From positions 1-64,000 of IMG/VR virus record IMGVR_UViG_3300025838_000023: a DNA stretch of 64,000 bases; one strand, 5' to 3'. The position numbers and the translations under genes are program-made. Shown here in pieces: positions 1-64,000 of this stretch. Every line of letters starts with the position of its first letter. The first letter of the stretch is position 1. This DNA comes from a virus (lineage: Duplodnaviria > Caudoviricetes). The notes beneath the pieces were generated by a model, which saw nothing but the letters and a program-made list of their open reading frames with translations, made no database searches and was not told where the DNA came from.

Positions 1-2
1 AG

Positions 3-308
3 GAAATAAAGGTTTTATTTTCTCTCGTGGATTCCACTTATAACTCTCAACAGTGTCCAAAATGCTATTTGGTACGAAAGACCAATCGAAAAGGGAAAAT
101 ATTTAAATGTAAAAATTGTGGGTATACTACTGATGCAGATCAGAATGGTGCTTATAATGTATTACATAGAAGCAAGTTTCCTGATTTGGGAGTGGAATTT
201 CGTAGTAGAAGGTTGAATCTCAAAAAAGGTTTCTTTTGGAAACCGAATGGAGTTTTTACCTTTGAAGGTGAGGAGCTTAAAGTCCCTCATTCCATACAAA
301 AAGGATAA
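3..308 (+). CDS. tnpB: TnpB-like RNA-guided nuclease, C-terminal part (5' end outside window)
   Basis: Frame open from window start; SQQCPKC..FKCKNCG..DADQNGAYNV zinc ribbon plus RuvC-III motif. Confidence 0.85.
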   Translation, partial: EIKVLFSLVDSTYNSQQCPKCYLVRKTNRKGKIFKCKNCGYTTDADQNGAYNVLHRSKFPDLGVEFRSRRLNLKKGFFWKPNGVFTFEGEELKVPHSIQKG

Positions 309-328
309 AATTCTATATTTTATCTAAC

Positions 329-511
329 TCTGAAGCTCGTAAGAAACATTACAAGATAGTTTCACCAAATAATGAAATAATAGAATTTAAAGGACTTAGA
401 GAATTTTGTAAAGATAATAAATTACATAATCCTACATTCATCGATCTTCTGAAAGGAAGAATCGATGAATATAAAGGTTATACAAGAGTTTCTGATGTTA
501 TCAATCCCTAA
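329..511 (+). pseudogene. Orphan C-terminal fragment of a homing-endonuclease-like gene (NUMOD1-like), cut off by the TnpB element
   Basis: Start-less frame SEARKKHYKIVSPNNEIIEFKGLREFCKDNKL..LLKGRIDEYKGY begins at the element right-end motif. Confidence 0.6.
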
Positions 512-1628
512 CTCTTAGTGTTTTTCCTAACGTAGATATAGCACAAGCATTGTTTTCTATTATAACTTGTTCTACTGCAACATTAGATTGATCACTATAA
601 TTTACAATACAGAACCCATTTTGCCAATCTGCTGCTTGTGAATATATTGGATTGAGGTTTGCTAATGTTCCATTCTCATATACTCTAATATTTTTTCCAC
701 TATCTGAACCAATTCCTGGTATTCTTCTAGCACTAAAGCCAATGCGGTGGCAATGATTTATCACGAGATTCGTAAAATATTTTTCCATCATACCTAATGC
801 ACTTTGTCCAGAACGTTTTCTGGAGACATCACCATGCATTATGATCCAATTAGGAACAAGTTCAACATAATCCACAAGTGTAATTCTTGACCATTCTGCT
901 TTAGGAAAAAATACATTCTCGTAAGATAATGCCTCGATAACTTCAGGAAGGTCTGCCATTTCTCCAATACGATCAGAAAGATATCTCCAATATCGTCCAC
1001 AAGAAGAATTTCCACTATGATTAGAATTTGTTTCATATATTTGTGTATTATATGGAGCAGTAATATCATGTAAAACTTTCAGAAATTTGTGATATTTTTC
1101 TCTTTCTTGTGATAATGAATATGTATATCTAACATCTTTTGGATATTTAGATATAGCGAACATATCTAAAAGATCGCCGTTCAGTACGCATACACTAGGT
1201 TTGAGTTCTTCTACCGCTTTTAAGAAGAGATTTATAGAATTTTGACACTCACAACCGAAATGAAAATCTCCAGCAATTAAAGCGATTTTATTAGGAGTTT
1301 GTATTACTGTTGGTCGAGTTGGAGTGGGGTAATGTATAGGGGCAAGGGAAGCGATAAATTCTTTGATGTCTTCGATTTCCTCTTGTTTTTTGAAGGAGGG
1401 GCGAGTATAAGGGGTTACAGTATTTACAGGGATATCGATATCGTCTTCAATATTATAAGAAGTTGTAGTAGTTGTGGTGACGATTCTATCAACTTTTGGG
1501 ATCATTTCACCAGATATCCATCGACGGACAGTGGAAGGGGAAACATTAAATTCTGTTGCTATATCATTTGTGGAGACACCTTTTAATTTGAGTGCTTTTA
1601 CATAATCTACAATATTTGTTTGATTCAT
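501..1628 (-). CDS. HTH plus calcineurin-like metallophosphoesterase
   Basis: N-terminal HTH (DIATEFNVSPSTVRRW); GDFH, NGDLLD, SNH, HGD, HCHR motifs. Confidence 0.8.
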   Translation of the reverse strand: MNQTNIVDYVKALKLKGVSTNDIATEFNVSPSTVRRWISGEMIPKVDRIVTTTTTTSYNIEDDIDIPVNTVTPYTRPSFKKQEEIEDIKEFIASLAPIHYPTPTRPTVIQTPNKIALIAGDFHFGCECQNSINLFLKAVEELKPSVCVLNGDLLDMFAISKYPKDVRYTYSLSQEREKYHKFLKVLHDITAPYNTQIYETNSNHSGNSSCGRYWRYLSDRIGEMADLPEVIEALSYENVFFPKAEWSRITLVDYVELVPNWIIMHGDVSRKRSGQSALGMMEKYFTNLVINHCHRIGFSARRIPGIGSDSGKNIRVYENGTLANLNPIYSQAADWQNGFCIVNYSDQSNVAVEQVIIENNACAISTLGKTLRVRD

Positions 1629-1774
1629 ATTTCAAGTAATTTATCATATTTTAGAAGGAAATCAAATGGTTGTGAGAAATATTTCATTATTTAGTATAAA
1701 ATACGGAAAATATTACCAAAGAATTAATAAATAATAGTATAACACAGGCATAGAAAGCCGAAAAAAAATAATTT

Positions 1775-2152
1775 ATGAACCTAACTGACCCAAACAACCA
1801 AGAAATGTTTTCGCCACAACAAGGTAATGGCTGGACACAATATCAGAAGCTCGTATTAGCGCAATTAAGCAGACACGAGGAAGATATTGCTAGCATTAAA
1901 GAAGAGATAGTAGATTTCAAAATATTTTCATCTAAGCTTGATCAGAAGTTAGATACATTATTAGAAAAGATTAATGTGATTCGGGATGCGCAGGTTGACA
2001 TGGAAAAATTTACTGAAGAACAGAAAGAGAAATTCCAAAAACAGAAAGAAGAACTAGATCAAATTAAATGGAAGATTGGTGTAGCGACAGTAGTTTCGAG
2101 TTTTATTATTAATGTATTGGTTTTGGGTGCTATTAAATATTGGGTTAATTAA
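1775..2152 (+). CDS. Coiled-coil protein with C-terminal TM helix (holin/XhlA-like)
   Basis: Heptad-rich body, hydrophobic C-terminus. Confidence 0.5.
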   Translation: MNLTDPNNQEMFSPQQGNGWTQYQKLVLAQLSRHEEDIASIKEEIVDFKIFSSKLDQKLDTLLEKINVIRDAQVDMEKFTEEQKEKFQKQKEELDQIKWKIGVATVVSSFIINVLVLGAIKYWVN

Positions 2153-2184
2153 TGATAATTAATGATAAGTAATGATAAGTAATG
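2151..2184. repeat. 10-bp tandem repeat AATGATAAGT, ~3.4 copies
   Basis: aatgataatt aatgataagt aatgataagt aatg directly upstream of ATG 2189. Confidence 0.7.
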
Positions 2185-2188
2185 TCAT

Positions 2189-3067
2189 ATGAAACATTTT
2201 TTTAGTAAATTTATTATATTAGTTTGGATTTTGTTGGTATTTAGTCTTCCAGTATTTTCAGATAATCCGATAATACATGCGATAATGGAAGCTGGTAATC
2301 AGAATGTTTCGGGGCAAAAGATATTTATTACTAGTGGAACTTCTGCTACTGGTCTTGTGGCGTATTCTACATCTGGTGCTACTGCATTAATTGTCAATCA
2401 GGATACAAATTTTACGAATCCTGCATTAGTTATTAGTAGATCAGGAACGATTGGTAGCACATCTTCTTCTCCAACTTTTCTTGTATTAGCATCAAACGAA
2501 ACGCAATGGAATAATCCGGTTTTTAGTGTAGGTGGTTGTTTAGCATGGACTGGTGATAATTATGTAACAATGTGGGGTAATGGTGGTATATCGATTCCTG
2601 GAGGCATATACGATGATCTTGGTGGTGGTCTTATATTGAGCGGTTCATTAGCTATTGATGTTCGTAGTAGAAATTTAGTTCGAAAAGATGGTAGTATATT
2701 GGAATGGAATACAACTAGTGGAAGTAATTCTATTATAACTCAATCATTGGGTGATGTTAGATATGCGCCAACAACAACCACATTACAACTTATTAACAGT
2801 GGAAGTTACACATTACAAAATACGGATAATGGAAAGATTTTAAGATTTTCTTTAACTACCACAGTTTATATTCCTACAGGATTATCGATTGGATTTAATG
2901 TAACCATAATTCAAGAAGGTAGTGGACAAGTTACTTTGGTTCCTAATATTGGAGCCACTATGCACAACAGACAAGGATATACCAAAACTGCTGGACAATG
3001 GGCAGTAGTATCTATTATCTGCACGGATTCTAATATATATGTGCTAAAAGGAGACACTTTCAACTAA
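2189..3067 (+). CDS. Secreted beta-rich protein with tail-fibre-like C-terminal domain
   Basis: Signal peptide; G/S/T-rich; C-terminal SYTL..TDNGK..IIQEGSGQVT..GQWAVVSI..YVLKGD. Confidence 0.55.
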   Translation: MKHFFSKFIILVWILLVFSLPVFSDNPIIHAIMEAGNQNVSGQKIFITSGTSATGLVAYSTSGATALIVNQDTNFTNPALVISRSGTIGSTSSSPTFLVLASNETQWNNPVFSVGGCLAWTGDNYVTMWGNGGISIPGGIYDDLGGGLILSGSLAIDVRSRNLVRKDGSILEWNTTSGSNSIITQSLGDVRYAPTTTTLQLINSGSYTLQNTDNGKILRFSLTTTVYIPTGLSIGFNVTIIQEGSGQVTLVPNIGATMHNRQGYTKTAGQWAVVSIICTDSNIYVLKGDTFN

Positions 3068-3082
3068 ATAATAACAAAACAT

Positions 3083-4093
3083 ATGAAAATAAAAATAATC
3101 GCAATACTAATTTCTAGCATATTAATATTAGCTGGAAACGCACAAACCACAACAGGAACCAATTCTATTGAAGGAACATATAAAGATGTAAAGTTGACAT
3201 TAATACAAAGAGTAACACTAGCCAATGCTATAATTACTGGAACAACAACTGATAGTATTTTATTAAAAGATGCTATATATAATGTATTGCTTATAAGTCC
3301 CATCATACCATTAATGCAAGTAAACCCAACATTAGCGGATAATATTATTAATGATCCTACTTTCGGAGGAAAAATTGATAATAGTGATGGGGTATTAGAC
3401 GCTGCATATTCGTGGAAAGAAAAAACTATTACAAATTTAGATGCTAGGATTTCATATCTACATACACAGATGGTTGCTCATCCTACATTTGGTTGTATAT
3501 ATAATTCATATATAGAAATATACAGTATTAAATCAACTGAGCAATTAAAAGCACAAGATTATAATGGAGTAATATCTACATTAATACCTATAATATCATT
3601 AAATGGTATGGTAAATAATCAGAGATTAAATAATATGATACAAAAGATATTCACAGCTAAATTAGCATTGCGTTCTGCTGATGTATTATCTTGGGCAAAA
3701 TTATTATACCTTATTAGCGATTTCAAACAAAGTCAAATTGGTATTAATGCAGTATCAAGCGCATATCGTGGAATATATGGAAATTTAATTAGAGCAAATG
3801 AATTTATAAAATATCAACAAGATGGAATTGGAACAAATCCATTAGAATCTATACCATTACCTACTGGTATTAATAATAACCAGATATCTAAAATATTGTC
3901 TGGAGATAATATAGGACAACTCAAATCCGCTGTATTTGTGTATTCCGCCGCAGAAAATGGTAAAGCATTAGATGATGCTACTGCGGATGTAGCAAAGGCA
4001 TTACGTAATATTGATGGGAACTTAGTTAGGGCTAATGCATATGTAACAGCACAAACTAGCGGATCGAATTTTGTCATAACTGAACTCCAGTAA
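3083..4093 (+). CDS. Secreted helical hypothetical protein
   Basis: Signal peptide; duplicated GNL(I/V)RAN motif. Confidence 0.6.
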   Translation: MKIKIIAILISSILILAGNAQTTTGTNSIEGTYKDVKLTLIQRVTLANAIITGTTTDSILLKDAIYNVLLISPIIPLMQVNPTLADNIINDPTFGGKIDNSDGVLDAAYSWKEKTITNLDARISYLHTQMVAHPTFGCIYNSYIEIYSIKSTEQLKAQDYNGVISTLIPIISLNGMVNNQRLNNMIQKIFTAKLALRSADVLSWAKLLYLISDFKQSQIGINAVSSAYRGIYGNLIRANEFIKYQQDGIGTNPLESIPLPTGINNNQISKILSGDNIGQLKSAVFVYSAAENGKALDDATADVAKALRNIDGNLVRANAYVTAQTSGSNFVITELQ

Positions 4094-4096
4094 TAC

Positions 4097-4753
4097 GTGA
4101 AATATATTATCACAATTTTATTTTTTGCTATTTCTAATGTAGTTGCGATAGAACCAATAATTCCTATTGCAACTACATTTACAGCAGTATCTAAAACTCC
4201 TGAACAACTTAAAACTCTAGTATCAGCTTTAAGTATACCTCAGTTAATAGAAGTATTTACAGCAGTATCTAAAACTCCTGAACAACTTAAAACTCTAGTA
4301 TCAGCTTTAAGTATACCTCAGTTAATAGAAGTATTTACAGCAGTATCTAAAACTCCTGAACAACTTAAAACTCTAGTATCAGCTTTAAGTATACCTCAGT
4401 TAATAGAAGTATTTACAGCAGTATCTAAAACTCCTGAACAACTTAAAACTCTAGTATCAGCTTTAAGTATACCTCAAACAATACAACTAGAAAGTTCTTT
4501 ATTTATAACTGATATTGAAGCATGGTCAAAATTGAGAGATTTCCTTAATCCAGAACAAACTATAAAATTTAGATTTAGTAGTGGATTAGATACAGAAAGA
4601 GAAGAACTGTTAAAAGCTATTAAAAAATTTGGGTATACACAAGAATTGCTTATAAAAACACAAGCATTAATGCAGAAATATATAATACAATCGCAACAAC
4701 CAAGAATACCAGATGTTAGTAAATTTAAAAATGCAAAAGGAATTATAGAATAA
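4097..4753 (+). CDS. Secreted protein with 26-aa tandem repeats
   Basis: Signal peptide; FTAVSKTPEQLKTLVSALSIPQLIEV x~4. Confidence 0.65.
   Translation: MKYIITILFFAISNVVAIEPIIPIATTFTAVSKTPEQLKTLVSALSIPQLIEVFTAVSKTPEQLKTLVSALSIPQLIEVFTAVSKTPEQLKTLVSALSIPQLIEVFTAVSKTPEQLKTLVSALSIPQTIQLESSLFITDIEAWSKLRDFLNPEQTIKFRFSSGLDTEREELLKAIKKFGYTQELLIKTQALMQKYIIQSQQPRIPDVSKFKNAKGIIE
4177..4476 (+). repeat. Perfect 78-bp coding tandem repeat, 3.85 copies
   Basis: Identical units start at 4177, 4255, 4333, 4411. Confidence 0.95.
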
Positions 4754-4791
4754 TTTTTGATTTTTATAAAATTTCATATAAAATATTAGAT

Positions 4792-5505
4792 ATGAAAAAT
4801 GTATTGGTAGTGACAGCAACGAAAACTGCAACGCTTGACGAATTTCTACAACGACCTTTAGGAAATAGTTTAAAAAATTTATATGATCATTATCAACATG
4901 TTCCTCATTGTAGTTTAGATTTTCAAATTGTATCAAAAAACACAGACGGATTATCTACAGTTTATAATAGATTTCTCATTGAAGAAAATAAAAATAAAAT
5001 TGTATTATTTGTTCACGATGATGTTATTATACAGAGTATTGATTTAGTTGAACAATTAAACAAAGCAATGGAAAGTTTTGATGTTGTGGGACTAGCAGGA
5101 TCATCGGATTTTAAAGTGGGTGATGTTGCTTGGCATCTTCATAATGGGCAATGGAGGGAGCAAGGTAAGCTCTCTGGTATGGTTGGGCATAGTATTGATG
5201 GTAAGTATAATAATTCAGTATATGGCGAAGTTCCTAAGCGATGTGTAGTGATGGATGGATTATTCCTAGCTGTAAATGTAGAAAAAATAATAGAGAAAGA
5301 AGTCAAGTTCCAAGAAGATTTCAAATTTAATTTTTATGATTTAAATTTTTGTTTGGATTGTAATAAAAATGGGTTAAAGCTTGGAACTTGGAATATACCA
5401 GTAACCCATTTTAGTGGTGGTGGAGGAGTAAATGGTTATGGGTCAGAAAATTGGCAAAAAGATGCAGCAATTTTTGTTGATATTTGCAAAGAGTCATATA
5501 AGTAA
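4792..5505 (+). CDS. GT-A fold glycosyltransferase-like protein
   Basis: YN..., LFVHDDV (DxD-like), VVGLAG, DGLFLA, FYDLNFCL, THFSGG. Confidence 0.75.
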   Translation: MKNVLVVTATKTATLDEFLQRPLGNSLKNLYDHYQHVPHCSLDFQIVSKNTDGLSTVYNRFLIEENKNKIVLFVHDDVIIQSIDLVEQLNKAMESFDVVGLAGSSDFKVGDVAWHLHNGQWREQGKLSGMVGHSIDGKYNNSVYGEVPKRCVVMDGLFLAVNVEKIIEKEVKFQEDFKFNFYDLNFCLDCNKNGLKLGTWNIPVTHFSGGGGVNGYGSENWQKDAAIFVDICKESYK

Positions 5506-5511
5506 TGTTAT

Positions 5512-5856
5512 ATGTCAAAGAAAATATATTCAGTCGTTGCAAAAACTACTAAACCAGTTCCTTACAGATTAAGAGATAAAATGGGAAATCTCATTAATGT
5601 CCCTGAAAGATTCGTTATTAACAAAGATATCGAAGTTGTTATGGAATTTACAAACGAAATGGCGCAGGTATTACAACCATATAATTGTAATTCATACTTT
5701 GTTCGTGGTGAATTGTGGAATTTTAAAATTGTAGATCATGAAATTTCTGATGTTGAATATGAAGAATATAAAGATTCTACGCAACATAAACATGCATTAA
5801 CTTTTCAAGATGCTGTAAATCGAGTTATGTACATGGAAAGCCAATATAAAATTTGA
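5512..5856 (+). CDS. Hypothetical protein
   Basis: ORF in gene-dense run. Confidence 0.6.
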   Translation: MSKKIYSVVAKTTKPVPYRLRDKMGNLINVPERFVINKDIEVVMEFTNEMAQVLQPYNCNSYFVRGELWNFKIVDHEISDVEYEEYKDSTQHKHALTFQDAVNRVMYMESQYKI

Positions 5857-5886
5857 TTGGTATTAGCGGATTTTGGCAATTTTTGT

Positions 5887-5892
5887 TAAATA
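5887..5892 (+). promoter_or_regulatory. T4-like late promoter core TAAATA (representative)
   Basis: TAAATA 6-11 nt before ATG here and at 10955, 15556 (+) and 6998, 19566, 40786, 45330, 48845 (-). Confidence 0.55.
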
Positions 5893-5899
5893 ATAGTAT

Positions 5900-6265
5900 A
5901 TGTTATTTAAAGAAAGTAAAAAATTGGAAACTGCATATTCATTAGTTTTGGAATATGGTATGCATCCTGAAGAAAGAGATTTGGATCAACCCACTCCTGA
6001 AGAAAAGGAAGAAGTTAATATTGCATCAGAAAAACATGATTTAAAACATGCAAAAATAGTTTCTAATCTTATCCCTGTAATCCCTTCTGAACATATGGGC
6101 AAGAAACGTTTGACGATTAGTGTTCCGAATGGATGGGATGATCTTAAAAAATTAACTAAAAAAGTTCTCGAATTCGAAGGTGATAATTATACTTTTATTG
6201 GGTGGAATAGTGATAGAAACGAAGCATTCTTTGTAGAAACTCAAAATATTGCTAAAATAAAATAA
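5900..6265 (+). CDS. Putative capsid-internal protein
   Basis: KLETAYSLVLE leader, TAAATA upstream. Confidence 0.5.
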   Translation: MLFKESKKLETAYSLVLEYGMHPEERDLDQPTPEEKEEVNIASEKHDLKHAKIVSNLIPVIPSEHMGKKRLTISVPNGWDDLKKLTKKVLEFEGDNYTFIGWNSDRNEAFFVETQNIAKIK

Positions 6266-6372
6266 TTTGATATATGATTAAACTGATGTAATATCATTAT
6301 ATGGAACCGAAACTACGATAGCGTTCCAGTTTTATCTATATTAGATGAAATTTGTTGGTGATAGTAGTAATT

Positions 6373-6594
6373 ATGCAAAATAGGTTAATTGATTATAAAG
6401 TTGATACAATTCAAGAAACTGTAGATATAATGGTTGCTAATAATCCTGCTTGGAGTTATTGGGATTTCTTATCATACATTAAAAATTTATTAGAAAACCC
6501 ATCTAAAATTCCTCCTGTATATTCTCCATTAGCATTTGAGAAACAAAATTATTATATGTTAATGGATTATATTAGAGTTTCACTACAAAACTAA
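6373..6594 (+). CDS. Hypothetical protein
   Basis: ORF; ATG 6373 preferred. Confidence 0.45.
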   Translation: MQNRLIDYKVDTIQETVDIMVANNPAWSYWDFLSYIKNLLENPSKIPPVYSPLAFEKQNYYMLMDYIRVSLQN

Positions 6595-6629
6595 AAGCCT
6601 TCACAAGAATTATCAAGTGAAGGCTTTTA
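6592..6629. terminator. Bidirectional intrinsic terminator
   Basis: taaaagccttcac / gtgaaggctttta inverted repeat between convergent genes. Confidence 0.85.
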
Positions 6630-6653
6630 TACTTTCGATTAACTAGTTATTAG

Positions 6654-6989
6654 TTATTTTGCAGATACGGATGGCGTTGCAGTAGAAGCATTAAGTTTCT
6701 GAACTGCGAATTCAATAGCCAAATTAACCACACTTGTTCCTGCACTAAGTCCTTGTGCTATAAGTGCTGATTTAATTTGCTCTGCGGCGGCTGCTTGCTT
6801 TTGAACTCCACTCTTCGTAGGATCAGCAGCAAGAGATAAAACAATTTGTTCTGCAATAGGCAAAATTTGTTCTATTCCTTTTGTAGCAGCAGTTTTTAAT
6901 ACAGGAAGAATTTCTGCTAAGAATTCTTTCCCAATCCCTAAGAAGGATGCCAATGCGTTTTCAATCCAATGTATAAATGCGTTACTCAT
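6654..6989 (-). CDS. Small amphipathic protein, LL-H holin-like
   Basis: SGVQKQAAA..IKSAL..G..VNLAIEFAV pattern. Confidence 0.45.
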   Translation of the reverse strand: MSNAFIHWIENALASFLGIGKEFLAEILPVLKTAATKGIEQILPIAEQIVLSLAADPTKSGVQKQAAAAEQIKSALIAQGLSAGTSVVNLAIEFAVQKLNASTATPSVSAK

Positions 6990-7066
6990 ATCAATTATAT
7001 TTATCTCGCTTTGTATAAAATCAAGAGATAATTTGATTTATTTTAAAATTCATATAAAATACATTC

Positions 7067-7603
7067 ATGATTATAGAACCAATTTTTAACGATGCGATAG
7101 AAAATTTAAAATCTTCTAAATTCTCGCATATACATTTAGGTAAAAACTCACTTAGGACAGGAAATATTATAGCATTTGAATCCACAAAGAGATATGCAAA
7201 TAGTTATAATGGATTTGATGATTCTATAAATTTTTTAATGGAAATTCCTGATATTGATGCCTTTGGTGCAATATGTTTTTCGAAATTACTAACAACACAG
7301 ATTGGATATTTGTTGAGTAGTTTATTATTAAAAGAAACTGAGAGTATTTCGATTTCTGATGGAAATATTATATTACAAACTGAAGATAAAATAGTTACAG
7401 AAGAAAATACAGAGATAGATAGATTTCTAATATCTATTACTGATATTAGAAAAGTTACTAATGCTTATATTATACATATTTCAATAGACAATAATGAAGA
7501 AGCAAAAAACCATTTTAATGATATCAAATCTATAATGGATAAAACAGTTGATGCCTTTTATACACTAACAAAGAATACGTTTTTCGAAGCATATAAAATT
7601 TAA
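7067..7603 (+). CDS. Hypothetical protein
   Basis: ORF with sigma70-like promoter upstream. Confidence 0.6.
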   Translation: MIIEPIFNDAIENLKSSKFSHIHLGKNSLRTGNIIAFESTKRYANSYNGFDDSINFLMEIPDIDAFGAICFSKLLTTQIGYLLSSLLLKETESISISDGNIILQTEDKIVTEENTEIDRFLISITDIRKVTNAYIIHISIDNNEEAKNHFNDIKSIMDKTVDAFYTLTKNTFFEAYKI

Positions 7604-7606
7604 ATC

Positions 7607-7861
7607 ATGTACAAATTACAAGAAATCCCTGAAAAAGAAGTTACTCTACAAAATGGAGTAATTGTTAATCCGATTGCAACTTTAAAAGACGAATATGGTG
7701 GAGAATCTCATATAATATTGGATGATCATTGTTATGTTTTATTGAATAGAGTGAATCAATTTAACAGTGATTTCCCACAAGTTAGATTTGCTTTTGTTAA
7801 ACATTGGTATCCAGAAGCGGTTGATGTTATGAAATCTTTGCCTACTCCAATTCGCCCATAA
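7607..7861 (+). CDS. Hypothetical protein
   Basis: Abutting ORF. Confidence 0.55.
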   Translation: MYKLQEIPEKEVTLQNGVIVNPIATLKDEYGGESHIILDDHCYVLLNRVNQFNSDFPQVRFAFVKHWYPEAVDVMKSLPTPIRP

Positions 7862-7862
7862 A

Positions 7863-8525
7863 ATGATAAAAGATACAGAATTGCAGAAAATTTATGAAAA
7901 AATATACTCAACAGATATTTTTAATGAATTTGTGAACATTAATATGGTAGATTGGGATGAATTTTTTTGGGAAGCATCCGATTATGGAATATTCAAAACC
8001 TTGTTAGAAAGTGTCGATAAAATAAAAGAGAACTCACCTACAGCACACGGAAAAGAAGATTCGTATAAGATAATCACAAAAGATGATAAAGAATTTATTA
8101 TAAATTTCAACTATATATCCAACCAAAATTCTAAAATATTTGCATTTGAAGGGCAAAGATATGCAAAAAATGATAAACCTGCTGAAGAATTCTATAAAAA
8201 TCTATCAAATGTTGTGAAATCTGGCGAATTATGTTTTGTAGAATTCCACGATAAATTAAATCGACATACATTAACAGGAGAAGTTAAAGTATCCGCTCAT
8301 GAATTATTTTCGGGATTGAGAGAAGCTGCAATGGATAGTATTACAAACAATTTAGAGAATTTAAAAGGTATCGTTATTAGAATATTCAATAAAGAATTAG
8401 AAAGGAGATTGCATTTTTATACAAGAATTCTAAAGAACGCATTTAAAGATATATTTCCTAATATGTTAGTTGATGATAAAACAGAAAAAGATAGAGGAAT
8501 CACATTATTAGTAGTAACCATTTAA
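7863..8525 (+). CDS. Paralog family A, putative capsid-internal protein
   Basis: W..F..LLE, YKI.T, LCF..F.D, LTG, FSGLR, RRL.FY shared with 21307, 22416, 50618, 60645. Confidence 0.7.
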   Translation: MIKDTELQKIYEKIYSTDIFNEFVNINMVDWDEFFWEASDYGIFKTLLESVDKIKENSPTAHGKEDSYKIITKDDKEFIINFNYISNQNSKIFAFEGQRYAKNDKPAEEFYKNLSNVVKSGELCFVEFHDKLNRHTLTGEVKVSAHELFSGLREAAMDSITNNLENLKGIVIRIFNKELERRLHFYTRILKNAFKDIFPNMLVDDKTEKDRGITLLVVTI

Positions 8526-8558
8526 AATATTTGAATAATTAAAATTCTGTGATATTAT

Positions 8559-9062
8559 ATGAGCATGCAACAAAAATTAATAGATAAGGTATTGGAGCAA
8601 GATAAGAAAATTAAACATCTTGAAAATTATATTGAACATCAGAAGTTGACGAGAGATGAGTTTAATCAATTGGTCAAATCTATTATAACTTGTATTGATA
8701 AAAAGTCGCCACATTTCACATTACAAGAGGATATTGAACACACTCTAGAAGATCATTTAGATACCATATATTGCAAAACTTGTGGCTCTTGTGGTGAAGA
8801 AGGTTGTTGTTCTCCTAGTAGATGTTTATATGGAGAATCGAATGCTGCATCTTATAACGAATTGCTTGAAGAAAATGAAAAACTTCGTATACAAAACGAA
8901 AAAATGGTAGAATTGTTATATACAGTTACTTATGAAGGAAGTATTCGAAAAGGTGAAGATATCAATAAAAGAATCTGGCCTCTGCACAGTTCCACATATA
9001 TCTCTATAATGAGGCTTCTAAAAGAAGTTTATGGTGACAAATTTGCAGAAAAAACAGAATAA
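8559..9062 (+). CDS. Hypothetical coiled-coil protein with Cys cluster
   Basis: CKTCGSCGEEGCCSPSRC. Confidence 0.6.
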   Translation: MSMQQKLIDKVLEQDKKIKHLENYIEHQKLTRDEFNQLVKSIITCIDKKSPHFTLQEDIEHTLEDHLDTIYCKTCGSCGEEGCCSPSRCLYGESNAASYNELLEENEKLRIQNEKMVELLYTVTYEGSIRKGEDINKRIWPLHSSTYISIMRLLKEVYGDKFAEKTE

Positions 9063-9066
9063 ATTT

Positions 9067-9633
9067 ATGATTAAAAAATTACAAAGAAGCGAAGATGTGT
9101 TCATTCAATTTACGGATGATGAATTACAAGAACTGAATATCAAACCTAATGATAAATTTACAGTAAAGGCGTTTGACGATGGTTCCTTTACTCTTACTAA
9201 ATTTGCAAACATAGAGATAGATTTATCAGAATTTGACAGAGAAACGTTAGAACATATAATTCAAATTAGTTGTGATGAAGACATTTCTGTGAATGAAGTA
9301 ATTAGCAATATATTAGAAAAATTTGTGAAACAAAATGATTTAGATAAAGGAGATGAGAATGTATCATCTACAAAATATAACGTAAACCATGAAGAAGTTG
9401 AATTTAATATCAATTGTAAAATGAAAGAACGTTGGGTTCCACATTTTCTTGGTATGCTAAAATATATGGAACAACTTGGTGGATTGGGTGGTTCTAGAAA
9501 AGTTTCAATTTATTCAGATGGAGATGGCGATTTCCGGCCCAAATTTAACTTTGATATTGTATCAGAATTAGCAAAACCAGTTTCAGATGATAATGGAGAT
9601 AGATTATATGACGCAGGGTTAATATGGAAATAG
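9067..9633 (+). CDS. AbrB/MazE-like N-terminal domain fused to a phage domain
   Basis: FIQFTDDELQELNIKPNDKF..DGSFTLTK; C-terminal DGDGDFRP. Confidence 0.5.
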   Translation: MIKKLQRSEDVFIQFTDDELQELNIKPNDKFTVKAFDDGSFTLTKFANIEIDLSEFDRETLEHIIQISCDEDISVNEVISNILEKFVKQNDLDKGDENVSSTKYNVNHEEVEFNINCKMKERWVPHFLGMLKYMEQLGGLGGSRKVSIYSDGDGDFRPKFNFDIVSELAKPVSDDNGDRLYDAGLIWK

Positions 9634-9860
9634 AATCAGTGGAATTAAACTCTGATAATAAAAGAAAATTAGAAGGAAAGTGGAAATGCGAAATATCTCC
9701 ATTCATGAGGCATTATAACGGAATTAATAATACTATAATGATTTCACATGTCAATGGAAAAATCCGAAATGTTACAGGCAAAGTATTTTCTGGAGGATTG
9801 TTAAAAAGAATTTGGAGAAGATATTTGCAAAGAATTGTTAATAAGCTAAATATGTGGTAA
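9624..9860 (+). CDS. Hypothetical protein
   Basis: Overlapping ORF in run. Confidence 0.5.
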   Translation: MEIESVELNSDNKRKLEGKWKCEISPFMRHYNGINNTIMISHVNGKIRNVTGKVFSGGLLKRIWRRYLQRIVNKLNMW

Positions 9861-9861
9861 T

Positions 9862-10122
9862 ATGAGAACTCTACTTTGGAATGAATATCTTGATGATAAC
9901 GGAAATTCAACATGGGAAGCAAATTCACATTATGGAGAAGATGGATGCCCTTTTATGTGGAGATTGCGCACTCGATTGATTAACAACAAAATTGAATATT
10001 ATGAAGAACATGATGGAGAATTAATGTCAGAAGTTCCTAGAGTTTGGAATAATTTAGAAGAAGCGAAAGAAGAAATACAAAAAGATACATTAGATATTAT
10101 AGAGAATGAAGAACAAAATTAA
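9862..10122 (+). CDS. Hypothetical protein
   Basis: Abutting ORF. Confidence 0.55.
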   Translation: MRTLLWNEYLDDNGNSTWEANSHYGEDGCPFMWRLRTRLINNKIEYYEEHDGELMSEVPRVWNNLEEAKEEIQKDTLDIIENEEQN

Positions 10123-10618
10123 AATAGGTGATAAAATAACAATCAAAAATCCACAGATATTTGATCGTTGTGGATATCCTATGAGTTTAGAATTTGCAAC
10201 AAAAGAAGTTGAAAAATTGCATGAAGAAGAAATAAATAAAATATTAAGTAATTATATAACATATGATGCACGGTTCTATAAATCAAAAGCATATAAAGAA
10301 ATTGTAAAAGGATTAGCATTAGCATATTTAAAACATAATAACTATGGTGGAATGTCAAGATCAGTTCATACTACGTTATTAGAACCATATAGAAACAAAA
10401 TTGCGAAAGTAGTAGACATAACATATTGTAAGAGTGGTGATTATATTCATGGTGGTGGAGATTATGATGATTATAGTCCTCCATATCTAGCAAATCAAAA
10501 ATCTCATAGAATACTAGAATGTTATCTTACATATGAGGATAACAACAGTTCAGATAATATATTTCCATATACCGTATTTAAAATTGAAGATATTAATATA
10601 GAAAAATATGTTGTTTGA
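10106..10618 (+). CDS. Hypothetical protein
   Basis: Overlapping ORF in run. Confidence 0.6.
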   Translation: MKNKIKIGDKITIKNPQIFDRCGYPMSLEFATKEVEKLHEEEINKILSNYITYDARFYKSKAYKEIVKGLALAYLKHNNYGGMSRSVHTTLLEPYRNKIAKVVDITYCKSGDYIHGGGDYDDYSPPYLANQKSHRILECYLTYEDNNSSDNIFPYTVFKIEDINIEKYVV

Positions 10619-10961
10619 TTATTTAAAATCCATATTGGTTAATAAAAATGATAAATTGCCACTTGATGAATATGTGCCGTTTATGATTACCCGTTGGTTG
10701 TCGTTTACTTCTACTGGTGCTACTAATGCATTAAATTTTACCGTGAATCAATTGGGAAACTTAGATAAAGATATACATTATAAAATACTATTACAGATAT
10801 TTCCCAAAGCAAAATCATTTAAAACACCCAAGTATATAAAGAAAGCAAAAAAAGAAAAAGATACAACATCAGAAGATATACAAAAACTTGCAAATTATAT
10901 GGAAGTTTCTTCAAGAGAAATTAAATTAATGCTTGCAATACAAAATTCAATAACTAAATAA
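10608..10961 (+). CDS. T4 gp62-like clamp loader small subunit
   Basis: LFDYLKSI..YVPFMITRWLS..N..HY..L..PK..YIKK..Y.VS.RE pattern. Confidence 0.7.
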   Translation: MLFDYLKSILVNKNDKLPLDEYVPFMITRWLSFTSTGATNALNFTVNQLGNLDKDIHYKILLQIFPKAKSFKTPKYIKKAKKEKDTTSEDIQKLANYMEVSSREIKLMLAIQNSITK

Positions 10962-10971
10962 AAACAAATAT

Positions 10972-11385
10972 ATGACAACTAGACCAGACTTACAATCAAA
11001 CCCACATTTAAACCTACAAGTCGATGCTTACAAAGATCAACTATTACCGGAAGATTACGAAATCACAGAAGTATTAGGGGATATCGTAATGGGTGAATAT
11101 ATCGATACTGCAAATGATGGAAAGAGTATAATGAGAAATGGTATCATCTTGCCTATTGAAACCGTAGATAATAGAGCATGGAGAGTAGTAAAGGCACTTC
11201 TCGTAGGACCAGAAGTTAAACAAATCAAACAAGGTGATATTGTTATTATTGCTGGAGACAAAGGACTACAATCAATCAGCCGTAATGGTAAAATGACAGT
11301 ATTCTTTAACCAAGAAAGAACTTTTGGTATTTGTAAAAAAATTGTTAGTGGAACGCCTGTAGTTACTAAGAAATCGAAGAAGTAA
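10972..11385 (+). CDS. GroES-like co-chaperonin
   Basis: VLGDIV, GIILP mobile loop, VGPEVKQIKQGDIVI. Confidence 0.75.
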   Translation: MTTRPDLQSNPHLNLQVDAYKDQLLPEDYEITEVLGDIVMGEYIDTANDGKSIMRNGIILPIETVDNRAWRVVKALLVGPEVKQIKQGDIVIIAGDKGLQSISRNGKMTVFFNQERTFGICKKIVSGTPVVTKKSKK

Positions 11386-11386
11386 T

Positions 11387-12103
11387 ATGAAAGCATCTAA
11401 TATGAAATATCTAATATTCAATGAGGATGGTGAAATCATTGAAGATAACATAATTGAAACTACGGATGGAACAATAGAATTTGGATCATCGTGTATCACT
11501 CTAAATTTTAATGGAAATCATACGGATACTATAGTTTCAGGACAGGTATTTATAAATGGATGGCATATAAGAGTAGAACAAGGAAATGCGTTAGGTAGAT
11601 ATTATATGTTAGCAACGATGGTGAAAGGGAATATTAGATTTTCTGCTATTGTTAATCATATAATGGAAGATGAGATGCAATTCCAATTATTTTTCAAATT
11701 TGCTGAATTCTTTTTACCTACAAGAGAACCACATTGTTGCTGTAAATCAAACTATAACAAAGTTTTATTGCCATATATTAACAAAGTTTTTCGTTCTATG
11801 GTAAAACATTATAATTACGAAGAGTATTATAACAATTTAGAATATACAAAAAATAATAGATTGGAAAGAATTATGGAAGAAATTAATCAAGAAATTAGTA
11901 AATCTGCAATAGATGCTGCATATAAAGATCATCATATTTGGCTTGGTGTTACTCCTTGTAAAAGTCATAGTGTAATTGCTGATGCTGCTAGAGTAATTCA
12001 AGAAGCGATTAATGAAGAAACTAATGATTTAACATCAAAACTCATAGAGTCTCATAAAGAACTTGGTAAGCTAAAAACCAATCTAATAAAACTTAATACA
12101 TAA
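11387..12103 (+). pseudogene. 5' half of a gene interrupted by the TnpB element
   Basis: Codon CTA 12083-85 is in frame with CTA 13539-41; last 5 aa come from the element. Confidence 0.7.
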
Positions 12104-13541
12104 TACAGCATTTTTAAGATAAATCAAGAAAAGTATTTTAAAAACAAATTTATTTTTAAAATATCTCATTTTATCTCTAGTTTTTCATACAAATTAGGTT
12201 AAATATAAATGGATGTAATAATCCATAGATGATAACTATAAAAGCAAAGATAAAGAATGAAATACATATTGAAGATTATGTTCGACAATTCAATAATGTA
12301 AAGAGGTTTGCTTTTAATAGATTTTTAGAAGAAAAATCACTATCAGAAGTATATCATCTTTCATGCAGAACTTTAAATAACTGTGACTTGTTAGATGCAT
12401 CATTTAGAGAATCTGCTGTATTCAAAGCTAAAGAATTATATGATAGCGGAAATCATAAAGTTATATTTGGTGGAAGAAACAATTTCAATAAACTAAAATA
12501 TAAAAAAAAGTCTGCATTACCACTCAAAAAGAATGTATGGCTTTATTCTCAAGGAAGATCAAATTTTAAAGGAAATAGAAAGTTTAATTTCGATTTATAT
12601 AACAATAAGATTACATTTAAACCTGAAAGAGGTATTAAAATAGATATAGAATTTGAAAATGTATCTAAAAACGAAAGGAAGTTATTAGATAAAGCACAGT
12701 TCTTATCACAACAAAAGCAATGTCCAATATCAGTTTCATTATCACAAGAATATATACTGTTTTCTATAGATGAAACAATAATTAAAACGCCAAGAACTAA
12801 AATAATAAAAAATAGAATATTATCTTTAGATTCTAATCCTGAAAATATAGGAATTTCTATTATTGACTGGAACAATAAAGACAATAAGAATATAATACAT
12901 AAAGAAGTTATTGATTTAAGAGAACTTCGAAATGCAAAAACTACTAAGAAACACTATGAACTTCTATCAGTAGCTCAAAGAATATCTAAATTAGCAAAGC
13001 ACTATAATTGTGAATTAGTAGCATTCGAAAAACTAAATATCAAACCAAAAGATAATAAAAAAGGTAAACTCTATAACAGAATGATTAATAATAACTGGAA
13101 TAGAACTCTCTTCTTTAATAATCTAATTAAATGGTGCAATATTCATGATATTAAAACTCAAGAAATAGAACCAGCTTATTCTTCTTTCATAGGTCAAATG
13201 ATAAATGAATTAGAACCTGATATGATAGCGGCTTCTATAGAGTTATCTCGTAGAGCTTACTTGTTCTATAATACTTTTATAACAAAACAATTTTTACCGT
13301 TTAAAGATGGTAAGAAAATGGATATAGTTTATCCTGAATTCGATCTTAATGTGCTACCTACTCGTTGGAAGAAAATGGTAGAATCAAATACTAAGATTGA
13401 TTCATGGAAGAAATTGTATACCAAATTAAAGAAATCTGAATTGAGTTATAGATTTCCTTTTAAATCTTGGAAACAAGATAAAAAGTCTTTAAGTCATATA
13501 TCTAGAAAATCAAAGATTCTTCTATATTTGTGATAACTCTA
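12086..13541 (+). mobile_element. Non-autonomous IS607-family element (tnpB only)
   Basis: TCTA at both junctions; both ends match the copy at 63416-63797; removal restores an ORF. Confidence 0.85.
12229..13533 (+). CDS. tnpB: TnpB-like RuvC nuclease without zinc finger
   Basis: RFAFNR, IFGG, SLDSNP, AFEKL, PAYSSFIG, PDMIAASIELSRR; D-E-D triad intact. Confidence 0.85.
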   Translation: MITIKAKIKNEIHIEDYVRQFNNVKRFAFNRFLEEKSLSEVYHLSCRTLNNCDLLDASFRESAVFKAKELYDSGNHKVIFGGRNNFNKLKYKKKSALPLKKNVWLYSQGRSNFKGNRKFNFDLYNNKITFKPERGIKIDIEFENVSKNERKLLDKAQFLSQQKQCPISVSLSQEYILFSIDETIIKTPRTKIIKNRILSLDSNPENIGISIIDWNNKDNKNIIHKEVIDLRELRNAKTTKKHYELLSVAQRISKLAKHYNCELVAFEKLNIKPKDNKKGKLYNRMINNNWNRTLFFNNLIKWCNIHDIKTQEIEPAYSSFIGQMINELEPDMIAASIELSRRAYLFYNTFITKQFLPFKDGKKMDIVYPEFDLNVLPTRWKKMVESNTKIDSWKKLYTKLKKSELSYRFPFKSWKQDKKSLSHISRKSKILLYL

Positions 13542-13560
13542 GAATATTATATAAAATTAT
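13270..13560 (+). ncRNA. Putative omegaRNA (scaffold overlapping tnpB 3' end, guide in flank)
   Basis: This segment is what the protein-less copy at 63416-63690 retains; boundaries approximate. Confidence 0.6.
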
Positions 13561-13991
13561 ACCAAGATACGTATAAAGATTTAGTAGTTACAAGAGTTGA
13601 AAAAGATAATTGGATAGAAACTTGTAAGCAAACGCAAAGAAATACTGATTATTATAGAGATTTATTAATTCAAATTGGAGAAGTGATTGGAGAAGATGCG
13701 AAAGTATGTGATGATGGCACAGTAGTTCCTGATATTCTTGTAGCTAAAGTTCCAGAATTAGCGATATCAATTATAGAAAATTACAAAGAAACTAAGAAAA
13801 ATAAAACATATAATAATTACGGTGGATGTTCTTCGGAAGATATGGAATTAACTCCTAAATTAAAAGAAATCAAATATTATTTAGTTTGGGATACTAATAC
13901 AATTTTAATAATAACAAAATCTACAACTAATACATCTGCCGAAGATATAAAACAAATTGAAAAAAGTAATGGTTTTATTATGTGGATATAG
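13530..13991 (+). pseudogene. 3' half of the gene interrupted by the TnpB element
   Basis: Fusion reads KLKTN-L-EYYIKLYQDT, ~382 aa. Confidence 0.7.
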
Positions 13992-14010
13992 ATAAATAAA
14001 TCTATATACT

Positions 14011-14463
14011 ATGAATTGCGTATCTTCATCGCCTACTATTAAATTTTACTATAGAAAAAGAAAAGCATTATCAGTAGAAGCAGCAAAAAAGGAAACTGAA
14101 TATCGATTAGCTGTAGCAAATAAATTCAAGGATATACTGCAAGATGATATATTAAATTTGGATTTGGTGTCAATGGTGAAGAAGCAATGTGAACGGTTGA
14201 CAGAGGATGGACTAGAAATAGTATCTACCATATTACCATCCTCAGAAGCTAGATGTCCATTATGTATAGAAGAAAGTGATATATTTATAAAGTGGATTGA
14301 TGATTCGTTATATACTAAATTTCCTAATAATAATAAAACATTAGTAATCAATAATAACACATCTACAGATTGGGATATTACAACTGAAGGTATCCGACCA
14401 TTAAGAAAATGTGATACTTGTGTTAATGGGTTTAGAAAAGATGAAATACCACTATGCGATTAA
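14011..14463 (+). CDS. Hypothetical protein with two CxxC
   Basis: CPLC, CDTC. Confidence 0.55.
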   Translation: MNCVSSSPTIKFYYRKRKALSVEAAKKETEYRLAVANKFKDILQDDILNLDLVSMVKKQCERLTEDGLEIVSTILPSSEARCPLCIEESDIFIKWIDDSLYTKFPNNNKTLVINNNTSTDWDITTEGIRPLRKCDTCVNGFRKDEIPLCD

Positions 14464-14840
14464 CAGCATCAGGATTAATGGCTTTATTACATTCAAACGT
14501 AGTAGAGTTAAAGTTTAGAAGAAGAATCCCAAAAGCAGGATTTAATGCATATAGAAGAATGTTATGCACTACTGATCATATACTTCTCAATTCAGCGGGT
14601 GGTAAAACTATATTAAATTATAAACCACCAATCGGAAGGCATTTAAAGTTTAGTCCTTATGCTAAAAATCTTGTTGTTGTGTATGATTTATTTATGCAGG
14701 ACTTTAGAATGGTTAATTGTGATGATTGTGATGTGGTTTCCGTGATACAATCAACACCTAATGGAAAGTTTTGGGAGTATTTTAACGATAGATTACGTAA
14801 AATGACAGCATCAGAAAAATTAATATTTCAAAATAATTAA
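14454..14840 (+). CDS. Sm-like SH3 barrel (WYL_2/DUF2693-like) phage protein
   Basis: VELKFRRR, RRMLCT, VVYDL...FR motifs. Confidence 0.6.
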   Translation: MRLTASGLMALLHSNVVELKFRRRIPKAGFNAYRRMLCTTDHILLNSAGGKTILNYKPPIGRHLKFSPYAKNLVVVYDLFMQDFRMVNCDDCDVVSVIQSTPNGKFWEYFNDRLRKMTASEKLIFQNN

Positions 14841-14881
14841 CTTGATTTTGTATATTATGTTGGATAAGTTATGTTTATAAT

Positions 14882-15262
14882 ATGACAAGTATAATGACTG
14901 ACGTTTTAAACTATATTCTTAGTGAAGATATATTAACTACTTCACTACAAAAACAATTTACATTTACTCTTAAAAATAAAGTAATAAAAAGAGGGAAATT
15001 GATATTGTTCAAGAAAGTTCACTATCATTTACAGTTAACATTATTAAACAATAAAGGAAATAAGGAAAATTTTGAAATTCCGATTCCGTTTAAAACTGAA
15101 TACCATCATAGTAAAGATGAAAATGTGTTATACTTCGATTATCGTATTTCCACATTATCCGGCAACGATAAAAAGATAGAAAAGGTGCTGAATGAGTATA
15201 GGATTAAAAATATCGAACCTTCCCAATACTTCAACTCAATATTAGAAATTATAATAAAATAA
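14882..15262 (+). CDS. Hypothetical protein
   Basis: ORF in run. Confidence 0.6.
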   Translation: MTSIMTDVLNYILSEDILTTSLQKQFTFTLKNKVIKRGKLILFKKVHYHLQLTLLNNKGNKENFEIPIPFKTEYHHSKDENVLYFDYRISTLSGNDKKIEKVLNEYRIKNIEPSQYFNSILEIIIK

Positions 15263-15266
15263 CTTT

Positions 15267-15575
15267 ATGGAAAACAAAGAAACTCGTAATATATTCAATG
15301 TTTATACTGGAGAATTGTATAAACTTTTTGTCACAGAATTAAAAAATTTATTAGAAGGTGAAGTTCCCATATTAAGACAACCAAACCAAAGTTGTAAAGT
15401 GTGTTTTGGAAGGGGTTATGCAGGATATGACACTGAAAAGCGTTCCTATAGAATTTGTCCTAAATGTATAGATAGACAATTAGATACTAAATATTTGCCA
15501 AGCATTAAATATACATGTTTAGTGCTTAATAAAACAAAAAATAAACAAATAAAGATAAATAATATTAACATATGA
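15267..15575 (+). CDS. Zinc-finger protein
   Basis: CKVCFGRG...CPKC. Confidence 0.55.
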   Translation: MENKETRNIFNVYTGELYKLFVTELKNLLEGEVPILRQPNQSCKVCFGRGYAGYDTEKRSYRICPKCIDRQLDTKYLPSIKYTCLVLNKTKNKQIKINNINI

Positions 15576-16126
15576 AATTCGACAGCTTATTTAATACCGT
15601 AATGAAATCCAGATTCTTGATTGAATCTCCTGAAGATGAAACTGTAACCCCTGAACTTGGAGCAACAACCGCGCCAGAAAAAGCAGGAATACAAGATGAG
15701 ATCGACCATCAAGAAGCAGTAGAAGATGCTATTATTTCTTACCTCAAGTCATTAAAAGATAATAAAACAACATTTGGAGACTTAAGAAATTATGTATCTC
15801 GTTTGAGTATTGTCGAAGATGCTGATGATGCAAAATATCACGTTATCGCTGCTCTTAAGAATTTAGACAGTCTTAATATCGAAAGAGAAAAGGGTGTGCC
15901 AATTAATGATACAAATGTTATCACTTTCGCAGAAGATATGGGAGATGAAAATGAAGATGTTTCTGATGCGAAGTTTAAAGAATTAGAATCTGATGAAGAT
16001 GATATATTTTCTTCAGAAGATCGTGCAGGACAAGCTATTCAAGCACATTTACCAAAAGACGCAATAAGGGATTATGAACAGTCTAAAGCTGATCCTTCTG
16101 GTGGTGGGTATGGGGACTCTTATTAA
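15572..16126 (+). CDS. Acidic putative capsid-internal protein
   Basis: MKFDSLF..LIESP leader, TAAATA upstream. Confidence 0.55.
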   Translation: MKFDSLFNTVMKSRFLIESPEDETVTPELGATTAPEKAGIQDEIDHQEAVEDAIISYLKSLKDNKTTFGDLRNYVSRLSIVEDADDAKYHVIAALKNLDSLNIEREKGVPINDTNVITFAEDMGDENEDVSDAKFKELESDEDDIFSSEDRAGQAIQAHLPKDAIRDYEQSKADPSGGGYGDSY

Positions 16127-16134
16127 TTCTTAAT

Positions 16135-16554
16135 ATGAATAAAGATTTTAAATTAATTGGAGAAGCATATAAAGGAGTATTTGAAGCCAATAACCCTTCT
16201 ATTCGTCTTTCTAAACCTGCTGGTAGTGGTGCTAGTGATGAATTTGAATCATCGGATGCTAACCCCTCAACAGTTAGAATACCACAAGAACAACCAAATA
16301 TGTTCAAAGATGGTAAAGAGCCAAAAGATACTCCAGTTAAATCATCTAAACATTTCAACCATTTAATAAGAGAAATTACTAAAAATCCATCTTTATTAAA
16401 ACGTGCTATGTTTAATTTTGAAAATGCTGACTTGATTAATATAAAATTAAACCAAACGCTTACGCTAGATGGAGAAAGAAATAATAGATTTCATATAACA
16501 ATAGATGAGTTTATTCGTATTTTAACAGAAATCAAACGTAGCCATGCATTTTAA
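16135..16554 (+). CDS. Putative capsid-internal protein
   Basis: MNKDFKLIGEAYKGVFEA leader. Confidence 0.55.
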   Translation: MNKDFKLIGEAYKGVFEANNPSIRLSKPAGSGASDEFESSDANPSTVRIPQEQPNMFKDGKEPKDTPVKSSKHFNHLIREITKNPSLLKRAMFNFENADLINIKLNQTLTLDGERNNRFHITIDEFIRILTEIKRSHAF

Positions 16555-17072
16555 TTAAAAACGACATTATTTAAAACATAATCACAAAGCTTATTGGTTC
16601 CCGCTTCGTTCCCATCAATCTCTAAATCCCATTTATCTATTAATTTATAGATATCTTTAGCTAATTTGTTACTATCTTCCTCTGAATTAACTCTACCATA
16701 CGTTTGATACGGAGTTGCTCTATGAATGAAAATGTTAATATTATCAAATTCAGAATTTAACGTATCTATAAGTTTTTTAATTTCTGTATAATATGGCACC
16801 TTTTTGCAATAAACGGTTTGCATAAGAATAGGAGAATCCGCAATAGCAATATCAATTCCACTACGTTCTAAATCTTTTGCTCTTCTATATTGAGTTCCTA
16901 AAAGATATACTTGATTTCCTAATTGAATTTCATTTCCTCTATAAACAAGCTCTTTTGCATGTTCGCCTATCAACTCAGATTTAATATTATTACATTTCAA
17001 TTTGGCAAATAATAAAGCGGCTGCTACAGATTTTCCAGAACTTGGGGCGGCGAACAGGTTGATTATACGCAT
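16551..17072 (-). CDS. P-loop kinase (AAA_28/NadR-kinase-like)
   Basis: INLFAAPSSGKS, EHAKELV, DSPIL, YQTYGR. Confidence 0.75.
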   Translation of the reverse strand: MRIINLFAAPSSGKSVAAALLFAKLKCNNIKSELIGEHAKELVYRGNEIQLGNQVYLLGTQYRRAKDLERSGIDIAIADSPILMQTVYCKKVPYYTEIKKLIDTLNSEFDNINIFIHRATPYQTYGRVNSEEDSNKLAKDIYKLIDKWDLEIDGNEAGTNKLCDYVLNNVVFN

Positions 17073-17557
17073 ACTAATTTTCCTCCTAATAGAGTTTCGA
17101 TGCCAAGAATTTTATCATAATATTCTATTTTTATATTTGCTTCTTCTGCCATTTGTTTAGCTATAGTGTGACTCGCGCTCCAATTACCATTTCTTGCATA
17201 AAACAATTCCTGAAACTGTGAATGTATTATTATAGTAGAAATACCTGCTTGAATAATAGTTTTCATGCAACCATCGCAAGGATATGCATTTGTATATAGA
17301 ATAGCATCTTTTGTTGAAATCCCATTCCTAGCACAATTTAGAATAGCATTACACTCACCATGCACTGTATATGATAATTTAGTATCTCTATCATTTAATC
17401 TTTCCAGCGAATCAATAACCAATCTAGGAAATCCATTATAACCTTCAGATATTATCGTATTATCTTTAACTAGTATTGCACCTATCTTTGAGCTAATATC
17501 TTTTGATTTAGATGCAACTAAGTAAACGTGTCTGAAAAAATATTCGTTCCAATTCAT
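17063..17557 (-). CDS. dCMP deaminase
   Basis: SKD..KIGA, GYNG.PR, HGECNAI, PCDGC. Confidence 0.9.
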   Translation of the reverse strand: MNWNEYFFRHVYLVASKSKDISSKIGAILVKDNTIISEGYNGFPRLVIDSLERLNDRDTKLSYTVHGECNAILNCARNGISTKDAILYTNAYPCDGCMKTIIQAGISTIIIHSQFQELFYARNGNWSASHTIAKQMAEEANIKIEYYDKILGIETLLGGKLVCV

Positions 17558-17600
17558 ATGTAAGTATTATATCTTACATTTCTGAATTATCAAATTTTAT

Positions 17601-18224
17601 TTATGCTGCTGCCGCTGTAGGAAGAACTGGAGAAGTATTAGTTTGCACATATCCTGCTGTTGATTGTGGTGCAGTGGCTGGAGCAGGAGTTGGTTGTGTA
17701 GTTTCTTTTGGTAATCCTAAAGAATTTCTAAGTTGTCCAATAAGAGTATTTGCACTAATACCTTTTGTTTCTATTCCTAATTTTTTTAAATCATTAACAA
17801 TAGCTGACATTACGTTTGTTAAATCTTTTGAATGTGCTTGAAATATGCTATTAACCTTTGCCGCTTGAGCAGCATCTTGAACCCCTTGAACTTGTTGTTG
17901 TCCAGATTGTTTCATTCCTTGTATTGCTTGATTTGCTTGTGTTGCATCAGTTTTCACACCAACAGAATTCAACCCTTTAGTTGCCATATCAACACCTTTT
18001 TGTGCAACATTAGCGACACCTTGTTTTGCTAATCCTTTAACAGTTTGTCCTGCACCCTTTATAGTTTGTGCTGCGGATGCCCCTTTAGCTTTAAGACGAT
18101 CCCACAATCCAGCTTCTTTCAAGTAAGTATCAATCTGTTCTTGTGTTTTACCTTCATTACGTAAGCTTTCAATCAGTTTATTGATTCTTACTTGCTCGTA
18201 TGCTTCTGTTAATAAATTACTCAT
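17601..18224 (-). CDS. A/Q-rich putative capsid-internal protein
   Basis: MSNLLTEAYE; LKEAGLWDRLKA; start corrected to 18224. Confidence 0.6.
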   Translation of the reverse strand: MSNLLTEAYEQVRINKLIESLRNEGKTQEQIDTYLKEAGLWDRLKAKGASAAQTIKGAGQTVKGLAKQGVANVAQKGVDMATKGLNSVGVKTDATQANQAIQGMKQSGQQQVQGVQDAAQAAKVNSIFQAHSKDLTNVMSAIVNDLKKLGIETKGISANTLIGQLRNSLGLPKETTQPTPAPATAPQSTAGYVQTNTSPVLPTAAAA

Positions 18225-18228
18225 ATAT

Positions 18229-18408
18229 TTATTTATTCTTTTTATCAGCTTTTCTCTTACAAGGTTCGCATATTTCATCACCAAAACAATTACATACGTC
18301 TGTTCCAGCATCGATTATTTCCTTTTCTTTGGTTTTCTTGCTGGTTTTAGATTGTTTTGACTTTTTATAAGCTTCAAACATTAAATTATCGTCGTTTTTG
18401 TTATACAT
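18229..18408 (-). CDS. Small putative internal protein
   Basis: NDDNLMFEAY leader, TAAATA upstream. Confidence 0.5.
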   Translation of the reverse strand: MYNKNDDNLMFEAYKKSKQSKTSKKTKEKEIIDAGTDVCNCFGDEICEPCKRKADKKNK

Positions 18409-18426
18409 ATCAATATTATTTATCAA

Positions 18427-19122
18427 TTATTTATTAATTTTAGGAATATCCGATCCTTGAGTGAAAACAGCAATTAAAGTTTGTATACCACCTTCAACAA
18501 AATATGCGGCTAAATCGTTTCTTTGGTGAACTACATTTAAAGCACGATCAACAGCGTATAATTGTTCTTCTGGAGTTTTTGCTTTATATATTTGTTGATA
18601 TATTGGAAGAAGATATGGCAATCCATAATCACTAACTAACCATGTTCCATCTTCGAGTGCCATATAATCAATAAACTTTTCCATTTGTTCTTCATCAAAA
18701 TCGTATCCTGCACATTCTAACATTTCTTCTGGACTTTCTTGGCTGTGACCGCTTAACGCATTACCAGCATCCAAAGCTGCGATATTTTTCATAACTAGGT
18801 CAGCAATTTCTTCCATTCCTTTCGCATCTCTTACAAATCCTGTTTTTCCAAAATCCAACCATATTCTCTTCAATCTCGCAGCAGGAACTCTACTCCAACT
18901 TACAAATTTATTTCCATTTAAGAATTCTGTCGCAAATTTAGAAACTGCATTATCTCTTTTTTCTGAGAAATCCCACATGGTATCTTCATCCCATATATTT
19001 TCTTTAGATTTTTGCGCTCTCATCATTGCAATAGAGGCTTCCCATGATTTTCCTCCTATATCTCCTTCCTCCTTGTATTCATAGGTTTCCATTAACTGTT
19101 TATATAATGTTAAGAATTTCAT
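18427..19122 (-). CDS. Putative capsid-internal protein
   Basis: MKFLTLYKQLME leader; start corrected to 19122. Confidence 0.6.
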   Translation of the reverse strand: MKFLTLYKQLMETYEYKEEGDIGGKSWEASIAMMRAQKSKENIWDEDTMWDFSEKRDNAVSKFATEFLNGNKFVSWSRVPAARLKRIWLDFGKTGFVRDAKGMEEIADLVMKNIAALDAGNALSGHSQESPEEMLECAGYDFDEEQMEKFIDYMALEDGTWLVSDYGLPYLLPIYQQIYKAKTPEEQLYAVDRALNVVHQRNDLAAYFVEGGIQTLIAVFTQGSDIPKINK

Positions 19123-19123
19123 A

Positions 19124-19558
19124 TTAAGATTTTGGTGCTCTAAACATATTACCAACTAAATCAGGGCGGTATGTTCTTTTTCCATAGTTACTTTTAAATC
19201 CAAATCTACCGTAGAACTTTTTGAGTCTATCAATACTGGAAGTTTTCTTGTAATCATCTTTTACTCCGAAATCCCCTTTTGTCGCAGTTTGTAATACAAG
19301 GGTGGTTCTATATGTATCTGCCCATTTACATAATTCTACCATAAAAGCCGTTCCTATGCCCTTTGGAGCGTCTTTATGCGCCCTTAATGTGGATAATTGA
19401 ACTATATGAACATCATTCTCCAGTTTTTGTAGTGGAGTAACATGAATTTGTAGATATCTTGAATACGAATGCACAAGATCATTTAAAGAATTTTGCTTCT
19501 CTAAATTCAAATCTATTACTTGTTCTAAAAGTTTCCCACATAATACATCAAATTTCAT
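19124..19558 (-). CDS. GNAT-family acetyltransferase with capsid-targeting-like leader
   Basis: KGIGTAFM (motif A), RLKKFYGRFGF (motif B); MKFD.L..KLLE. Confidence 0.75.
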   Translation of the reverse strand: MKFDVLCGKLLEQVIDLNLEKQNSLNDLVHSYSRYLQIHVTPLQKLENDVHIVQLSTLRAHKDAPKGIGTAFMVELCKWADTYRTTLVLQTATKGDFGVKDDYKKTSSIDRLKKFYGRFGFKSNYGKRTYRPDLVGNMFRAPKS

Positions 19559-19577
19559 TATGTATTATTTAACTATA

Positions 19578-20030
19578 TCAAAGCTTATAATTTATAAAAG
19601 CAGAGGAAGAGTTATTAGTATTATACTCATCCATCACTAAAATTGGAGTAATGTTTGACATGAATAGCCCCAAACAAGTAGAAATATCATCATCTATATG
19701 ACAATCCGCATTGATTTTCTCTAATGCAGGAATTTTACTTTCTCCTGATGTGAAAAGAACACCATTAACTTTTAAATCATGAACATGGCAAAATAAATCG
19801 ATTTCAGGAATAAATTGTTCCTGCCTATAAGTTACGATATAAACTTTCTTTCCTTTAGTAATTAATCTTCTTACTAGATCAACCATTATTACATTAGGTG
19901 GGCAATCTATCCAATTAGTATATCTTCCATTTTCATCTCTTTGGATAACTGTGAGTGTAGCATCAAAATCAACTCCCACGGTTTTCACTTTGTTGCTAAA
20001 AAGGTATTGTTCTGTTTCAAATCTGGTCAT
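19578..20030 (-). CDS. HAD-superfamily phosphatase
   Basis: VDFDATL, VTYR, SK, HIDDD. Confidence 0.75.
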   Translation of the reverse strand: MTRFETEQYLFSNKVKTVGVDFDATLTVIQRDENGRYTNWIDCPPNVIMVDLVRRLITKGKKVYIVTYRQEQFIPEIDLFCHVHDLKVNGVLFTSGESKIPALEKINADCHIDDDISTCLGLFMSNITPILVMDEYNTNNSSSAFINYKL

Positions 20031-20415
20031 ATGTTGTAAATTCTTTTGTATAAACTGAAATTATTGGTATTATTTTATATGGTTCTGTTGGTAGTGATGG
20101 TTTGAAATTTGGATATACGCATTTCGATTTCATCTCATGTATTCTATATTTAACTGGAAATCTATTTTTTAACCAATTAGGAAACCATCTTTCTTTGAAT
20201 GATTCTTTCCAATTTGAAGGATATTGGATTTCACTGGATTCTACATTTTCTCCATATAAATATCCTTTAAGCGTAACATCAAAATATCTTCCAATATAAT
20301 CCGATACATCAATATTAGCACCCAATAATGCTTTATCAAATCTTTGTGATAAATGAAATTGAATTGCTTCTAATTTATGTTCTTTAATATTAATCATACA
20401 AGCATTATATAACAA
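20017..20415 (-). CDS. Hypothetical protein
   Basis: YP.NW...FKERWFP.W...FPV. Confidence 0.55.
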   Translation of the reverse strand: MLYNACMINIKEHKLEAIQFHLSQRFDKALLGANIDVSDYIGRYFDVTLKGYLYGENVESSEIQYPSNWKESFKERWFPNWLKNRFPVKYRIHEMKSKCVYPNFKPSLPTEPYKIIPIISVYTKEFTTYDQI

Positions 20416-20427
20416 TTTAAAATAATA

Positions 20428-20934
20428 TCAAATTTTTTCATAGTATGTTATTTTTCCCTGATTAATTGTTTTTATCAATGTTTGTTTTGGGAACATTTCA
20501 ATTATTTCTTCTTTGGTGAATGGAAACTTTGTATCTCCTTTGCAATCAAAATCAAATTCTGTTAGATATATACCTTCACAATCCTTAAGAAATTCTTTAT
20601 AAACTTGCGCACCACCACAAAGAAACAATCCACCACCGAAAACATAATCAGAAGGAGGAATATTGTTAGGATGTTTGCAATAAAAAATCCCAAAACTTTC
20701 ATTTATACCATCTACCATACTATATCCACCACCTAGTTTGTTTTCATCTCTCGTTAAAATATAAACTACTCTATTTTTTAATTTTGGTAATGTTTTATAT
20801 GTGGTTCTTCCTACTACAATTCTCCCATTCCATGTAGTTTCTTTGAAAAATTGCAAATCTTCCTTTGATGTCCAAGGTAGTTTGCCATTATTTCCTATTA
20901 CGAAATTTTTAGATACTGCTGCTAATGCTTTCAT
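20428..20934 (-). CDS. folA: Dihydrofolate reductase
   Basis: VIG..GKLPW..EDL.FFK..T, VGR.T, L.NR, GGAQVY, GDTKFP. Confidence 0.92.
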   Translation of the reverse strand: MKALAAVSKNFVIGNNGKLPWTSKEDLQFFKETTWNGRIVVGRTTYKTLPKLKNRVVYILTRDENKLGGGYSMVDGINESFGIFYCKHPNNIPPSDYVFGGGLFLCGGAQVYKEFLKDCEGIYLTEFDFDCKGDTKFPFTKEEIIEMFPKQTLIKTINQGKITYYEKI

Positions 20935-21310
20935 TTTCTGTATTTAGATATTTTGATAGTTTCGAGAAGAATTCCATATCCATATCATCTTGAATTACTT
21001 CTACTATTGTCATTCCTTTTTGGCGTTCATCCCTAATTCGGTTTTGTCCAATTTCTTCTTCTGTAAGTGGAGTAGTAGGTTCTTCAAATTGCGCATAAAA
21101 TTCATAACCACTTTTATGCTCTGTTGGTTGCGTTATGTCACCTAAAGATAGTTCGACAATACGTGCATTTGATTTGTTAAGTTCTTTATACTTTTCCGCA
21201 TCTTCTCTAGTTTCGAAAAATACTAAATCTGTGCATAACTGAAGATTTGGAAACCGTTCTCCATGACCTTGTGTATATCCTATGCCGCCTAATGTGAATA
21301 TTGTTTTCAT
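20909..21310 (-). CDS. Hypothetical protein
   Basis: ORF in run. Confidence 0.55.
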   Translation of the reverse strand: MKTIFTLGGIGYTQGHGERFPNLQLCTDLVFFETREDAEKYKELNKSNARIVELSLGDITQPTEHKSGYEFYAQFEEPTTPLTEEEIGQNRIRDERQKGMTIVEVIQDDMDMEFFSKLSKYLNTENESISSSI

Positions 21311-21960
21311 ATATAAAAATAAACTAAATTATACATAGAATCGGATTCATCTATATATTGGTGTTTTAATTGTGGAAATACGTATCTGCCAAAAGTATTT
21401 TTAAAAAATTCCAATTTTTTGGGTTCATCTTTTTTAATATAGAAAAATATAACATCAGGAATTGTTTCATTTCTTTTATGCAAACTCTCTATAATAGCTT
21501 TTTTGATGCCACCAATTACAGAATAGCTATAATTTCCCATTTTTCCAGTTAACGAAATTGACTTATTTGAATCTCTAAAATTTATATTTAAAATGGGATT
21601 TGATGTATTTGATATTGCGTTTTGTAATTGTTTTATCTCTTCTTTATTTTTGGGATTCGACATATAAGAGTTAATAATTAAATTATCCAACTCATTAGCA
21701 GGTAGAAAATTCACATATAATTCATACTCTTCACCATTAGTCGCCGTAACTTTATATTTGTCGGTAGTATCAGTAACTTCAGTGATTTCAAATTTTTCAT
21801 AAAGTGGATAGAAATTCTGATAACAAAATATATATCCATCCCAAAATTTATTCCAATTAAAGTTTTCTAAAATTTTTCCATTTTCTATCTGTAAGAAATC
21901 TGTGGTATTAGATTCCATTTTTTCATACAACACTTCTAAATTTTTTATATCTCGACTCAT
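21307..21960 (-). CDS. Paralog family A protein
   Basis: ENFNW.KFW..Y.FC.QN..PLYE.FE, closest to 50618. Confidence 0.7.
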   Translation of the reverse strand: MSRDIKNLEVLYEKMESNTTDFLQIENGKILENFNWNKFWDGYIFCYQNFYPLYEKFEITEVTDTTDKYKVTATNGEEYELYVNFLPANELDNLIINSYMSNPKNKEEIKQLQNAISNTSNPILNINFRDSNKSISLTGKMGNYSYSVIGGIKKAIIESLHKRNETIPDVIFFYIKKDEPKKLEFFKNTFGRYVFPQLKHQYIDESDSMYNLVYFYI

Positions 21961-22409
21961 ATAATACTTTTTGATTTTAAAAATTCAGGATTTTCCAATT
22001 CATTTCCAATAATTGCACAATATTTACTAAGTGGCAATCCTGCACCTTTTCCTTTATTTTCCAATGAAGCATATGTTCTAAATCCTGATGTTTTTAAGTG
22101 GGTATGATCGCCAGTATCTTCACAAGTAACCCAAGTGACAATACCATAATATGAAAATCCTACTTTGTCACCCCAAGAATCATAATGAGTTTCTGTTATA
22201 ATATCACCTTCATATATATCCTTTCCATAAGAATCCGTCAATCCAGTCCATTGTTGAATTATATAGTTATCTTGATTATTCGATATATTTGCTTGCCCAC
22301 AAAGATCATCATCAACTTCAACTATTAATCCTGATGGAGTTATAGCTAAATTATCAGTTACATAACGTTTCTTTGTTTTATCCCATATTCTAAATTTTAA
22401 CATATTCAT
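21957..22409 (-). CDS. YopX-family protein
   Basis: KFRIWD, QQWTGL.D..G.DIYEGDI, IGN..ENPE. Confidence 0.85.
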   Translation of the reverse strand: MNMLKFRIWDKTKKRYVTDNLAITPSGLIVEVDDDLCGQANISNNQDNYIIQQWTGLTDSYGKDIYEGDIITETHYDSWGDKVGFSYYGIVTWVTCEDTGDHTHLKTSGFRTYASLENKGKGAGLPLSKYCAIIGNELENPEFLKSKSII

Positions 22410-22415
22410 AATTTA

Positions 22416-23084
22416 TTATTTAGTTGCTATTAGATGTGTATATTTTGTATCCGAAACTTCATCAACAAAAATATTAGAATAAATTGGCAAGTATTTTTCA
22501 ATTAGTTTTTTATATAATGGAAGCCTTCTATCTTTTTCATTATTATCAATTAGCATAACAATACCAAATACATTTTTTATGTTTCTATTATTAAAACTGT
22601 CTAAAATTGATTTTCTTAATCCACTAAATATCTCAAAAGAATCTAATTTCGAGTTTCCAGTCAATACGAAGTTTCCCTGTGCATCTTCAAATCTAATAAA
22701 ACATAGTTCGTTGTTTATATTATCACCAATTAGGGATTTTAGGTTATTAAAATATTCGATAGTAGGATCAGATTTCTTATAATTTCCTGCTTGTATTCCT
22801 GTGGAAATGAACGTATCAATTTTGTTCTTTTTATAATAGTCAAGAATTAAAAACACTTCACTTCCTTTTAATGTAGTGATTTTATATCGATCTTTATCAT
22901 CCGATGTTTCATTATCCAGCTTTTCAAATTTTTCTAATAAGGTATAAAACGTATTTAGCTCTGCTGCCTTATAAAAAAAGGAAGTCCAATTAAAATTCTC
23001 AACATCTAAATCTTCATTAAAAAAATCATAAGGATATATAGATTCATATAAATTTTGAATGTTTATAAAATCGCTCATATCCAT
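22416..23084 (-). CDS. Paralog family A protein
   Basis: ENFNW, LLEKFE, LCF..FED, LTG, FSGLR, RRL.LY. Confidence 0.7.
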   Translation of the reverse strand: MDMSDFINIQNLYESIYPYDFFNEDLDVENFNWTSFFYKAAELNTFYTLLEKFEKLDNETSDDKDRYKITTLKGSEVFLILDYYKKNKIDTFISTGIQAGNYKKSDPTIEYFNNLKSLIGDNINNELCFIRFEDAQGNFVLTGNSKLDSFEIFSGLRKSILDSFNNRNIKNVFGIVMLIDNNEKDRRLPLYKKLIEKYLPIYSNIFVDEVSDTKYTHLIATK

Positions 23085-23314
23085 TCACCTTCGGTAAACG
23101 CCTTATCTTCTAAATCAAATTTCACATATGCAAAGAACTTCACCAAATCTCCAGTATTCGGATTTCTGACCCAATACATACTAGGATTTGCATAGTTCAC
23201 ACTTGTAGTTATTTGATCAAGTAATGGACAAGAAACATCATCAACTAATTGTAGCTCTTGCACATGATTTAGTATTTCTCTTGGAGTTCCTACTATTAAG
23301 TTTCTAATTATCAT
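23075..23314 (-). CDS. Hypothetical protein
   Basis: ORF in run. Confidence 0.5.
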   Translation of the reverse strand: MIIRNLIVGTPREILNHVQELQLVDDVSCPLLDQITTSVNYANPSMYWVRNPNTGDLVKFFAYVKFDLEDKAFTEGEWI

Positions 23315-23316
23315 AT

Positions 23317-23592
23317 TTAAATTTCCTCGTACATAATAGGTTGAATTGTGCTACCTTCAGGGATATCATCAGGACTCGCATCTACACATTTTTTATAATC
23401 CTTACCACAACGAAAACAATGTAAGTAAGTTTCTATTGATGCTGGTTTCCCTCCATAATATTTATCCTGACGTTCTTTATCTAAGGAATCATAATATTCA
23501 TTAAACAATTTAACTTCGTTTTCAGCATCAGATTTCGACACTCCAAAATGAACCCAACCACATTCACATTTTAAAAATTTCATATTTTTCAT
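23317..23592 (-). CDS. Small zinc-ribbon protein
   Basis: CECGWVHF...CFRCG. Confidence 0.55.
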   Translation of the reverse strand: MKNMKFLKCECGWVHFGVSKSDAENEVKLFNEYYDSLDKERQDKYYGGKPASIETYLHCFRCGKDYKKCVDASPDDIPEGSTIQPIMYEEI

Positions 23593-23618
23593 ATTAACAT
23601 AAAAAAATAAATAATCAA

Positions 23619-24392
23619 CTAATAATCAGTTTTAGTGATATGCTCTGAACGAATTGGGCGTAATACAAAAACTGCATAATACGAATTAGGAGAAACATTA
23701 AACGATTCATCCAAGTATATATGATCAGTTAATGCATCCAATGAAATTTCTAAAACTACCATATCTGTCTGTTTATTATCCTTTATCGTTCTGCCTTCTG
23801 ATAATTCCTTTTTAAGTATCGGAATATATGTTTTAGGATTTTTAGTAGCAAATAGATATATACGATTCGCAGGATGTTTAAAGCGAGTTCTGGAGGTTTT
23901 TGTGGTTAATCCTGTTTGTAATATTTTTTCTACTCTATTGTTTTCCGTTATATGAAATAGTTTATATCCATTTAATTGTTCAGGAAGTATTTGTATTGGA
24001 TATTTTGGTTCGAATTGATATACATCCAGATTTTGTGAATAAAATCCTTGCCTAACAATAAAATATCCATATAAATCCAATATAGATTGTAATTCTTTTT
24101 CGTGAGTTTTAAATTCTGTAGGAAATTGTATTAGAAATGTTACAGTATTCGGCTTTCCAAACTTATATTTTATATCGTTATTCACATTAAAAGGAATATC
24201 TTCTACTTCTACAATATATTTCTTAAATTTCTTAAACATTTCCGATCTTAAAGCGGATGAACTATATGAGGTTATCAATCCTTCTGTTAATACTCTTTCT
24301 TCTTCCAATCTCTTTAAGAAATTACTTGCAAGAATTCGAGTTGGTTGAATGTTTGTTAATATGGTTTCAACAGATTTATCAAATTTCTCCAT
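23619..24392 (-). CDS. ADP-ribosyltransferase-fold (Tpt1/PARP-like) protein, paralog family B
   Basis: LFHIT..KIL..GL..K, RIYL, YLD; paralog of 51271. Confidence 0.6.
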   Translation of the reverse strand: MEKFDKSVETILTNIQPTRILASNFLKRLEEERVLTEGLITSYSSSALRSEMFKKFKKYIVEVEDIPFNVNNDIKYKFGKPNTVTFLIQFPTEFKTHEKELQSILDLYGYFIVRQGFYSQNLDVYQFEPKYPIQILPEQLNGYKLFHITENNRVEKILQTGLTTKTSRTRFKHPANRIYLFATKNPKTYIPILKKELSEGRTIKDNKQTDMVVLEISLDALTDHIYLDESFNVSPNSYYAVFVLRPIRSEHITKTDY

Positions 24393-24393
24393 A

Positions 24394-25128
24394 TTATCTA
24401 AACAATCTTTCTCGTTCCATTCTCCTTAAACATTGAACAGCATTCTCGTTTTTATTCATCTTATAGCTACATCCAATGCACCCACCTTTCCAAGAACCAG
24501 CCTTTTCTCCTACTTCACTATCGAATTTAACATCAATATAATCCACATAAGATTTAAAAGGCAACCATTTTCTTCTTGTAGTGGAACGTTCGATGGAAAC
24601 AGAAGCATTAACATCTTGAACTTCTCCATTTAAACATTCATAACGATATGGAAGTGAGATACTATGTCTTTTGATAATTTCGTTTCGTTTTTCCCAATTA
24701 TCATTACTTTTAAAATCATCTTTTGTATCATGAACTACGTGATTTTTATTTAGATTTAGAATTTCTCTTTTAATATGGATATGAGTTACAAAAGGCAAAT
24801 CCCACCAAAATTTTTTATTACCCCAATTAGCACGAAAACACTCTCTATCATAAAATCCAATTCCCCATTCTCTCCCATCATCCCATCCTCTTATAGTTTT
24901 GTTTTTATTCAACCAAAGAAGCATATTTAAAGTGAACCAAAAGAATTTAAATGATAGACGATATTCTGCTCTATCACATTCATCATTCGTTTCATATACC
25001 TTAATGCTTGGCAAATCCCAATGTTTATATAGATATAGTTCAATCGGTTGGTGCTCAAAATCCGAACTCCGAATACCAATTGAATGTTCATCATTATCAA
25101 TCCAAAATCTTGTTTTTCCTATTTTCAT
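24394..25128 (-). CDS. Hypothetical phage protein
   Basis: Trp-rich; EVGE..GSWKGG C-terminus. Confidence 0.6.
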   Translation of the reverse strand: MKIGKTRFWIDNDEHSIGIRSSDFEHQPIELYLYKHWDLPSIKVYETNDECDRAEYRLSFKFFWFTLNMLLWLNKNKTIRGWDDGREWGIGFYDRECFRANWGNKKFWWDLPFVTHIHIKREILNLNKNHVVHDTKDDFKSNDNWEKRNEIIKRHSISLPYRYECLNGEVQDVNASVSIERSTTRRKWLPFKSYVDYIDVKFDSEVGEKAGSWKGGCIGCSYKMNKNENAVQCLRRMERERLFR

Positions 25129-25133
25129 ATATA

Positions 25134-25490
25134 TTATCCTCTATTAAACTGAAACCAATATTCAAAATCATTATTTATCATACTACCTTCTAATGCTGAC
25201 AATTTAACATCTTCTAGCAATCTTCTGGAAATATAACCACTTTTGATATCATCTATATTAAAAGTTTCAAGATCATATATTTTAATTCCTACTTTAGCCC
25301 ATTCATAATATTCTGGTGCGGTTTCTTTTGCGTTGATTATCTTTTGATTTGACATCTTGAATACCAAATCATCACAAAATGTATCAATTGCGTCTTCTTC
25401 GTTCGGAGCAAATATCAACTTTAAATATTCACTAAATCCTTCACCAGTCGCAAAGTAATTAAAATATCCTAAATATTTCTTGTTTTTCAT
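25134..25490 (-). CDS. Hypothetical protein
   Basis: YFATGEG motif. Confidence 0.55.
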   Translation of the reverse strand: MKNKKYLGYFNYFATGEGFSEYLKLIFAPNEEDAIDTFCDDLVFKMSNQKIINAKETAPEYYEWAKVGIKIYDLETFNIDDIKSGYISRRLLEDVKLSALEGSMINNDFEYWFQFNRG

Positions 25491-26059
25491 ATATTAAAGA
25501 ATTGTAACATCTTTCTAAACATTATCAAGGTATTATATGCATCATCCTTTGCATCATGTTTTCTACCAATAAACTTTAGCTTCAAATGAGTCATAGCCTT
25601 CGCCAATCCTCCAGTTGGTTGTTGTCCGTTTGCAATACGATACGCAACATATAAGGTTTTAGTATCAATCCAACGTCTACCAAAAGGCCAATCAATTACA
25701 TCATTCCTAAATTCCGGACAATATTGCATTAATTGTTCTTTAAGTTCTATACTATCTCCTCCACCCCAAGTAATAGGATTGATGAATGCTTCTCTACCTT
25801 CAACAAACTGCAATAATTTTTCATATCCAACTTCCAGACTTACTCCTTCTGTATCAACTTGTTCTTGTGTAATACCAGTAAGTTCTGTGATGCGTGGTTC
25901 AATATCTTCTTGTGGGTTTATAATAACAGAAAAGGTTTCAATTGGATCATTTTCTTTATATGTTCCAATTACTGCTCCAATCTGTATAATTTTCTTTGAT
26001 GGTTGGTTCATTTCTAAATCCAACGCAACAAATGTATCTCTAAAGTATTCGTTTTCCAT
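25487..26059 (-). CDS. DEDDh 3'-5' exonuclease
   Basis: LDLE, IIQIGA, LTGI, WG.GD, H.A.DDA.NT. Confidence 0.88.
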   Translation of the reverse strand: MENEYFRDTFVALDLEMNQPSKKIIQIGAVIGTYKENDPIETFSVIINPQEDIEPRITELTGITQEQVDTEGVSLEVGYEKLLQFVEGREAFINPITWGGGDSIELKEQLMQYCPEFRNDVIDWPFGRRWIDTKTLYVAYRIANGQQPTGGLAKAMTHLKLKFIGRKHDAKDDAYNTLIMFRKMLQFFNI

Positions 26060-26130
26060 TTTTTATTGTTTCTCGGTAATTGTTTCCTTTAACTCTATCA
26101 TATAATATCAAAAAATCAATAAATATTAAT

Positions 26131-26319
26131 ATGAGTTTTTGTTTGCATAAAGCACCAGATGAAGAATTATATCGAGCTACGGAATTATTAACCATTATTT
26201 CCACTAAAGAAAAGGTTTATGAATTCCGCCGATGTTATTCTTGCAAAGCTTTAATACTTTTTATTGACAATGATGTAATACTTGATATAGATTTGAATGA
26301 TATTGTTACATTGTACTGA
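26131..26319 (+). CDS. Small hypothetical protein
   Basis: TAAATA upstream of ATG 26131. Confidence 0.4.
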   Translation: MSFCLHKAPDEELYRATELLTIISTKEKVYEFRRCYSCKALILFIDNDVILDIDLNDIVTLY

Positions 26320-26506
26320 TAATATAGTAATAAGGAACCACATCTTCTATTCCAAGCATCGTAGCATCCGTTTTATCAATTTCATTCCAAATCACTGTTA
26401 CCATTAATTCATCCTTATCAATTCTAGTAACTATTACATTCCTTTCACTATTATCAGGCCAGCGACAAAGATGTTCAGTATTCAATTTTATATATTCAAT
26501 GTTCAT
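26306..26506 (-). CDS. Hypothetical protein
   Basis: ORF. Confidence 0.45.
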   Translation of the reverse strand: MNIEYIKLNTEHLCRWPDNSERNVIVTRIDKDELMVTVIWNEIDKTDATMLGIEDVVPYYYIISTM

Positions 26507-26542
26507 TCAATTGTCCTATATATGTTATTATGTCACTTAAGG

Positions 26543-26815
26543 TTAGATATATGATACGTTAGAAACCAAAGCTTCATCTACAATTTTTCTACTTTGTTCC
26601 GTTAATCCATGACCAGCAAAGTATTCCAAAGCATTCCGCATTCTTACATTTTCTTCTGCAAGTTCATTCAACATAAATTCTAAATCTTCTATAAAATTAC
26701 GGCGCATATTCTCGTTTTTAAACTTCCCGTAATTATATAGAAACCATTCAAGAGATGATGGATTTCCTTTTTTCACTGCATCAATTACTTCGTTTTGTGT
26801 TGGTATTTTAATCAT
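26543..26815 (-). CDS. Hypothetical protein
   Basis: ORF. Confidence 0.55.
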   Translation of the reverse strand: MIKIPTQNEVIDAVKKGNPSSLEWFLYNYGKFKNENMRRNFIEDLEFMLNELAEENVRMRNALEYFAGHGLTEQSRKIVDEALVSNVSYI

Positions 26816-26989
26816 TATTCATTTTCTTCTAATTCTACTGTTCCTGTTGATTGTAGTTGTTTTAATATTTCTAGGGTTAAATTCACATAAGCAACTTTAT
26901 CAGTTTTGAATGTATATTGATGTTTTCTTTCTACTCCAATATATCACATAACAATAGAAACGTAAATTATTTATTTTAACAGATATTTA

Positions 26990-27322
26990 TCAATGATGTT
27001 TACCTATTTTTTTGCTATTATTCGCAATTATCCATAAAAAGTAATCAGTTCCTTCATGGGTAACGATTAAACATACTTCTCCATCTTTATCCGTGCAATG
27101 AATATACGTAGCAGATTCAATCATACCATATATATCTTCTACGGTTTTATCCGTAAGTTTTCTCAAGAAGGATTTTTTACAATTTAACTCTTCTTTGACA
27201 ACTAATTTAGAATTTGCTATCTTACCTTTAATATATGTAATAAGAGCAGCACCCTTCAATTTAATATGTTCAAATCCTTCCATATTAATATTTAATATTT
27301 TTTGAAGGATTTTATGATTCAA
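26990..27322 (-). CDS. Hypothetical protein
   Basis: ORF. Confidence 0.5.
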   Translation of the reverse strand: MNHKILQKILNINMEGFEHIKLKGAALITYIKGKIANSKLVVKEELNCKKSFLRKLTDKTVEDIYGMIESATYIHCTDKDGEVCLIVTHEGTDYFLWIIANNSKKIGKHH

Positions 27323-28122
27323 TTTGGAATAAAATAATTAAGTTCGCCTTGAATATAATCCAAAACCGATCCACGAATTATATACGCTTCATCTTTCATC
27401 TTATTCAAATCTCCAGTGAATGTAACTTGAGGAGTAATTGCGTATTTTGCTTTATCTCTCAATTTTTCCAATATAGATAATGGAACCGTAACCATTGTTT
27501 CTTTATTATTCATTTTTGGTAGAGTGAAATGTTTTATCCATTTTTCGGTATTTGGGCAAGGAACATCACAAACTTCAACAAATACGCCTTCTGAATCTCC
27601 TTCACGAATCAATTTATTATGATAATTTTTTAACTCACAACAAAATTTTCCATGAAATACTTCCATAGCCTCTTCTATAGTATCCCCACCCCAACAGGAT
27701 TTTGACCATTTAGGATAAAAGGGATTCCATGACCACCAAAAATATTTCACGCTAGGTTTCTTCCATCCTGCATCAAAAGGAGGAACTTCAAATTGATTTT
27801 GTGTTTGCGTTTTCATAAGTTTTAATTCTTCTTCGAATGGACATGGCACAGGATTCTCGGTAGAAACATGCTCACAATTAGAATAATGTTGGCTCATAGG
27901 TGCTCCACAATGACAAGTTCCTTCAAAAGATTTCCAATATTTGATTTTTTCTTCTAAACGTTTAATAGTTTCAGGAGAATAAACCCAATATTCGAGATGT
28001 TCCCAACCTTCTACTAACTGATGCAAATCATCGTTATATTTGTGCAATTCATCAGATTTATCAATTTCTCCTGTGATTATATTCGTCGCAAGATAACATT
28101 TCGTAATGGGTTGTGTTTTCAT
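27319..28122 (-). CDS. Hypothetical multidomain protein
   Basis: ORF; CHCG, Trp-rich middle. Confidence 0.6.
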   Translation of the reverse strand: MKTQPITKCYLATNIITGEIDKSDELHKYNDDLHQLVEGWEHLEYWVYSPETIKRLEEKIKYWKSFEGTCHCGAPMSQHYSNCEHVSTENPVPCPFEEELKLMKTQTQNQFEVPPFDAGWKKPSVKYFWWSWNPFYPKWSKSCWGGDTIEEAMEVFHGKFCCELKNYHNKLIREGDSEGVFVEVCDVPCPNTEKWIKHFTLPKMNNKETMVTVPLSILEKLRDKAKYAITPQVTFTGDLNKMKDEAYIIRGSVLDYIQGELNYFIPN

Positions 28123-28171
28123 ATAATATTACTTGCAATAGTAGCATATTACATCTACTATTGCAAGCATT

Positions 28172-29155
28172 TTATTTAAATTTCTGGTTGATAAGTTTAA
28201 CAGACAGAGGTTTTTGTAATGTTTGTGAGAATGTTACTTCCATCGGACGCATTACAATTCCTTCTGCTGGACTACCATTCGGATATTTCAATGTATTAAC
28301 AAACTCTTGTAATTCATCAAGAGAAGGCAAATCCACTGAACGGATAATCTTTACAATAGGAACCTTTTTCAATCCAGCAACTTTACAAAATTCTGTTAAG
28401 TCATTTGGACTATATAGGTTGTTTGTTGCTAAATCTTTGACATTGAAAATTGCTAGATCAATGCCATTAATTCCTAATTTGTTCCCTTGGATACCATTAC
28501 CGAAGATTTCCCCCTGAATAGCCAAACCACGATAAGCATTAAGCAAATTGTATTGTCTTGCCATTTTCCAGTAAACATTATTACCATCCTTCAAGATTTG
28601 TCTTCTACTGCAAACCATCGTATCTTCATCAATAGGAATAATGAACGAACTTGAGGTACCGTCAATTTTTAATGTGATTTCAATATCACATCCACAGTTC
28701 TTCAATTCATCATAAGTTTCAGGATTCGATTTAACGTTATCTTCATCCGTAATTCGAACATAAATGCTTGGAAACTGACCAATAGCATCTTGATTTACTG
28801 GTGCTGGAAGTTCATACTTTGTTACTCCGATAAGTTCAGATACTTCTTGTTTATCTTCGTAATTACCTTCTGGAAGAATTGACATAGGAAAAACCACTCC
28901 TTGACTTACGACGCCACGAAGTTTTTGCGTTTTTAAAACAATAGGCTTAGTAGGATCATCTTTGCTCCTTAAAAATTCCGTCCATTCTGCAAAAGGTAAT
29001 ACGGTATCAATAGGAACGAAAATTACCCTGTCGCCTACTTTATATTGCCCCCTTTGGATTACGGTTTGCCATCCCAATACTCGACAAAGTTCAATTCTGT
29101 CGGCATTTGGGATTGGTTGAATATCTACGATTGTTTCAATTGATGCTAGTTTCAT
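28172..29155 (-). CDS. RNA ligase, DRB0094 family
   Basis: KLAS..I.PIPNADRIE N-domain; KIDGTS, QGEIFG, EGIV, VK.IN. Confidence 0.88.
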   Translation of the reverse strand: MKLASIETIVDIQPIPNADRIELCRVLGWQTVIQRGQYKVGDRVIFVPIDTVLPFAEWTEFLRSKDDPTKPIVLKTQKLRGVVSQGVVFPMSILPEGNYEDKQEVSELIGVTKYELPAPVNQDAIGQFPSIYVRITDEDNVKSNPETYDELKNCGCDIEITLKIDGTSSSFIIPIDEDTMVCSRRQILKDGNNVYWKMARQYNLLNAYRGLAIQGEIFGNGIQGNKLGINGIDLAIFNVKDLATNNLYSPNDLTEFCKVAGLKKVPIVKIIRSVDLPSLDELQEFVNTLKYPNGSPAEGIVMRPMEVTFSQTLQKPLSVKLINQKFK

Positions 29156-29182
29156 ATTTGTTTCTCTCTTTTATTTGAGAGA

Positions 29183-29210
29183 ATCATATCACATTTTCAC
29201 CTAACGTCAA
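29183..29210 (-). promoter_or_regulatory. Sigma70-like early promoter (representative)
   Basis: TTGACG-N16-TATGAT; similar TTGA(C)..TAnnnT sites before 38336, 47862, 53515, 62251. Confidence 0.55.
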
Positions 29211-29218
29211 GAATTATT

Positions 29219-29461
29219 TTACTCCATTTCAGGTTTTTCTACAGTTAGTAATTGTGGTTGAAGTGGCTTATTGAATGTAAGAATCTGATGCCAAATCAAA
29301 CCATCAAACAAAATAGTTAATCGTTCTTTCCACGTTAATTTCCAACAACATACTATTCTTCCTTGTGGATCATTTGGAAATTTGTAAGCTGGTAGTGGAT
29401 TATATTGTGGTTGATCTTTTGCGATGATCACCGTTTGTTCAGGGAATTCTATTAGTTTCAT
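29219..29461 (-). CDS. Conserved small phage protein
   Basis: AKDQPQY.PLPA...CWKL...ER...TF..PLQP. Confidence 0.6.
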   Translation of the reverse strand: MKLIEFPEQTVIIAKDQPQYNPLPAYKFPNDPQGRIVCCWKLTWKERLTILFDGLIWHQILTFNKPLQPQLLTVEKPEME

Positions 29462-29465
29462 ATTT

Positions 29466-29735
29466 TTAAATTTTTCTACGCATTGGAACAAAAACTGATG
29501 GATTATAATTGCATCCTATGTACCACTTATTCACAGTTTCCCATGTTATGCAATCATCCAATAATGCTTCATCCGCAACTTCAATATTATCATTTGCGGA
29601 TAGTAACTTATAATTCACAATATCTTTAGTATCCGAATCTTTTAGGTGTTTTTCCATTTGTTCGTATGCTTCTTCTTTTGTTCTTTTTGGTTGCGATAAA
29701 CGAAGCTTGTGCAATTCTTCTGGATCAGTTTTCAT
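29466..29735 (-). CDS. Hypothetical protein
   Basis: ORF. Confidence 0.5.
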   Translation of the reverse strand: MKTDPEELHKLRLSQPKRTKEEAYEQMEKHLKDSDTKDIVNYKLLSANDNIEVADEALLDDCITWETVNKWYIGCNYNPSVFVPMRRKI

Positions 29736-30309
29736 CAGTTATAGTAGTTATTTCAGGTTTGGGAAAATTAATAGTATCCCACATTTTAACATACAAATCT
29801 AATGAATAGTCAATTCGTTTATAATCCCACCCTCGTTCTTTTAACCTACTAGCAAGAACTTTTGTAGGAACATCAAGATAAACAATTTCAACTTGTGGAT
29901 ATCTACGTTTCAACCAAGCAATAGAATGATCAAGATACGGAACTTCAATTACTAAATCCGTATCAGTTTCTAGTGCCATTATGATCATACGTTTCATTAC
30001 TCCAACAAAATTAGAAGTGAAATAATCAATAAAGATGTTATTCAACTCATCATCGTTCATCAATGTAGTTATTAGTTTTTGTTTATCTATTACAACCATA
30101 CTTGGAGTTGTAGAAGGAACATAGAAACTACTATCTAGGATATCAAAAAGAAATTTTTGGGTATCAGAATGAAGATCATCAAATTGAGCATGCACCCATT
30201 CATCATGTGCCAAATATTGATATCCTTCTAACAACAATTTTTTGCAATATGTGGATTTTCCAGAACCAGCTTTGCCAGTGACTATTTTAATACTCATAAT
30301 GCCTCCCAT
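29725..30309 (-). CDS. coaE: Dephospho-CoA kinase-like P-loop kinase
   Basis: VTGKAGSGKS, D.WVH, IDK.KL, VIEVPYL, RLKERG; two genes from coaD. Confidence 0.6.
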   Translation of the reverse strand: MGGIMSIKIVTGKAGSGKSTYCKKLLLEGYQYLAHDEWVHAQFDDLHSDTQKFLFDILDSSFYVPSTTPSMVVIDKQKLITTLMNDDELNNIFIDYFTSNFVGVMKRMIIMALETDTDLVIEVPYLDHSIAWLKRRYPQVEIVYLDVPTKVLASRLKERGWDYKRIDYSLDLYVKMWDTINFPKPEITTITDEN

Positions 30310-30776
30310 TTTATGACATTTCTAACCTTTGTCAATATTTTTCCTAGTTTATTTTTACCGTTACCAGTTTTGTAATTCACTCCCCATTCAGCATCCGACC
30401 ACCAATTCCGTTCCTCTAAATATTTGTCACCTGTAGATAACAATAATTTTTGTAATTCTTTGTTTTGAGTGAATTTTGCATATACAATATCAAACATTAC
30501 TTGTTCTTTAATTTCTTGCCAATCAGAACGAATATCGATTTTTTGTCCCCAATTTTTCACTTCCGATCCCGTCATATTATCAACAAAACTTGGATGTATT
30601 ATATAACTGTTATCTTTAGTTTTTGCCCATTGATAAGCATGTTCAGAACTTTTGAATGAATGCTCATAGATATTAACTAAACAAGGCCACATATTAGATA
30701 AAAACCTATAATCACCAAAGAAACCTCTGATATTATTTTCGTCATGGATGTATTCAAAACCTTCTGGAATTTTCAT
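30294..30776 (-). CDS. NADAR (YbiA) family N-glycosidase
   Basis: FLSN, SEHAYQ.AK, R.DW, AKFTQN..L..LL.TG, W.D..WG, G.N.LG. Confidence 0.9.
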   Translation of the reverse strand: MKIPEGFEYIHDENNIRGFFGDYRFLSNMWPCLVNIYEHSFKSSEHAYQWAKTKDNSYIIHPSFVDNMTGSEVKNWGQKIDIRSDWQEIKEQVMFDIVYAKFTQNKELQKLLLSTGDKYLEERNWWSDAEWGVNYKTGNGKNKLGKILTKVRNVIKWEAL

Positions 30777-31765
30777 TATACATACATCCCTTCTATTCCA
30801 AATTTCTTTAAGGTTCTTGCAGCAGATGATGATACATATTCGTATTCTCTATCGCAAATAATATATACCATGTTTAGCGGTTCCCCTTTAACATCTCGTA
30901 ATACATTTGCAAGATTCTGTTCATACGGTAGATCATCACCATTCCGCAATCCTCTAACTAACGTAATAGGATATGGTTTAGAATCAAGATATTTAGTTAA
31001 TAGAGTATCATAAGATTCAACCTGACGAAACACCACGGACTTCTTAATATCTTCTACTAATCCTTCAGGACTTTTTTCTTTATCAGAATTATACCCCGCA
31101 GCTAATATAACTTTATCGAAGATTTTTTCTGCCTTTTCTAGGATATTTCTATGGCCTATTGTGAATGGTGAAAATGACCCGGCAAACAGAGCAATGCGAG
31201 GAGTCCAAGAATTTAAAAAGTTGATTCTAGCATCCAAATTATTAGGAAGACCATCAAGTTTTGTTTTGAAATCTTCCAAAACTCTGATACGATTTTCTTT
31301 ATATACTATCCAATCTACAAACTGATATTCTTTAAAAATCGCTAATTCGTTTTTATAAATATCCGCATTAGGAATTAACAATCCTTTTAAATCCATTTTG
31401 ATATAATCCCATACATCAAGAGGCAAATCCGTATAGTGATTCCACTTATATTTGGTATATTCAATTAAATTCATAAGTTTTGGAATAAGTGCAAGATCAT
31501 TTTCGGTAAATTCAAAATAATTTATTAACCTATCAGTATTATCCAAAAAATCAATGCATGCAGTTTCATTATCTTTCTCCCAAGGAATGTAAATAAGATC
31601 ATGAAATGCTGCGAACAAAACTCCTAATGTATATTTTTCTTTATCATTAGGAAATTCCTCTTTCACCTGTTCATAAATATCCAAAATGTGCTCCTGATTA
31701 TGATAAAATCTGTATGGTTCATTCACCCGAGTTCCCACATATTCAAATAAAATGTTCACATTCAT
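30776..31765 (-). CDS. coaD: HD-domain hydrolase fused to phosphopantetheine adenylyltransferase
   Basis: YH...H, FHD..Y, EY; then GSFSPFTIGH, LVRGLR..D..YE, YVSSS. Confidence 0.8.
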   Translation of the reverse strand: MNVNILFEYVGTRVNEPYRFYHNQEHILDIYEQVKEEFPNDKEKYTLGVLFAAFHDLIYIPWEKDNETACIDFLDNTDRLINYFEFTENDLALIPKLMNLIEYTKYKWNHYTDLPLDVWDYIKMDLKGLLIPNADIYKNELAIFKEYQFVDWIVYKENRIRVLEDFKTKLDGLPNNLDARINFLNSWTPRIALFAGSFSPFTIGHRNILEKAEKIFDKVILAAGYNSDKEKSPEGLVEDIKKSVVFRQVESYDTLLTKYLDSKPYPITLVRGLRNGDDLPYEQNLANVLRDVKGEPLNMVYIICDREYEYVSSSAARTLKKFGIEGMYV

Positions 31766-31880
31766 AGTGGTATATTACCAAAAAATTGAAGTTTTGCAAG
31801 ACTTATTTTTCAAAATGCGTAGATAATTTGAATTTAATCATCACAAAAAATGATAAATATAAACAAGGTATATACTGATT

Positions 31881-32801
31881 ATGAAGAAAATAAAAGATTT
31901 AACGGGACAAAAATTTAATAAATTAACTGTTATAAAAATGGCACCAAGAACTGCTGGAAAGAAAATTTTGTGGGTATGTGAATGTGATTGTGCAAATAAA
32001 ACTCACGTATTAGTAAATCGGAGCAATTTAATTAGAAACCTGCAAAAATCTTGTGGATGTCTAAGAAAAACCCAAAACGAATTATTAGCAGGAAAAACAT
32101 TTGGAAAATTATTAGTATTAAATATTAATACTAAAACAAAAAAAGATGCAATGGGTAGCACATTTTGGGATTGTAAATGTGAATGCGGAAAAATTATAAG
32201 TTTGCCAACATATTTATTAACCAGATCATATAACTCAAGAACATGTTGTGGTTGTGAATCTTTAGAAAGAATTCGGTCACATAAAATAATAAATTTAGAT
32301 GGACAAATTTTTGGAAAATTAACAGCAATTAAACGTATGCCAGTATCCAAACGTGGGCAATTTTATTTATGTCGATGTGAATGTAAAAAAGAAGTTATAA
32401 TTAGAGTAGATGCACTTAGAGAAGGTAGAGCACAATCATGTGGATGTATGAAAATGTCCATACACGAACAAATAATTTATAATATATTATATAATCTTAA
32501 TGTCGATTTTGGAACTCAATATAGTTTTGATAATTGTAGATATAGTAGAAAAAATAGATTAAGATTTGACTTTAATGTTTTTAATAACGGAAAACTACAT
32601 CTTATTGAATATCACGGCAAACAACATTATGAATCCGTGATATGTTGGGGTGGAGAAGATACATTTAAAATAAACAACATTAGAGATAAAATAAAATTAG
32701 ATTATTGTAAGGATAATAATATACCATTATTAATTATTCCATATACAATAAAAAATAGTGAAATAAAAAATATAATTTCCAAATTTTTATTTACGACTTA
32801 A
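31881..32801 (+). CDS. Homing-endonuclease-like protein (Zn-ribbon repeats plus PD-(D/E)XK domain)
   Basis: 3x L.G..FGKL..C.C.C..CGC; RFDF..IEYHG.QHY..RD..K; lone + strand gene. Confidence 0.75.
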   Translation: MKKIKDLTGQKFNKLTVIKMAPRTAGKKILWVCECDCANKTHVLVNRSNLIRNLQKSCGCLRKTQNELLAGKTFGKLLVLNINTKTKKDAMGSTFWDCKCECGKIISLPTYLLTRSYNSRTCCGCESLERIRSHKIINLDGQIFGKLTAIKRMPVSKRGQFYLCRCECKKEVIIRVDALREGRAQSCGCMKMSIHEQIIYNILYNLNVDFGTQYSFDNCRYSRKNRLRFDFNVFNNGKLHLIEYHGKQHYESVICWGGEDTFKINNIRDKIKLDYCKDNNIPLLIIPYTIKNSEIKNIISKFLFTT

Positions 32802-34404
32802 CATTTTTATTAAACCCCTCAGTAGTAATGAAATATAATTCCTTTTTTGCTCTAGTAACTGCAACATATTCTATGTTTTTTTCTTGTTTCAAATGGTGTT
32901 CTAACCTTGCATATTTAGAAGGCATATACTTCTCTTTATCTAAAATAAAAACTCTATCATATTCCATACCTTTCGCTCGGTGACAAGTAGATAATGTTAA
33001 TAAATTAGTATCTGTATCATCAAACATTCGAGTAATAAAATCCATCAATTTTATTACTGATCCATCCTGCATTTTTGATATAATATTTAAAATACAAGTT
33101 ACATTATCTTCTACATTTAATGCTGCCATAGGATTCTTACGTTCTATATATTTAGCTTTTTCTTTTTCCATATATACAACCAAATCCGATTTTAATTCTA
33201 GTAATGTATTCGCACTTTGTTTTTTAATAATAGTGATCAAATTTGCACCAATATCTTTACCAACAATTCTGCATCCAACTCCATTAACAATTAAATTATA
33301 TGCTAATCCAACTAATGGTGCAGTATTTCTACAAAGTATAACGTCACTATTAGTAAAAAAATTTACACCATAACTGTTCAAACATTCGACAATTCCTTCT
33401 TCTGCATCTTCTTTATATTGAATTTCTGGTACCATTTTTTGTGCTAATTGAACCACACTTTTTGGGCAACGATAAGAAATAGATAATGGTAGAACTTTAC
33501 AATTAAAAGATTCTTTAATGATATTCATAGAATTTACATCCGCTCCACGAAATTGGTAAATTCCCTGGTTACAATCTCCTACAAAAATTGCTCTACCATC
33601 TGGAGTTAGTATTTTCTTAACAATTTCAATTTGGCATGAGTTTACATCTTGCGCTTCATCAACTAATATCCAACTATACTTCGGAAATTTTATTTTATGA
33701 TATAAGCTAAGATAAATCAAATCATCAAAATCCACACTTTCTCTTCCTTCCTTTGTCGAAATACTCAATACTTGTTGGGAAATTTCAATAGCTCTTTTTT
33801 CTGACAACATGGTATCTTCTAATGTTAAATCTTGATGCGCAATTAAATCATACCAAGATTCCTCTTCATCAGGTATTAACACTCCAATTCCTACATTCTT
33901 TGCTAACGATACCAGTTTAGTAACATATCGAATATATTTTCTTTCTTCTTTACCTTTTAGTAATCCACTTGTAATATTGTAGACTTTGTATATATCTAAA
34001 TTTAATTTTGAAACTCTATAAAAATCTTGCAATGCACCATAACAAATTGAATGGAAAGTTTTTGATAATACATTGTTTGGAACACGAGTAGATAGATATT
34101 CTGCAATGTTTTTATTGAATGCTAAAAATAAAGCTTTTTGCCTACGAGGGAAATTCTTTGCAATCATTAACAATACTGTAGATTTCCCTGAACCTGCAAC
34201 TGCTTCAATTATTGCACAACCTTTTCCATTCTCTGCAAAATCAAAAATCGCTTTCTGGTAATCGGAAGGAATGAATACAGTTGGTAAAGGGGCTATAATG
34301 TCCTTTGTATTGTGTATTGGCGTGTCTGTGCGTCTTGGTGCCTTTGGAGGTCGTACATAGGGCTTTGCGGGTCGCCTTTCGCCTTTTAATTTATATTCTC
34401 TCAT
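32791..34404 (-). CDS. UvrD/Rep-like SF1 helicase
   Basis: AGSGKS, TFHS, VDEAQD, VGD.NQ.IY.FRGA, SYRCP, HRAKG.E, YVA.TRA. Confidence 0.92.
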   Translation of the reverse strand: MREYKLKGERRPAKPYVRPPKAPRRTDTPIHNTKDIIAPLPTVFIPSDYQKAIFDFAENGKGCAIIEAVAGSGKSTVLLMIAKNFPRRQKALFLAFNKNIAEYLSTRVPNNVLSKTFHSICYGALQDFYRVSKLNLDIYKVYNITSGLLKGKEERKYIRYVTKLVSLAKNVGIGVLIPDEEESWYDLIAHQDLTLEDTMLSEKRAIEISQQVLSISTKEGRESVDFDDLIYLSLYHKIKFPKYSWILVDEAQDVNSCQIEIVKKILTPDGRAIFVGDCNQGIYQFRGADVNSMNIIKESFNCKVLPLSISYRCPKSVVQLAQKMVPEIQYKEDAEEGIVECLNSYGVNFFTNSDVILCRNTAPLVGLAYNLIVNGVGCRIVGKDIGANLITIIKKQSANTLLELKSDLVVYMEKEKAKYIERKNPMAALNVEDNVTCILNIISKMQDGSVIKLMDFITRMFDDTDTNLLTLSTCHRAKGMEYDRVFILDKEKYMPSKYARLEHHLKQEKNIEYVAVTRAKKELYFITTEGFNKNVKS

Positions 34405-34416
34405 TTAGAATTATAT

Positions 34417-34809
34417 TTAATCACAATCATTTAACTCGTTATCGGTATAATGATAATACTCGATATATTCTTCTTTTTTAAATTCTATAGGTAATTTCAA
34501 ATACCTTTCATAATACATAGGTGCGCTCATCATTCCACAATTACAAACAAATCTATATTGAGTAATTTCAAAACCAACTTCAGGATACGGATTATGACAT
34601 TCCATTCTTGTTGATATTTCTCCACAAAAAGGACACATCATCTGTTCATTAAACCAACGTTCTTTATTTCTTCGTTCCACTTCCTCATAAAGAGGAATAC
34701 AACTTAAAGAATTATTGGTTTTCTCACAATATTTGATCGAATTAATAAGATGCAAATCCTCCATATCTTTAATATCCATCACAGAACCTTCTTTAGTTTT
34801 CCATTTCAT
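34417..34809 (-). CDS. Hypothetical zinc-ribbon protein
   Basis: Start corrected to MKWKTKEG; CPFCG. Confidence 0.55.
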   Translation of the reverse strand: MKWKTKEGSVMDIKDMEDLHLINSIKYCEKTNNSLSCIPLYEEVERRNKERWFNEQMMCPFCGEISTRMECHNPYPEVGFEITQYRFVCNCGMMSAPMYYERYLKLPIEFKKEEYIEYYHYTDNELNDCD

Positions 34810-34810
34810 A

Positions 34811-35035
34811 TTAATCGTATTCCACCCACCATGAAACACCACAATGAGGACAAGTATATTTATCATCCGCCCCGTCCCAAGAAGATACTGAGGTTGCATC
34901 TCCATGATATACTCGCAAGCCATTCCGTATCTTATCCTTCTTTGGTTCTTCTTTGATGCATTTAATCCATAAAGTTCCATCTTTATAGGTTTCGATTGGT
35001 GCTATATATTTTTGTTCTAATTTGTTATTTTCCAT
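34811..35035 (-). CDS. Small zinc-ribbon protein
   Basis: CPHCG. Confidence 0.5.
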   Translation of the reverse strand: MENNKLEQKYIAPIETYKDGTLWIKCIKEEPKKDKIRNGLRVYHGDATSVSSWDGADDKYTCPHCGVSWWVEYD

Positions 35036-35843
35036 TTTTGTAATCCTCCCATGCAATTTCACTAACTCGCTTTACAATAGCTTCTTTATCATTTGCGTAT
35101 AATCCTGCTGATGAAAAACTAGTTAACTCCATCAACCAAAAATTTCCATCATTATCTTCTACTACATCCACGCAAAATACTGAATCTGGAAAATACCCCA
35201 CAGATAAAATTTCTTCACAGAATTCTCTAGCCTTTGGTGGAGCGGATGGAATTTGAGTTGCTAACCCCTGATATCTGTAAGAAGAAACGCTAATTATCTC
35301 CTTATGTCGAGTGCAAACAAATCTCCACTCACCACGAATGTTCTTAGGAATAGAAATAATTGCCAAATCGTTTTTGTATGATTCGAATTCTTCAAAAAAT
35401 CCAGTTGTATCATTTAAATCCAGTATTCCACCCTTAAATGTTTTGTCGCCAGTATCAGGACGAATGAAAATACAAGCTTCCTTTCCAAAGATTGCATAAA
35501 ATTGATACAATCTTCTTTTCAATTCAGATAGTGGAACCATTACATAATTATCGTTGAACAAATACTTACCAAAATGAGGGTAATATTTCGAACAATAATA
35601 GTTATCCCAATTACAATAAAGAATAGGATAATTGTTGTTACTTGATAATTGTTTATTTACTAATTTGCACATTTCAATACTACCATTAAATACCACACAT
35701 TCGTTTTTATAATGTGAAATATCATTGTGTGCAAAATCCCCTTTAATATCTTGTACAGGGAATCCTAGTTTTTTAGCAGCATCTGATAGTTGCAAAAAAC
35801 TTTCTTCTTTTGCCAAATTTTCAATAATCCAATTAACTTTCAT
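35025..35843 (-). CDS. ATP-grasp protein, R2K/DUF4343-like
   Basis: FIRP...K.F.G, EWRFV, VDV, ELTSFSSAGLY. Confidence 0.75.
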   Translation of the reverse strand: MKVNWIIENLAKEESFLQLSDAAKKLGFPVQDIKGDFAHNDISHYKNECVVFNGSIEMCKLVNKQLSSNNNYPILYCNWDNYYCSKYYPHFGKYLFNDNYVMVPLSELKRRLYQFYAIFGKEACIFIRPDTGDKTFKGGILDLNDTTGFFEEFESYKNDLAIISIPKNIRGEWRFVCTRHKEIISVSSYRYQGLATQIPSAPPKAREFCEEILSVGYFPDSVFCVDVVEDNDGNFWLMELTSFSSAGLYANDKEAIVKRVSEIAWEDYKNGK

Positions 35844-36123
35844 AATTTTTATAACTTTCAGAAATTTCTTTATACCGTTCAATCATATTTTTTGTTAGTA
35901 GTTCATATGTTTTGTCAGAAAAATTTAGTAATGGCATAGCATAAGTAATAGGTTGTGAATTTCCATCAATAACTACTCGTATCCTTCCCATCATACAACC
36001 ACAAAAATATGATTTATCGGATACCCAAACATCACAAATCTTTTTAGTTTCGGTATTAAAAGCTACATGTTCGGTATCTATATTAAAATTATCAAGATTG
36101 TATTCATCAATTTTTTGTAACAT
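35833..36123 (-). CDS. Hypothetical protein
   Basis: ORF in run. Confidence 0.5.
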   Translation of the reverse strand: MLQKIDEYNLDNFNIDTEHVAFNTETKKICDVWVSDKSYFCGCMMGRIRVVIDGNSQPITYAMPLLNFSDKTYELLTKNMIERYKEISESYKNYES

Positions 36124-36292
36124 TTAAATCCTTTTCTAATTTTTTTAATCGAGTTATTTCATGTTTCATGGATTTATAATAACTTTCACTCAAAATTATA
36201 ACTTCGCTACCTTCTTCGAATCCAGAACAATCTTCTTCTCCAGCTACAAAGGTTCCACTTTCTATATATTCAGCTTTAATTACTTTTTTCAT
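36107..36292 (-). CDS. Hypothetical protein
   Basis: ORF in run. Confidence 0.5.
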   Translation of the reverse strand: MKKVIKAEYIESGTFVAGEEDCSGFEEGSEVIILSESYYKSMKHEITRLKKLEKDLNVTKN

Positions 36293-36545
36293 AAAGATTT
36301 TCTCCTACTCTATATTCTAGTGTTGCAAATTCTCTCCCCCAACGCTTTAATGCCCATGACCACAATCTCCGCATTATCAAATTAGAATCTCTTTTCCCTG
36401 CCCTTGTAGATGATCCAGTAAATTCAGTATGGCTATCAACAACATTCAGCGCATATGCAATTTCAGCAAAGGAATCTGCCTCTGCTCTATGTAATGCTTT
36501 TATAGCTCGATAACAAAATTTTGAATTAGGAAATACTTTTTTCAT
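36276..36545 (-). CDS. Hypothetical protein
   Basis: ORF in run. Confidence 0.5.
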   Translation of the reverse strand: MKKVFPNSKFCYRAIKALHRAEADSFAEIAYALNVVDSHTEFTGSSTRAGKRDSNLIMRRLWSWALKRWGREFATLEYRVGENLYEKSN

Positions 36546-36903
36546 TGCGATTCTTAATTATAACGAACTTTCCAGATGTTTCAAGAGATTTATCTTCTTT
36601 TTTTATCATATCAATCGGATGGTGAACTGCTCTACCACCAAAAGCAGTATCTTCATATAAAAACTGAGAGTTGCTAATAGGCGCAGAAGGCAGAAATTTT
36701 ATCTTAATTCCACTTTGCTTAATCGACTCGCAAAATTTCTCTCCTAACTTTTTAAAACATTCTTTCTGTTCATCAGTTAAATGGGAATCGTCCATTATTT
36801 TATATACAGGATCAGGAAAAAAGGGATAAGGATATGGTTCCTTTTCCTTATTCTTATCCAACATTTCCTCTATCTCTGCAATCGTTATAGAATCGTTTTT
36901 CAT
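36526..36903 (-). CDS. Hypothetical protein
   Basis: ORF in run. Confidence 0.5.
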   Translation of the reverse strand: MKNDSITIAEIEEMLDKNKEKEPYPYPFFPDPVYKIMDDSHLTDEQKECFKKLGEKFCESIKQSGIKIKFLPSAPISNSQFLYEDTAFGGRAVHHPIDMIKKEDKSLETSGKFVIIKNRNEKSIS

Positions 36904-37160
36904 TTCTTATAAAAAGGATTATCCATTAAATGTTCTGTTAATCTACTAAAATAATGTTTTATACATATAGGGAGTTTGCAGTATTCTAAAATCTTCTCCA
37001 AGCACATTACAATTAAAAACGAAGGCATGAATATCCAACAAAGAAACAACATCAATAAATCTTCTCCGGTAACTTTTGGAGAATTTTTCATAACATCTCT
37101 CCATACCAATGTTCCAACAACTAGTGCAAATATTGAATATGTAATTAAATAGTAGTTCAT
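36900..37160 (-). CDS. Small membrane protein
   Basis: Two hydrophobic segments. Confidence 0.5.
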   Translation of the reverse strand: MNYYLITYSIFALVVGTLVWRDVMKNSPKVTGEDLLMLFLCWIFMPSFLIVMCLEKILEYCKLPICIKHYFSRLTEHLMDNPFYKK

Positions 37161-37378
37161 GCTTTTGTTTTCTTTTTTATTGTTAAATCATCTATCACAT
37201 TTTTAGTAACATCATCCAATACAGTTTCAATAAAAGTTCTTTGTCTGTTTGTCAATCCTTTGGTTTTAATATGGGTTACTAATGTATTGCAAAAATATAC
37301 CTCCATCCCTTCATAACTAAATATATTCTCAAATAACATTAATAGACATCTGTTATCAGCAACTTTAAAATCTTTCAT
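37157..37378 (-). CDS. Hypothetical protein
   Basis: ORF in run. Confidence 0.5.
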   Translation of the reverse strand: MKDFKVADNRCLLMLFENIFSYEGMEVYFCNTLVTHIKTKGLTNRQRTFIETVLDDVTKNVIDDLTIKKKTKA

Positions 37379-37384
37379 ATTAAT

Positions 37385-37822
37385 CTACTTTAAAAGTTCA
37401 GGATTCTCAAAAATATTTCCAATAACGGTATCCCAATATAATACACCAAACTTTCGATGAGAAAATGTATTTATATCATCATTACAAAACATTGGAACTT
37501 TAGCCACCTTTTCTTCTATACAGTAATGACCATTTGAAAATACCACAACTCCTATAAAGTCCGAAGTTTCTATAATATCGCCTTCGTAAATTTCTTTGTC
37601 GTTCTTATCTTTCAAACCAGTCCATTGCATTATTTTATAAGTGTCACTAGGAAAAGCTTTTAATTTCGCAATATTATAATTGCAATATAATCTCCCACTA
37701 GCAGAAACCATATTTTCAGAACCATATAACATTTCTTTGAACTCAATATCCCAAACTCTAAATTTAAATGGAATACATTCTTTCATTTGTTCCTCATTTT
37801 CATATCCATAAAAATTATTCAT
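37385..37822 (-). CDS. YopX-family protein
   Basis: KFRVWD, QWTGLKD..EIYEGDI, IGNIFENPELL. Confidence 0.85.
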   Translation of the reverse strand: MNNFYGYENEEQMKECIPFKFRVWDIEFKEMLYGSENMVSASGRLYCNYNIAKLKAFPSDTYKIMQWTGLKDKNDKEIYEGDIIETSDFIGVVVFSNGHYCIEEKVAKVPMFCNDDINTFSHRKFGVLYWDTVIGNIFENPELLK

Positions 37823-37823
37823 T

Positions 37824-38336
37824 TTATGCTACTTTCTCTATTGCTGCATTTATCGTATCTTCTAAAGTGCTATATATGATCCAATTTTTAGTATCCGCTT
37901 CTTTACCATGTTGCGTCCACATAATATCACCATACGCAATTCTATACGCATCATTAGGCCGACCATAAACCAACTTCTCACGATCTTTCGCAATCCAATA
38001 CCCAAACTCAAAATTTGTAGTAAGTGCAATCAATTCTCTCGTTCTCGCAATCCAAAATAAAATACAATCCGCTCTCTTCAACCCCTCGTTCTCCCACAAA
38101 GGAATGTCAAACTTACCTTTATCAGACTCCGTATTAGATGTGAACTCTGGAATAATAATAGTTCCATCAAAATTCGACTTCTGAAATATCTCTTCTGCCT
38201 TATACCTCCAAGATGGTTGTAAATGCAATTGATTACCTCTCACAGTCGGCCCCGCAAGAAATATTACCTTTCCTGTAACATTCTTCACAGTCTCAACAGG
38301 AGTTTCATATCTAAATGTAGTTGTCATAATTCCCAT
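37824..38336 (-). CDS. Nucleoside 2-deoxyribosyltransferase-like protein
   Basis: IFLAGP, SW, WE..GL..AD.ILFW, TT..EFG. Confidence 0.75.
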   Translation of the reverse strand: MGIMTTTFRYETPVETVKNVTGKVIFLAGPTVRGNQLHLQPSWRYKAEEIFQKSNFDGTIIIPEFTSNTESDKGKFDIPLWENEGLKRADCILFWIARTRELIALTTNFEFGYWIAKDREKLVYGRPNDAYRIAYGDIMWTQHGKEADTKNWIIYSTLEDTINAAIEKVA

Positions 38337-38371
38337 ACTTTAACAGATTCTATGGTTTTGTCAACGAAATT

Positions 38372-38935
38372 CTAATATGGAAATACATTTTTATCATAAT
38401 ACTTTTCTACTGCATTACGACAAAACATAATAGTATTTTCACTAACTGGTTTAAAATGCCATGCGTCAACTCCAACATTTATCATATTCTTCTGAACCTT
38501 CCACAATCCATGAATATGTCCTGTTATCGAAAATGACTTATCAATACAATTAGCAGGATAATGATTCAAATAAAATGACTTCCCTTGAACTTCTATCATA
38601 AAATCATCTTTAATAACATCAAAATACCTTCCTAACATTTTAAGCTTCGTCACATCTTCGTCATAATTTCCAATAATAAGCGTGAACGTAGATTTTGGAA
38701 ATTTATCACGCAACCATGACAATTCATTTATAGAATTTTTGTTGTTAAAATCATATACAACATCACCTAAATGTATAATCTCATCACCATCCACAAATCC
38801 TGATCTTATAACATTATCAATAATAACATAATCTTGTATTCCAATAGATGCAAACGGACGATAAAATAAGTTCGGATTTCCGTTAATCCCTATCCTATCT
38901 TCCCCTAAATGCCAATCTGATGTGAAGTATTTCAT
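38372..38935 (-). CDS. Calcineurin-like metallophosphoesterase
   Basis: SDWH, LGD, GNYD, HYP, GHIH, NVGVD. Confidence 0.85.
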   Translation of the reverse strand: MKYFTSDWHLGEDRIGINGNPNLFYRPFASIGIQDYVIIDNVIRSGFVDGDEIIHLGDVVYDFNNKNSINELSWLRDKFPKSTFTLIIGNYDEDVTKLKMLGRYFDVIKDDFMIEVQGKSFYLNHYPANCIDKSFSITGHIHGLWKVQKNMINVGVDAWHFKPVSENTIMFCRNAVEKYYDKNVFPY

Positions 38936-39158
38936 ATTAAGTATTTTTCATTTGTCAATCTTTATATGGGTCAAATTCGCTCGCTCCTGCCATTACGACA
39001 CGTTACTTTTTGTTATACATATTTTTTCATCAAATATCCCATTCGCGTATGAATGTAAATTTCCTGTTGTTATATCTCCCACCAAAGGATGAAGTTTTAA
39101 TGTTTCAACGTTCTTTTCTATGTAATCTATTATATCATGTATTTCTTTTCTCATAATT

Positions 39159-39350
39159 TTATTTTTCCTTTTTTTCGTAATCCAAAGTCATGTTAAGATG
39201 CACCCAATTAGTAGGTTCATGCATAAGGCAAACTGGAACATCTTCGGATTTCATCATAAAGTTTGGGAAATCGTCAGGAGTAACAATTTGAAGGTGGATT
39301 CCATGTTTTGCTAATGCTTCGACTAATCCATAAGCAGGAATATCAGGCAT
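39159..39350 (-). CDS. Hypothetical protein
   Basis: ORF. Confidence 0.45.
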   Translation of the reverse strand: MPDIPAYGLVEALAKHGIHLQIVTPDDFPNFMMKSEDVPVCLMHEPTNWVHLNMTLDYEKKEK

Positions 39351-39390
39351 ATCTAATCCTGTTATAAATTTTGGTAAGTTTTCGGTTATA

Positions 39391-39582
39391 TTAAAATCTA
39401 AAAAAATTCACAAGTTCTTCGGAAGGATTTTTTATTTCCATATAAGATTCTGGACTACATTTTGGGCAGAGTCGAGCTTCCTCAATCTGTTTATATAAGG
39501 TTTCTTGAAATTTGACTATACCTTCTTGGCTAGTTACATTATAATAGCAATTTGGACAAGAATCATGGTATCGTTCACTCAT
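39391..39582 (-). CDS. Small CxxC protein
   Basis: CPNC...CPKC. Confidence 0.45.
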   Translation of the reverse strand: MSERYHDSCPNCYYNVTSQEGIVKFQETLYKQIEEARLCPKCSPESYMEIKNPSEELVNFFRF

Positions 39583-39761
39583 ATTATAAATTCCTTTCCA
39601 CAACGTTTACAAGTATGGGTATAAAAGTGCCAAGGTTCTCCAATTTTCGAATCTGGATAATCATGGTAATCATTCCAATTTTGTTTTCCCTTGGACATTT
39701 CACATATTATATTATCATTAAATCTAAATAATGCAATTAGTGTTTTTATTAATTTTTTCAT
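39579..39761 (-). CDS. Small hypothetical protein
   Basis: HDYPD...CKRCG. Confidence 0.5.
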   Translation of the reverse strand: MKKLIKTLIALFRFNDNIICEMSKGKQNWNDYHDYPDSKIGEPWHFYTHTCKRCGKEFII

Positions 39762-40777
39762 ATAATTTTTCTCCGTTTATCTATACATCCTGCAATTTTA
39801 CCCATTTTAAATCTTTTTTGATAATTTTTTATTGTTCCTATCGGTATATTCATTTTTTTAGATACCTCAGTAGCTAACATAAATTTCAAATTTTCGTATA
39901 TTTTTTCTTTTATTTCATTGGTATATACTGGATATATATGTCCTTTTCTAGTTTTTTTAGGAATTAAAGATTTCTCATATATCTGTTTAAATATATTATG
40001 TTTTCTATCTAAGAATATGCCACAATTAGAATATAAAAACATATATATTTTTGCTATTTGTTGCACTCCACTAATACCTAACCGCCCAATAACTTTAGAT
40101 TTCTTTTTTCTATAAATATGACATCTACTCATTCCTAATTTAGTATTTAAATAATCATCATACATTTTTAAAAATTTCAAATTTGCGGTTAAATCAAACG
40201 ATTCTTTTCCGTGTTTATTACTAATACTACCGTCTCCATCGAAACATCCTAATAAAAAAGATGACATATATTCTTCAGGTAATTTAGGCATTAATATAGT
40301 ATCTGATTTATTAGGGAACAATCCTAATTTCTCTAAGCTTTTTCTAAACTTTTCATTCGTCACACTAAAAGATATAGAAGGATAACCTTTATTTTTTATT
40401 TTTGCAATATATTTTTTGATAGGTGCATTACTTTCTATTGATAGTTTAAACTTTTCTAAATGTTTGATATCCTTAATACTCAAATTTATTATTACCGCAT
40501 TACTATTTTTTCTCAAGTTTCCATCTGCATAAATAAACCCTAACCAATACGCCTTTTCATTACAATCTATATCCTCAAAATATTTTTCATTAACTATATA
40601 TTTAGAATGTGCTTCGGAATGAGTTCGTAACTTAATATTATTACCTAACAATCTTCTTTTAATAGTTCCTGCAAAACATCCACACATTTTAGCAAGTTCA
40701 TTTTGAGATATCTTTTCATCAACATAAAGCCTTACAATTTCTTCGGTTTTAAGTTTTAATGTTTTTCTAGTTTTCAT
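39758..40777 (-). CDS. Free-standing LAGLIDADG homing endonuclease with HTH
   Basis: AYWLGFIYADG and FLLGCFDGDGS. Confidence 0.88.
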   Translation of the reverse strand: MKTRKTLKLKTEEIVRLYVDEKISQNELAKMCGCFAGTIKRRLLGNNIKLRTHSEAHSKYIVNEKYFEDIDCNEKAYWLGFIYADGNLRKNSNAVIINLSIKDIKHLEKFKLSIESNAPIKKYIAKIKNKGYPSISFSVTNEKFRKSLEKLGLFPNKSDTILMPKLPEEYMSSFLLGCFDGDGSISNKHGKESFDLTANLKFLKMYDDYLNTKLGMSRCHIYRKKKSKVIGRLGISGVQQIAKIYMFLYSNCGIFLDRKHNIFKQIYEKSLIPKKTRKGHIYPVYTNEIKEKIYENLKFMLATEVSKKMNIPIGTIKNYQKRFKMGKIAGCIDKRRKII

Positions 40778-40784
40778 TTCAATA

Positions 40785-41057
40785 TTATTTATCTGAAATT
40801 ATCGTTTTTTGAGAAGATAAATAGTGTTTTTTATTAAAAAAAGTGGCCCTGCATGAACAAGAACAAAATTCAATTTTGTTTGAATTACAATATGATTTAT
40901 ATGGAATTGCACCATTACATTCCATACACAATTTTGGAGTTTTTTCATACATAACTTGTTTCTTCGTTATATATTTTAGATTTAGATGAAATTTTAAATG
41001 ACTTGATAATCCACGTTTAGTAGAAAATTGTTTATTACACTTATTACACTTATACAT
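40785..41057 (-). CDS. C2H2 zinc-finger protein, possibly a truncated endonuclease
   Basis: CNKC..F...L..H...H; CMEC..FCSCSC. Confidence 0.55.
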   Translation of the reverse strand: MYKCNKCNKQFSTKRGLSSHLKFHLNLKYITKKQVMYEKTPKLCMECNGAIPYKSYCNSNKIEFCSCSCRATFFNKKHYLSSQKTIISDK

Positions 41058-41058
41058 A

Positions 41059-42471
41059 TTATATTATGAATAATTTGTTTCTAGGTCTACTACATGCGGT
41101 ATATAATATTTTCCTACGTTCTTCTTCATTTCCACTTGACCATATATCACTGGCAACCACAAAGGTATTAAGATAAGTTGAACCTTGCGCACGATGGGCA
41201 GTTATAGCATAGTTATATTTCACATGAGCAAACGTTTCTTTAATCTTATAAAATTTTTTCCATGCTCTTGATCTTTCTGAACCAGTTGGAAGATTTTTTG
41301 CATCGTTTGCCAATTTATCGCAAATGTTTTTAAACTTTTCTTCATCTTCTTGCAGCAACAATTTAATAGTTTCCATTCCACTATCACAAGAAACTATAGC
41401 ATCATAATATCGGATATTTTTACCTTCAATGTTCTTATAGGTTTCCGTTAATCTTCGAACTGTCATATCTTCGTTCGTATTAATGATTTTGCCTTTGCTT
41501 ATTTCAATTGCTTTATCAGCTATCAACTTTTCACCAACGATAATATTTTTCACATCATTACCAAACAAGAATTTACGGATGATAGTATTGAAGGTATTTA
41601 CAGTAACGTTTCTCCATGCCACGACTTTACAATAATCACAATCTTCTTCAAATTGTTTTCCAGTAAAATATTCTTTAAGTTTAGATTTTATGGTAGCAGT
41701 ATCTTCGATGAAATATACTCCATGACCATCCATATCTTCTTTTATAAATTCTTTTTTATCGATACTAGTAAATTCCCCATCCCGAATAGTTTTAGTTACT
41801 TTGATAATTGGATTTTCCGCAGATTGACGAATAATTTTTGTAAGACTGAATTTCTCTATTCCATATTGTTCCCGTTTTGCATCATCGAAAGGAATTGCAA
41901 TAACTTGATTAATAGGTGGAATTTGTTCTGAATCGCCAACGAAAATGATCTTGCTATTATTTACATTCTGTTTCATTATTTCTGCAAACATCGCATCATC
42001 AATCATCGAAGCTTCATCAATAATAATCAAATCAAATTCAACAAAGCGGGATTGGAAATATGGGTCTTTTTTGAATACTTGGCAACCATCATCATCAACA
42101 ACTGGACGCAACCCCAAGATACTATGAAGTGTTGCAAATTCTACACTTCTCGCAGCTTGGTTAGTCAATGACATCTTTTTAAGAACCTTTACTGCTTTAT
42201 GAGTAGGAGCAGTAACTACAACACTCATAAACATCTTCGCACCACTAAACCACTCAATGAATTTAGTGATTAATGTGGATTTTCCTGTCCCTGCGCTCCC
42301 CGAAACCAGAATTTGATTTCTCTCGGAATTCTTACAAAAATCTTTTAACTGATTGAATATTTCTGATTGTTCTTCAGATAAAACAATCTCTTTTGATTTA
42401 TTACTTGCATTATCTACAATATCCACCGTAGAACTAACTGGTGATTTGTATTTATTTTTTGATTTAGGCAT
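41059..42471 (-). CDS. dda: Dda/RecD-like SF1B helicase
   Basis: GSAGTGKS, APTHKA, IDEASM, GD..Q.PP, RQ...PI, YAITAHRAQGST, YTACSR. Confidence 0.9.
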   Translation of the reverse strand: MPKSKNKYKSPVSSTVDIVDNASNKSKEIVLSEEQSEIFNQLKDFCKNSERNQILVSGSAGTGKSTLITKFIEWFSGAKMFMSVVVTAPTHKAVKVLKKMSLTNQAARSVEFATLHSILGLRPVVDDDGCQVFKKDPYFQSRFVEFDLIIIDEASMIDDAMFAEIMKQNVNNSKIIFVGDSEQIPPINQVIAIPFDDAKREQYGIEKFSLTKIIRQSAENPIIKVTKTIRDGEFTSIDKKEFIKEDMDGHGVYFIEDTATIKSKLKEYFTGKQFEEDCDYCKVVAWRNVTVNTFNTIIRKFLFGNDVKNIIVGEKLIADKAIEISKGKIINTNEDMTVRRLTETYKNIEGKNIRYYDAIVSCDSGMETIKLLLQEDEEKFKNICDKLANDAKNLPTGSERSRAWKKFYKIKETFAHVKYNYAITAHRAQGSTYLNTFVVASDIWSSGNEEERRKILYTACSRPRNKLFII

Positions 42472-42511
42472 GATCAGTATAGTTTAACATAGAACCAAAA
42501 CATATCAAATC

Positions 42512-42751
42512 TTATATAGAATCTTCTTGGAATTTCATACCAATCAAATCTGCAAATCCTATTGTTCCTTCGTTATAATGGTAATGCGCAATTTGTCGAG
42601 TAGCTTTATTAACATTTTCTTGACCAACAGTTTCGTTTTCTAATAATGAACTAAATTGATTGCGAACTTTTTCTGCATCTTTATAACCAATATTGATAAC
42701 TTGTTCGCACATTCTACATCGGTACAATAATGTTGCTTTAGATTCGTTCAT
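42512..42751 (-). CDS. Hypothetical protein
   Basis: YRCRMC. Confidence 0.5.
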   Translation of the reverse strand: MNESKATLLYRCRMCEQVINIGYKDAEKVRNQFSSLLENETVGQENVNKATRQIAHYHYNEGTIGFADLIGMKFQEDSI

Positions 42752-42965
42752 CGTGCTCCTTATTATTTGGTTTATTATTGTATATTTGAATCATTTCCAA
42801 TGCTTTCATTTTATCTTCGTCCGTTGGTTGAGATTCTGATAACATGAAAACTCCTTGTGGAATTTCTTCACCATTAATATACGCATCCCGACATAAAAAC
42901 CACATATTAGCCGCGAATTCAATTTGTTCCTGTGTTTTGTTTTTTAAATAGTTTTTATTATTCAT
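42738..42965 (-). CDS. Hypothetical protein
   Basis: ORF, start MNNKN. Confidence 0.45.
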   Translation of the reverse strand: MNNKNYLKNKTQEQIEFAANMWFLCRDAYINGEEIPQGVFMLSESQPTDEDKMKALEMIQIYNNKPNNKEHDERI

Positions 42966-43312
42966 ACTGATTTTCCGACAACCACATAACCATTTTCCCA
43001 ACAAACAGTCCAAGGTTTTACTTTATTTTCGTTTTCTATATCCTTTAACATTTCAATCATCTTCAATGCTGATTCTAAACTATCAAACGATTTTCCGCCA
43101 TCAAAATCTCTCGAAAAATCTATTTGTTTTTTGTTTCCATTATATACAACAACTCCACTATAAGTTTCCCACAAATCATAGGAATACTTATATAAAAATC
43201 CCATAGGAACTTTCTTTTGTAACTGTTGTATTTTATAATAATTTTCGTTGGTTATAATACGAAAATCTCCTACTTTAGATTTCGGAACTTTATCAGAATG
43301 TATTTCAGGCAT
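42962..43312 (-). CDS. Hypothetical protein
   Basis: Start corrected to MPEIH, outside the IS. Confidence 0.5.
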   Translation of the reverse strand: MPEIHSDKVPKSKVGDFRIITNENYYKIQQLQKKVPMGFLYKYSYDLWETYSGVVVYNGNKKQIDFSRDFDGGKSFDSLESALKMIEMLKDIENENKVKPWTVCWENGYVVVGKSV

Positions 43313-43355
43313 ATGTTTTATGTGGAGGTATATGAGATATACAAACAATAGAAGT

Positions 43356-44729
43356 TTAGTAAAAAGTATAACAATTTACAGAACTTTTATATGATTTGAA
43401 CTTAAAACCCTTATATGGATCACATTCATCTAAGGAAACTCTATATCTCTCTTTAGAGTTTTTTATATTAGAACATGTAGATATCCATTTATATTCATTA
43501 GTCAGTGAATTCTCCGTTTCCTTCCAATGGTGTAAGAATTTTGACTTAATATTAAATAAAGGAAAATACATATCTTTATTTCTACCAATTTTATACTGAA
43601 ATCCTCTTCTAGCTATTTCAATTGCTGCATTTACACAATCATAACTATTATATTGTAAGTTACCTATATAAGAACTATAAGCAGCAGTTACTTCATATAT
43701 TTTAACTCCTAAACATGGAATGTTATTTTTTAATTGATTTATTATAAGATTTCTATCCCATTTATTGTTACATAATCTATTATAATTCTTTCCTTTCTTT
43801 TTATCATTCGATTCCATTTTAAGTTCTTCTAATATACAATATTGAACTTTAAAATGTTTACATAAAGATATAATAGATTTTGATATTTCTAGAGTTTCAT
43901 GTTTTAGTTTATTATTCTTATAAATTGATTTAGGATGTGATGATTTGAATCCAGAAGAATCCGTCAGGCCGTTTAATTTATACATTTGTTTATGTATTAC
44001 TTTAAACTCATCATTTTTGAAATCTATAATAGCCAATCCAACATAATTCGGGTTTAAATCGATACCTAATATTCTTCCTTGTTTGAGTTTAGGATTTAGA
44101 ATTGAATAAGATACGGTTTCTGGTTCGTGGGTTTCAATAACTTTTAATAATTCAGGTTTATCATATGTTAGATAAATATATTCAGCATCTAGTTTAATTC
44201 CATATGAAAATAACTTCTTAGAAGAATATTTTTGTATATTTTCTAAAGTTTTCTTTATATTCTTTTTTGGAGTTAATATTTCCAGATTAAATTTCTTCTT
44301 ATTTAGTTTGAACAAAAATGAAAGTGATTCTAGGTATATTTCTATATGTCGATTTCCATTAGTTGCTATATCTCCTTGGAATTGAATTGAACGTAATTTT
44401 TTATTTGAGTATTCTTCTTTTGATATTATATTTTTAGCTCTTTTAATAAAATTTGATTTGCCACCAAAGATACATAATTTATTCTTTTCTAATTCAATAT
44501 CTGATGAATACATTCCTTTAGCTTCTATTATTGCAGTATCTAATATTCTTGAGTTCAAATTTGATATATTATTTAAATAATTCACAAGAGGTTTGATTTC
44601 TTTAGTATCTAAATTATCATAAAATCTATTATAAGCAAATCGAATTACATTAGTATATTCATTTCTAATGAGTTTTAGGTAATCATAGAACTCTTTTGAT
44701 GCTGTATATTTAAATTTTAGAGTTATCAT
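43356..44729 (-). CDS. tnpB: TnpB-like RuvC nuclease without zinc finger
   Basis: RFAYNR, GIDLNP, ILEEL, AAYSSYIG, YDCVNAAIEIARR. Confidence 0.85.
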   Translation of the reverse strand: MITLKFKYTASKEFYDYLKLIRNEYTNVIRFAYNRFYDNLDTKEIKPLVNYLNNISNLNSRILDTAIIEAKGMYSSDIELEKNKLCIFGGKSNFIKRAKNIISKEEYSNKKLRSIQFQGDIATNGNRHIEIYLESLSFLFKLNKKKFNLEILTPKKNIKKTLENIQKYSSKKLFSYGIKLDAEYIYLTYDKPELLKVIETHEPETVSYSILNPKLKQGRILGIDLNPNYVGLAIIDFKNDEFKVIHKQMYKLNGLTDSSGFKSSHPKSIYKNNKLKHETLEISKSIISLCKHFKVQYCILEELKMESNDKKKGKNYNRLCNNKWDRNLIINQLKNNIPCLGVKIYEVTAAYSSYIGNLQYNSYDCVNAAIEIARRGFQYKIGRNKDMYFPLFNIKSKFLHHWKETENSLTNEYKWISTCSNIKNSKERYRVSLDECDPYKGFKFKSYKSSVNCYTFY

Positions 44730-45321
44730 TAGATATTTCTTTTTTTAGTTTATTTAATGTTCTTCTGTGAGAATACATTTTATCAGAGAAGCAATCTATA
44801 ATAGATATCAAGTCTTCTGTTAGTTCTTGTTCGTATGTTTTATTTTGTATAGTATCGTTTATTACTAATATTTTTGTTCCAAAGTATTTAAAAATTGATT
44901 CAAGGAGTTCGAATCCAAATCTGACTAATCTATCTTTATTTTCTATTATGATTAGTTCTACATTTCCTTTTATGGTTTCTTGTATTAGGTTATTGAATCC
45001 ATTTCTTTCGAAGTTCATTCCACTTTTGATATCTTCGAGTTGAGAATCTAGATGTATATTATTTAAAATACACCAATTATAAATTCTATTTGATTGTTCT
45101 TTTAGTTGGGATTTTCTATCATTGGAAGAGACTCTAGCGTATGATATATTGATCTTATTTTTCTTTTCTTTTTTTATCCCTATTAGTTTGTATACTGAGT
45201 TATCATCGTAGATGTAATGTTTATCATTGATTTTTGTGTATTTTATGTTACCATTTTTTACGTAATTATATAGAGTTTGTCTAGTTACGTTTAACAGTTT
45301 CATTACTTCTTTTGATTTCAT
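44710..45321 (-). CDS. tnpA: IS607 serine recombinase transposase
   Basis: N-terminal MerR-like HTH; YARVSS, DIKSG, KDRLVRFG, EL.EDL.SII..FS. Confidence 0.93.
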   Translation of the reverse strand: MKSKEVMKLLNVTRQTLYNYVKNGNIKYTKINDKHYIYDDNSVYKLIGIKKEKKNKINISYARVSSNDRKSQLKEQSNRIYNWCILNNIHLDSQLEDIKSGMNFERNGFNNLIQETIKGNVELIIIENKDRLVRFGFELLESIFKYFGTKILVINDTIQNKTYEQELTEDLISIIDCFSDKMYSHRRTLNKLKKEISNDNSKI

Positions 45322-45431
45322 TCTAATTATATTTAACCATTTTTGTATAAAAAACTTGATTTGTTTTTATTTTATTTTATAAATTTATGGAAAATATGTT
45401 GACATTTCTATCATATGCCTCCATAATCTAA

Positions 45432-46850
45432 TTAGAGTTCTGCGTTTTTCCGAACTTCATCAAAAGTGTATGTTTTCAACATCATACCATTTTCAAAAAC
45501 AGTAACCAATTGACTTTCTCTATCTCCTAAATCCTTTTCTGGAATAGTTTGGTATTTTCCGTTTTCATCTTTAATAAGTTCCAATCTTCCCTTTTTCGAC
45601 ATCTTACCTTTATCATCAACAGGGTCTTTATATACTTCCACCCATTCATCTCCAAGCTTTGCAGCAGAACACTTAAATGCAAACTTTTGATCATCTCTCG
45701 AATGTCCCTGCAATAATTGGCCCCCCATTCCGAAGATAATACAATCAGTCGAATATCCATTATTAGTTACACAGTCAAGAATATATTTGATAGTTTCATG
45801 GCATAATCCATCACCATAGATCACTCCTATCTTTGGATTTAACACTTTATACCCTTTACTATTTATGGTATGTCCAAAGTATTTATCCAATTCTCGAATA
45901 ACACGAATGGAGGTTTCAACAGGATCACCACTATCAGGACGAACTACAAACTTTGCAAATCCTGTTTTTTGTCCACGATTAAGAATAGGCAATTTTAATT
46001 CTGTACCAAAAAATTCAATAGCCTTCCAAATATTATAACTATCAGATACAACACTTAATATTCCTTCTGGATATTCCTCAACAAATCTACGATATGCATC
46101 AAATTCGTGCTCTCTACCATAGATGCAAGTCGTTGAATGTTCTGTAGCCGCTACCGAATGTCCAACTCCCTTATCTGCACCATAATATCTTCGTGCATAT
46201 ACAATACCTTGAAGTGTATCAGTTCCTTTGAAATTTACTAGATGTGCGCTACCACCAATTCCAGCACTTTCCACACTAGAAACCCCACGGAATCCAAAAC
46301 AATTCAAATGAAAAGGAGAAACACCAGTATCACTACTAAACTTTGCGTATTGCCCTATGGTTTTTTTAATTTGATAACTTGTCGAACAAACCGAAATCGG
46401 GTACCATATTTCGTGTAAGACCGTTTCAGACCAATTGGTAAGCCATGCCAATTCTTCATCAGTAGATTCTACAATCACTAAAACATTCCGAGTTCCAACT
46501 ACTGATCCTTCTCTTACTGCACGAATTTTTATAGGCAATTTACCACCATGAACTTCAAGAATTCTTTCCCAACCTTTACGATTGAAATATTCATGAGTAA
46601 AAAATACATCACCCAAAATATCATCAGCATCATCAAGCATCCAAGGCTCGACAACAACACCAGAGAAATATTTCTCTAATACCATTTGTAGTCCGAAAAA
46701 TACCGTTTCGTCATATTTTCCTCCCCTACTTTCCAAATAACTATAAATTACTTTAGTGTTTTTTGGATATTGCAACCAATGTGTTTCCTTATAAGCATCT
46801 GCCAAAAGGATCGTGTTTTCTGTTCGTCTTGTCATATTATCTTTTATCAT
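45432..46850 (-). CDS. nadV: Nicotinamide phosphoribosyltransferase (NAMPT)
   Basis: DAYK..H..QYP, FGLQ, FGFRG, AHLVNF.GTD, ATEHS, SVVSDSY, RPDSGD, GDG, FGMGG. Confidence 0.93.
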   Translation of the reverse strand: MIKDNMTRRTENTILLADAYKETHWLQYPKNTKVIYSYLESRGGKYDETVFFGLQMVLEKYFSGVVVEPWMLDDADDILGDVFFTHEYFNRKGWERILEVHGGKLPIKIRAVREGSVVGTRNVLVIVESTDEELAWLTNWSETVLHEIWYPISVCSTSYQIKKTIGQYAKFSSDTGVSPFHLNCFGFRGVSSVESAGIGGSAHLVNFKGTDTLQGIVYARRYYGADKGVGHSVAATEHSTTCIYGREHEFDAYRRFVEEYPEGILSVVSDSYNIWKAIEFFGTELKLPILNRGQKTGFAKFVVRPDSGDPVETSIRVIRELDKYFGHTINSKGYKVLNPKIGVIYGDGLCHETIKYILDCVTNNGYSTDCIIFGMGGQLLQGHSRDDQKFAFKCSAAKLGDEWVEVYKDPVDDKGKMSKKGRLELIKDENGKYQTIPEKDLGDRESQLVTVFENGMMLKTYTFDEVRKNAEL

Positions 46851-46878
46851 ATGTTTTATTTTTGTTTTGTGTTTTAGC

Positions 46879-46897
46879 GACCTATCTTTATCAGGTC
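46879..46897 (-). promoter_or_regulatory. Leader hairpin upstream of nadV
   Basis: GACCT-GATAAAGAT-AGGTC; near-identical copy at 47869-47886. Confidence 0.6.
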
Positions 46898-46950
46898 AAA
46901 ATCTTAATTTTTAATATTATATCAAATTTCTAACTGTTTGTAAGTTTTAT

Positions 46951-47862
46951 TTAGATGATTCCCTTTTCCATCATCATTTCAATAAGAGGGTGATGAACAT
47001 TTTCAATAATGTTCTTATAATCCTTTTTTATATCAGCAGTTTTAATCCATTTCACAAAAGCTACATCATCCCCACCTTCAGGTCTTCCATAGATGTATTT
47101 TGTTTGAAATAATGCAGTTTTTACTTTATCCATTTCATTTCGATATCTAAAGTCATTGGTAAGCAAACTACCCACATATTGAATATCACCAACTTCAACA
47201 TTAGCTTCTTCCATTGCTTCTTTCGCAACATCAAATTCCAAGCTAGTAGAAGTTGGCTCCGAAAAACCGCCTACGAACCTCCAGTTTCTTTCTTGGGGTT
47301 TCTGTGCCATAAGCATTTCTGTTTTATCCTCGTTAAAGATAATAACATCTACAGCTTGATATGCAGTAGGATACCGACTTCCAGTTGCAGCAATCAATCC
47401 TGCTCTATAATCTTTTGTGGGAGGATAGTTATTAATTACTTGTCTACGAACTTCAGAACCAGAAACAAACAATTCAGGTTCCAATTCGCAAGTGGTATAA
47501 CTTCCTTTGTAATATGGCAAAAATGAATCACGACTACCATACAAAGTTACTGTTTGCATTGGCTGCGTCCATTTCTTAATTTGAGAATCGAGATTTTTAC
47601 TCCACAATTCATCACTTGGAACATCCTCAATATAGTATATATCAAGTGAAGGAAATGTTTCGAGAATCATTGCTTTCCTCGAACGAAAATCCAAAGGGTT
47701 GTTATAAGTATTACGCAATGGACTCAATCCTAGAAATAGGATAATCTTTTCATGCCTATCTAGAACTGTTTGTATCAAATCTCTATGGGCTAAATGTAAT
47801 TCATGCACCATAAATCTACCAACAATTACACCAACATCAGTTTTATTAATTTTTTCTTTCAT
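46951..47862 (-). CDS. nadM: Bifunctional NMN adenylyltransferase / ADP-ribose pyrophosphatase (NadM-Nudix)
   Basis: IVGRF..LHLAH, NPL, SGSEVR; Nudix GGF......E....E..EE. Confidence 0.9.
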   Translation of the reverse strand: MKEKINKTDVGVIVGRFMVHELHLAHRDLIQTVLDRHEKIILFLGLSPLRNTYNNPLDFRSRKAMILETFPSLDIYYIEDVPSDELWSKNLDSQIKKWTQPMQTVTLYGSRDSFLPYYKGSYTTCELEPELFVSGSEVRRQVINNYPPTKDYRAGLIAATGSRYPTAYQAVDVIIFNEDKTEMLMAQKPQERNWRFVGGFSEPTSTSLEFDVAKEAMEEANVEVGDIQYVGSLLTNDFRYRNEMDKVKTALFQTKYIYGRPEGGDDVAFVKWIKTADIKKDYKNIIENVHHPLIEMMMEKGII

Positions 47863-47868
47863 AATTTT

Positions 47869-47886
47869 ACCTTATCTTTATCAGGT
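47869..47886 (-). promoter_or_regulatory. Leader hairpin upstream of nadM-Nudix
   Basis: ACCT-GATAAAGATA-AGGT ending 6 nt before the ATG. Confidence 0.6.
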
Positions 47887-48034
47887 TTGTTATATTTTTT
47901 GCAACAACTTCCATCTATATCGGTTATTGTTACGTTTTTATTTATCCTGTTTTTATCAACTTTCAACATCTTATCAGAAAAAAATTTTTAAGTCAACAAA
48001 AATATATTCCACTGAAAGTTTGCAAAAAGACAAA

Positions 48035-48838
48035 CTATTTTTTATAATTTTTGAACTTTTGCAAAATTGGGAATCCTAAGTTCAAACCACCAAACATAAG
48101 CAAGGCGATAGTAACGTTTGGTTCAGGAGTTTGTGCAATATAAGATTCTTGAGTTCCATTAATCGTTTCAAAAATAACACCAGGCAACGTTCCATCAGTA
48201 TTAACATTGTATGCCTCTACTCTAGAAGTGAAATTATCCGCTTCAAATCCAGTAGCAAGTGAATTTTTTATAACAATAGATTTCCATGATGTATCCGTAG
48301 TTCCGAAAAAATTAATAAAGGCAAATGGTTCTCCCGCATCTTTTCCTTCATTATATCCAGAATTCGGATTACCATAATAACTTTTTGGAAGGGTTTTAAG
48401 TAGGTTTGTTGTTGTGAATTGTGCTACCAAATTTCCTGTTCCATTCGCTCCACTATAGAAATCTAAAACATTTTCTTTATCTCCTGCTGACCACCAAAAT
48501 CCAAAATACGAACTTGGGGTATTCAAAGTTAAAGTAGATTTTGTATTCACATCAACACCAACTACCATGTAATTTGTATTATTTGCTCCACCATAAGGTC
48601 CAGCACTAACAATATTCAGATTATCAAAGGTTCCTACTCCTGCCCATGTTAAAGCTGTATCGTTTGTTGAAGTATGATAACCAGTAGCAATATTATCAAA
48701 AGTTAAAACAGACGAATTGACAATACTGGATGTTTCTGATCCAGCCTTTTCTGCATAAGTGACAATAACAGTAGCTTTTGCTGAAATTGTCAATATCGCA
48801 AATAATCCTATAATCAAAGTAATAATTCTATTTCTCAT
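48035..48838 (-). CDS. PEP-CTERM (exosortase-sorted) surface protein, Npun_F0296-like
   Basis: Signal peptide; YFGFWWSAGD..N.L.FY, F..DN; TPEP plus hydrophobic helix plus basic tail. Confidence 0.75.
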   Translation of the reverse strand: MRNRIITLIIGLFAILTISAKATVIVTYAEKAGSETSSIVNSSVLTFDNIATGYHTSTNDTALTWAGVGTFDNLNIVSAGPYGGANNTNYMVVGVDVNTKSTLTLNTPSSYFGFWWSAGDKENVLDFYSGANGTGNLVAQFTTTNLLKTLPKSYYGNPNSGYNEGKDAGEPFAFINFFGTTDTSWKSIVIKNSLATGFEADNFTSRVEAYNVNTDGTLPGVIFETINGTQESYIAQTPEPNVTIALLMFGGLNLGFPILQKFKNYKK

Positions 48839-48883
48839 ATGTAATATTTATCATATTATCACACTTTTAAAATACGTCAATAA

Positions 48884-48918
48884 AAAACTCCATTATGCTA
48901 AAAACATAATGGAGTTTT
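48884..48918 (-). terminator. Intrinsic terminator after groEL
   Basis: aaaactccattatg / cataatggagtttt. Confidence 0.85.
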
Positions 48919-48937
48919 ATCTATATATCAGTTGCTA

Positions 48938-50566
<1,629 letters not shown>

Positions 50567-50617
50567 ATTTGTATTTGTTTATATTTTAACGTATATTACT
50601 TTAAAATCAAATTATTT

Positions 50618-51262
50618 TTAAATATTATTGTTGAAGAAAAATAAAATTTCATCATCTTTATGTTTAGTATCAGTATATGTGTCGTTTATTTTTCCGAATA
50701 AATGTTTAAATGCGTTCTTAAAAAGTTCTATCTTTTTCGTTTCGCCTTTTCTAACCACAAAAAACACAACATCTGGTGAAATATTTCCATTATTATACAT
50801 ACTATCAACAATGGCTCTCCTTACTCCACTTATAACAGAAAATGCATAATTTCCAACATTATTTGTAGTATGCACATTTTCATATTCATCTATAAAATTA
50901 ATATTCATTATAGGATATTTTGTATTATCTATTGCACTTTTTAACTCTAGTATTTTCGATTTATCATTTAAATTTGAAACCAAAGCACTTAATACCCATC
51001 CTTCAACCATATCCTTTGATTTGTAATTTATAAATACTCTATAGTTTAATCCATTTGTAGTTGTTACTTTATATTCATCTGATTTTTTTGAAGATGATAT
51101 TTTTTCAAAAGATTCATATAATGGAGAATAATTTTGTTCACAGAAGAAATAATACTTCCAAAATTCACTCCAATTAAAATTTTCTACATTCTCACATAGA
51201 AGATAGTCCGTTGATTTTGCTTTAGATTGCTCGTATATTATTTCCAATTCTTTATATTTCAT
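50618..51262 (-). CDS. Paralog family A protein
   Basis: ENFNW.EFW.YYFFCEQNYSPLYE; closest to 21307. Confidence 0.7.
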   Translation of the reverse strand: MKYKELEIIYEQSKAKSTDYLLCENVENFNWSEFWKYYFFCEQNYSPLYESFEKISSSKKSDEYKVTTTNGLNYRVFINYKSKDMVEGWVLSALVSNLNDKSKILELKSAIDNTKYPIMNINFIDEYENVHTTNNVGNYAFSVISGVRRAIVDSMYNNGNISPDVVFFVVRKGETKKIELFKNAFKHLFGKINDTYTDTKHKDDEILFFFNNNI

Positions 51263-51270
51263 AACTCTTC

Positions 51271-51978
51271 TTATAATAATCGCAAATTCTTCGGTGGAAT
51301 ATTTTTAGTTGTGAATACGCCAAAAATCCCCCGTTCCAGTAATATCGTAGTATCATCAAGATAATAAGTATCATCAGGAACATAATCAGTAACTAAAACA
51401 TTCATATGTTTTGGATCAATTTCTTTATCTCTTGCTAAAACATTGCGCATAGAAGATAAAATTACTGAAGTTTGTATTTGTGTTTTCTTAGGAATCCATA
51501 TCAAATAAATTCTGTTATCAGGATGATCAAATATTGTCTGCGAACTTTTTGGCGTTAATCCTATTTTAGAAATCTTATCAATGAATTTATCTCTGGTAAT
51601 ATGATATAATTTCATATCTCCTATATTTTCTATAATCGAATTCATTTTAACTGGATATTTAGGCTCCAATTGCAATTGCTTTTCGCTTATATATGCTAAT
51701 GAATTGGTATATCCATATAATGACAATATACAATCTAGTTTTTTCGTTTCTTCTGACGATAAAGGAGAGATAAGTTCAATATTTACCGTGAATATTTTGC
51801 CATATTTTGTGCTGGTTAGTTCATTGGGTAGAATAGGATAATCAATATTTAATATTTTAGTTTTTAATATCCTTTTTACATTGTCTACTAATTTAGAAGT
51901 ATCCCAAGAAGCAATTAAACCTTCAGATATGAACTTTGTATTTAACTCTTCTTTTAGATATGTTTTAAACGTTTTCAT
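51271..51978 (-). CDS. ADP-ribosyltransferase-fold protein, family B, with T4-like capsid-targeting leader
   Basis: MKTFKTYLKE; ISEGLIASW; LYHIT..KI..IGLTPK, HP.NRIYL, YLD. Confidence 0.62.
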   Translation of the reverse strand: MKTFKTYLKEELNTKFISEGLIASWDTSKLVDNVKRILKTKILNIDYPILPNELTSTKYGKIFTVNIELISPLSSEETKKLDCILSLYGYTNSLAYISEKQLQLEPKYPVKMNSIIENIGDMKLYHITRDKFIDKISKIGLTPKSSQTIFDHPDNRIYLIWIPKKTQIQTSVILSSMRNVLARDKEIDPKHMNVLVTDYVPDDTYYLDDTTILLERGIFGVFTTKNIPPKNLRLL

Positions 51979-52009
51979 TATCTATATTATATCCTTAAAT
52001 TACAAAACA

Positions 52010-52396
52010 TCAAGAAATTTCCGCAAGCCATTCAAATTTGTCCTCTTTCACTGAGGGATGATTTGGGGATATTTTGCGAATTATTTCTTTAACTTTCTCG
52101 ATAATAACATCACCATGACATTTTTTAGGATAGCACCAACAAAGCAATCGAATTCTCTCACCATTCACCACTCGTAATGCAAGTTCTTCAGTGGCTTGTA
52201 ATCGCTCCACGTTGTCACTGTAGGCGTTTTTATATGCTTCTATTACTCTGATGCGTTCTGCCTTAGTTTTATCAGTGGTGCGGAAAGGATTACCAAAAAT
52301 AGGATTAGTTCTATCAATATAAATTACAGTTTCTCCTATTTCAGGCTTTGATAAACTATTTTCTCTTTGATTTCCTAATTTGATATAACCTTCCAT
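52010..52396 (-). CDS. DUF4326-domain protein
   Basis: YIDR...FGNPF...LLCWCYP..CHGDVI. Confidence 0.8.
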   Translation of the reverse strand: MEGYIKLGNQRENSLSKPEIGETVIYIDRTNPIFGNPFRTTDKTKAERIRVIEAYKNAYSDNVERLQATEELALRVVNGERIRLLCWCYPKKCHGDVIIEKVKEIIRKISPNHPSVKEDKFEWLAEIS

Positions 52397-52399
52397 ATT

Positions 52400-52900
52400 T
52401 CATGAAGATAATGAATTCAACAAAGAATGTATCTTATAATTTTCTGCTGGTTCCAATCCCATAGAATCTCTTAGTTCTTGTTCACTTTCCGCTCTACATA
52501 AACGATACTTCAATGGAATGTTCTTCATGAAATTGGGAGTTATTAAAATGTTACTAATAATTCTTATTTTTTGAAAGTCAGGCAAATAAACAAAATCTCC
52601 ATCAGCGTCAATTAAGATATATGCAGCTTCTTTCTCGCTATATTCGCAAACATAAACATATCCTGCGGCTGCTCTATATAGAATATCTCCTTCATATATT
52701 TCTTTTCCGTTTATATCTTTAACTCCTGTATATTGTTGTATTATTGCATCATCAGAATTAAAACAATGATATAACAATTCTTTATTACCATTGGAATTTA
52801 ATGTATAACTAAAATCCCTATAAAATAAATTTAAAGAATCAAAAAACAAAAAAGATTGCCATTCTGGATGCCACGCTCTAAATTTAAAATCTCTTTTCAT
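52400..52900 (-). CDS. YopX-family protein
   Basis: KFRAW, QQYTG.KD.NG.EIYEGDI. Confidence 0.8.
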   Translation of the reverse strand: MKRDFKFRAWHPEWQSFLFFDSLNLFYRDFSYTLNSNGNKELLYHCFNSDDAIIQQYTGVKDINGKEIYEGDILYRAAAGYVYVCEYSEKEAAYILIDADGDFVYLPDFQKIRIISNILITPNFMKNIPLKYRLCRAESEQELRDSMGLEPAENYKIHSLLNSLSS

Positions 52901-52901
52901 A

Positions 52902-53072
52902 TTATTCTTTAAAAATTACAAATACTGTTATATAGATACCTAGAACCATTCCTATAATTGCTGTTAAAATTGCTGCTGATCCTTCGATATAATGTCCTCC
53001 TAACAATCCTCCACCAGCACACAAAAAGAATGTTAATAAAAATCCTAAAATTAATTTAAATATAGATTTCAT
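52902..53072 (-). CDS. Small two-TM membrane protein (56 aa, not in ORF track)
   Basis: Translated by hand: MKSIFKLILGFLLTFFLCAGGG..ITVFVIFKE. Confidence 0.55.
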   Translation of the reverse strand: MKSIFKLILGFLLTFFLCAGGGLLGGHYIEGSAAILTAIIGMVLGIYITVFVIFKE

Positions 53073-53073
53073 A

Positions 53074-53274
53074 TTAATATTCCGTTACTTCGCATTTATC
53101 TTGATCAAATGTTGCATAGAATTTTTGACCTTTTTTATTTGTAACATATCCAGCATAGAATGGATTGTCGGTATAAAAACCATCATCTTGTGATTTCACT
53201 GTGAATTCATAACCTTTTGGAAGATTAAAAAAGGTATCTTTTTCTTTTAATTTAACTCTCATATTAATATCCAA
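53074..53274 (-). CDS. Hypothetical protein
   Basis: ORF. Confidence 0.5.
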   Translation of the reverse strand: MDINMRVKLKEKDTFFNLPKGYEFTVKSQDDGFYTDNPFYAGYVTNKKGQKFYATFDQDKCEVTEY

Positions 53275-53515
53275 ATCTTGTTAATACTTCTTCTGCGGTG
53301 ATTTGATGTATCCGTATCGCTTTTGTCAATTCTGATATAGCATCCATTGCATCACATAATTCAATTTTAGCTTCTTTCTCTGTTAATTCTGAAACTTCTT
53401 TTATTCCATTATTACTATAACGATTAATATCATCAACTTGATAATTTGCAATACGTTTTTCATATTGAGACTTCGAAACTTCTGAAATTGGTTTGTTTAA
53501 TTTTTTTGTTATCAT
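53264..53515 (-). CDS. Hypothetical protein
   Basis: ORF with TTGACA promoter. Confidence 0.55.
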   Translation of the reverse strand: MITKKLNKPISEVSKSQYEKRIANYQVDDINRYSNNGIKEVSELTEKEAKIELCDAMDAISELTKAIRIHQITAEEVLTRFGY

Positions 53516-53555
53516 ATTTCTATATTATACCATATAATAAAAATTGTCAATAAAA

Positions 53556-53795
53556 TTATTCTTTCCACCAAGAATCATCATTATCTTCTTGATGTTTTTC
53601 GATTTCTTTATCAAGTTCTTCAAATTTTTCGTCGATTAGTATAGTTTCACCCTCTAATGCAGCTAATCTTATCAACAGATTATCTAACTTTTTCTGATTT
53701 ATTTTCTTTGCACTATTAATTTCTTTTATAAATTCTTTTACTGTAAATAATGCTTCATCTAAATCCGCTGATAATGATTTAATTTTGTTTTCCAT
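53556..53795 (-). CDS. Acidic coiled-coil protein
   Basis: ORF. Confidence 0.5.
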   Translation of the reverse strand: MENKIKSLSADLDEALFTVKEFIKEINSAKKINQKKLDNLLIRLAALEGETILIDEKFEELDKEIEKHQEDNDDSWWKE

Positions 53796-53819
53796 GTTTT
53801 GTAATAATTCTAAAAAAAA

Positions 53820-54485
53820 TTAATAATAAAATTTAATTCGTTTATCGAAATTTGCAATATTTTCTGTAGTTTCCCAATAAGATTCTGCGTTATTTAGTTT
53901 ATAAGGAATTTCTTTACCATTTGCAATAATATTAACTACTTTTCCTTGTTGTATGAAATATTTTGCTAAATTCTGATAAAACTTTTTACCTTTTTTATTA
54001 GCTACTGCATCTGATTCTATACCCAAGAAATGTTTAGAGTAATAATCCATAATTAATCCTCGAACCAAACCTAAAACAGAATCAATTTGCCACAACCCAC
54101 CAATTTCCATTATATTACCTTTTGGGTTATATTTTATAAATGCTGAAATAATCTCCCAAGGCGATTCTCCACTAATAAAGAAATCCCAAATATATCCTTC
54201 AGAAATTATTCTATATAAATCATAACTTTTATCATTAATAGTTAAATTCTCAACGTATTCGCTATCTCTTATCCTTTCTACTGCCCAACTATGATTTAAT
54301 TCTTTATTATTTAAAAAATCAAAATATTCGGATTCGTAATATAGAGGAGATTCAAATACAGGAATTCTATTAATAGGAACATTTTTGTCTTTTTCTGCTT
54401 CTTCATTTAATTGATTTATCGTAAAATCAAAATAATCATTAACACTTTTTCCTTTAAATTTGCTTGTGTATATATTTAACTTCAT
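53820..54485 (-). CDS. Paralog family C, GNAT-like
   Basis: FESP; GLW, SD......GKKFY..L, YW, RIK; paralog of 58600. Confidence 0.55.
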   Translation of the reverse strand: MKLNIYTSKFKGKSVNDYFDFTINQLNEEAEKDKNVPINRIPVFESPLYYESEYFDFLNNKELNHSWAVERIRDSEYVENLTINDKSYDLYRIISEGYIWDFFISGESPWEIISAFIKYNPKGNIMEIGGLWQIDSVLGLVRGLIMDYYSKHFLGIESDAVANKKGKKFYQNLAKYFIQQGKVVNIIANGKEIPYKLNNAESYWETTENIANFDKRIKFYY

Positions 54486-54637
54486 ATCATTTCCCGCTTT
54501 TACTCATACGAATTTTAATACAATCCCACATAGTTGGAAGATTTGGTTGTAAGAGTTCCGCCTTGGATGGAATAATTAAAACTCCCACAACTAATAATAT
54601 TCCGATTACAATAATTAAAATTTCCGATTTATTCATA

Positions 54638-55153
54638 TTATAATACATCCTTCCATTTTTCGAGCATTTCTTCAGTAGATAGATTTCCTTTTTTAGGATT
54701 TATTTCACATCCTTCTAATGCTTTCCCTAATTGTTCATAAAGTTCTTTCGCTGCATTCAAAGAAAGTCGCACAGAAGGTTCAGCAAAACTTATCATAAAT
54801 GTATCCTCATAATCAATTGAAGGATTTTCAGGACGTTCTTCCTTATATACTCCATAAGGAAGCTTAATTGAATAATTATGCACACATGATTGAACAATAT
54901 CAGGAAATGGGCGATCTAACGCATCTTGTAATATTTTAGGAATTTTAGGTTCAATATTATGGTTTAGTTTTTCTGGTTGTATTGACATTCCTGCTCTATG
55001 TTCCGCAAAATTTTCACATGAAGGGCAAATCAAATCTTCTGTATGTCCTTCTGTGATAATTACTCGACAAACATTACATAAAGTTGCTCCTCTCCCATTA
55101 TTAAATTTATAAATTGGATTCATATTCAGTTTTTGTTCTATTATATCGTTCAT
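54638..55153 (-). CDS. Hypothetical protein
   Basis: KFNNGRGA.LC..CRVII. Confidence 0.55.
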   Translation of the reverse strand: MNDIIEQKLNMNPIYKFNNGRGATLCNVCRVIITEGHTEDLICPSCENFAEHRAGMSIQPEKLNHNIEPKIPKILQDALDRPFPDIVQSCVHNYSIKLPYGVYKEERPENPSIDYEDTFMISFAEPSVRLSLNAAKELYEQLGKALEGCEINPKKGNLSTEEMLEKWKDVL

Positions 55154-55635
55154 TGCTTTCTAACCCCAACATCAACATATTCAGTTTTTGGAGTATATGG
55201 AAAAGTAACAACCACATGAGAATCCTTACCAGTGAAAGATGAAGTTTGTTCTACACCTTCTTCATCAAAATAATGTTCTGTAAATACTTTCCCTTGAACA
55301 TCATAACATTCACCATTTTTATCTTTAAAAACTCTACTACAACATTTATTCTGATATTTTGGCTTGACTCCCATATAATAAACATCATTCCATTCACTAT
55401 CTTCTCCTATTAATGGCGATAAAGTTTCAAACGCTAGAACCTTTTCCAGAATATTCAATGCATAAGCCGCAGAAAATCCTGAATGGCCTTCTTTGGAAAA
55501 CTCTTCAACCATGTGAAGAATATGGTTTCTCATAGCAACTTTCATAACATCATTACTATCTTCCGACATTCCGATTATATCCAATTCTTGTTTTGTGTGT
55601 TCTATTAAATTCATATTGTTTGTATTATAACTCAC
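55150..55635 (-). CDS. Conserved phage protein
   Basis: FS.EGHSG.SA, PL.GEDSEW, QNK..S.VFK, VTFPY.P. Confidence 0.65.
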   Translation of the reverse strand: MSYNTNNMNLIEHTKQELDIIGMSEDSNDVMKVAMRNHILHMVEEFSKEGHSGFSAAYALNILEKVLAFETLSPLIGEDSEWNDVYYMGVKPKYQNKCCSRVFKDKNGECYDVQGKVFTEHYFDEEGVEQTSSFTGKDSHVVVTFPYTPKTEYVDVGVRKQ

Positions 55636-55859
55636 TTCCTGTAGATGTCAAACGCAGCTATCAATTCTAATCGTAAGTTTTCTCTACATGATTCCCTCGC
55701 TTCTCCAATAGCACCAGTTGAATCCACTAGAAACTCCAACATAGCAAAACTCAATTGTTCTTTCGATAAATGTGATAATTCATCAGGAACTATTCCATAA
55801 CCACGATATAAATCATAAACAGCACCACTTGAAAATTCTCCCACTGGTTTTTTATTCAT
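55632..55859 (-). CDS. Hypothetical protein
   Basis: ORF in run. Confidence 0.5.
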   Translation of the reverse strand: MNKKPVGEFSSGAVYDLYRGYGIVPDELSHLSKEQLSFAMLEFLVDSTGAIGEARESCRENLRLELIAAFDIYRK

Positions 55860-56133
55860 AATTCAAATCTTCTATTGTTGGGCGGGTCAATTCTTTTGGG
55901 GTATCTGTCAATTCTTCGATAAATTCTTCAACATCACACAATTCACCATCAATCCAAACCTCTCCATCTTCATCTTCTCTGATACCTCTGAAAAGCCCTG
56001 AACCTTCAGATTTTAAAACTTCCCATTGGATTTCTGTAGGCCGAACATTAATATATCGTGAATCCTCCCATAAAACTTCCGTTCCTTCTTTAAACCAAGT
56101 ATCTGCGTTTGCTATGAGTTTAACATATTTCAT
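55852..56133 (-). CDS. Hypothetical protein
   Basis: ORF in run. Confidence 0.55.
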   Translation of the reverse strand: MKYVKLIANADTWFKEGTEVLWEDSRYINVRPTEIQWEVLKSEGSGLFRGIREDEDGEVWIDGELCDVEEFIEELTDTPKELTRPTIEDLNYE

Positions 56134-56137
56134 AAAT

Positions 56138-56509
56138 TTAGTATTTTATCACAACTTGAGCATAACTAGGAAAATTTTTATAAACTTCTTCGCTGTTAGT
56201 TATCAATATTCCTTCTTGCCCATCAAACCAACTAATAGAATTATCATCAACTTTAATTGTGAATGGATGTTTCAATGAGGAATTAAATTCTTCCACTAAT
56301 GGGATTATATCTTTAATATCAAAATATTCAGAATACCAAAATGCATCACCATCTCCACCAGCACTAATACATTCTTCAAACAACCAAACTATTAGGTTCT
56401 TTATATGTTGTATGTTTATATCACCAATTTTGCAGTATCTCATGATAGTATCCTTTATAACATCCATGAATCTTTTGTAATAATTCAGGATTTTCAAATA
56501 TATTACCAA
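56138..56509 (-). CDS. Hypothetical protein (start probably downstream)
   Basis: ORF; GGDGD. Confidence 0.5.
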   Translation of the reverse strand: MVIYLKILNYYKRFMDVIKDTIMRYCKIGDINIQHIKNLIVWLFEECISAGGDGDAFWYSEYFDIKDIIPLVEEFNSSLKHPFTIKVDDNSISWFDGQEGILITNSEEVYKNFPSYAQVVIKY

Positions 56510-56846
56510 TTATCATAGCATCACCAAATTGCCCATAGGTATCTCTAATTACCCACCCTGGATGATTGTCGTGTCCATTATCTGTTCTTCTAACTAAAAC
56601 TGTATCATATTGGAAATTTTTATCATATGTTTTAGTTCCCTCTTTATATTGAATAAAATCTCCGTCATAAATATCTATACCATTCGAATCTTGAATTCCT
56701 ATATATTGCTGCCAAACTAAATCTTTTTCAATAACATAAGTTCTTAATGCAGCAAAATCATCAAAAAAATCACTTAACGGATTTCCTTGCACTACATAAA
56801 TGTTCCTTTTCGGACACCAAACCCTAAATTTTATTTCTTGTTTCAT
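56421..56846 (-). CDS. YopX-family protein
   Basis: EIKFRVW, QQY.G..D.NG.DIY.GD, IGNIFENPELL. Confidence 0.8.
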   Translation of the reverse strand: MKQEIKFRVWCPKRNIYVVQGNPLSDFFDDFAALRTYVIEKDLVWQQYIGIQDSNGIDIYDGDFIQYKEGTKTYDKNFQYDTVLVRRTDNGHDNHPGWVIRDTYGQFGDAMIIGNIFENPELLQKIHGCYKGYYHEILQNW

Positions 56847-57019
56847 AATATTTGTTTTCCATCTTTATCAATATATACAGGATCATCAAATCCTCCTTGT
56901 CCACAATCATAACATTCCAATTCCATAATAACCGCAGCAGAAGGATCAAATGGTTCACGATCAACTAACTTCTCTCGTTTACATTTTGGACATTTAAGTT
57001 TTATTTTATCGAGTTTCAT
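56843..57019 (-). CDS. Small zinc-ribbon protein (58 aa, not in ORF track)
   Basis: MKLDKIKLKCPKC..ECYDCG; ATGA overlaps on both sides. Confidence 0.55.
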   Translation of the reverse strand: MKLDKIKLKCPKCKREKLVDREPFDPSAAVIMELECYDCGQGGFDDPVYIDKDGKQIL

Positions 57020-57288
57020 GCTAGTTTAATATATTCTAAATACTTTGGATATAATTCCGTCAATTTTTTAATCCTCTCAAATTCCGCTTTAGAAATCGTC
57101 CATCCTCCATAAGTTTCATTTTTAAATGTTCTATTTGTGAAGTGTAATTCTCTTTCGAAAATAGAATTGATGAAAGTTCCAGATATATGTATTGGGACAT
57201 CTATACTTTCCCATATTTTATCATTTTCTTGGGAAACAATTTTAGTGAACCATTGGACGCTATTATCAATTATTAGGTAATATTTCAT
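57016..57288 (-). CDS. Hypothetical protein
   Basis: ORF in run. Confidence 0.5.
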   Translation of the reverse strand: MKYYLIIDNSVQWFTKIVSQENDKIWESIDVPIHISGTFINSIFERELHFTNRTFKNETYGGWTISKAEFERIKKLTELYPKYLEYIKLA

Positions 57289-57557
57289 ATTTTATTATGT
57301 TGTATATATACATCTGCAATAATAGAAACTTTTGCATTACGCACTTGTTTTCTATTAAAAATGTTCATCCACAATTTCTTAAACCATGACCAAGAATTAT
57401 ATACCGTTTTAACATCAATACGACAGTTATCAGTAGGCAATGTTTTTAGTATTGATTCTTTAATGTTGTTCGTTGTAGTTTCCGTTATAGGTTCGAAAAC
57501 ATACCCTGATAATGTTTCTTTCAATCTTTGCTCTAGTTCGTTATTATATATTGTCAT
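57285..57557 (-). CDS. Hypothetical protein
   Basis: ORF in run. Confidence 0.5.
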   Translation of the reverse strand: MTIYNNELEQRLKETLSGYVFEPITETTTNNIKESILKTLPTDNCRIDVKTVYNSWSWFKKLWMNIFNRKQVRNAKVSIIADVYIQHNKI

Positions 57558-57558
57558 A

Positions 57559-57990
57559 TTATTTTAAAATTTCAGGATGTTCTAATATATTTCCAATTAC
57601 CTCTACATCATATATATTATCAATATTGCAGCTTGATTCAGAATATAAATGATTAAATGAAACTACCCATTCCGCAATATTACTACTAGGATTTGCATAC
57701 CAAATATGTCCAATAACTTCTTGGCCTTCTCTTATCCAATCTTCTATATCATAATCGAAATATTGACATTTAACTTTCAATAAATCCCCCTCATAAATTT
57801 CATTTCCGTTTATATCCTTTAATCCAGTATATTGTTGGATAATACAATCACTTATAAGATATGCTCCTCCACATTTTCCTAAATATGTCATATATCCTTT
57901 TCTATCCGTGCTTTCAAACATTGGGTATAAATCTGTCCATTTCTTATCTACAATACTCCAAACTCTAAATTTTATTTCTCTGGTATTCAT
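57559..57990 (-). CDS. YopX-family protein
   Basis: REIKFRVW, QQYTGLKD.NG.EIYEGD, EVIGNI.E.PE. Confidence 0.85.
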   Translation of the reverse strand: MNTREIKFRVWSIVDKKWTDLYPMFESTDRKGYMTYLGKCGGAYLISDCIIQQYTGLKDINGNEIYEGDLLKVKCQYFDYDIEDWIREGQEVIGHIWYANPSSNIAEWVVSFNHLYSESSCNIDNIYDVEVIGNILEHPEILK

Positions 57991-57993
57991 ATT

Positions 57994-58260
57994 TTAAATT
58001 TCCCAAGTTGTCCAGCTAACTCTATCTCCACACTGTTCGCAATTATGTTCATCAAAATCATAATCACTATATTGAAAAATCTTTACAAAATCTTGAAATT
58101 GCACTGATCCTTCTTCTAATTGTATTTTAAATTGTTCATACAAATAATCAAGAACTTCTAATTGTTTTTCTTTGGATATATCAATTAAAGATATTCCATT
58201 AATAGTAAAATCAAAAGCTGTGCATCCTTCAATTTCTACGAATTTATATTTTGTAATCAT
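57994..58260 (-). CDS. Hypothetical protein
   Basis: EGCTAF...CEQCGD. Confidence 0.55.
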   Translation of the reverse strand: MITKYKFVEIEGCTAFDFTINGISLIDISKEKQLEVLDYLYEQFKIQLEEGSVQFQDFVKIFQYSDYDFDEHNCEQCGDRVSWTTWEI

Positions 58261-58261
58261 A

Positions 58262-58603
58262 TTATTTTGTTAATTCTTCCCAAGTGAAACTATTTAAACA
58301 TTCTTGTTCTTCTTCCGTTAGATTTCTTTGTGATCCTAGAAGGTTATCCGCAAAATCTTCAAGTTCCTTTTCTCTATTTAAACCAACAGGAGGATACCAA
58401 CTTACATGCGCATCCACTGTCCTCGTTAGCAACTTAATATTATGTTCCGAAGGTTCAATTACTACCACTTTATTTTCTTGCGTTAATCCTACAATATAAG
58501 AACCATCAAAATCCTTAACGAAATTTTTCAAATCTTCACTTAAATCACTATCCAATATTGCGGCGACAGTAACTAATCCTCGTTCGTCTCTTAAATCTTT
58601 CAT
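58262..58603 (-). CDS. Hypothetical protein
   Basis: ORF in run. Confidence 0.5.
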   Translation of the reverse strand: MKDLRDERGLVTVAAILDSDLSEDLKNFVKDFDGSYIVGLTQENKVVVIEPSEHNIKLLTRTVDAHVSWYPPVGLNREKELEDFADNLLGSQRNLTEEEQECLNSFTWEELTK

Positions 58604-59190
58604 AATTGTTTTTTATATATTTTAATTCTATACTCCGAAAAAGAACTAGTATTTCCCCAATAAGCATTCATATCGTCTATATCAAATTCTTTATCATCTC
58701 TTGTTATTACCGTTACAGTATATCCCTCTTTAGTTGCACTGTCAATTATTTTTTTCCAAAATGCTTCTCCTTGAGTGCTATGTTGTTTATCACTAATAAC
58801 AAAACTATAATTCTTTAGATAATACGAAAACAATAATTCTCTAGCTGATCCTTTATGTCGCATATCATTCCATACCCCTAAAGATTGAATTCCATTTTCA
58901 GGAACTGATTGAAACATATAATAACAACTAATAAATGGTTGTTTCGTTATCCAATAATCCATAAACCGTCCAGTAACATAGACATCCCGATACAATCCCA
59001 ATTCTACGCTTAAAGGAGTTTGGTTTATAATATGTGGATAACTTTCAACTACATTCTTTGCATTTTCTACATTGAACATCATATTATCCAAATCTTCTCC
59101 ATAATTTCTACCAATCCTTTGCGGAGATTCTATGAGTTTCACTTCTTTCTCTCTATAATATTCAAGAAATGTTTTAAAATTTGAAGTCAT
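58600..59190 (-). CDS. Paralog family C, GNAT-like, with capsid-targeting-like leader
   Basis: FKTFLEY..LIESP; VW...HKGSAR.L, ISD..HS..G..FW. Confidence 0.6.
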   Translation of the reverse strand: MTSNFKTFLEYYREKEVKLIESPQRIGRNYGEDLDNMMFNVENAKNVVESYPHIINQTPLSVELGLYRDVYVTGRFMDYWITKQPFISCYYMFQSVPENGIQSLGVWNDMRHKGSARELLFSYYLKNYSFVISDKQHSTQGEAFWKKIIDSATKEGYTVTVITRDDKEFDIDDMNAYWGNTSSFSEYRIKIYKKQL

Positions 59191-59194
59191 AATT

Positions 59195-59443
59195 TCATCT
59201 TTTCACTTGTTTACCATAATAGTGATATTTTTCTGCATCCTTTTTCGAATCATATCTATTCCATTCTCCGCACTCCAAACATATAGCGTCAACCCAATAA
59301 CAATCATCGTTACTGCACCAATTTCCTGTATCTGCCCCATACTTACAATACGCTGTTTCGTGATTACATGCTGCTCTAATTTCTTCAATACGAGCTTCCG
59401 CAATATCAATTTTCTTCTGTAATTTTATAATTTCTTTATTCAT
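59195..59443 (-). CDS. Small Cys-rich protein
   Basis: C.H...DTGNW...D.YW....C..CG. Confidence 0.55.
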   Translation of the reverse strand: MNKEIIKLQKKIDIAEARIEEIRAACNHETAYCKYGADTGNWCSNDDCYWVDAICLECGEWNRYDSKKDAEKYHYYGKQVKR

Positions 59444-59649
59444 ACTAATCCTGTAATAATATTCTTTTGGTCGATCAAATAATTCACTTCATCCGCATCA
59501 ACTCTAAAATTATGGTGGGTTGACATTAACGAAACAATATCATTAATCGACATACCTCTCAAATAATTCGAATAAATGGTTTCTACTACATTAATATTCC
59601 ATTGTTCTAGAGGCAATAATACAAAAGGTGATATATTTTTAGATTTCAT
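59440..59649 (-). CDS. Hypothetical protein
   Basis: ORF. Confidence 0.45.
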   Translation of the reverse strand: MKSKNISPFVLLPLEQWNINVVETIYSNYLRGMSINDIVSLMSTHHNFRVDADEVNYLIDQKNIITGLV

Positions 59650-59651
59650 GT

Positions 59652-60641
59652 TTAAAATTTAATTAAAGGTTTCCACCAATGCTCATTATTCAAATACCAA
59701 TCTATAGTATTCTTAATTCCTGATTCAAATGTATGAGAAGGTTTCCAGCCTATAGTATCACGAATTTTACTAGAATCAATAGCATATCTCCAATCATGCC
59801 CCTTTCTATCCTCCACGAACGTAATCAAACTCATAGGTTTACCCAAATGATTCAAAATAGTTTCTACAATTTCGATGTTCGGTTTTTCGTTATTTGATCC
59901 TATATTATATACTTCTCCAGCTTCTCCATCAAATAAAACAGCCGCAACAGCAGAACAATGATCATCAACATGAATCCAATCTCTGACATTGTTTCCCGTT
60001 CCATATATAGGTAAAGATTTATCATTCTTCGCCAACAATATCATTAATGGAATCAATTTTTCAGGATATTGATAAGCACCATAATTATTCGAACAACGAG
60101 TAACAACAACATCCATATCATACGTTTTGTGATAGGACAATGCAATCAAATCCGCAGAAGTTTTACTGGCAGAATATGGAGAACTTGGTTGTAAAGGTGA
60201 AGTTTCCGTAAATGCTCCAATATCTCCTAATGATCCATATACTTCATCCGTTGATATTTGCAAAAATCTTTTAACTTTATGATTCTTTGCACACTCAAGA
60301 AGATTACTAGTGCCTAAAACATTAGTCGTTACGAATATTTGTGGAGTGTAAATGCTTCTATCCACATGAGTTTCTGCTGCAAAATTAACCACATAATCAA
60401 AAGAATTTTCCTGAAAAACTCTATTAATCCTTTCATCATGTGAAATATTAGTATTATAATGGTTATATCTATCTCTATACCCTTCCCATACATCATGCAA
60501 ATTTGTATAGTTTCCAGCATAAGTCATATTATCTACATTCGTAATATAAACATTCAAATAATGTTTAAGCATATATCGAATGAAATTACTACCAATAAAT
60601 CCATATCCACCAGTAACTAAAATGTTAATTTTCTTGTTCAT
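59652..60641 (-). CDS. rmlB: dTDP-glucose 4,6-dehydratase
   Basis: GGYGFIG, AAETHVDRS, STDEVYG, YSASK, NNYG..Q.PEK, RDW..V.DH, GHD.RY. Confidence 0.95.
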   Translation of the reverse strand: MNKKINILVTGGYGFIGSNFIRYMLKHYLNVYITNVDNMTYAGNYTNLHDVWEGYRDRYNHYNTNISHDERINRVFQENSFDYVVNFAAETHVDRSIYTPQIFVTTNVLGTSNLLECAKNHKVKRFLQISTDEVYGSLGDIGAFTETSPLQPSSPYSASKTSADLIALSYHKTYDMDVVVTRCSNNYGAYQYPEKLIPLMILLAKNDKSLPIYGTGNNVRDWIHVDDHCSAVAAVLFDGEAGEVYNIGSNNEKPNIEIVETILNHLGKPMSLITFVEDRKGHDWRYAIDSSKIRDTIGWKPSHTFESGIKNTIDWYLNNEHWWKPLIKF

Positions 60642-60644
60642 ATT

Positions 60645-61328
60645 TTATTCTTTCACTGCAAATAACAGAATATTATCTTCTTCTGCAAGTTTATCTTCAA
60701 AATGTATATTAAATTCTGTGAGAAATTTATTAAACAAAAATTTATAAAAATCAAGACGTTTATTGTCTTTTTTATCTACTCTAACCATAAACGCTTTAAT
60801 GTTTCTCATATTATTTCTAATTGATATTCTATCTAATATAGCATTTTTTAGTGTGATAAAAAGTTCTTTGGCATACATTTGAATTTCTCCCGTTCTTTCA
60901 AATCTTCCCATTTCATCTTTAAACATAATAATACAAATATATTCCGAATCATTAATAGTTGCGAAATGTTTTTTATATTCTGTTGCTAAAATATTATCCT
61001 TTTTATATTCAGCATTAACCCTTTTCTTATCAATACTACTTTTTGCAGATTTTCCATTCACATAGTTAAGATGTAATTGAAATGTTTTTCCATTATGTAG
61101 AACAATTTTATATACATCTTCGGTTCCATCTTTAGTGGTAATATTGCTATGTATCCTATCAAAACTTTCCAAAACATAATCATAGATATCCATAGAATTT
61201 AAATTTGAAAACTCTTCATCAATCTTTATAAAATCTTCCCATATAAAATCCGGCTTGTCTACTACAAAATAATCAGTTTTATGAATAAAATCATATAATT
61301 TTTTTATGTTTTTATTATCACTATTCAT
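60645..61328 (-). CDS. Paralog family A protein
   Basis: F.W.DF, VLESF, YKI, C...FKD, TG, ELF..L, RL.FY. Confidence 0.65.
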   Translation of the reverse strand: MNSDNKNIKKLYDFIHKTDYFVVDKPDFIWEDFIKIDEEFSNLNSMDIYDYVLESFDRIHSNITTKDGTEDVYKIVLHNGKTFQLHLNYVNGKSAKSSIDKKRVNAEYKKDNILATEYKKHFATINDSEYICIIMFKDEMGRFERTGEIQMYAKELFITLKNAILDRISIRNNMRNIKAFMVRVDKKDNKRLDFYKFLFNKFLTEFNIHFEDKLAEEDNILLFAVKE

Positions 61329-61329
61329 A

Positions 61330-61743
61330 TTATTTCAACAATTCAGGATTTTCATAAATATTACCAACAATTTCATAGTATTTATTTTCTGCTTTAAGAT
61401 TCCATTGTATACTATTATCTATCGCAATCAATATCCATCCATTGTAATAATTATATTTGAAACTACCATCCGCCCAAGTTACAATCATTAAAGATCGAGT
61501 ATTCGTTTTTATAAGATCACCTTCATAGATTTCAATACCATTCATATCATTTATTCCAGTGTATTGTTCTATAATCCAATCATCATCTATAAAAGGAAAC
61601 TGAAATTCATAACGGAAATCATGATCTTTCTCCCACATAAACCACAATCCATCATCATTTTCTATCTGCACAAATTTCATTGCACCTTCTACAGTTTCAA
61701 AATCTGGCGTATACCATGCTCTAAATTTTAATTCTCTTTTCAT
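61330..61743 (-). CDS. YopX-family protein
   Basis: MKRELKFRAW (start corrected), QYTG..D.NG.EIYEGD, VGNIYENPELL. Confidence 0.85.
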   Translation of the reverse strand: MKRELKFRAWYTPDFETVEGAMKFVQIENDDGLWFMWEKDHDFRYEFQFPFIDDDWIIEQYTGINDMNGIEIYEGDLIKTNTRSLMIVTWADGSFKYNYYNGWILIAIDNSIQWNLKAENKYYEIVGNIYENPELLK

Positions 61744-61744
61744 A

Positions 61745-62251
61745 TTATTCTTCTTTTGGTAGATGTTTAATATTATCATGCAAAATATCATAAGCGGTTT
61801 CATAATACTTCAACAAACATTGAAGATCAACAAACCATTCATCTTGATCTGAAGTCGAAATAACCGCAGAAGTTTCTAAAAGATTGTATAAAACATCTAA
61901 TACATCAAAAAATTTCTTGCGATATATTGTCAATTCTTCTTTATATTTTTCTCGTTCTTTAATTGCATTCAAAGCTACTTGACGTTCTGCTGTCATTGCA
62001 TTTGTTTTTAACCCCTCATGAAAAGTATAAAATATATCTTCTACATCAAATGCCTTTCTACAAGAAGTTTTTTCAAATTCTGACATTGCATTACAAGGAA
62101 TTCCATTATTTTTATATGCTTCCTTCATCTGCTCCGCTACCTTAACCGCATATATAGGAGGATAATCACCAATACGATACGGAACTATAGCATCCTCAGT
62201 CTCCTTCGTGATATTTCTCAAATCTTCTTTAAGTTTCTCTATTTCTTGCAT
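61745..62251 (-). CDS. Hypothetical protein
   Basis: ORF with sigma70-like promoter. Confidence 0.55.
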   Translation of the reverse strand: MQEIEKLKEDLRNITKETEDAIVPYRIGDYPPIYAVKVAEQMKEAYKNNGIPCNAMSEFEKTSCRKAFDVEDIFYTFHEGLKTNAMTAERQVALNAIKEREKYKEELTIYRKKFFDVLDVLYNLLETSAVISTSDQDEWFVDLQCLLKYYETAYDILHDNIKHLPKEE

Positions 62252-62287
62252 ATTTTCATGTTATCACAAAAAAACAAAAAGTCAAAA

Positions 62288-62956
62288 TCATATGGATTTC
62301 TTCTTAGTATATTTTTTGAAAACTTTCTTAAATGGTTTACTATATACCTTCATCATATCAAGAGAAACCTCATCAAAAAAATCATCAGAAGGTCGATGTG
62401 TTGAAAGATATGCATGAATTTCATCATCATATACTTTTGGCGTATATCCCATAAATTTCAATTGCTTGCCCATATAATACTTCAATTTTTTTGGAAGATT
62501 ATTAACCAAGGCCAACATCTCTTGTTTATACTCGGCATTAGTATAAAACAAAGCATGTGCCAATTCATGTTCAAACACACAACCATATGTAGTATCAGTT
62601 CCTATAATGTATGAACCACTCTCATTTATTTGATCTAATATCTTACAATCAAAAATTTCATCGTATGGAGTTTGATATTTATAATTTAGTTTTTCGTAAC
62701 ATTCCTTCGCAATATCAAAAGGCAAATTAAATCCTGCCCAATCAGAAGCATACGTGAACGCTCCTGATCTTTTTGACTGTGCAGAATACCACTTCATAAA
62801 ATCAAAAAAACAAAATGCCTTATTACGAAATTTTGCACTAGGAGATTCGTAATATTCCTGCGCTCTCAAAAATAATAAATTCCTATCATATGAATTAGGA
62901 ACAATAACCGCATATATTTTATCCGCAATTTTTTGTATTGTCAATTTTATTTGCAT
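62288..62956 (-). CDS. HExxH zincin-like protein
   Basis: FLRAQEYYES, W.GFN.P, HELAH, DE..AY. Confidence 0.6.
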   Translation of the reverse strand: MQIKLTIQKIADKIYAVIVPNSYDRNLLFLRAQEYYESPSAKFRNKAFCFFDFMKWYSAQSKRSGAFTYASDWAGFNLPFDIAKECYEKLNYKYQTPYDEIFDCKILDQINESGSYIIGTDTTYGCVFEHELAHALFYTNAEYKQEMLALVNNLPKKLKYYMGKQLKFMGYTPKVYDDEIHAYLSTHRPSDDFFDEVSLDMMKVYSKPFKKVFKKYTKKKSI

Positions 62957-63003
62957 TTTCAGATTATATCACAAAATTTAATAAGCACAATAAAAATTTA
63001 CAC

Positions 63004-63032
63004 AAAAAAACCGAAGGACATTAATCCTTCGG
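63004..63032 (-). terminator. Intrinsic terminator closing the large ncRNA
   Basis: CCGAAGGA-N6-TCCTTCGG followed by T7 on - strand. Confidence 0.85.
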
Positions 63033-63376
63033 AAGTTTAGAACACGGTTGAGATTAAACCGTTTGTAGTATCACCTTCGGAACATTATAGTATAATTGCG
63101 TCATACTTTCTTTCCTTATCCTCGTAACCCCTACTTAAAGGCAATTACGACTGATACCAAAGCTGCTTTTTTATAGATGTAGCATTTCATCTGAAATGTT
63201 AAGTTATTCTACCTTCCTCTTACACTCAAGCTTGCGACCTGTTCAACTCCGCTAAGAGTTTAGCTGCGATTCCGATAAACAATCTGAAACCTTGCGAGTC
63301 TCACACTGCCCTAATTATGTTACCATTTAGGGATTAAGCCATTTTCGCTTAACATCACCAACGACTTTGCTGTTTG

Positions 63377-63830
63377 TAGTAATAATCGGATTTGAACCGA
63401 TAACATTTAGTTTAATAGAGTTATCATAAGCATAGAAGAATATAACTATTTTCTAGATTTATGCCTTAAAGACTTTTTATTCTATTTTATAGGATTTAAA
63501 AGGAAATCTATAACTCAATTTAGATTTCTTTAATTTGGAATATAACGTTTCTATGAACCAATTTTAGTATTTGATCTACCATTTTCTTCCAATGAGTAGG
63601 AAGAATACTAAAACCAATTCAAAGATATATTTTATATCCATTTTTATTATCATCTTTCAATGATAAAAATTGTTTTATTATAATAGTATTTATTCTACTT
63701 TATATCAAAATCAAGAGATAAATATAAAAATAATTTAAATTGTATAATATTTTTCTTAACTTATCTTAAAAATGTTATATTATGTATTAAGTTTTATTAG
63801 ACTAATGCGCTACCATTGCGCTATATTGCA
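63377..63830 (-). tRNA. Split, probably pseudo tRNA-Asn-like gene (rejoined loop CU-AUU-AA)
   Basis: D arm GCGC-AATGGTA-GCGC, anticodon stem TTAGT/ACTAA, T arm ATCGG-TTCAAAT-CCGAT; two acceptor-stem mismatches. Confidence 0.7.
63416..63797 (-). mobile_element. 382-bp protein-less derivative of the 12086-13541 element (left end plus omegaRNA/right end)
   Basis: Shares TCTAATAAAACTTAATACATAATA left end and ~270 nt of 3' region ending TGATAACTCTA. Confidence 0.88.
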
Positions 63831-64000
63831 ACCTATCCAAGTGGAGCGTTGGTTGTAGCCTCATTCTCTTTTGAAGAACGGATACTACTCCACTTATATC
63901 TTTCTCTTGCGGATACTTGATGTTATTTCTAGATCGAAGCTGAAAATTAAAGTAATCAACTTAAACCTATCATAATGCTACTAAGCCCTTGGTTGCTTAA

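Follow-up and report, generated by a model that had tools for sequence, protein, structure and literature searches.

A non-autonomous IS607-family TnpB element splits a jumbo phage gene at a candidate TCT(A) core

The closest characterised systems to the element described here are CboIStron, an IS607 element of Clostridium botulinum (PMC10690162), and IS607/IS1535 (PMC6188088). In the characterised IS607 element, TnpA works at a dinucleotide core and leaves a precise donor joint, and the motif that it targets doubles as the TAM (PMC10690162). A zinc ribbon is carried by many, not all, TnpBs (PMC10711439). A homologous TnpB is encoded by ISCaje4 of Campylobacter phage CP220 (NC_027997; PMC2853527), with 31% identity over 81% of the query (tblastn E 1e-23), so the clade has already been catalogued as an IS in a phage; the authors of ISCaje4 classed it under IS200/IS605 (IS608 subgroup) (PMC2853527). 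In this large virulent phage, tnpB is preceded by a resolvase-like transposase remnant. ISCaje4 differs from the element studied here in that it is present as a single copy, has a truncated tnpA and is intergenic; its annotated ends are also unlike ours, though TCTA directly follows the annotated right end.

The window, 64,000 nt of a 106.8-kb virus record, contains a TnpB element, designated copy A, which our analysis places, as an unexceptional member, in the known IS607 family of transposons. We consider it highly probable that copy A is a non-autonomous element that was inserted, by a TnpA acting in trans, at TCT(A) into a once-continuous gene of 382 codons in an uncultured, AT-rich phage of jumbo size. 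The features on which this reading is based are as follows.

3-331, plus strand: 3′ portion (3-308) of a TnpB of a third type, in which a CxxC...CxxC zinc ribbon is present, and the copy A terminal motif at 311-331
11387-12085, plus strand: 5′ part (233 codons) of the 382-codon ORF, with weak SPFH/Band-7-like leads
12082-12085, plus strand: left flank TCTA, proposed as the crossover core (within TCT) and as the TAM, perhaps RTCTA
12086-13541, plus strand: copy A, 1456-bp non-autonomous IS607-family element with tnpB and a predicted omegaRNA scaffold, without tnpA
12086-12228, plus strand: left end, where each frame meets a stop within 7 codons, followed by a block also conserved in element D
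12229-13533, plus strand: tnpB, a 434-aa predicted RuvC nuclease of a phage-enriched clade without zinc ribbon (D201, E267, D331)
13354-13381, plus strand: possible further helix upstream of the three scaffold hairpins
13431-13540, plus strand: omegaRNA-like scaffold, with hairpins at 13431-13456, 13458-13484 and 13493-13534, then TAACTCT
13530-13533, plus strand: out-reading GTGA, whose GTG overlaps the tnpB TGA and shares the frame of the 3′ half-ORF
13538-13541, plus strand: right-end TCTA, belonging to the conserved terminal motif TTCTAT-N8-TAACTCT
13542-13991, plus strand: 3′ part (149 codons and stop) of the ORF, its first ~20 nt being the putative omegaRNA guide/target
43349-45432, minus strand: element D, an autonomous IS607 relative inserted at TCTA at the stop codon of a NAMPT gene
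43356-44729, minus strand: tnpB paralogue of element D, 457 aa, 34% identical to the copy A TnpB
44710-45321, minus strand: tnpA serine transposase of element D (NF033518, 170 bits against a cut-off of 110)
63416-63797, minus strand: mini-element m1 of the copy A family, 382 bp, with both ends kept and no tnpB ORF

As in IS607, the TnpA of element D (Resolvase and HTH_17/MerR_1 domains) has an N-terminal MerR-type HTH, and its gene lies upstream of tnpB and overlaps it. The family also resembles IS607 in lacking target duplications and terminal inverted repeats (none pairs the two termini of copy A), in one short core sequence shared by the left flank and the right end, in the motif beside the left end, which is the expected TAM, in a predicted structured RNA of the right end that would overlap the 3′ end of tnpB, and in the existence of non-autonomous and miniature derivatives. 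In contrast to CboIStron and IS607, which have GG/TGGG as core or target, the family has TCT(A); copy A lacks both tnpA and a group I intron, Pfam models fail to recognise its TnpB, in which the zinc ribbon is missing, and the host is a jumbo phage of lytic type, not a bacterial chromosome.

The preliminary description had read the junctions from the sequence, had joined two ORFs into a product of ~382 aa by removing 12086-13541, and had credited the element with a stop for the 5′ half and a GTG start for the 3′ half; these readings were confirmed. The left junction is ...ACC AAT CTA|ATAAAAC at 12085|12086 and the right junction is ...ACT CTA|GAA TAT at 13541|13542. Three ORFs are found on the plus strand, at 11387-12103 (238 aa), 12229-13533 (434 aa) and 13530-13991 (153 aa), and deletion of the element in silico fused 11387-12085 with 13542-13991 into a single frame of 382 codons with a terminal stop only, giving AATCTAGAATAT as the predicted empty-site sequence. 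The tail of the 5′ half encoded by the element consists of five codons (IKLNT) followed by TAA, while the GTG at 13530 overlaps the tnpB TGA (13531-13533) and reads ATA ACT CTA into the 3′ flank. The presence of TCT(A) at the two junctions leaves the boundary uncertain by as much as 4 nt, and 12085-13540 is equally valid. Since an IS607-type element does not duplicate its target, restoration of the frame upon removal is automatic, and the only informative frame feature is the in-frame placement of the start codon of the element, a 1-in-3 chance event. The split gene is therefore what any intragenic insertion by the IS607 family looks like, and it would be new only if a split product is made.

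The two ORFs formed one gene before the insertion, as had been supposed: outside the element, the 5′ half has no stop codon of its own, and the first native ATG, GTG or TTG of the 3′ half occurs at codon 48 or later. That they were two genes all along, with the element landing in a spacer and the in-frame join arising by coincidence, is hardly credible. A distant homologue of the 3′ half alone (P0153, 138 aa, 38% identity) is indeed a gene of its own in an unrelated phage, and no full-length homologue of the joined protein is on record; however, such an arrangement would leave a 5′ ORF without a stop and a 3′ ORF without a start-type codon for 47 codons, insertion of the IS607 type neither deletes nor duplicates target DNA, and the joined frame stays open for 382 codons in a genome of 31% G+C, where stops are frequent. 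The leads to the function of the 5′ half are weak (Pfam Band_7, E 0.044; atlas score 0.87). A search for its homologues among 5.8 billion clusters, within lengths of 128-408 aa, a range that would have covered an intact 382-aa allele, returned only the self-match. Nothing was found for either half in the viral contigs or in five large phage records with the closest TnpB relatives, and megablast of 11000-14500 against GenBank phages revealed no close DNA relative. The interrupted gene is most simply seen as a tolerated knock-out of a dispensable ORFan, and the stop and GTG supplied by the element are probably incidental.

The empty site, for which the preliminary description had suggested a search, was not recovered. 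A 21-mer spanning it had zero matches among viral contigs, and the two matches of a 20-mer among JGI metagenome contigs were both chance hits in AT-rich DNA, with just 20-23 nt aligning to the joined gene. All the metagenome contigs with the 5′ half (17/17) show the interrupted form. Neither an empty site nor an intact allele was present in the viral contigs, the metagenome contigs or the protein database, and no circle junction was found in the searched collections; the activity of the element is thus a prediction.

The boundaries of copy A are not due to chance, since two further full copies in the record, at 98461-99916 (97%) and 95222-96677 (92%), align over exactly positions 1-1456 of it, and two ~370-bp mini-elements, m1 and m2, keep both ends (element positions 1-120 and 1185-1456) around frameshifted remnants of tnpB. 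The three full copies have identical ends. TCTA terminates all five left flanks, which for five independent sites has a chance probability of ~6e-12 (genome frequency 0.0057 per position), and every right end is TAACTCT(A). The same right end occurs in relatives of 41-68% protein identity from other phages, and TCT(A) is also found at the insertion points of element D and of the relatives L014 and L021. This motif is invariant at both junctions in all copies and is part of the conserved right-end TAACTCT of distant relatives, which argues that it is a core sequence of the element and not a target duplication; its earlier designation as the crossover core and candidate TAM thus fits both these data and the IS607 model. 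The copies differ from each other by 3-8%, so transposition was not very recent. A promoter scan showed no enrichment; the block just upstream of tnpB (...GGTTAAATATAA...) is conserved with element D, and GGTTAAATATAA is possibly a promoter. No terminator was detected within or after the element. The 12 nt of the right end, ATGATAACTCTA, are identical to the first 12 nt of the element D tnpB, and the codons that follow there are loosely similar to the beginning of the left end; a circular permutation was considered and dropped, as this similarity is inseparable from AT-rich chance.

With tnpB as its single ORF and no TnpA, copy A is a non-autonomous derivative. Element D is a likely source of the transposase in trans. 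In three relatives from our set (L023, L024, and L026), the C-terminus of a recombinase is encoded directly upstream of tnpB. The element D enzyme is the single serine recombinase in the record, but the ends of element D differ from those of copy A and the record is only ~49% complete, so this enzyme is only a candidate for the mobilisation of copy A. The preliminary description, sound as to the TnpB element, the TCT(A) core and the single gene, had made no mention of a trans-acting transposase such as that of element D.

The assignment of the insert to TnpB, proposed earlier from sequence alone, is supported by its fold, by its catalytic triad and by profile matches across the family. The copy A protein itself has no Pfam match at E <= 0.1, and its matches to NCBIfam models TIGR01765 (E 5.5e-4) and TIGR01766 (E 3.5e-3) are below the cut-offs of those models; TIGR01766 is nevertheless matched by 45 of the 55 family members (best E 5.5e-12) and NF040570 by eight of them (best E 8.8e-12). 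In the alignment of these 55 sequences, D201 and E267 show no variation and the conservation of D331 is at least 90%; the D-E-D residues are kept in all four paralogues. The MSA-based structure model (pLDDT 91.2, pTM 0.84) retrieved Cas12f, Cas12k, TnpB and Fanzor2 in Foldseek with E-values of 1.9e-8 to 3.7e-5. In VIA-align, the best values were obtained with Cas12f (Z 18.6, rmsd 3.8, 301 aligned residues) and ISDra2 TnpB (Z 15.9, rmsd 4.3, 272 aligned), followed by the IS607 ISFba1 TnpB (Z 14.1) and Fanzor2 (Z 13.2); RuvC resolvases align at Z 13.4-13.6 over residues 195-352. The sequence-profile search of the PDB gave at best a marginal match (8j1j, E 0.026).

The model thus shares the WED-REC-RuvC arrangement over ~270-300 residues with ISDra2 TnpB, ISFba1 TnpB and Cas12f (8exa, 8iaz, 9i8y; Z 14.1-18.6), has its D-E-D triad in the equivalent RuvC segments and is compact (~430 aa). 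It differs from these solved nucleases in that the sequence identity is only 7-14%, RuvC-I reads D-x-N-P, a C-terminal extension of ~80 residues (~352-434) remains unaligned, and there is no zinc ribbon. The CxxC...CxxC signature between RuvC-II and RuvC-III is absent from all four paralogues and from the family consensus, in which the 15 residues from AYSSFIG to the catalytic D331 include no Cys. Since characterised TnpBs and Cas12f carry this ribbon, the nuclease competence of the copy A protein is assumed. Between copies A and C, 65 codon differences are synonymous and 24 non-synonymous, mostly in third positions; judged from these codon changes, tnpB is under purifying selection.

The right end is predicted to contain the scaffold of an omegaRNA, as its hairpins are supported by covariation in the manner expected of such RNAs. 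Over eight diverse copies, pairing extends to 93% of cells (36-50% in slid controls) with 15 compensatory pairs, and none of 500 shuffles did as well (0/500). No Rfam family matched the scaffold. Divergence in the last ~260 nt is 3-10 times lower than elsewhere in the element, and this is precisely the stretch that the mini-elements retain. By analogy with known systems, the ~16-20 nt of flank that follow TAACTCT(A) would serve as the guide.

The TnpB clade is large (over 1,000 clusters at 50% identity without a zinc ribbon) and enriched in phages: viruses account for 59% of an atlas cluster with 8041 members, and as many as 5 copies occur in Lak megaphages. Domesticated relatives of TnpB encoded by phages (TldR) are known. 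This enrichment, the existence of TldR, the intact triad and the purifying selection on TnpB could suggest that the TnpB/omegaRNA units and the mini-elements have been co-opted to cut the DNA of rival phages or hosts, or to regulate genes. We regard such a role as improbable, because each guide would match only the flank of its own element, as in selfish homing, no array or retargeted guide was seen, and the copies occupy unrelated sites with the hallmarks of mobile elements and with MITE derivatives.

The reading of copy A as a non-autonomous IS607 element leads to the following scheme. A TnpA serine recombinase acting in trans would insert copy A by crossover at the short TCT(A) core and, as no target is duplicated, its loss would give back AAT CTA GAA without a scar. 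If TnpB and its omegaRNA act as in the IS605/IS607 elements characterised so far, they would cut any empty site (TCTA followed by GAATATT...), and recombination with a sister genome would then re-install the element. Such re-installation would keep the element fixed and, in co-infections, could let it home into phages that lack it. That copy A is mobilised in trans and excised without a scar is put forward here by analogy, as are the TAM, the use of the guide and homing. A point against the scheme is that the left flank and the right end are both TCTA, so that TnpB might be expected to cut the right junction of its own element as well. The base at -5 of the left flank is a purine in 5/5 sites (background 0.38), and a purine/pyrimidine difference at this position could separate the target from the right junction, although this is only suggestive.

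An outward-reading start codon is found at the right end: ATG in copies B, C, m1 and m2, and GTG in copy A. Its identical position in 5/5 copies, in the frame that reads CTA as a codon, may suggest an insertion that is of low cost by design, in which the ends would yield two translated halves, the 3′ half by re-initiation after tnpB, and the split protein would work. In copy A, the frame of this start is that of the 3′ half, the change from ATG to GTG is synonymous for TnpB and keeps a start codon, the domain of the 3′ half exists as an independent protein in another phage, as noted above, and the interrupted form is the sole one in the 17 metagenome contigs, so the phage is viable with the insertion. 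The outward start is, however, not conserved among the closest relatives from other phages (TTG in L014, CGG in L021, TGG in L022, AGG in L025), and it is absent from element D and from L015, whose right end is divergent. The mini-elements carry the ATG but have no tnpB ORF to couple to. Of the five insertions, only copy A interrupts a gene in the sense direction, which makes the agreement of frames one event with a chance of 1 in 3. The GTG has no Shine-Dalgarno sequence upstream, and processing of omegaRNA in TnpB systems cuts the transcript at the right end, so its maturation would sever the message here. On balance, we find a functional split product unlikely.

Repair at the RNA level would be another way to spare the gene: copy A would be spliced from the mRNA as an IStron-like intron, and m1 from its host RNA. 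IStrons of the IS607 family do exist (PMC10690162), copy A is in the sense direction and in frame, the mini-elements are of intron size, and m1 lies in an anticodon-like loop, which is a classic site of group I introns. Against this, Rfam gave no group I/II intron at E <= 1 for copy A or at E <= 5 for both mini-elements, no boundary within the TCTA ambiguity gives an intron that ends in G, the only real ORF that spans the site of copy C runs antisense to it, and no ORF is split by copy B. As no intron signature is present, splicing is extremely unlikely, and the idea of a group I/II IStron was rejected.

The interruption is best read as an insertion by a non-autonomous IS607 element. A broader interpretation, to which we assign a low probability, is that the zinc-ribbon-less phage clade of TnpB, placed on TCT-core ends with an acquired outward start through which intragenic insertions would give two translated halves in place of a null allele, forms, along with the mini-elements that consist only of the omegaRNA part and the several nuclease cargos that share one right-end motif, a low-cost, RNA-guided homing gene drive in jumbo phages.

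The locus provides an IS607-type TnpB element whose limits are sharply defined. From its six natural insertion sites, a candidate short, AT-rich target/TAM, (R)TCTA, and a putative omegaRNA scaffold can be read directly. Its 434-aa predicted nuclease without zinc ribbon represents a large phage-enriched clade that is missed by standard domain models; it is a candidate compact genome-editing nuclease and may be useful in the annotation of jumbo phage and megaphage genomes, where these genes are labelled 'hypothetical'. For the question of how lytic phages pass RNA-guided homing elements among themselves, the locus offers a further case. Like the PATE/MITE-like derivatives of IS200/IS605/IS607, the mini-elements m1 and m2 keep the two ends, here ~120 nt of the left and ~260 nt of the right; unlike in those derivatives, one of the two is inserted within the tRNA-like module of a GOLLD RNA.

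Three open reading frames on one strand make up the interrupted region:

11387–12103, same strand as the other two, upstream ORF, 238 aa
12229–13533, same strand as the other two, middle ORF, 434 aa
13530–13991, same strand as the other two, downstream ORF, 153 aa

Both junctions were found as the preliminary description had written them, with ...ACC AAT CTA|ATAAAAC at 12085|12086 and ...ACT CTA|GAA TAT at 13541|13542, and in-silico removal of 12086–13541 indeed gave the single 382-codon frame it had reported, with the terminal stop as the only one. The stop and the GTG start that the insert was said to supply are likewise present in it: the upstream ORF enters the insert for five codons (I-K-L-N-T) before a TAA, and the annotated start of the downstream ORF is a GTG within the insert, where it overlaps the TGA that ends the 434-aa ORF (GTGA). 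The first native ATG, GTG or TTG of the downstream ORF is codon 48. Since the upstream ORF lacks its own stop and the downstream ORF an early start, the two were, judging from the sequence, a single gene prior to insertion, which bears out the earlier reading of one split gene; the same lack of a native stop and a native start contradicts the view that they were two separate genes from the outset. The frame is restored automatically on removal because the element makes no target duplication, and the only thing left to chance is the match between the reading frame of the element's start codon and that of the 3' half, a one-in-three event.

The IMG/VR virus record of which the window is the first 64 kb (106,782 bp, estimated 49% complete) contains relatives of the insert (copy A). 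Copies B (98461–99916) and C (95222–96677) align to it over exactly 1–1456, at 97% and 92%, respectively, and two miniature derivatives retain only the ends:

63416–63797, minus strand, mini m1, left end of about 120 nt and right end of about 260 nt only
about 79933–80300, minus strand, mini m2, left end of about 120 nt and right end of about 260 nt only

The insert is a mobile element with exact ends. In all five copies TCTA closes the left flank and TAACTCT(A) closes the right end; at a genomic frequency of TCTA of 0.0057 per position-strand, the chance for five independent sites is about 6e-12. This comparison, together with the presence of the motif at both junctions, supports the earlier proposal of TCT(A) as crossover core and candidate TAM. 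Base -5 is a purine in 5/5 left flanks, against a background of 0.38, and the right ends have a pyrimidine there, a weak hint of how the right junction might evade self-targeting. No terminal inverted repeats pairing the two ends of copy A were found. With TCT(A) on either side, the exact boundary can be shifted by up to 4 nt. No admissible boundary yields an intron ending in G, and Rfam showed neither group I nor group II intron matches for copy A and the minis, which speaks against removal of the insert at the RNA level by splicing. Of the five, copy A alone is inserted in sense within a substantial ORF. Copy C cuts into the end of an antisense 92-aa frame, m2 sits at the edge of a substantial ORF, and none is split by copy B. 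Copies A and B differ at 51 positions, 25 of them within element positions 700–900 and none in the first 143 nt, and this clustering is suggestive of recombination or gene conversion between the copies.

The 434-aa protein has no match in Pfam or PHROG and only below-threshold NCBIfam matches, to TnpB N- and C-terminal models and RuvC. A profile search with it retrieved 1,216 representatives at E <= 1e-3 (455 at E <= 1e-30). Across 55 aligned sequences, D201 and E267 never vary and D331 hardly does; 45/55 members match TIGR01766 and 8/55 match NF040570 (guided_TnpB). An AlphaFold model from the MSA was confident (pLDDT 91.2, pTM 0.84), and its top Foldseek matches (best E 1.9e-8) were all Cas12f, Cas12k, TnpB or Fanzor2. 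VIA-align, over residues 1 to about 350–372, gave Z scores of 18.6 for Cas12f, 15.9 for ISDra2 TnpB, 14.1 for the IS607 ISFba1 TnpB and 13.2 for mimivirus Fanzor2. The RuvC triad, the family-model matches and the fold support the earlier identification of the insert as a TnpB element. Between RuvC-II and RuvC-III the protein has no CxxC...CxxC zinc ribbon; instead, it carries a C-terminal extension of roughly 80 residues. Differences among tnpB copies A, B and C fall mostly at third codon positions (A versus C: 65 synonymous and 24 non-synonymous codon differences), an excess of synonymous changes that indicates purifying selection on the protein.

The clade is phage-enriched: an atlas cluster has 8,041 members, 59% of them viral. 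With tblastn, relatives were found in Lak megaphages, at up to five places in one genome, in a 462-kb uncultured phage and in Campylobacter phages; the one in Campylobacter phage CP220 carries the annotation ISCaje4 TnpB already and has a resolvase-like remnant next to it (PMC2853527). IMG/VR contigs, most of them long, gave 37 further loci. A 1509-bp Logan contig (L014) holds a further AT-rich member of the family (TnpB P0003, 55% identical) with TCT at both junctions, and in its short flanks a frame remains open across the in-silico joint. These flanks are G+C-rich, so the family is not confined to AT-rich phages.

The only serine recombinase found in a search of the record (44710–45321, minus strand) has a MerR-type HTH followed by a resolvase catalytic domain and matches NCBIfam NF033518, "IS607 family transposase" (170 bits; cut-off 110). 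Its gene overlaps a 457-aa ORF (43356–44729) with 34% identity to the 434-aa protein along the whole length; the autonomous element formed by the two, element D (about 43349–45432), is also preceded by TCTA and has the terminus AACTTCTA. The record contains no Y1 (HUH) transposase. From the lone IS607 recombinase, the paralogous tnpB adjoining it and the lack of Y1, we conclude that copy A is a non-autonomous IS607-family element without tnpA. In this family, TnpA crosses over at a short identical core for both excision and integration and leaves a precise donor joint; experiments on a C. botulinum element identified a GG core and a TGGG TAM, the TAM being the TnpA target motif (PMC10690162). 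The anatomy of copy A fits that element, with TCT(A) in the place of GG. Activity, scarless excision, a TAM and guide use of copy A are what the family mechanism would lead us to expect.

Element D (minus strand), a complete IS607 element, is inserted precisely where a NAMPT gene (45432–46850) has its stop codon, the first A of the element completing TAA; without the element the ORF would extend 11 codons more. A relative at locus L021 likewise lies at the TC-TAA stop of a gene. At the right end, the last 12 nt (13530–13541, ATGATAACTCTA; GTG in copy A) are identical to the opening 12 nt of the element D tnpB ORF (44718–44729, M-I-T-L), and the beginning of the left end bears a loose resemblance to the codons after these; this could be a relic of the origin of the tnpA-less form or chance in AT-rich DNA. 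At the contig start (window 3–331, plus strand), a third TnpB type, of the canonical kind with a CxxC...CxxC zinc ribbon, is represented by its C-terminal part. It ends in TTCTATATTT-N4-TAACTCT (311–331), the terminal motif of the zinc-less elements, and since the motif is common to both types, several nuclease cargos seem to use one recombinase end. After its final TCT, a start-less frame resembles a homing-endonuclease C-terminus.

Despite being coding, the final ~260 nt of the element diverge 3–10 times less than the remainder, and exactly this part is retained by the minis after ORF loss. For eight aligned right ends (those of copies A and C, of m1 and of five relatives found in other phages or contigs), RNAalifold predicted hairpins at 13431–13456, 13458–13484 and 13493–13534, followed by TAACTCT. 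Paired cells reached 93%, versus 36–50% with slid partners, and compensatory changes occurred at 15 pairs, versus 1–6 in slid controls; 0/500 shuffles reached the observed values. This structure has no Rfam match. The predicted RNA looks like an omegaRNA scaffold overlapping the tnpB 3' end.

The preliminary description had also speculated that the gene may work as a split product, and the element ends might be designed to allow it: an out-reading start codon is present in 5/5 copies of the record (ATG in four, GTG in copy A), the 3'-half domain has a stand-alone counterpart of 138 aa (38% identity) in an unrelated phage, and 17 metagenome contigs, mostly ending at or soon after the element, carry the interrupted allele, no other form being on record. 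However, the closest relatives elsewhere have TTG, CGG, TGG or AGG at the start position and element D has none, no Shine-Dalgarno sequence precedes the out-reading start, and the same transcript would be subject to competing omegaRNA processing. The functional speculation was not supported, and we consider the split product improbable. The empty-site search it had suggested, run in viral and metagenome contigs, found none; neither an intact allele nor a circle junction was found in these contigs or the protein database. The stand-alone homologue (P0153, ENA metagenome contigs L017 and L018) lies just downstream of a DEAD/ResIII helicase with intein-type (Hom_end_hint/LAGLIDADG) domains, with a large terminase gene nearby.

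Copy A adds a new, well-delimited member to the IS607 family rather than a new kind of system. Its divergent TnpB lacks the zinc ribbon, and its value lies in annotation and in offering a candidate compact nuclease.

The window also encodes a GroEL-type chaperonin (48938–50566), NAMPT and two SF1 helicases, and ARAGORN found a tmRNA (tag ADNTELALAA) and ten tRNA genes beyond it (74239–86750 of the record, minus strand); the gene content fits a jumbo phage without a close cultured relative. A GOLLD RNA (Rfam RF02032; window 63045–63895, minus strand) is split by m1 into a 3' part (130.9 bits) and a 5' hairpin (38.8 bits), each of which falls short of the gathering score (150) solely on account of the insertion. 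Within GOLLD, m1 interrupts a tRNA-like module at its anticodon-like loop; after in-silico excision of m1, ARAGORN called this module as a tRNA "Asn(ATT)", with an unusual anticodon.
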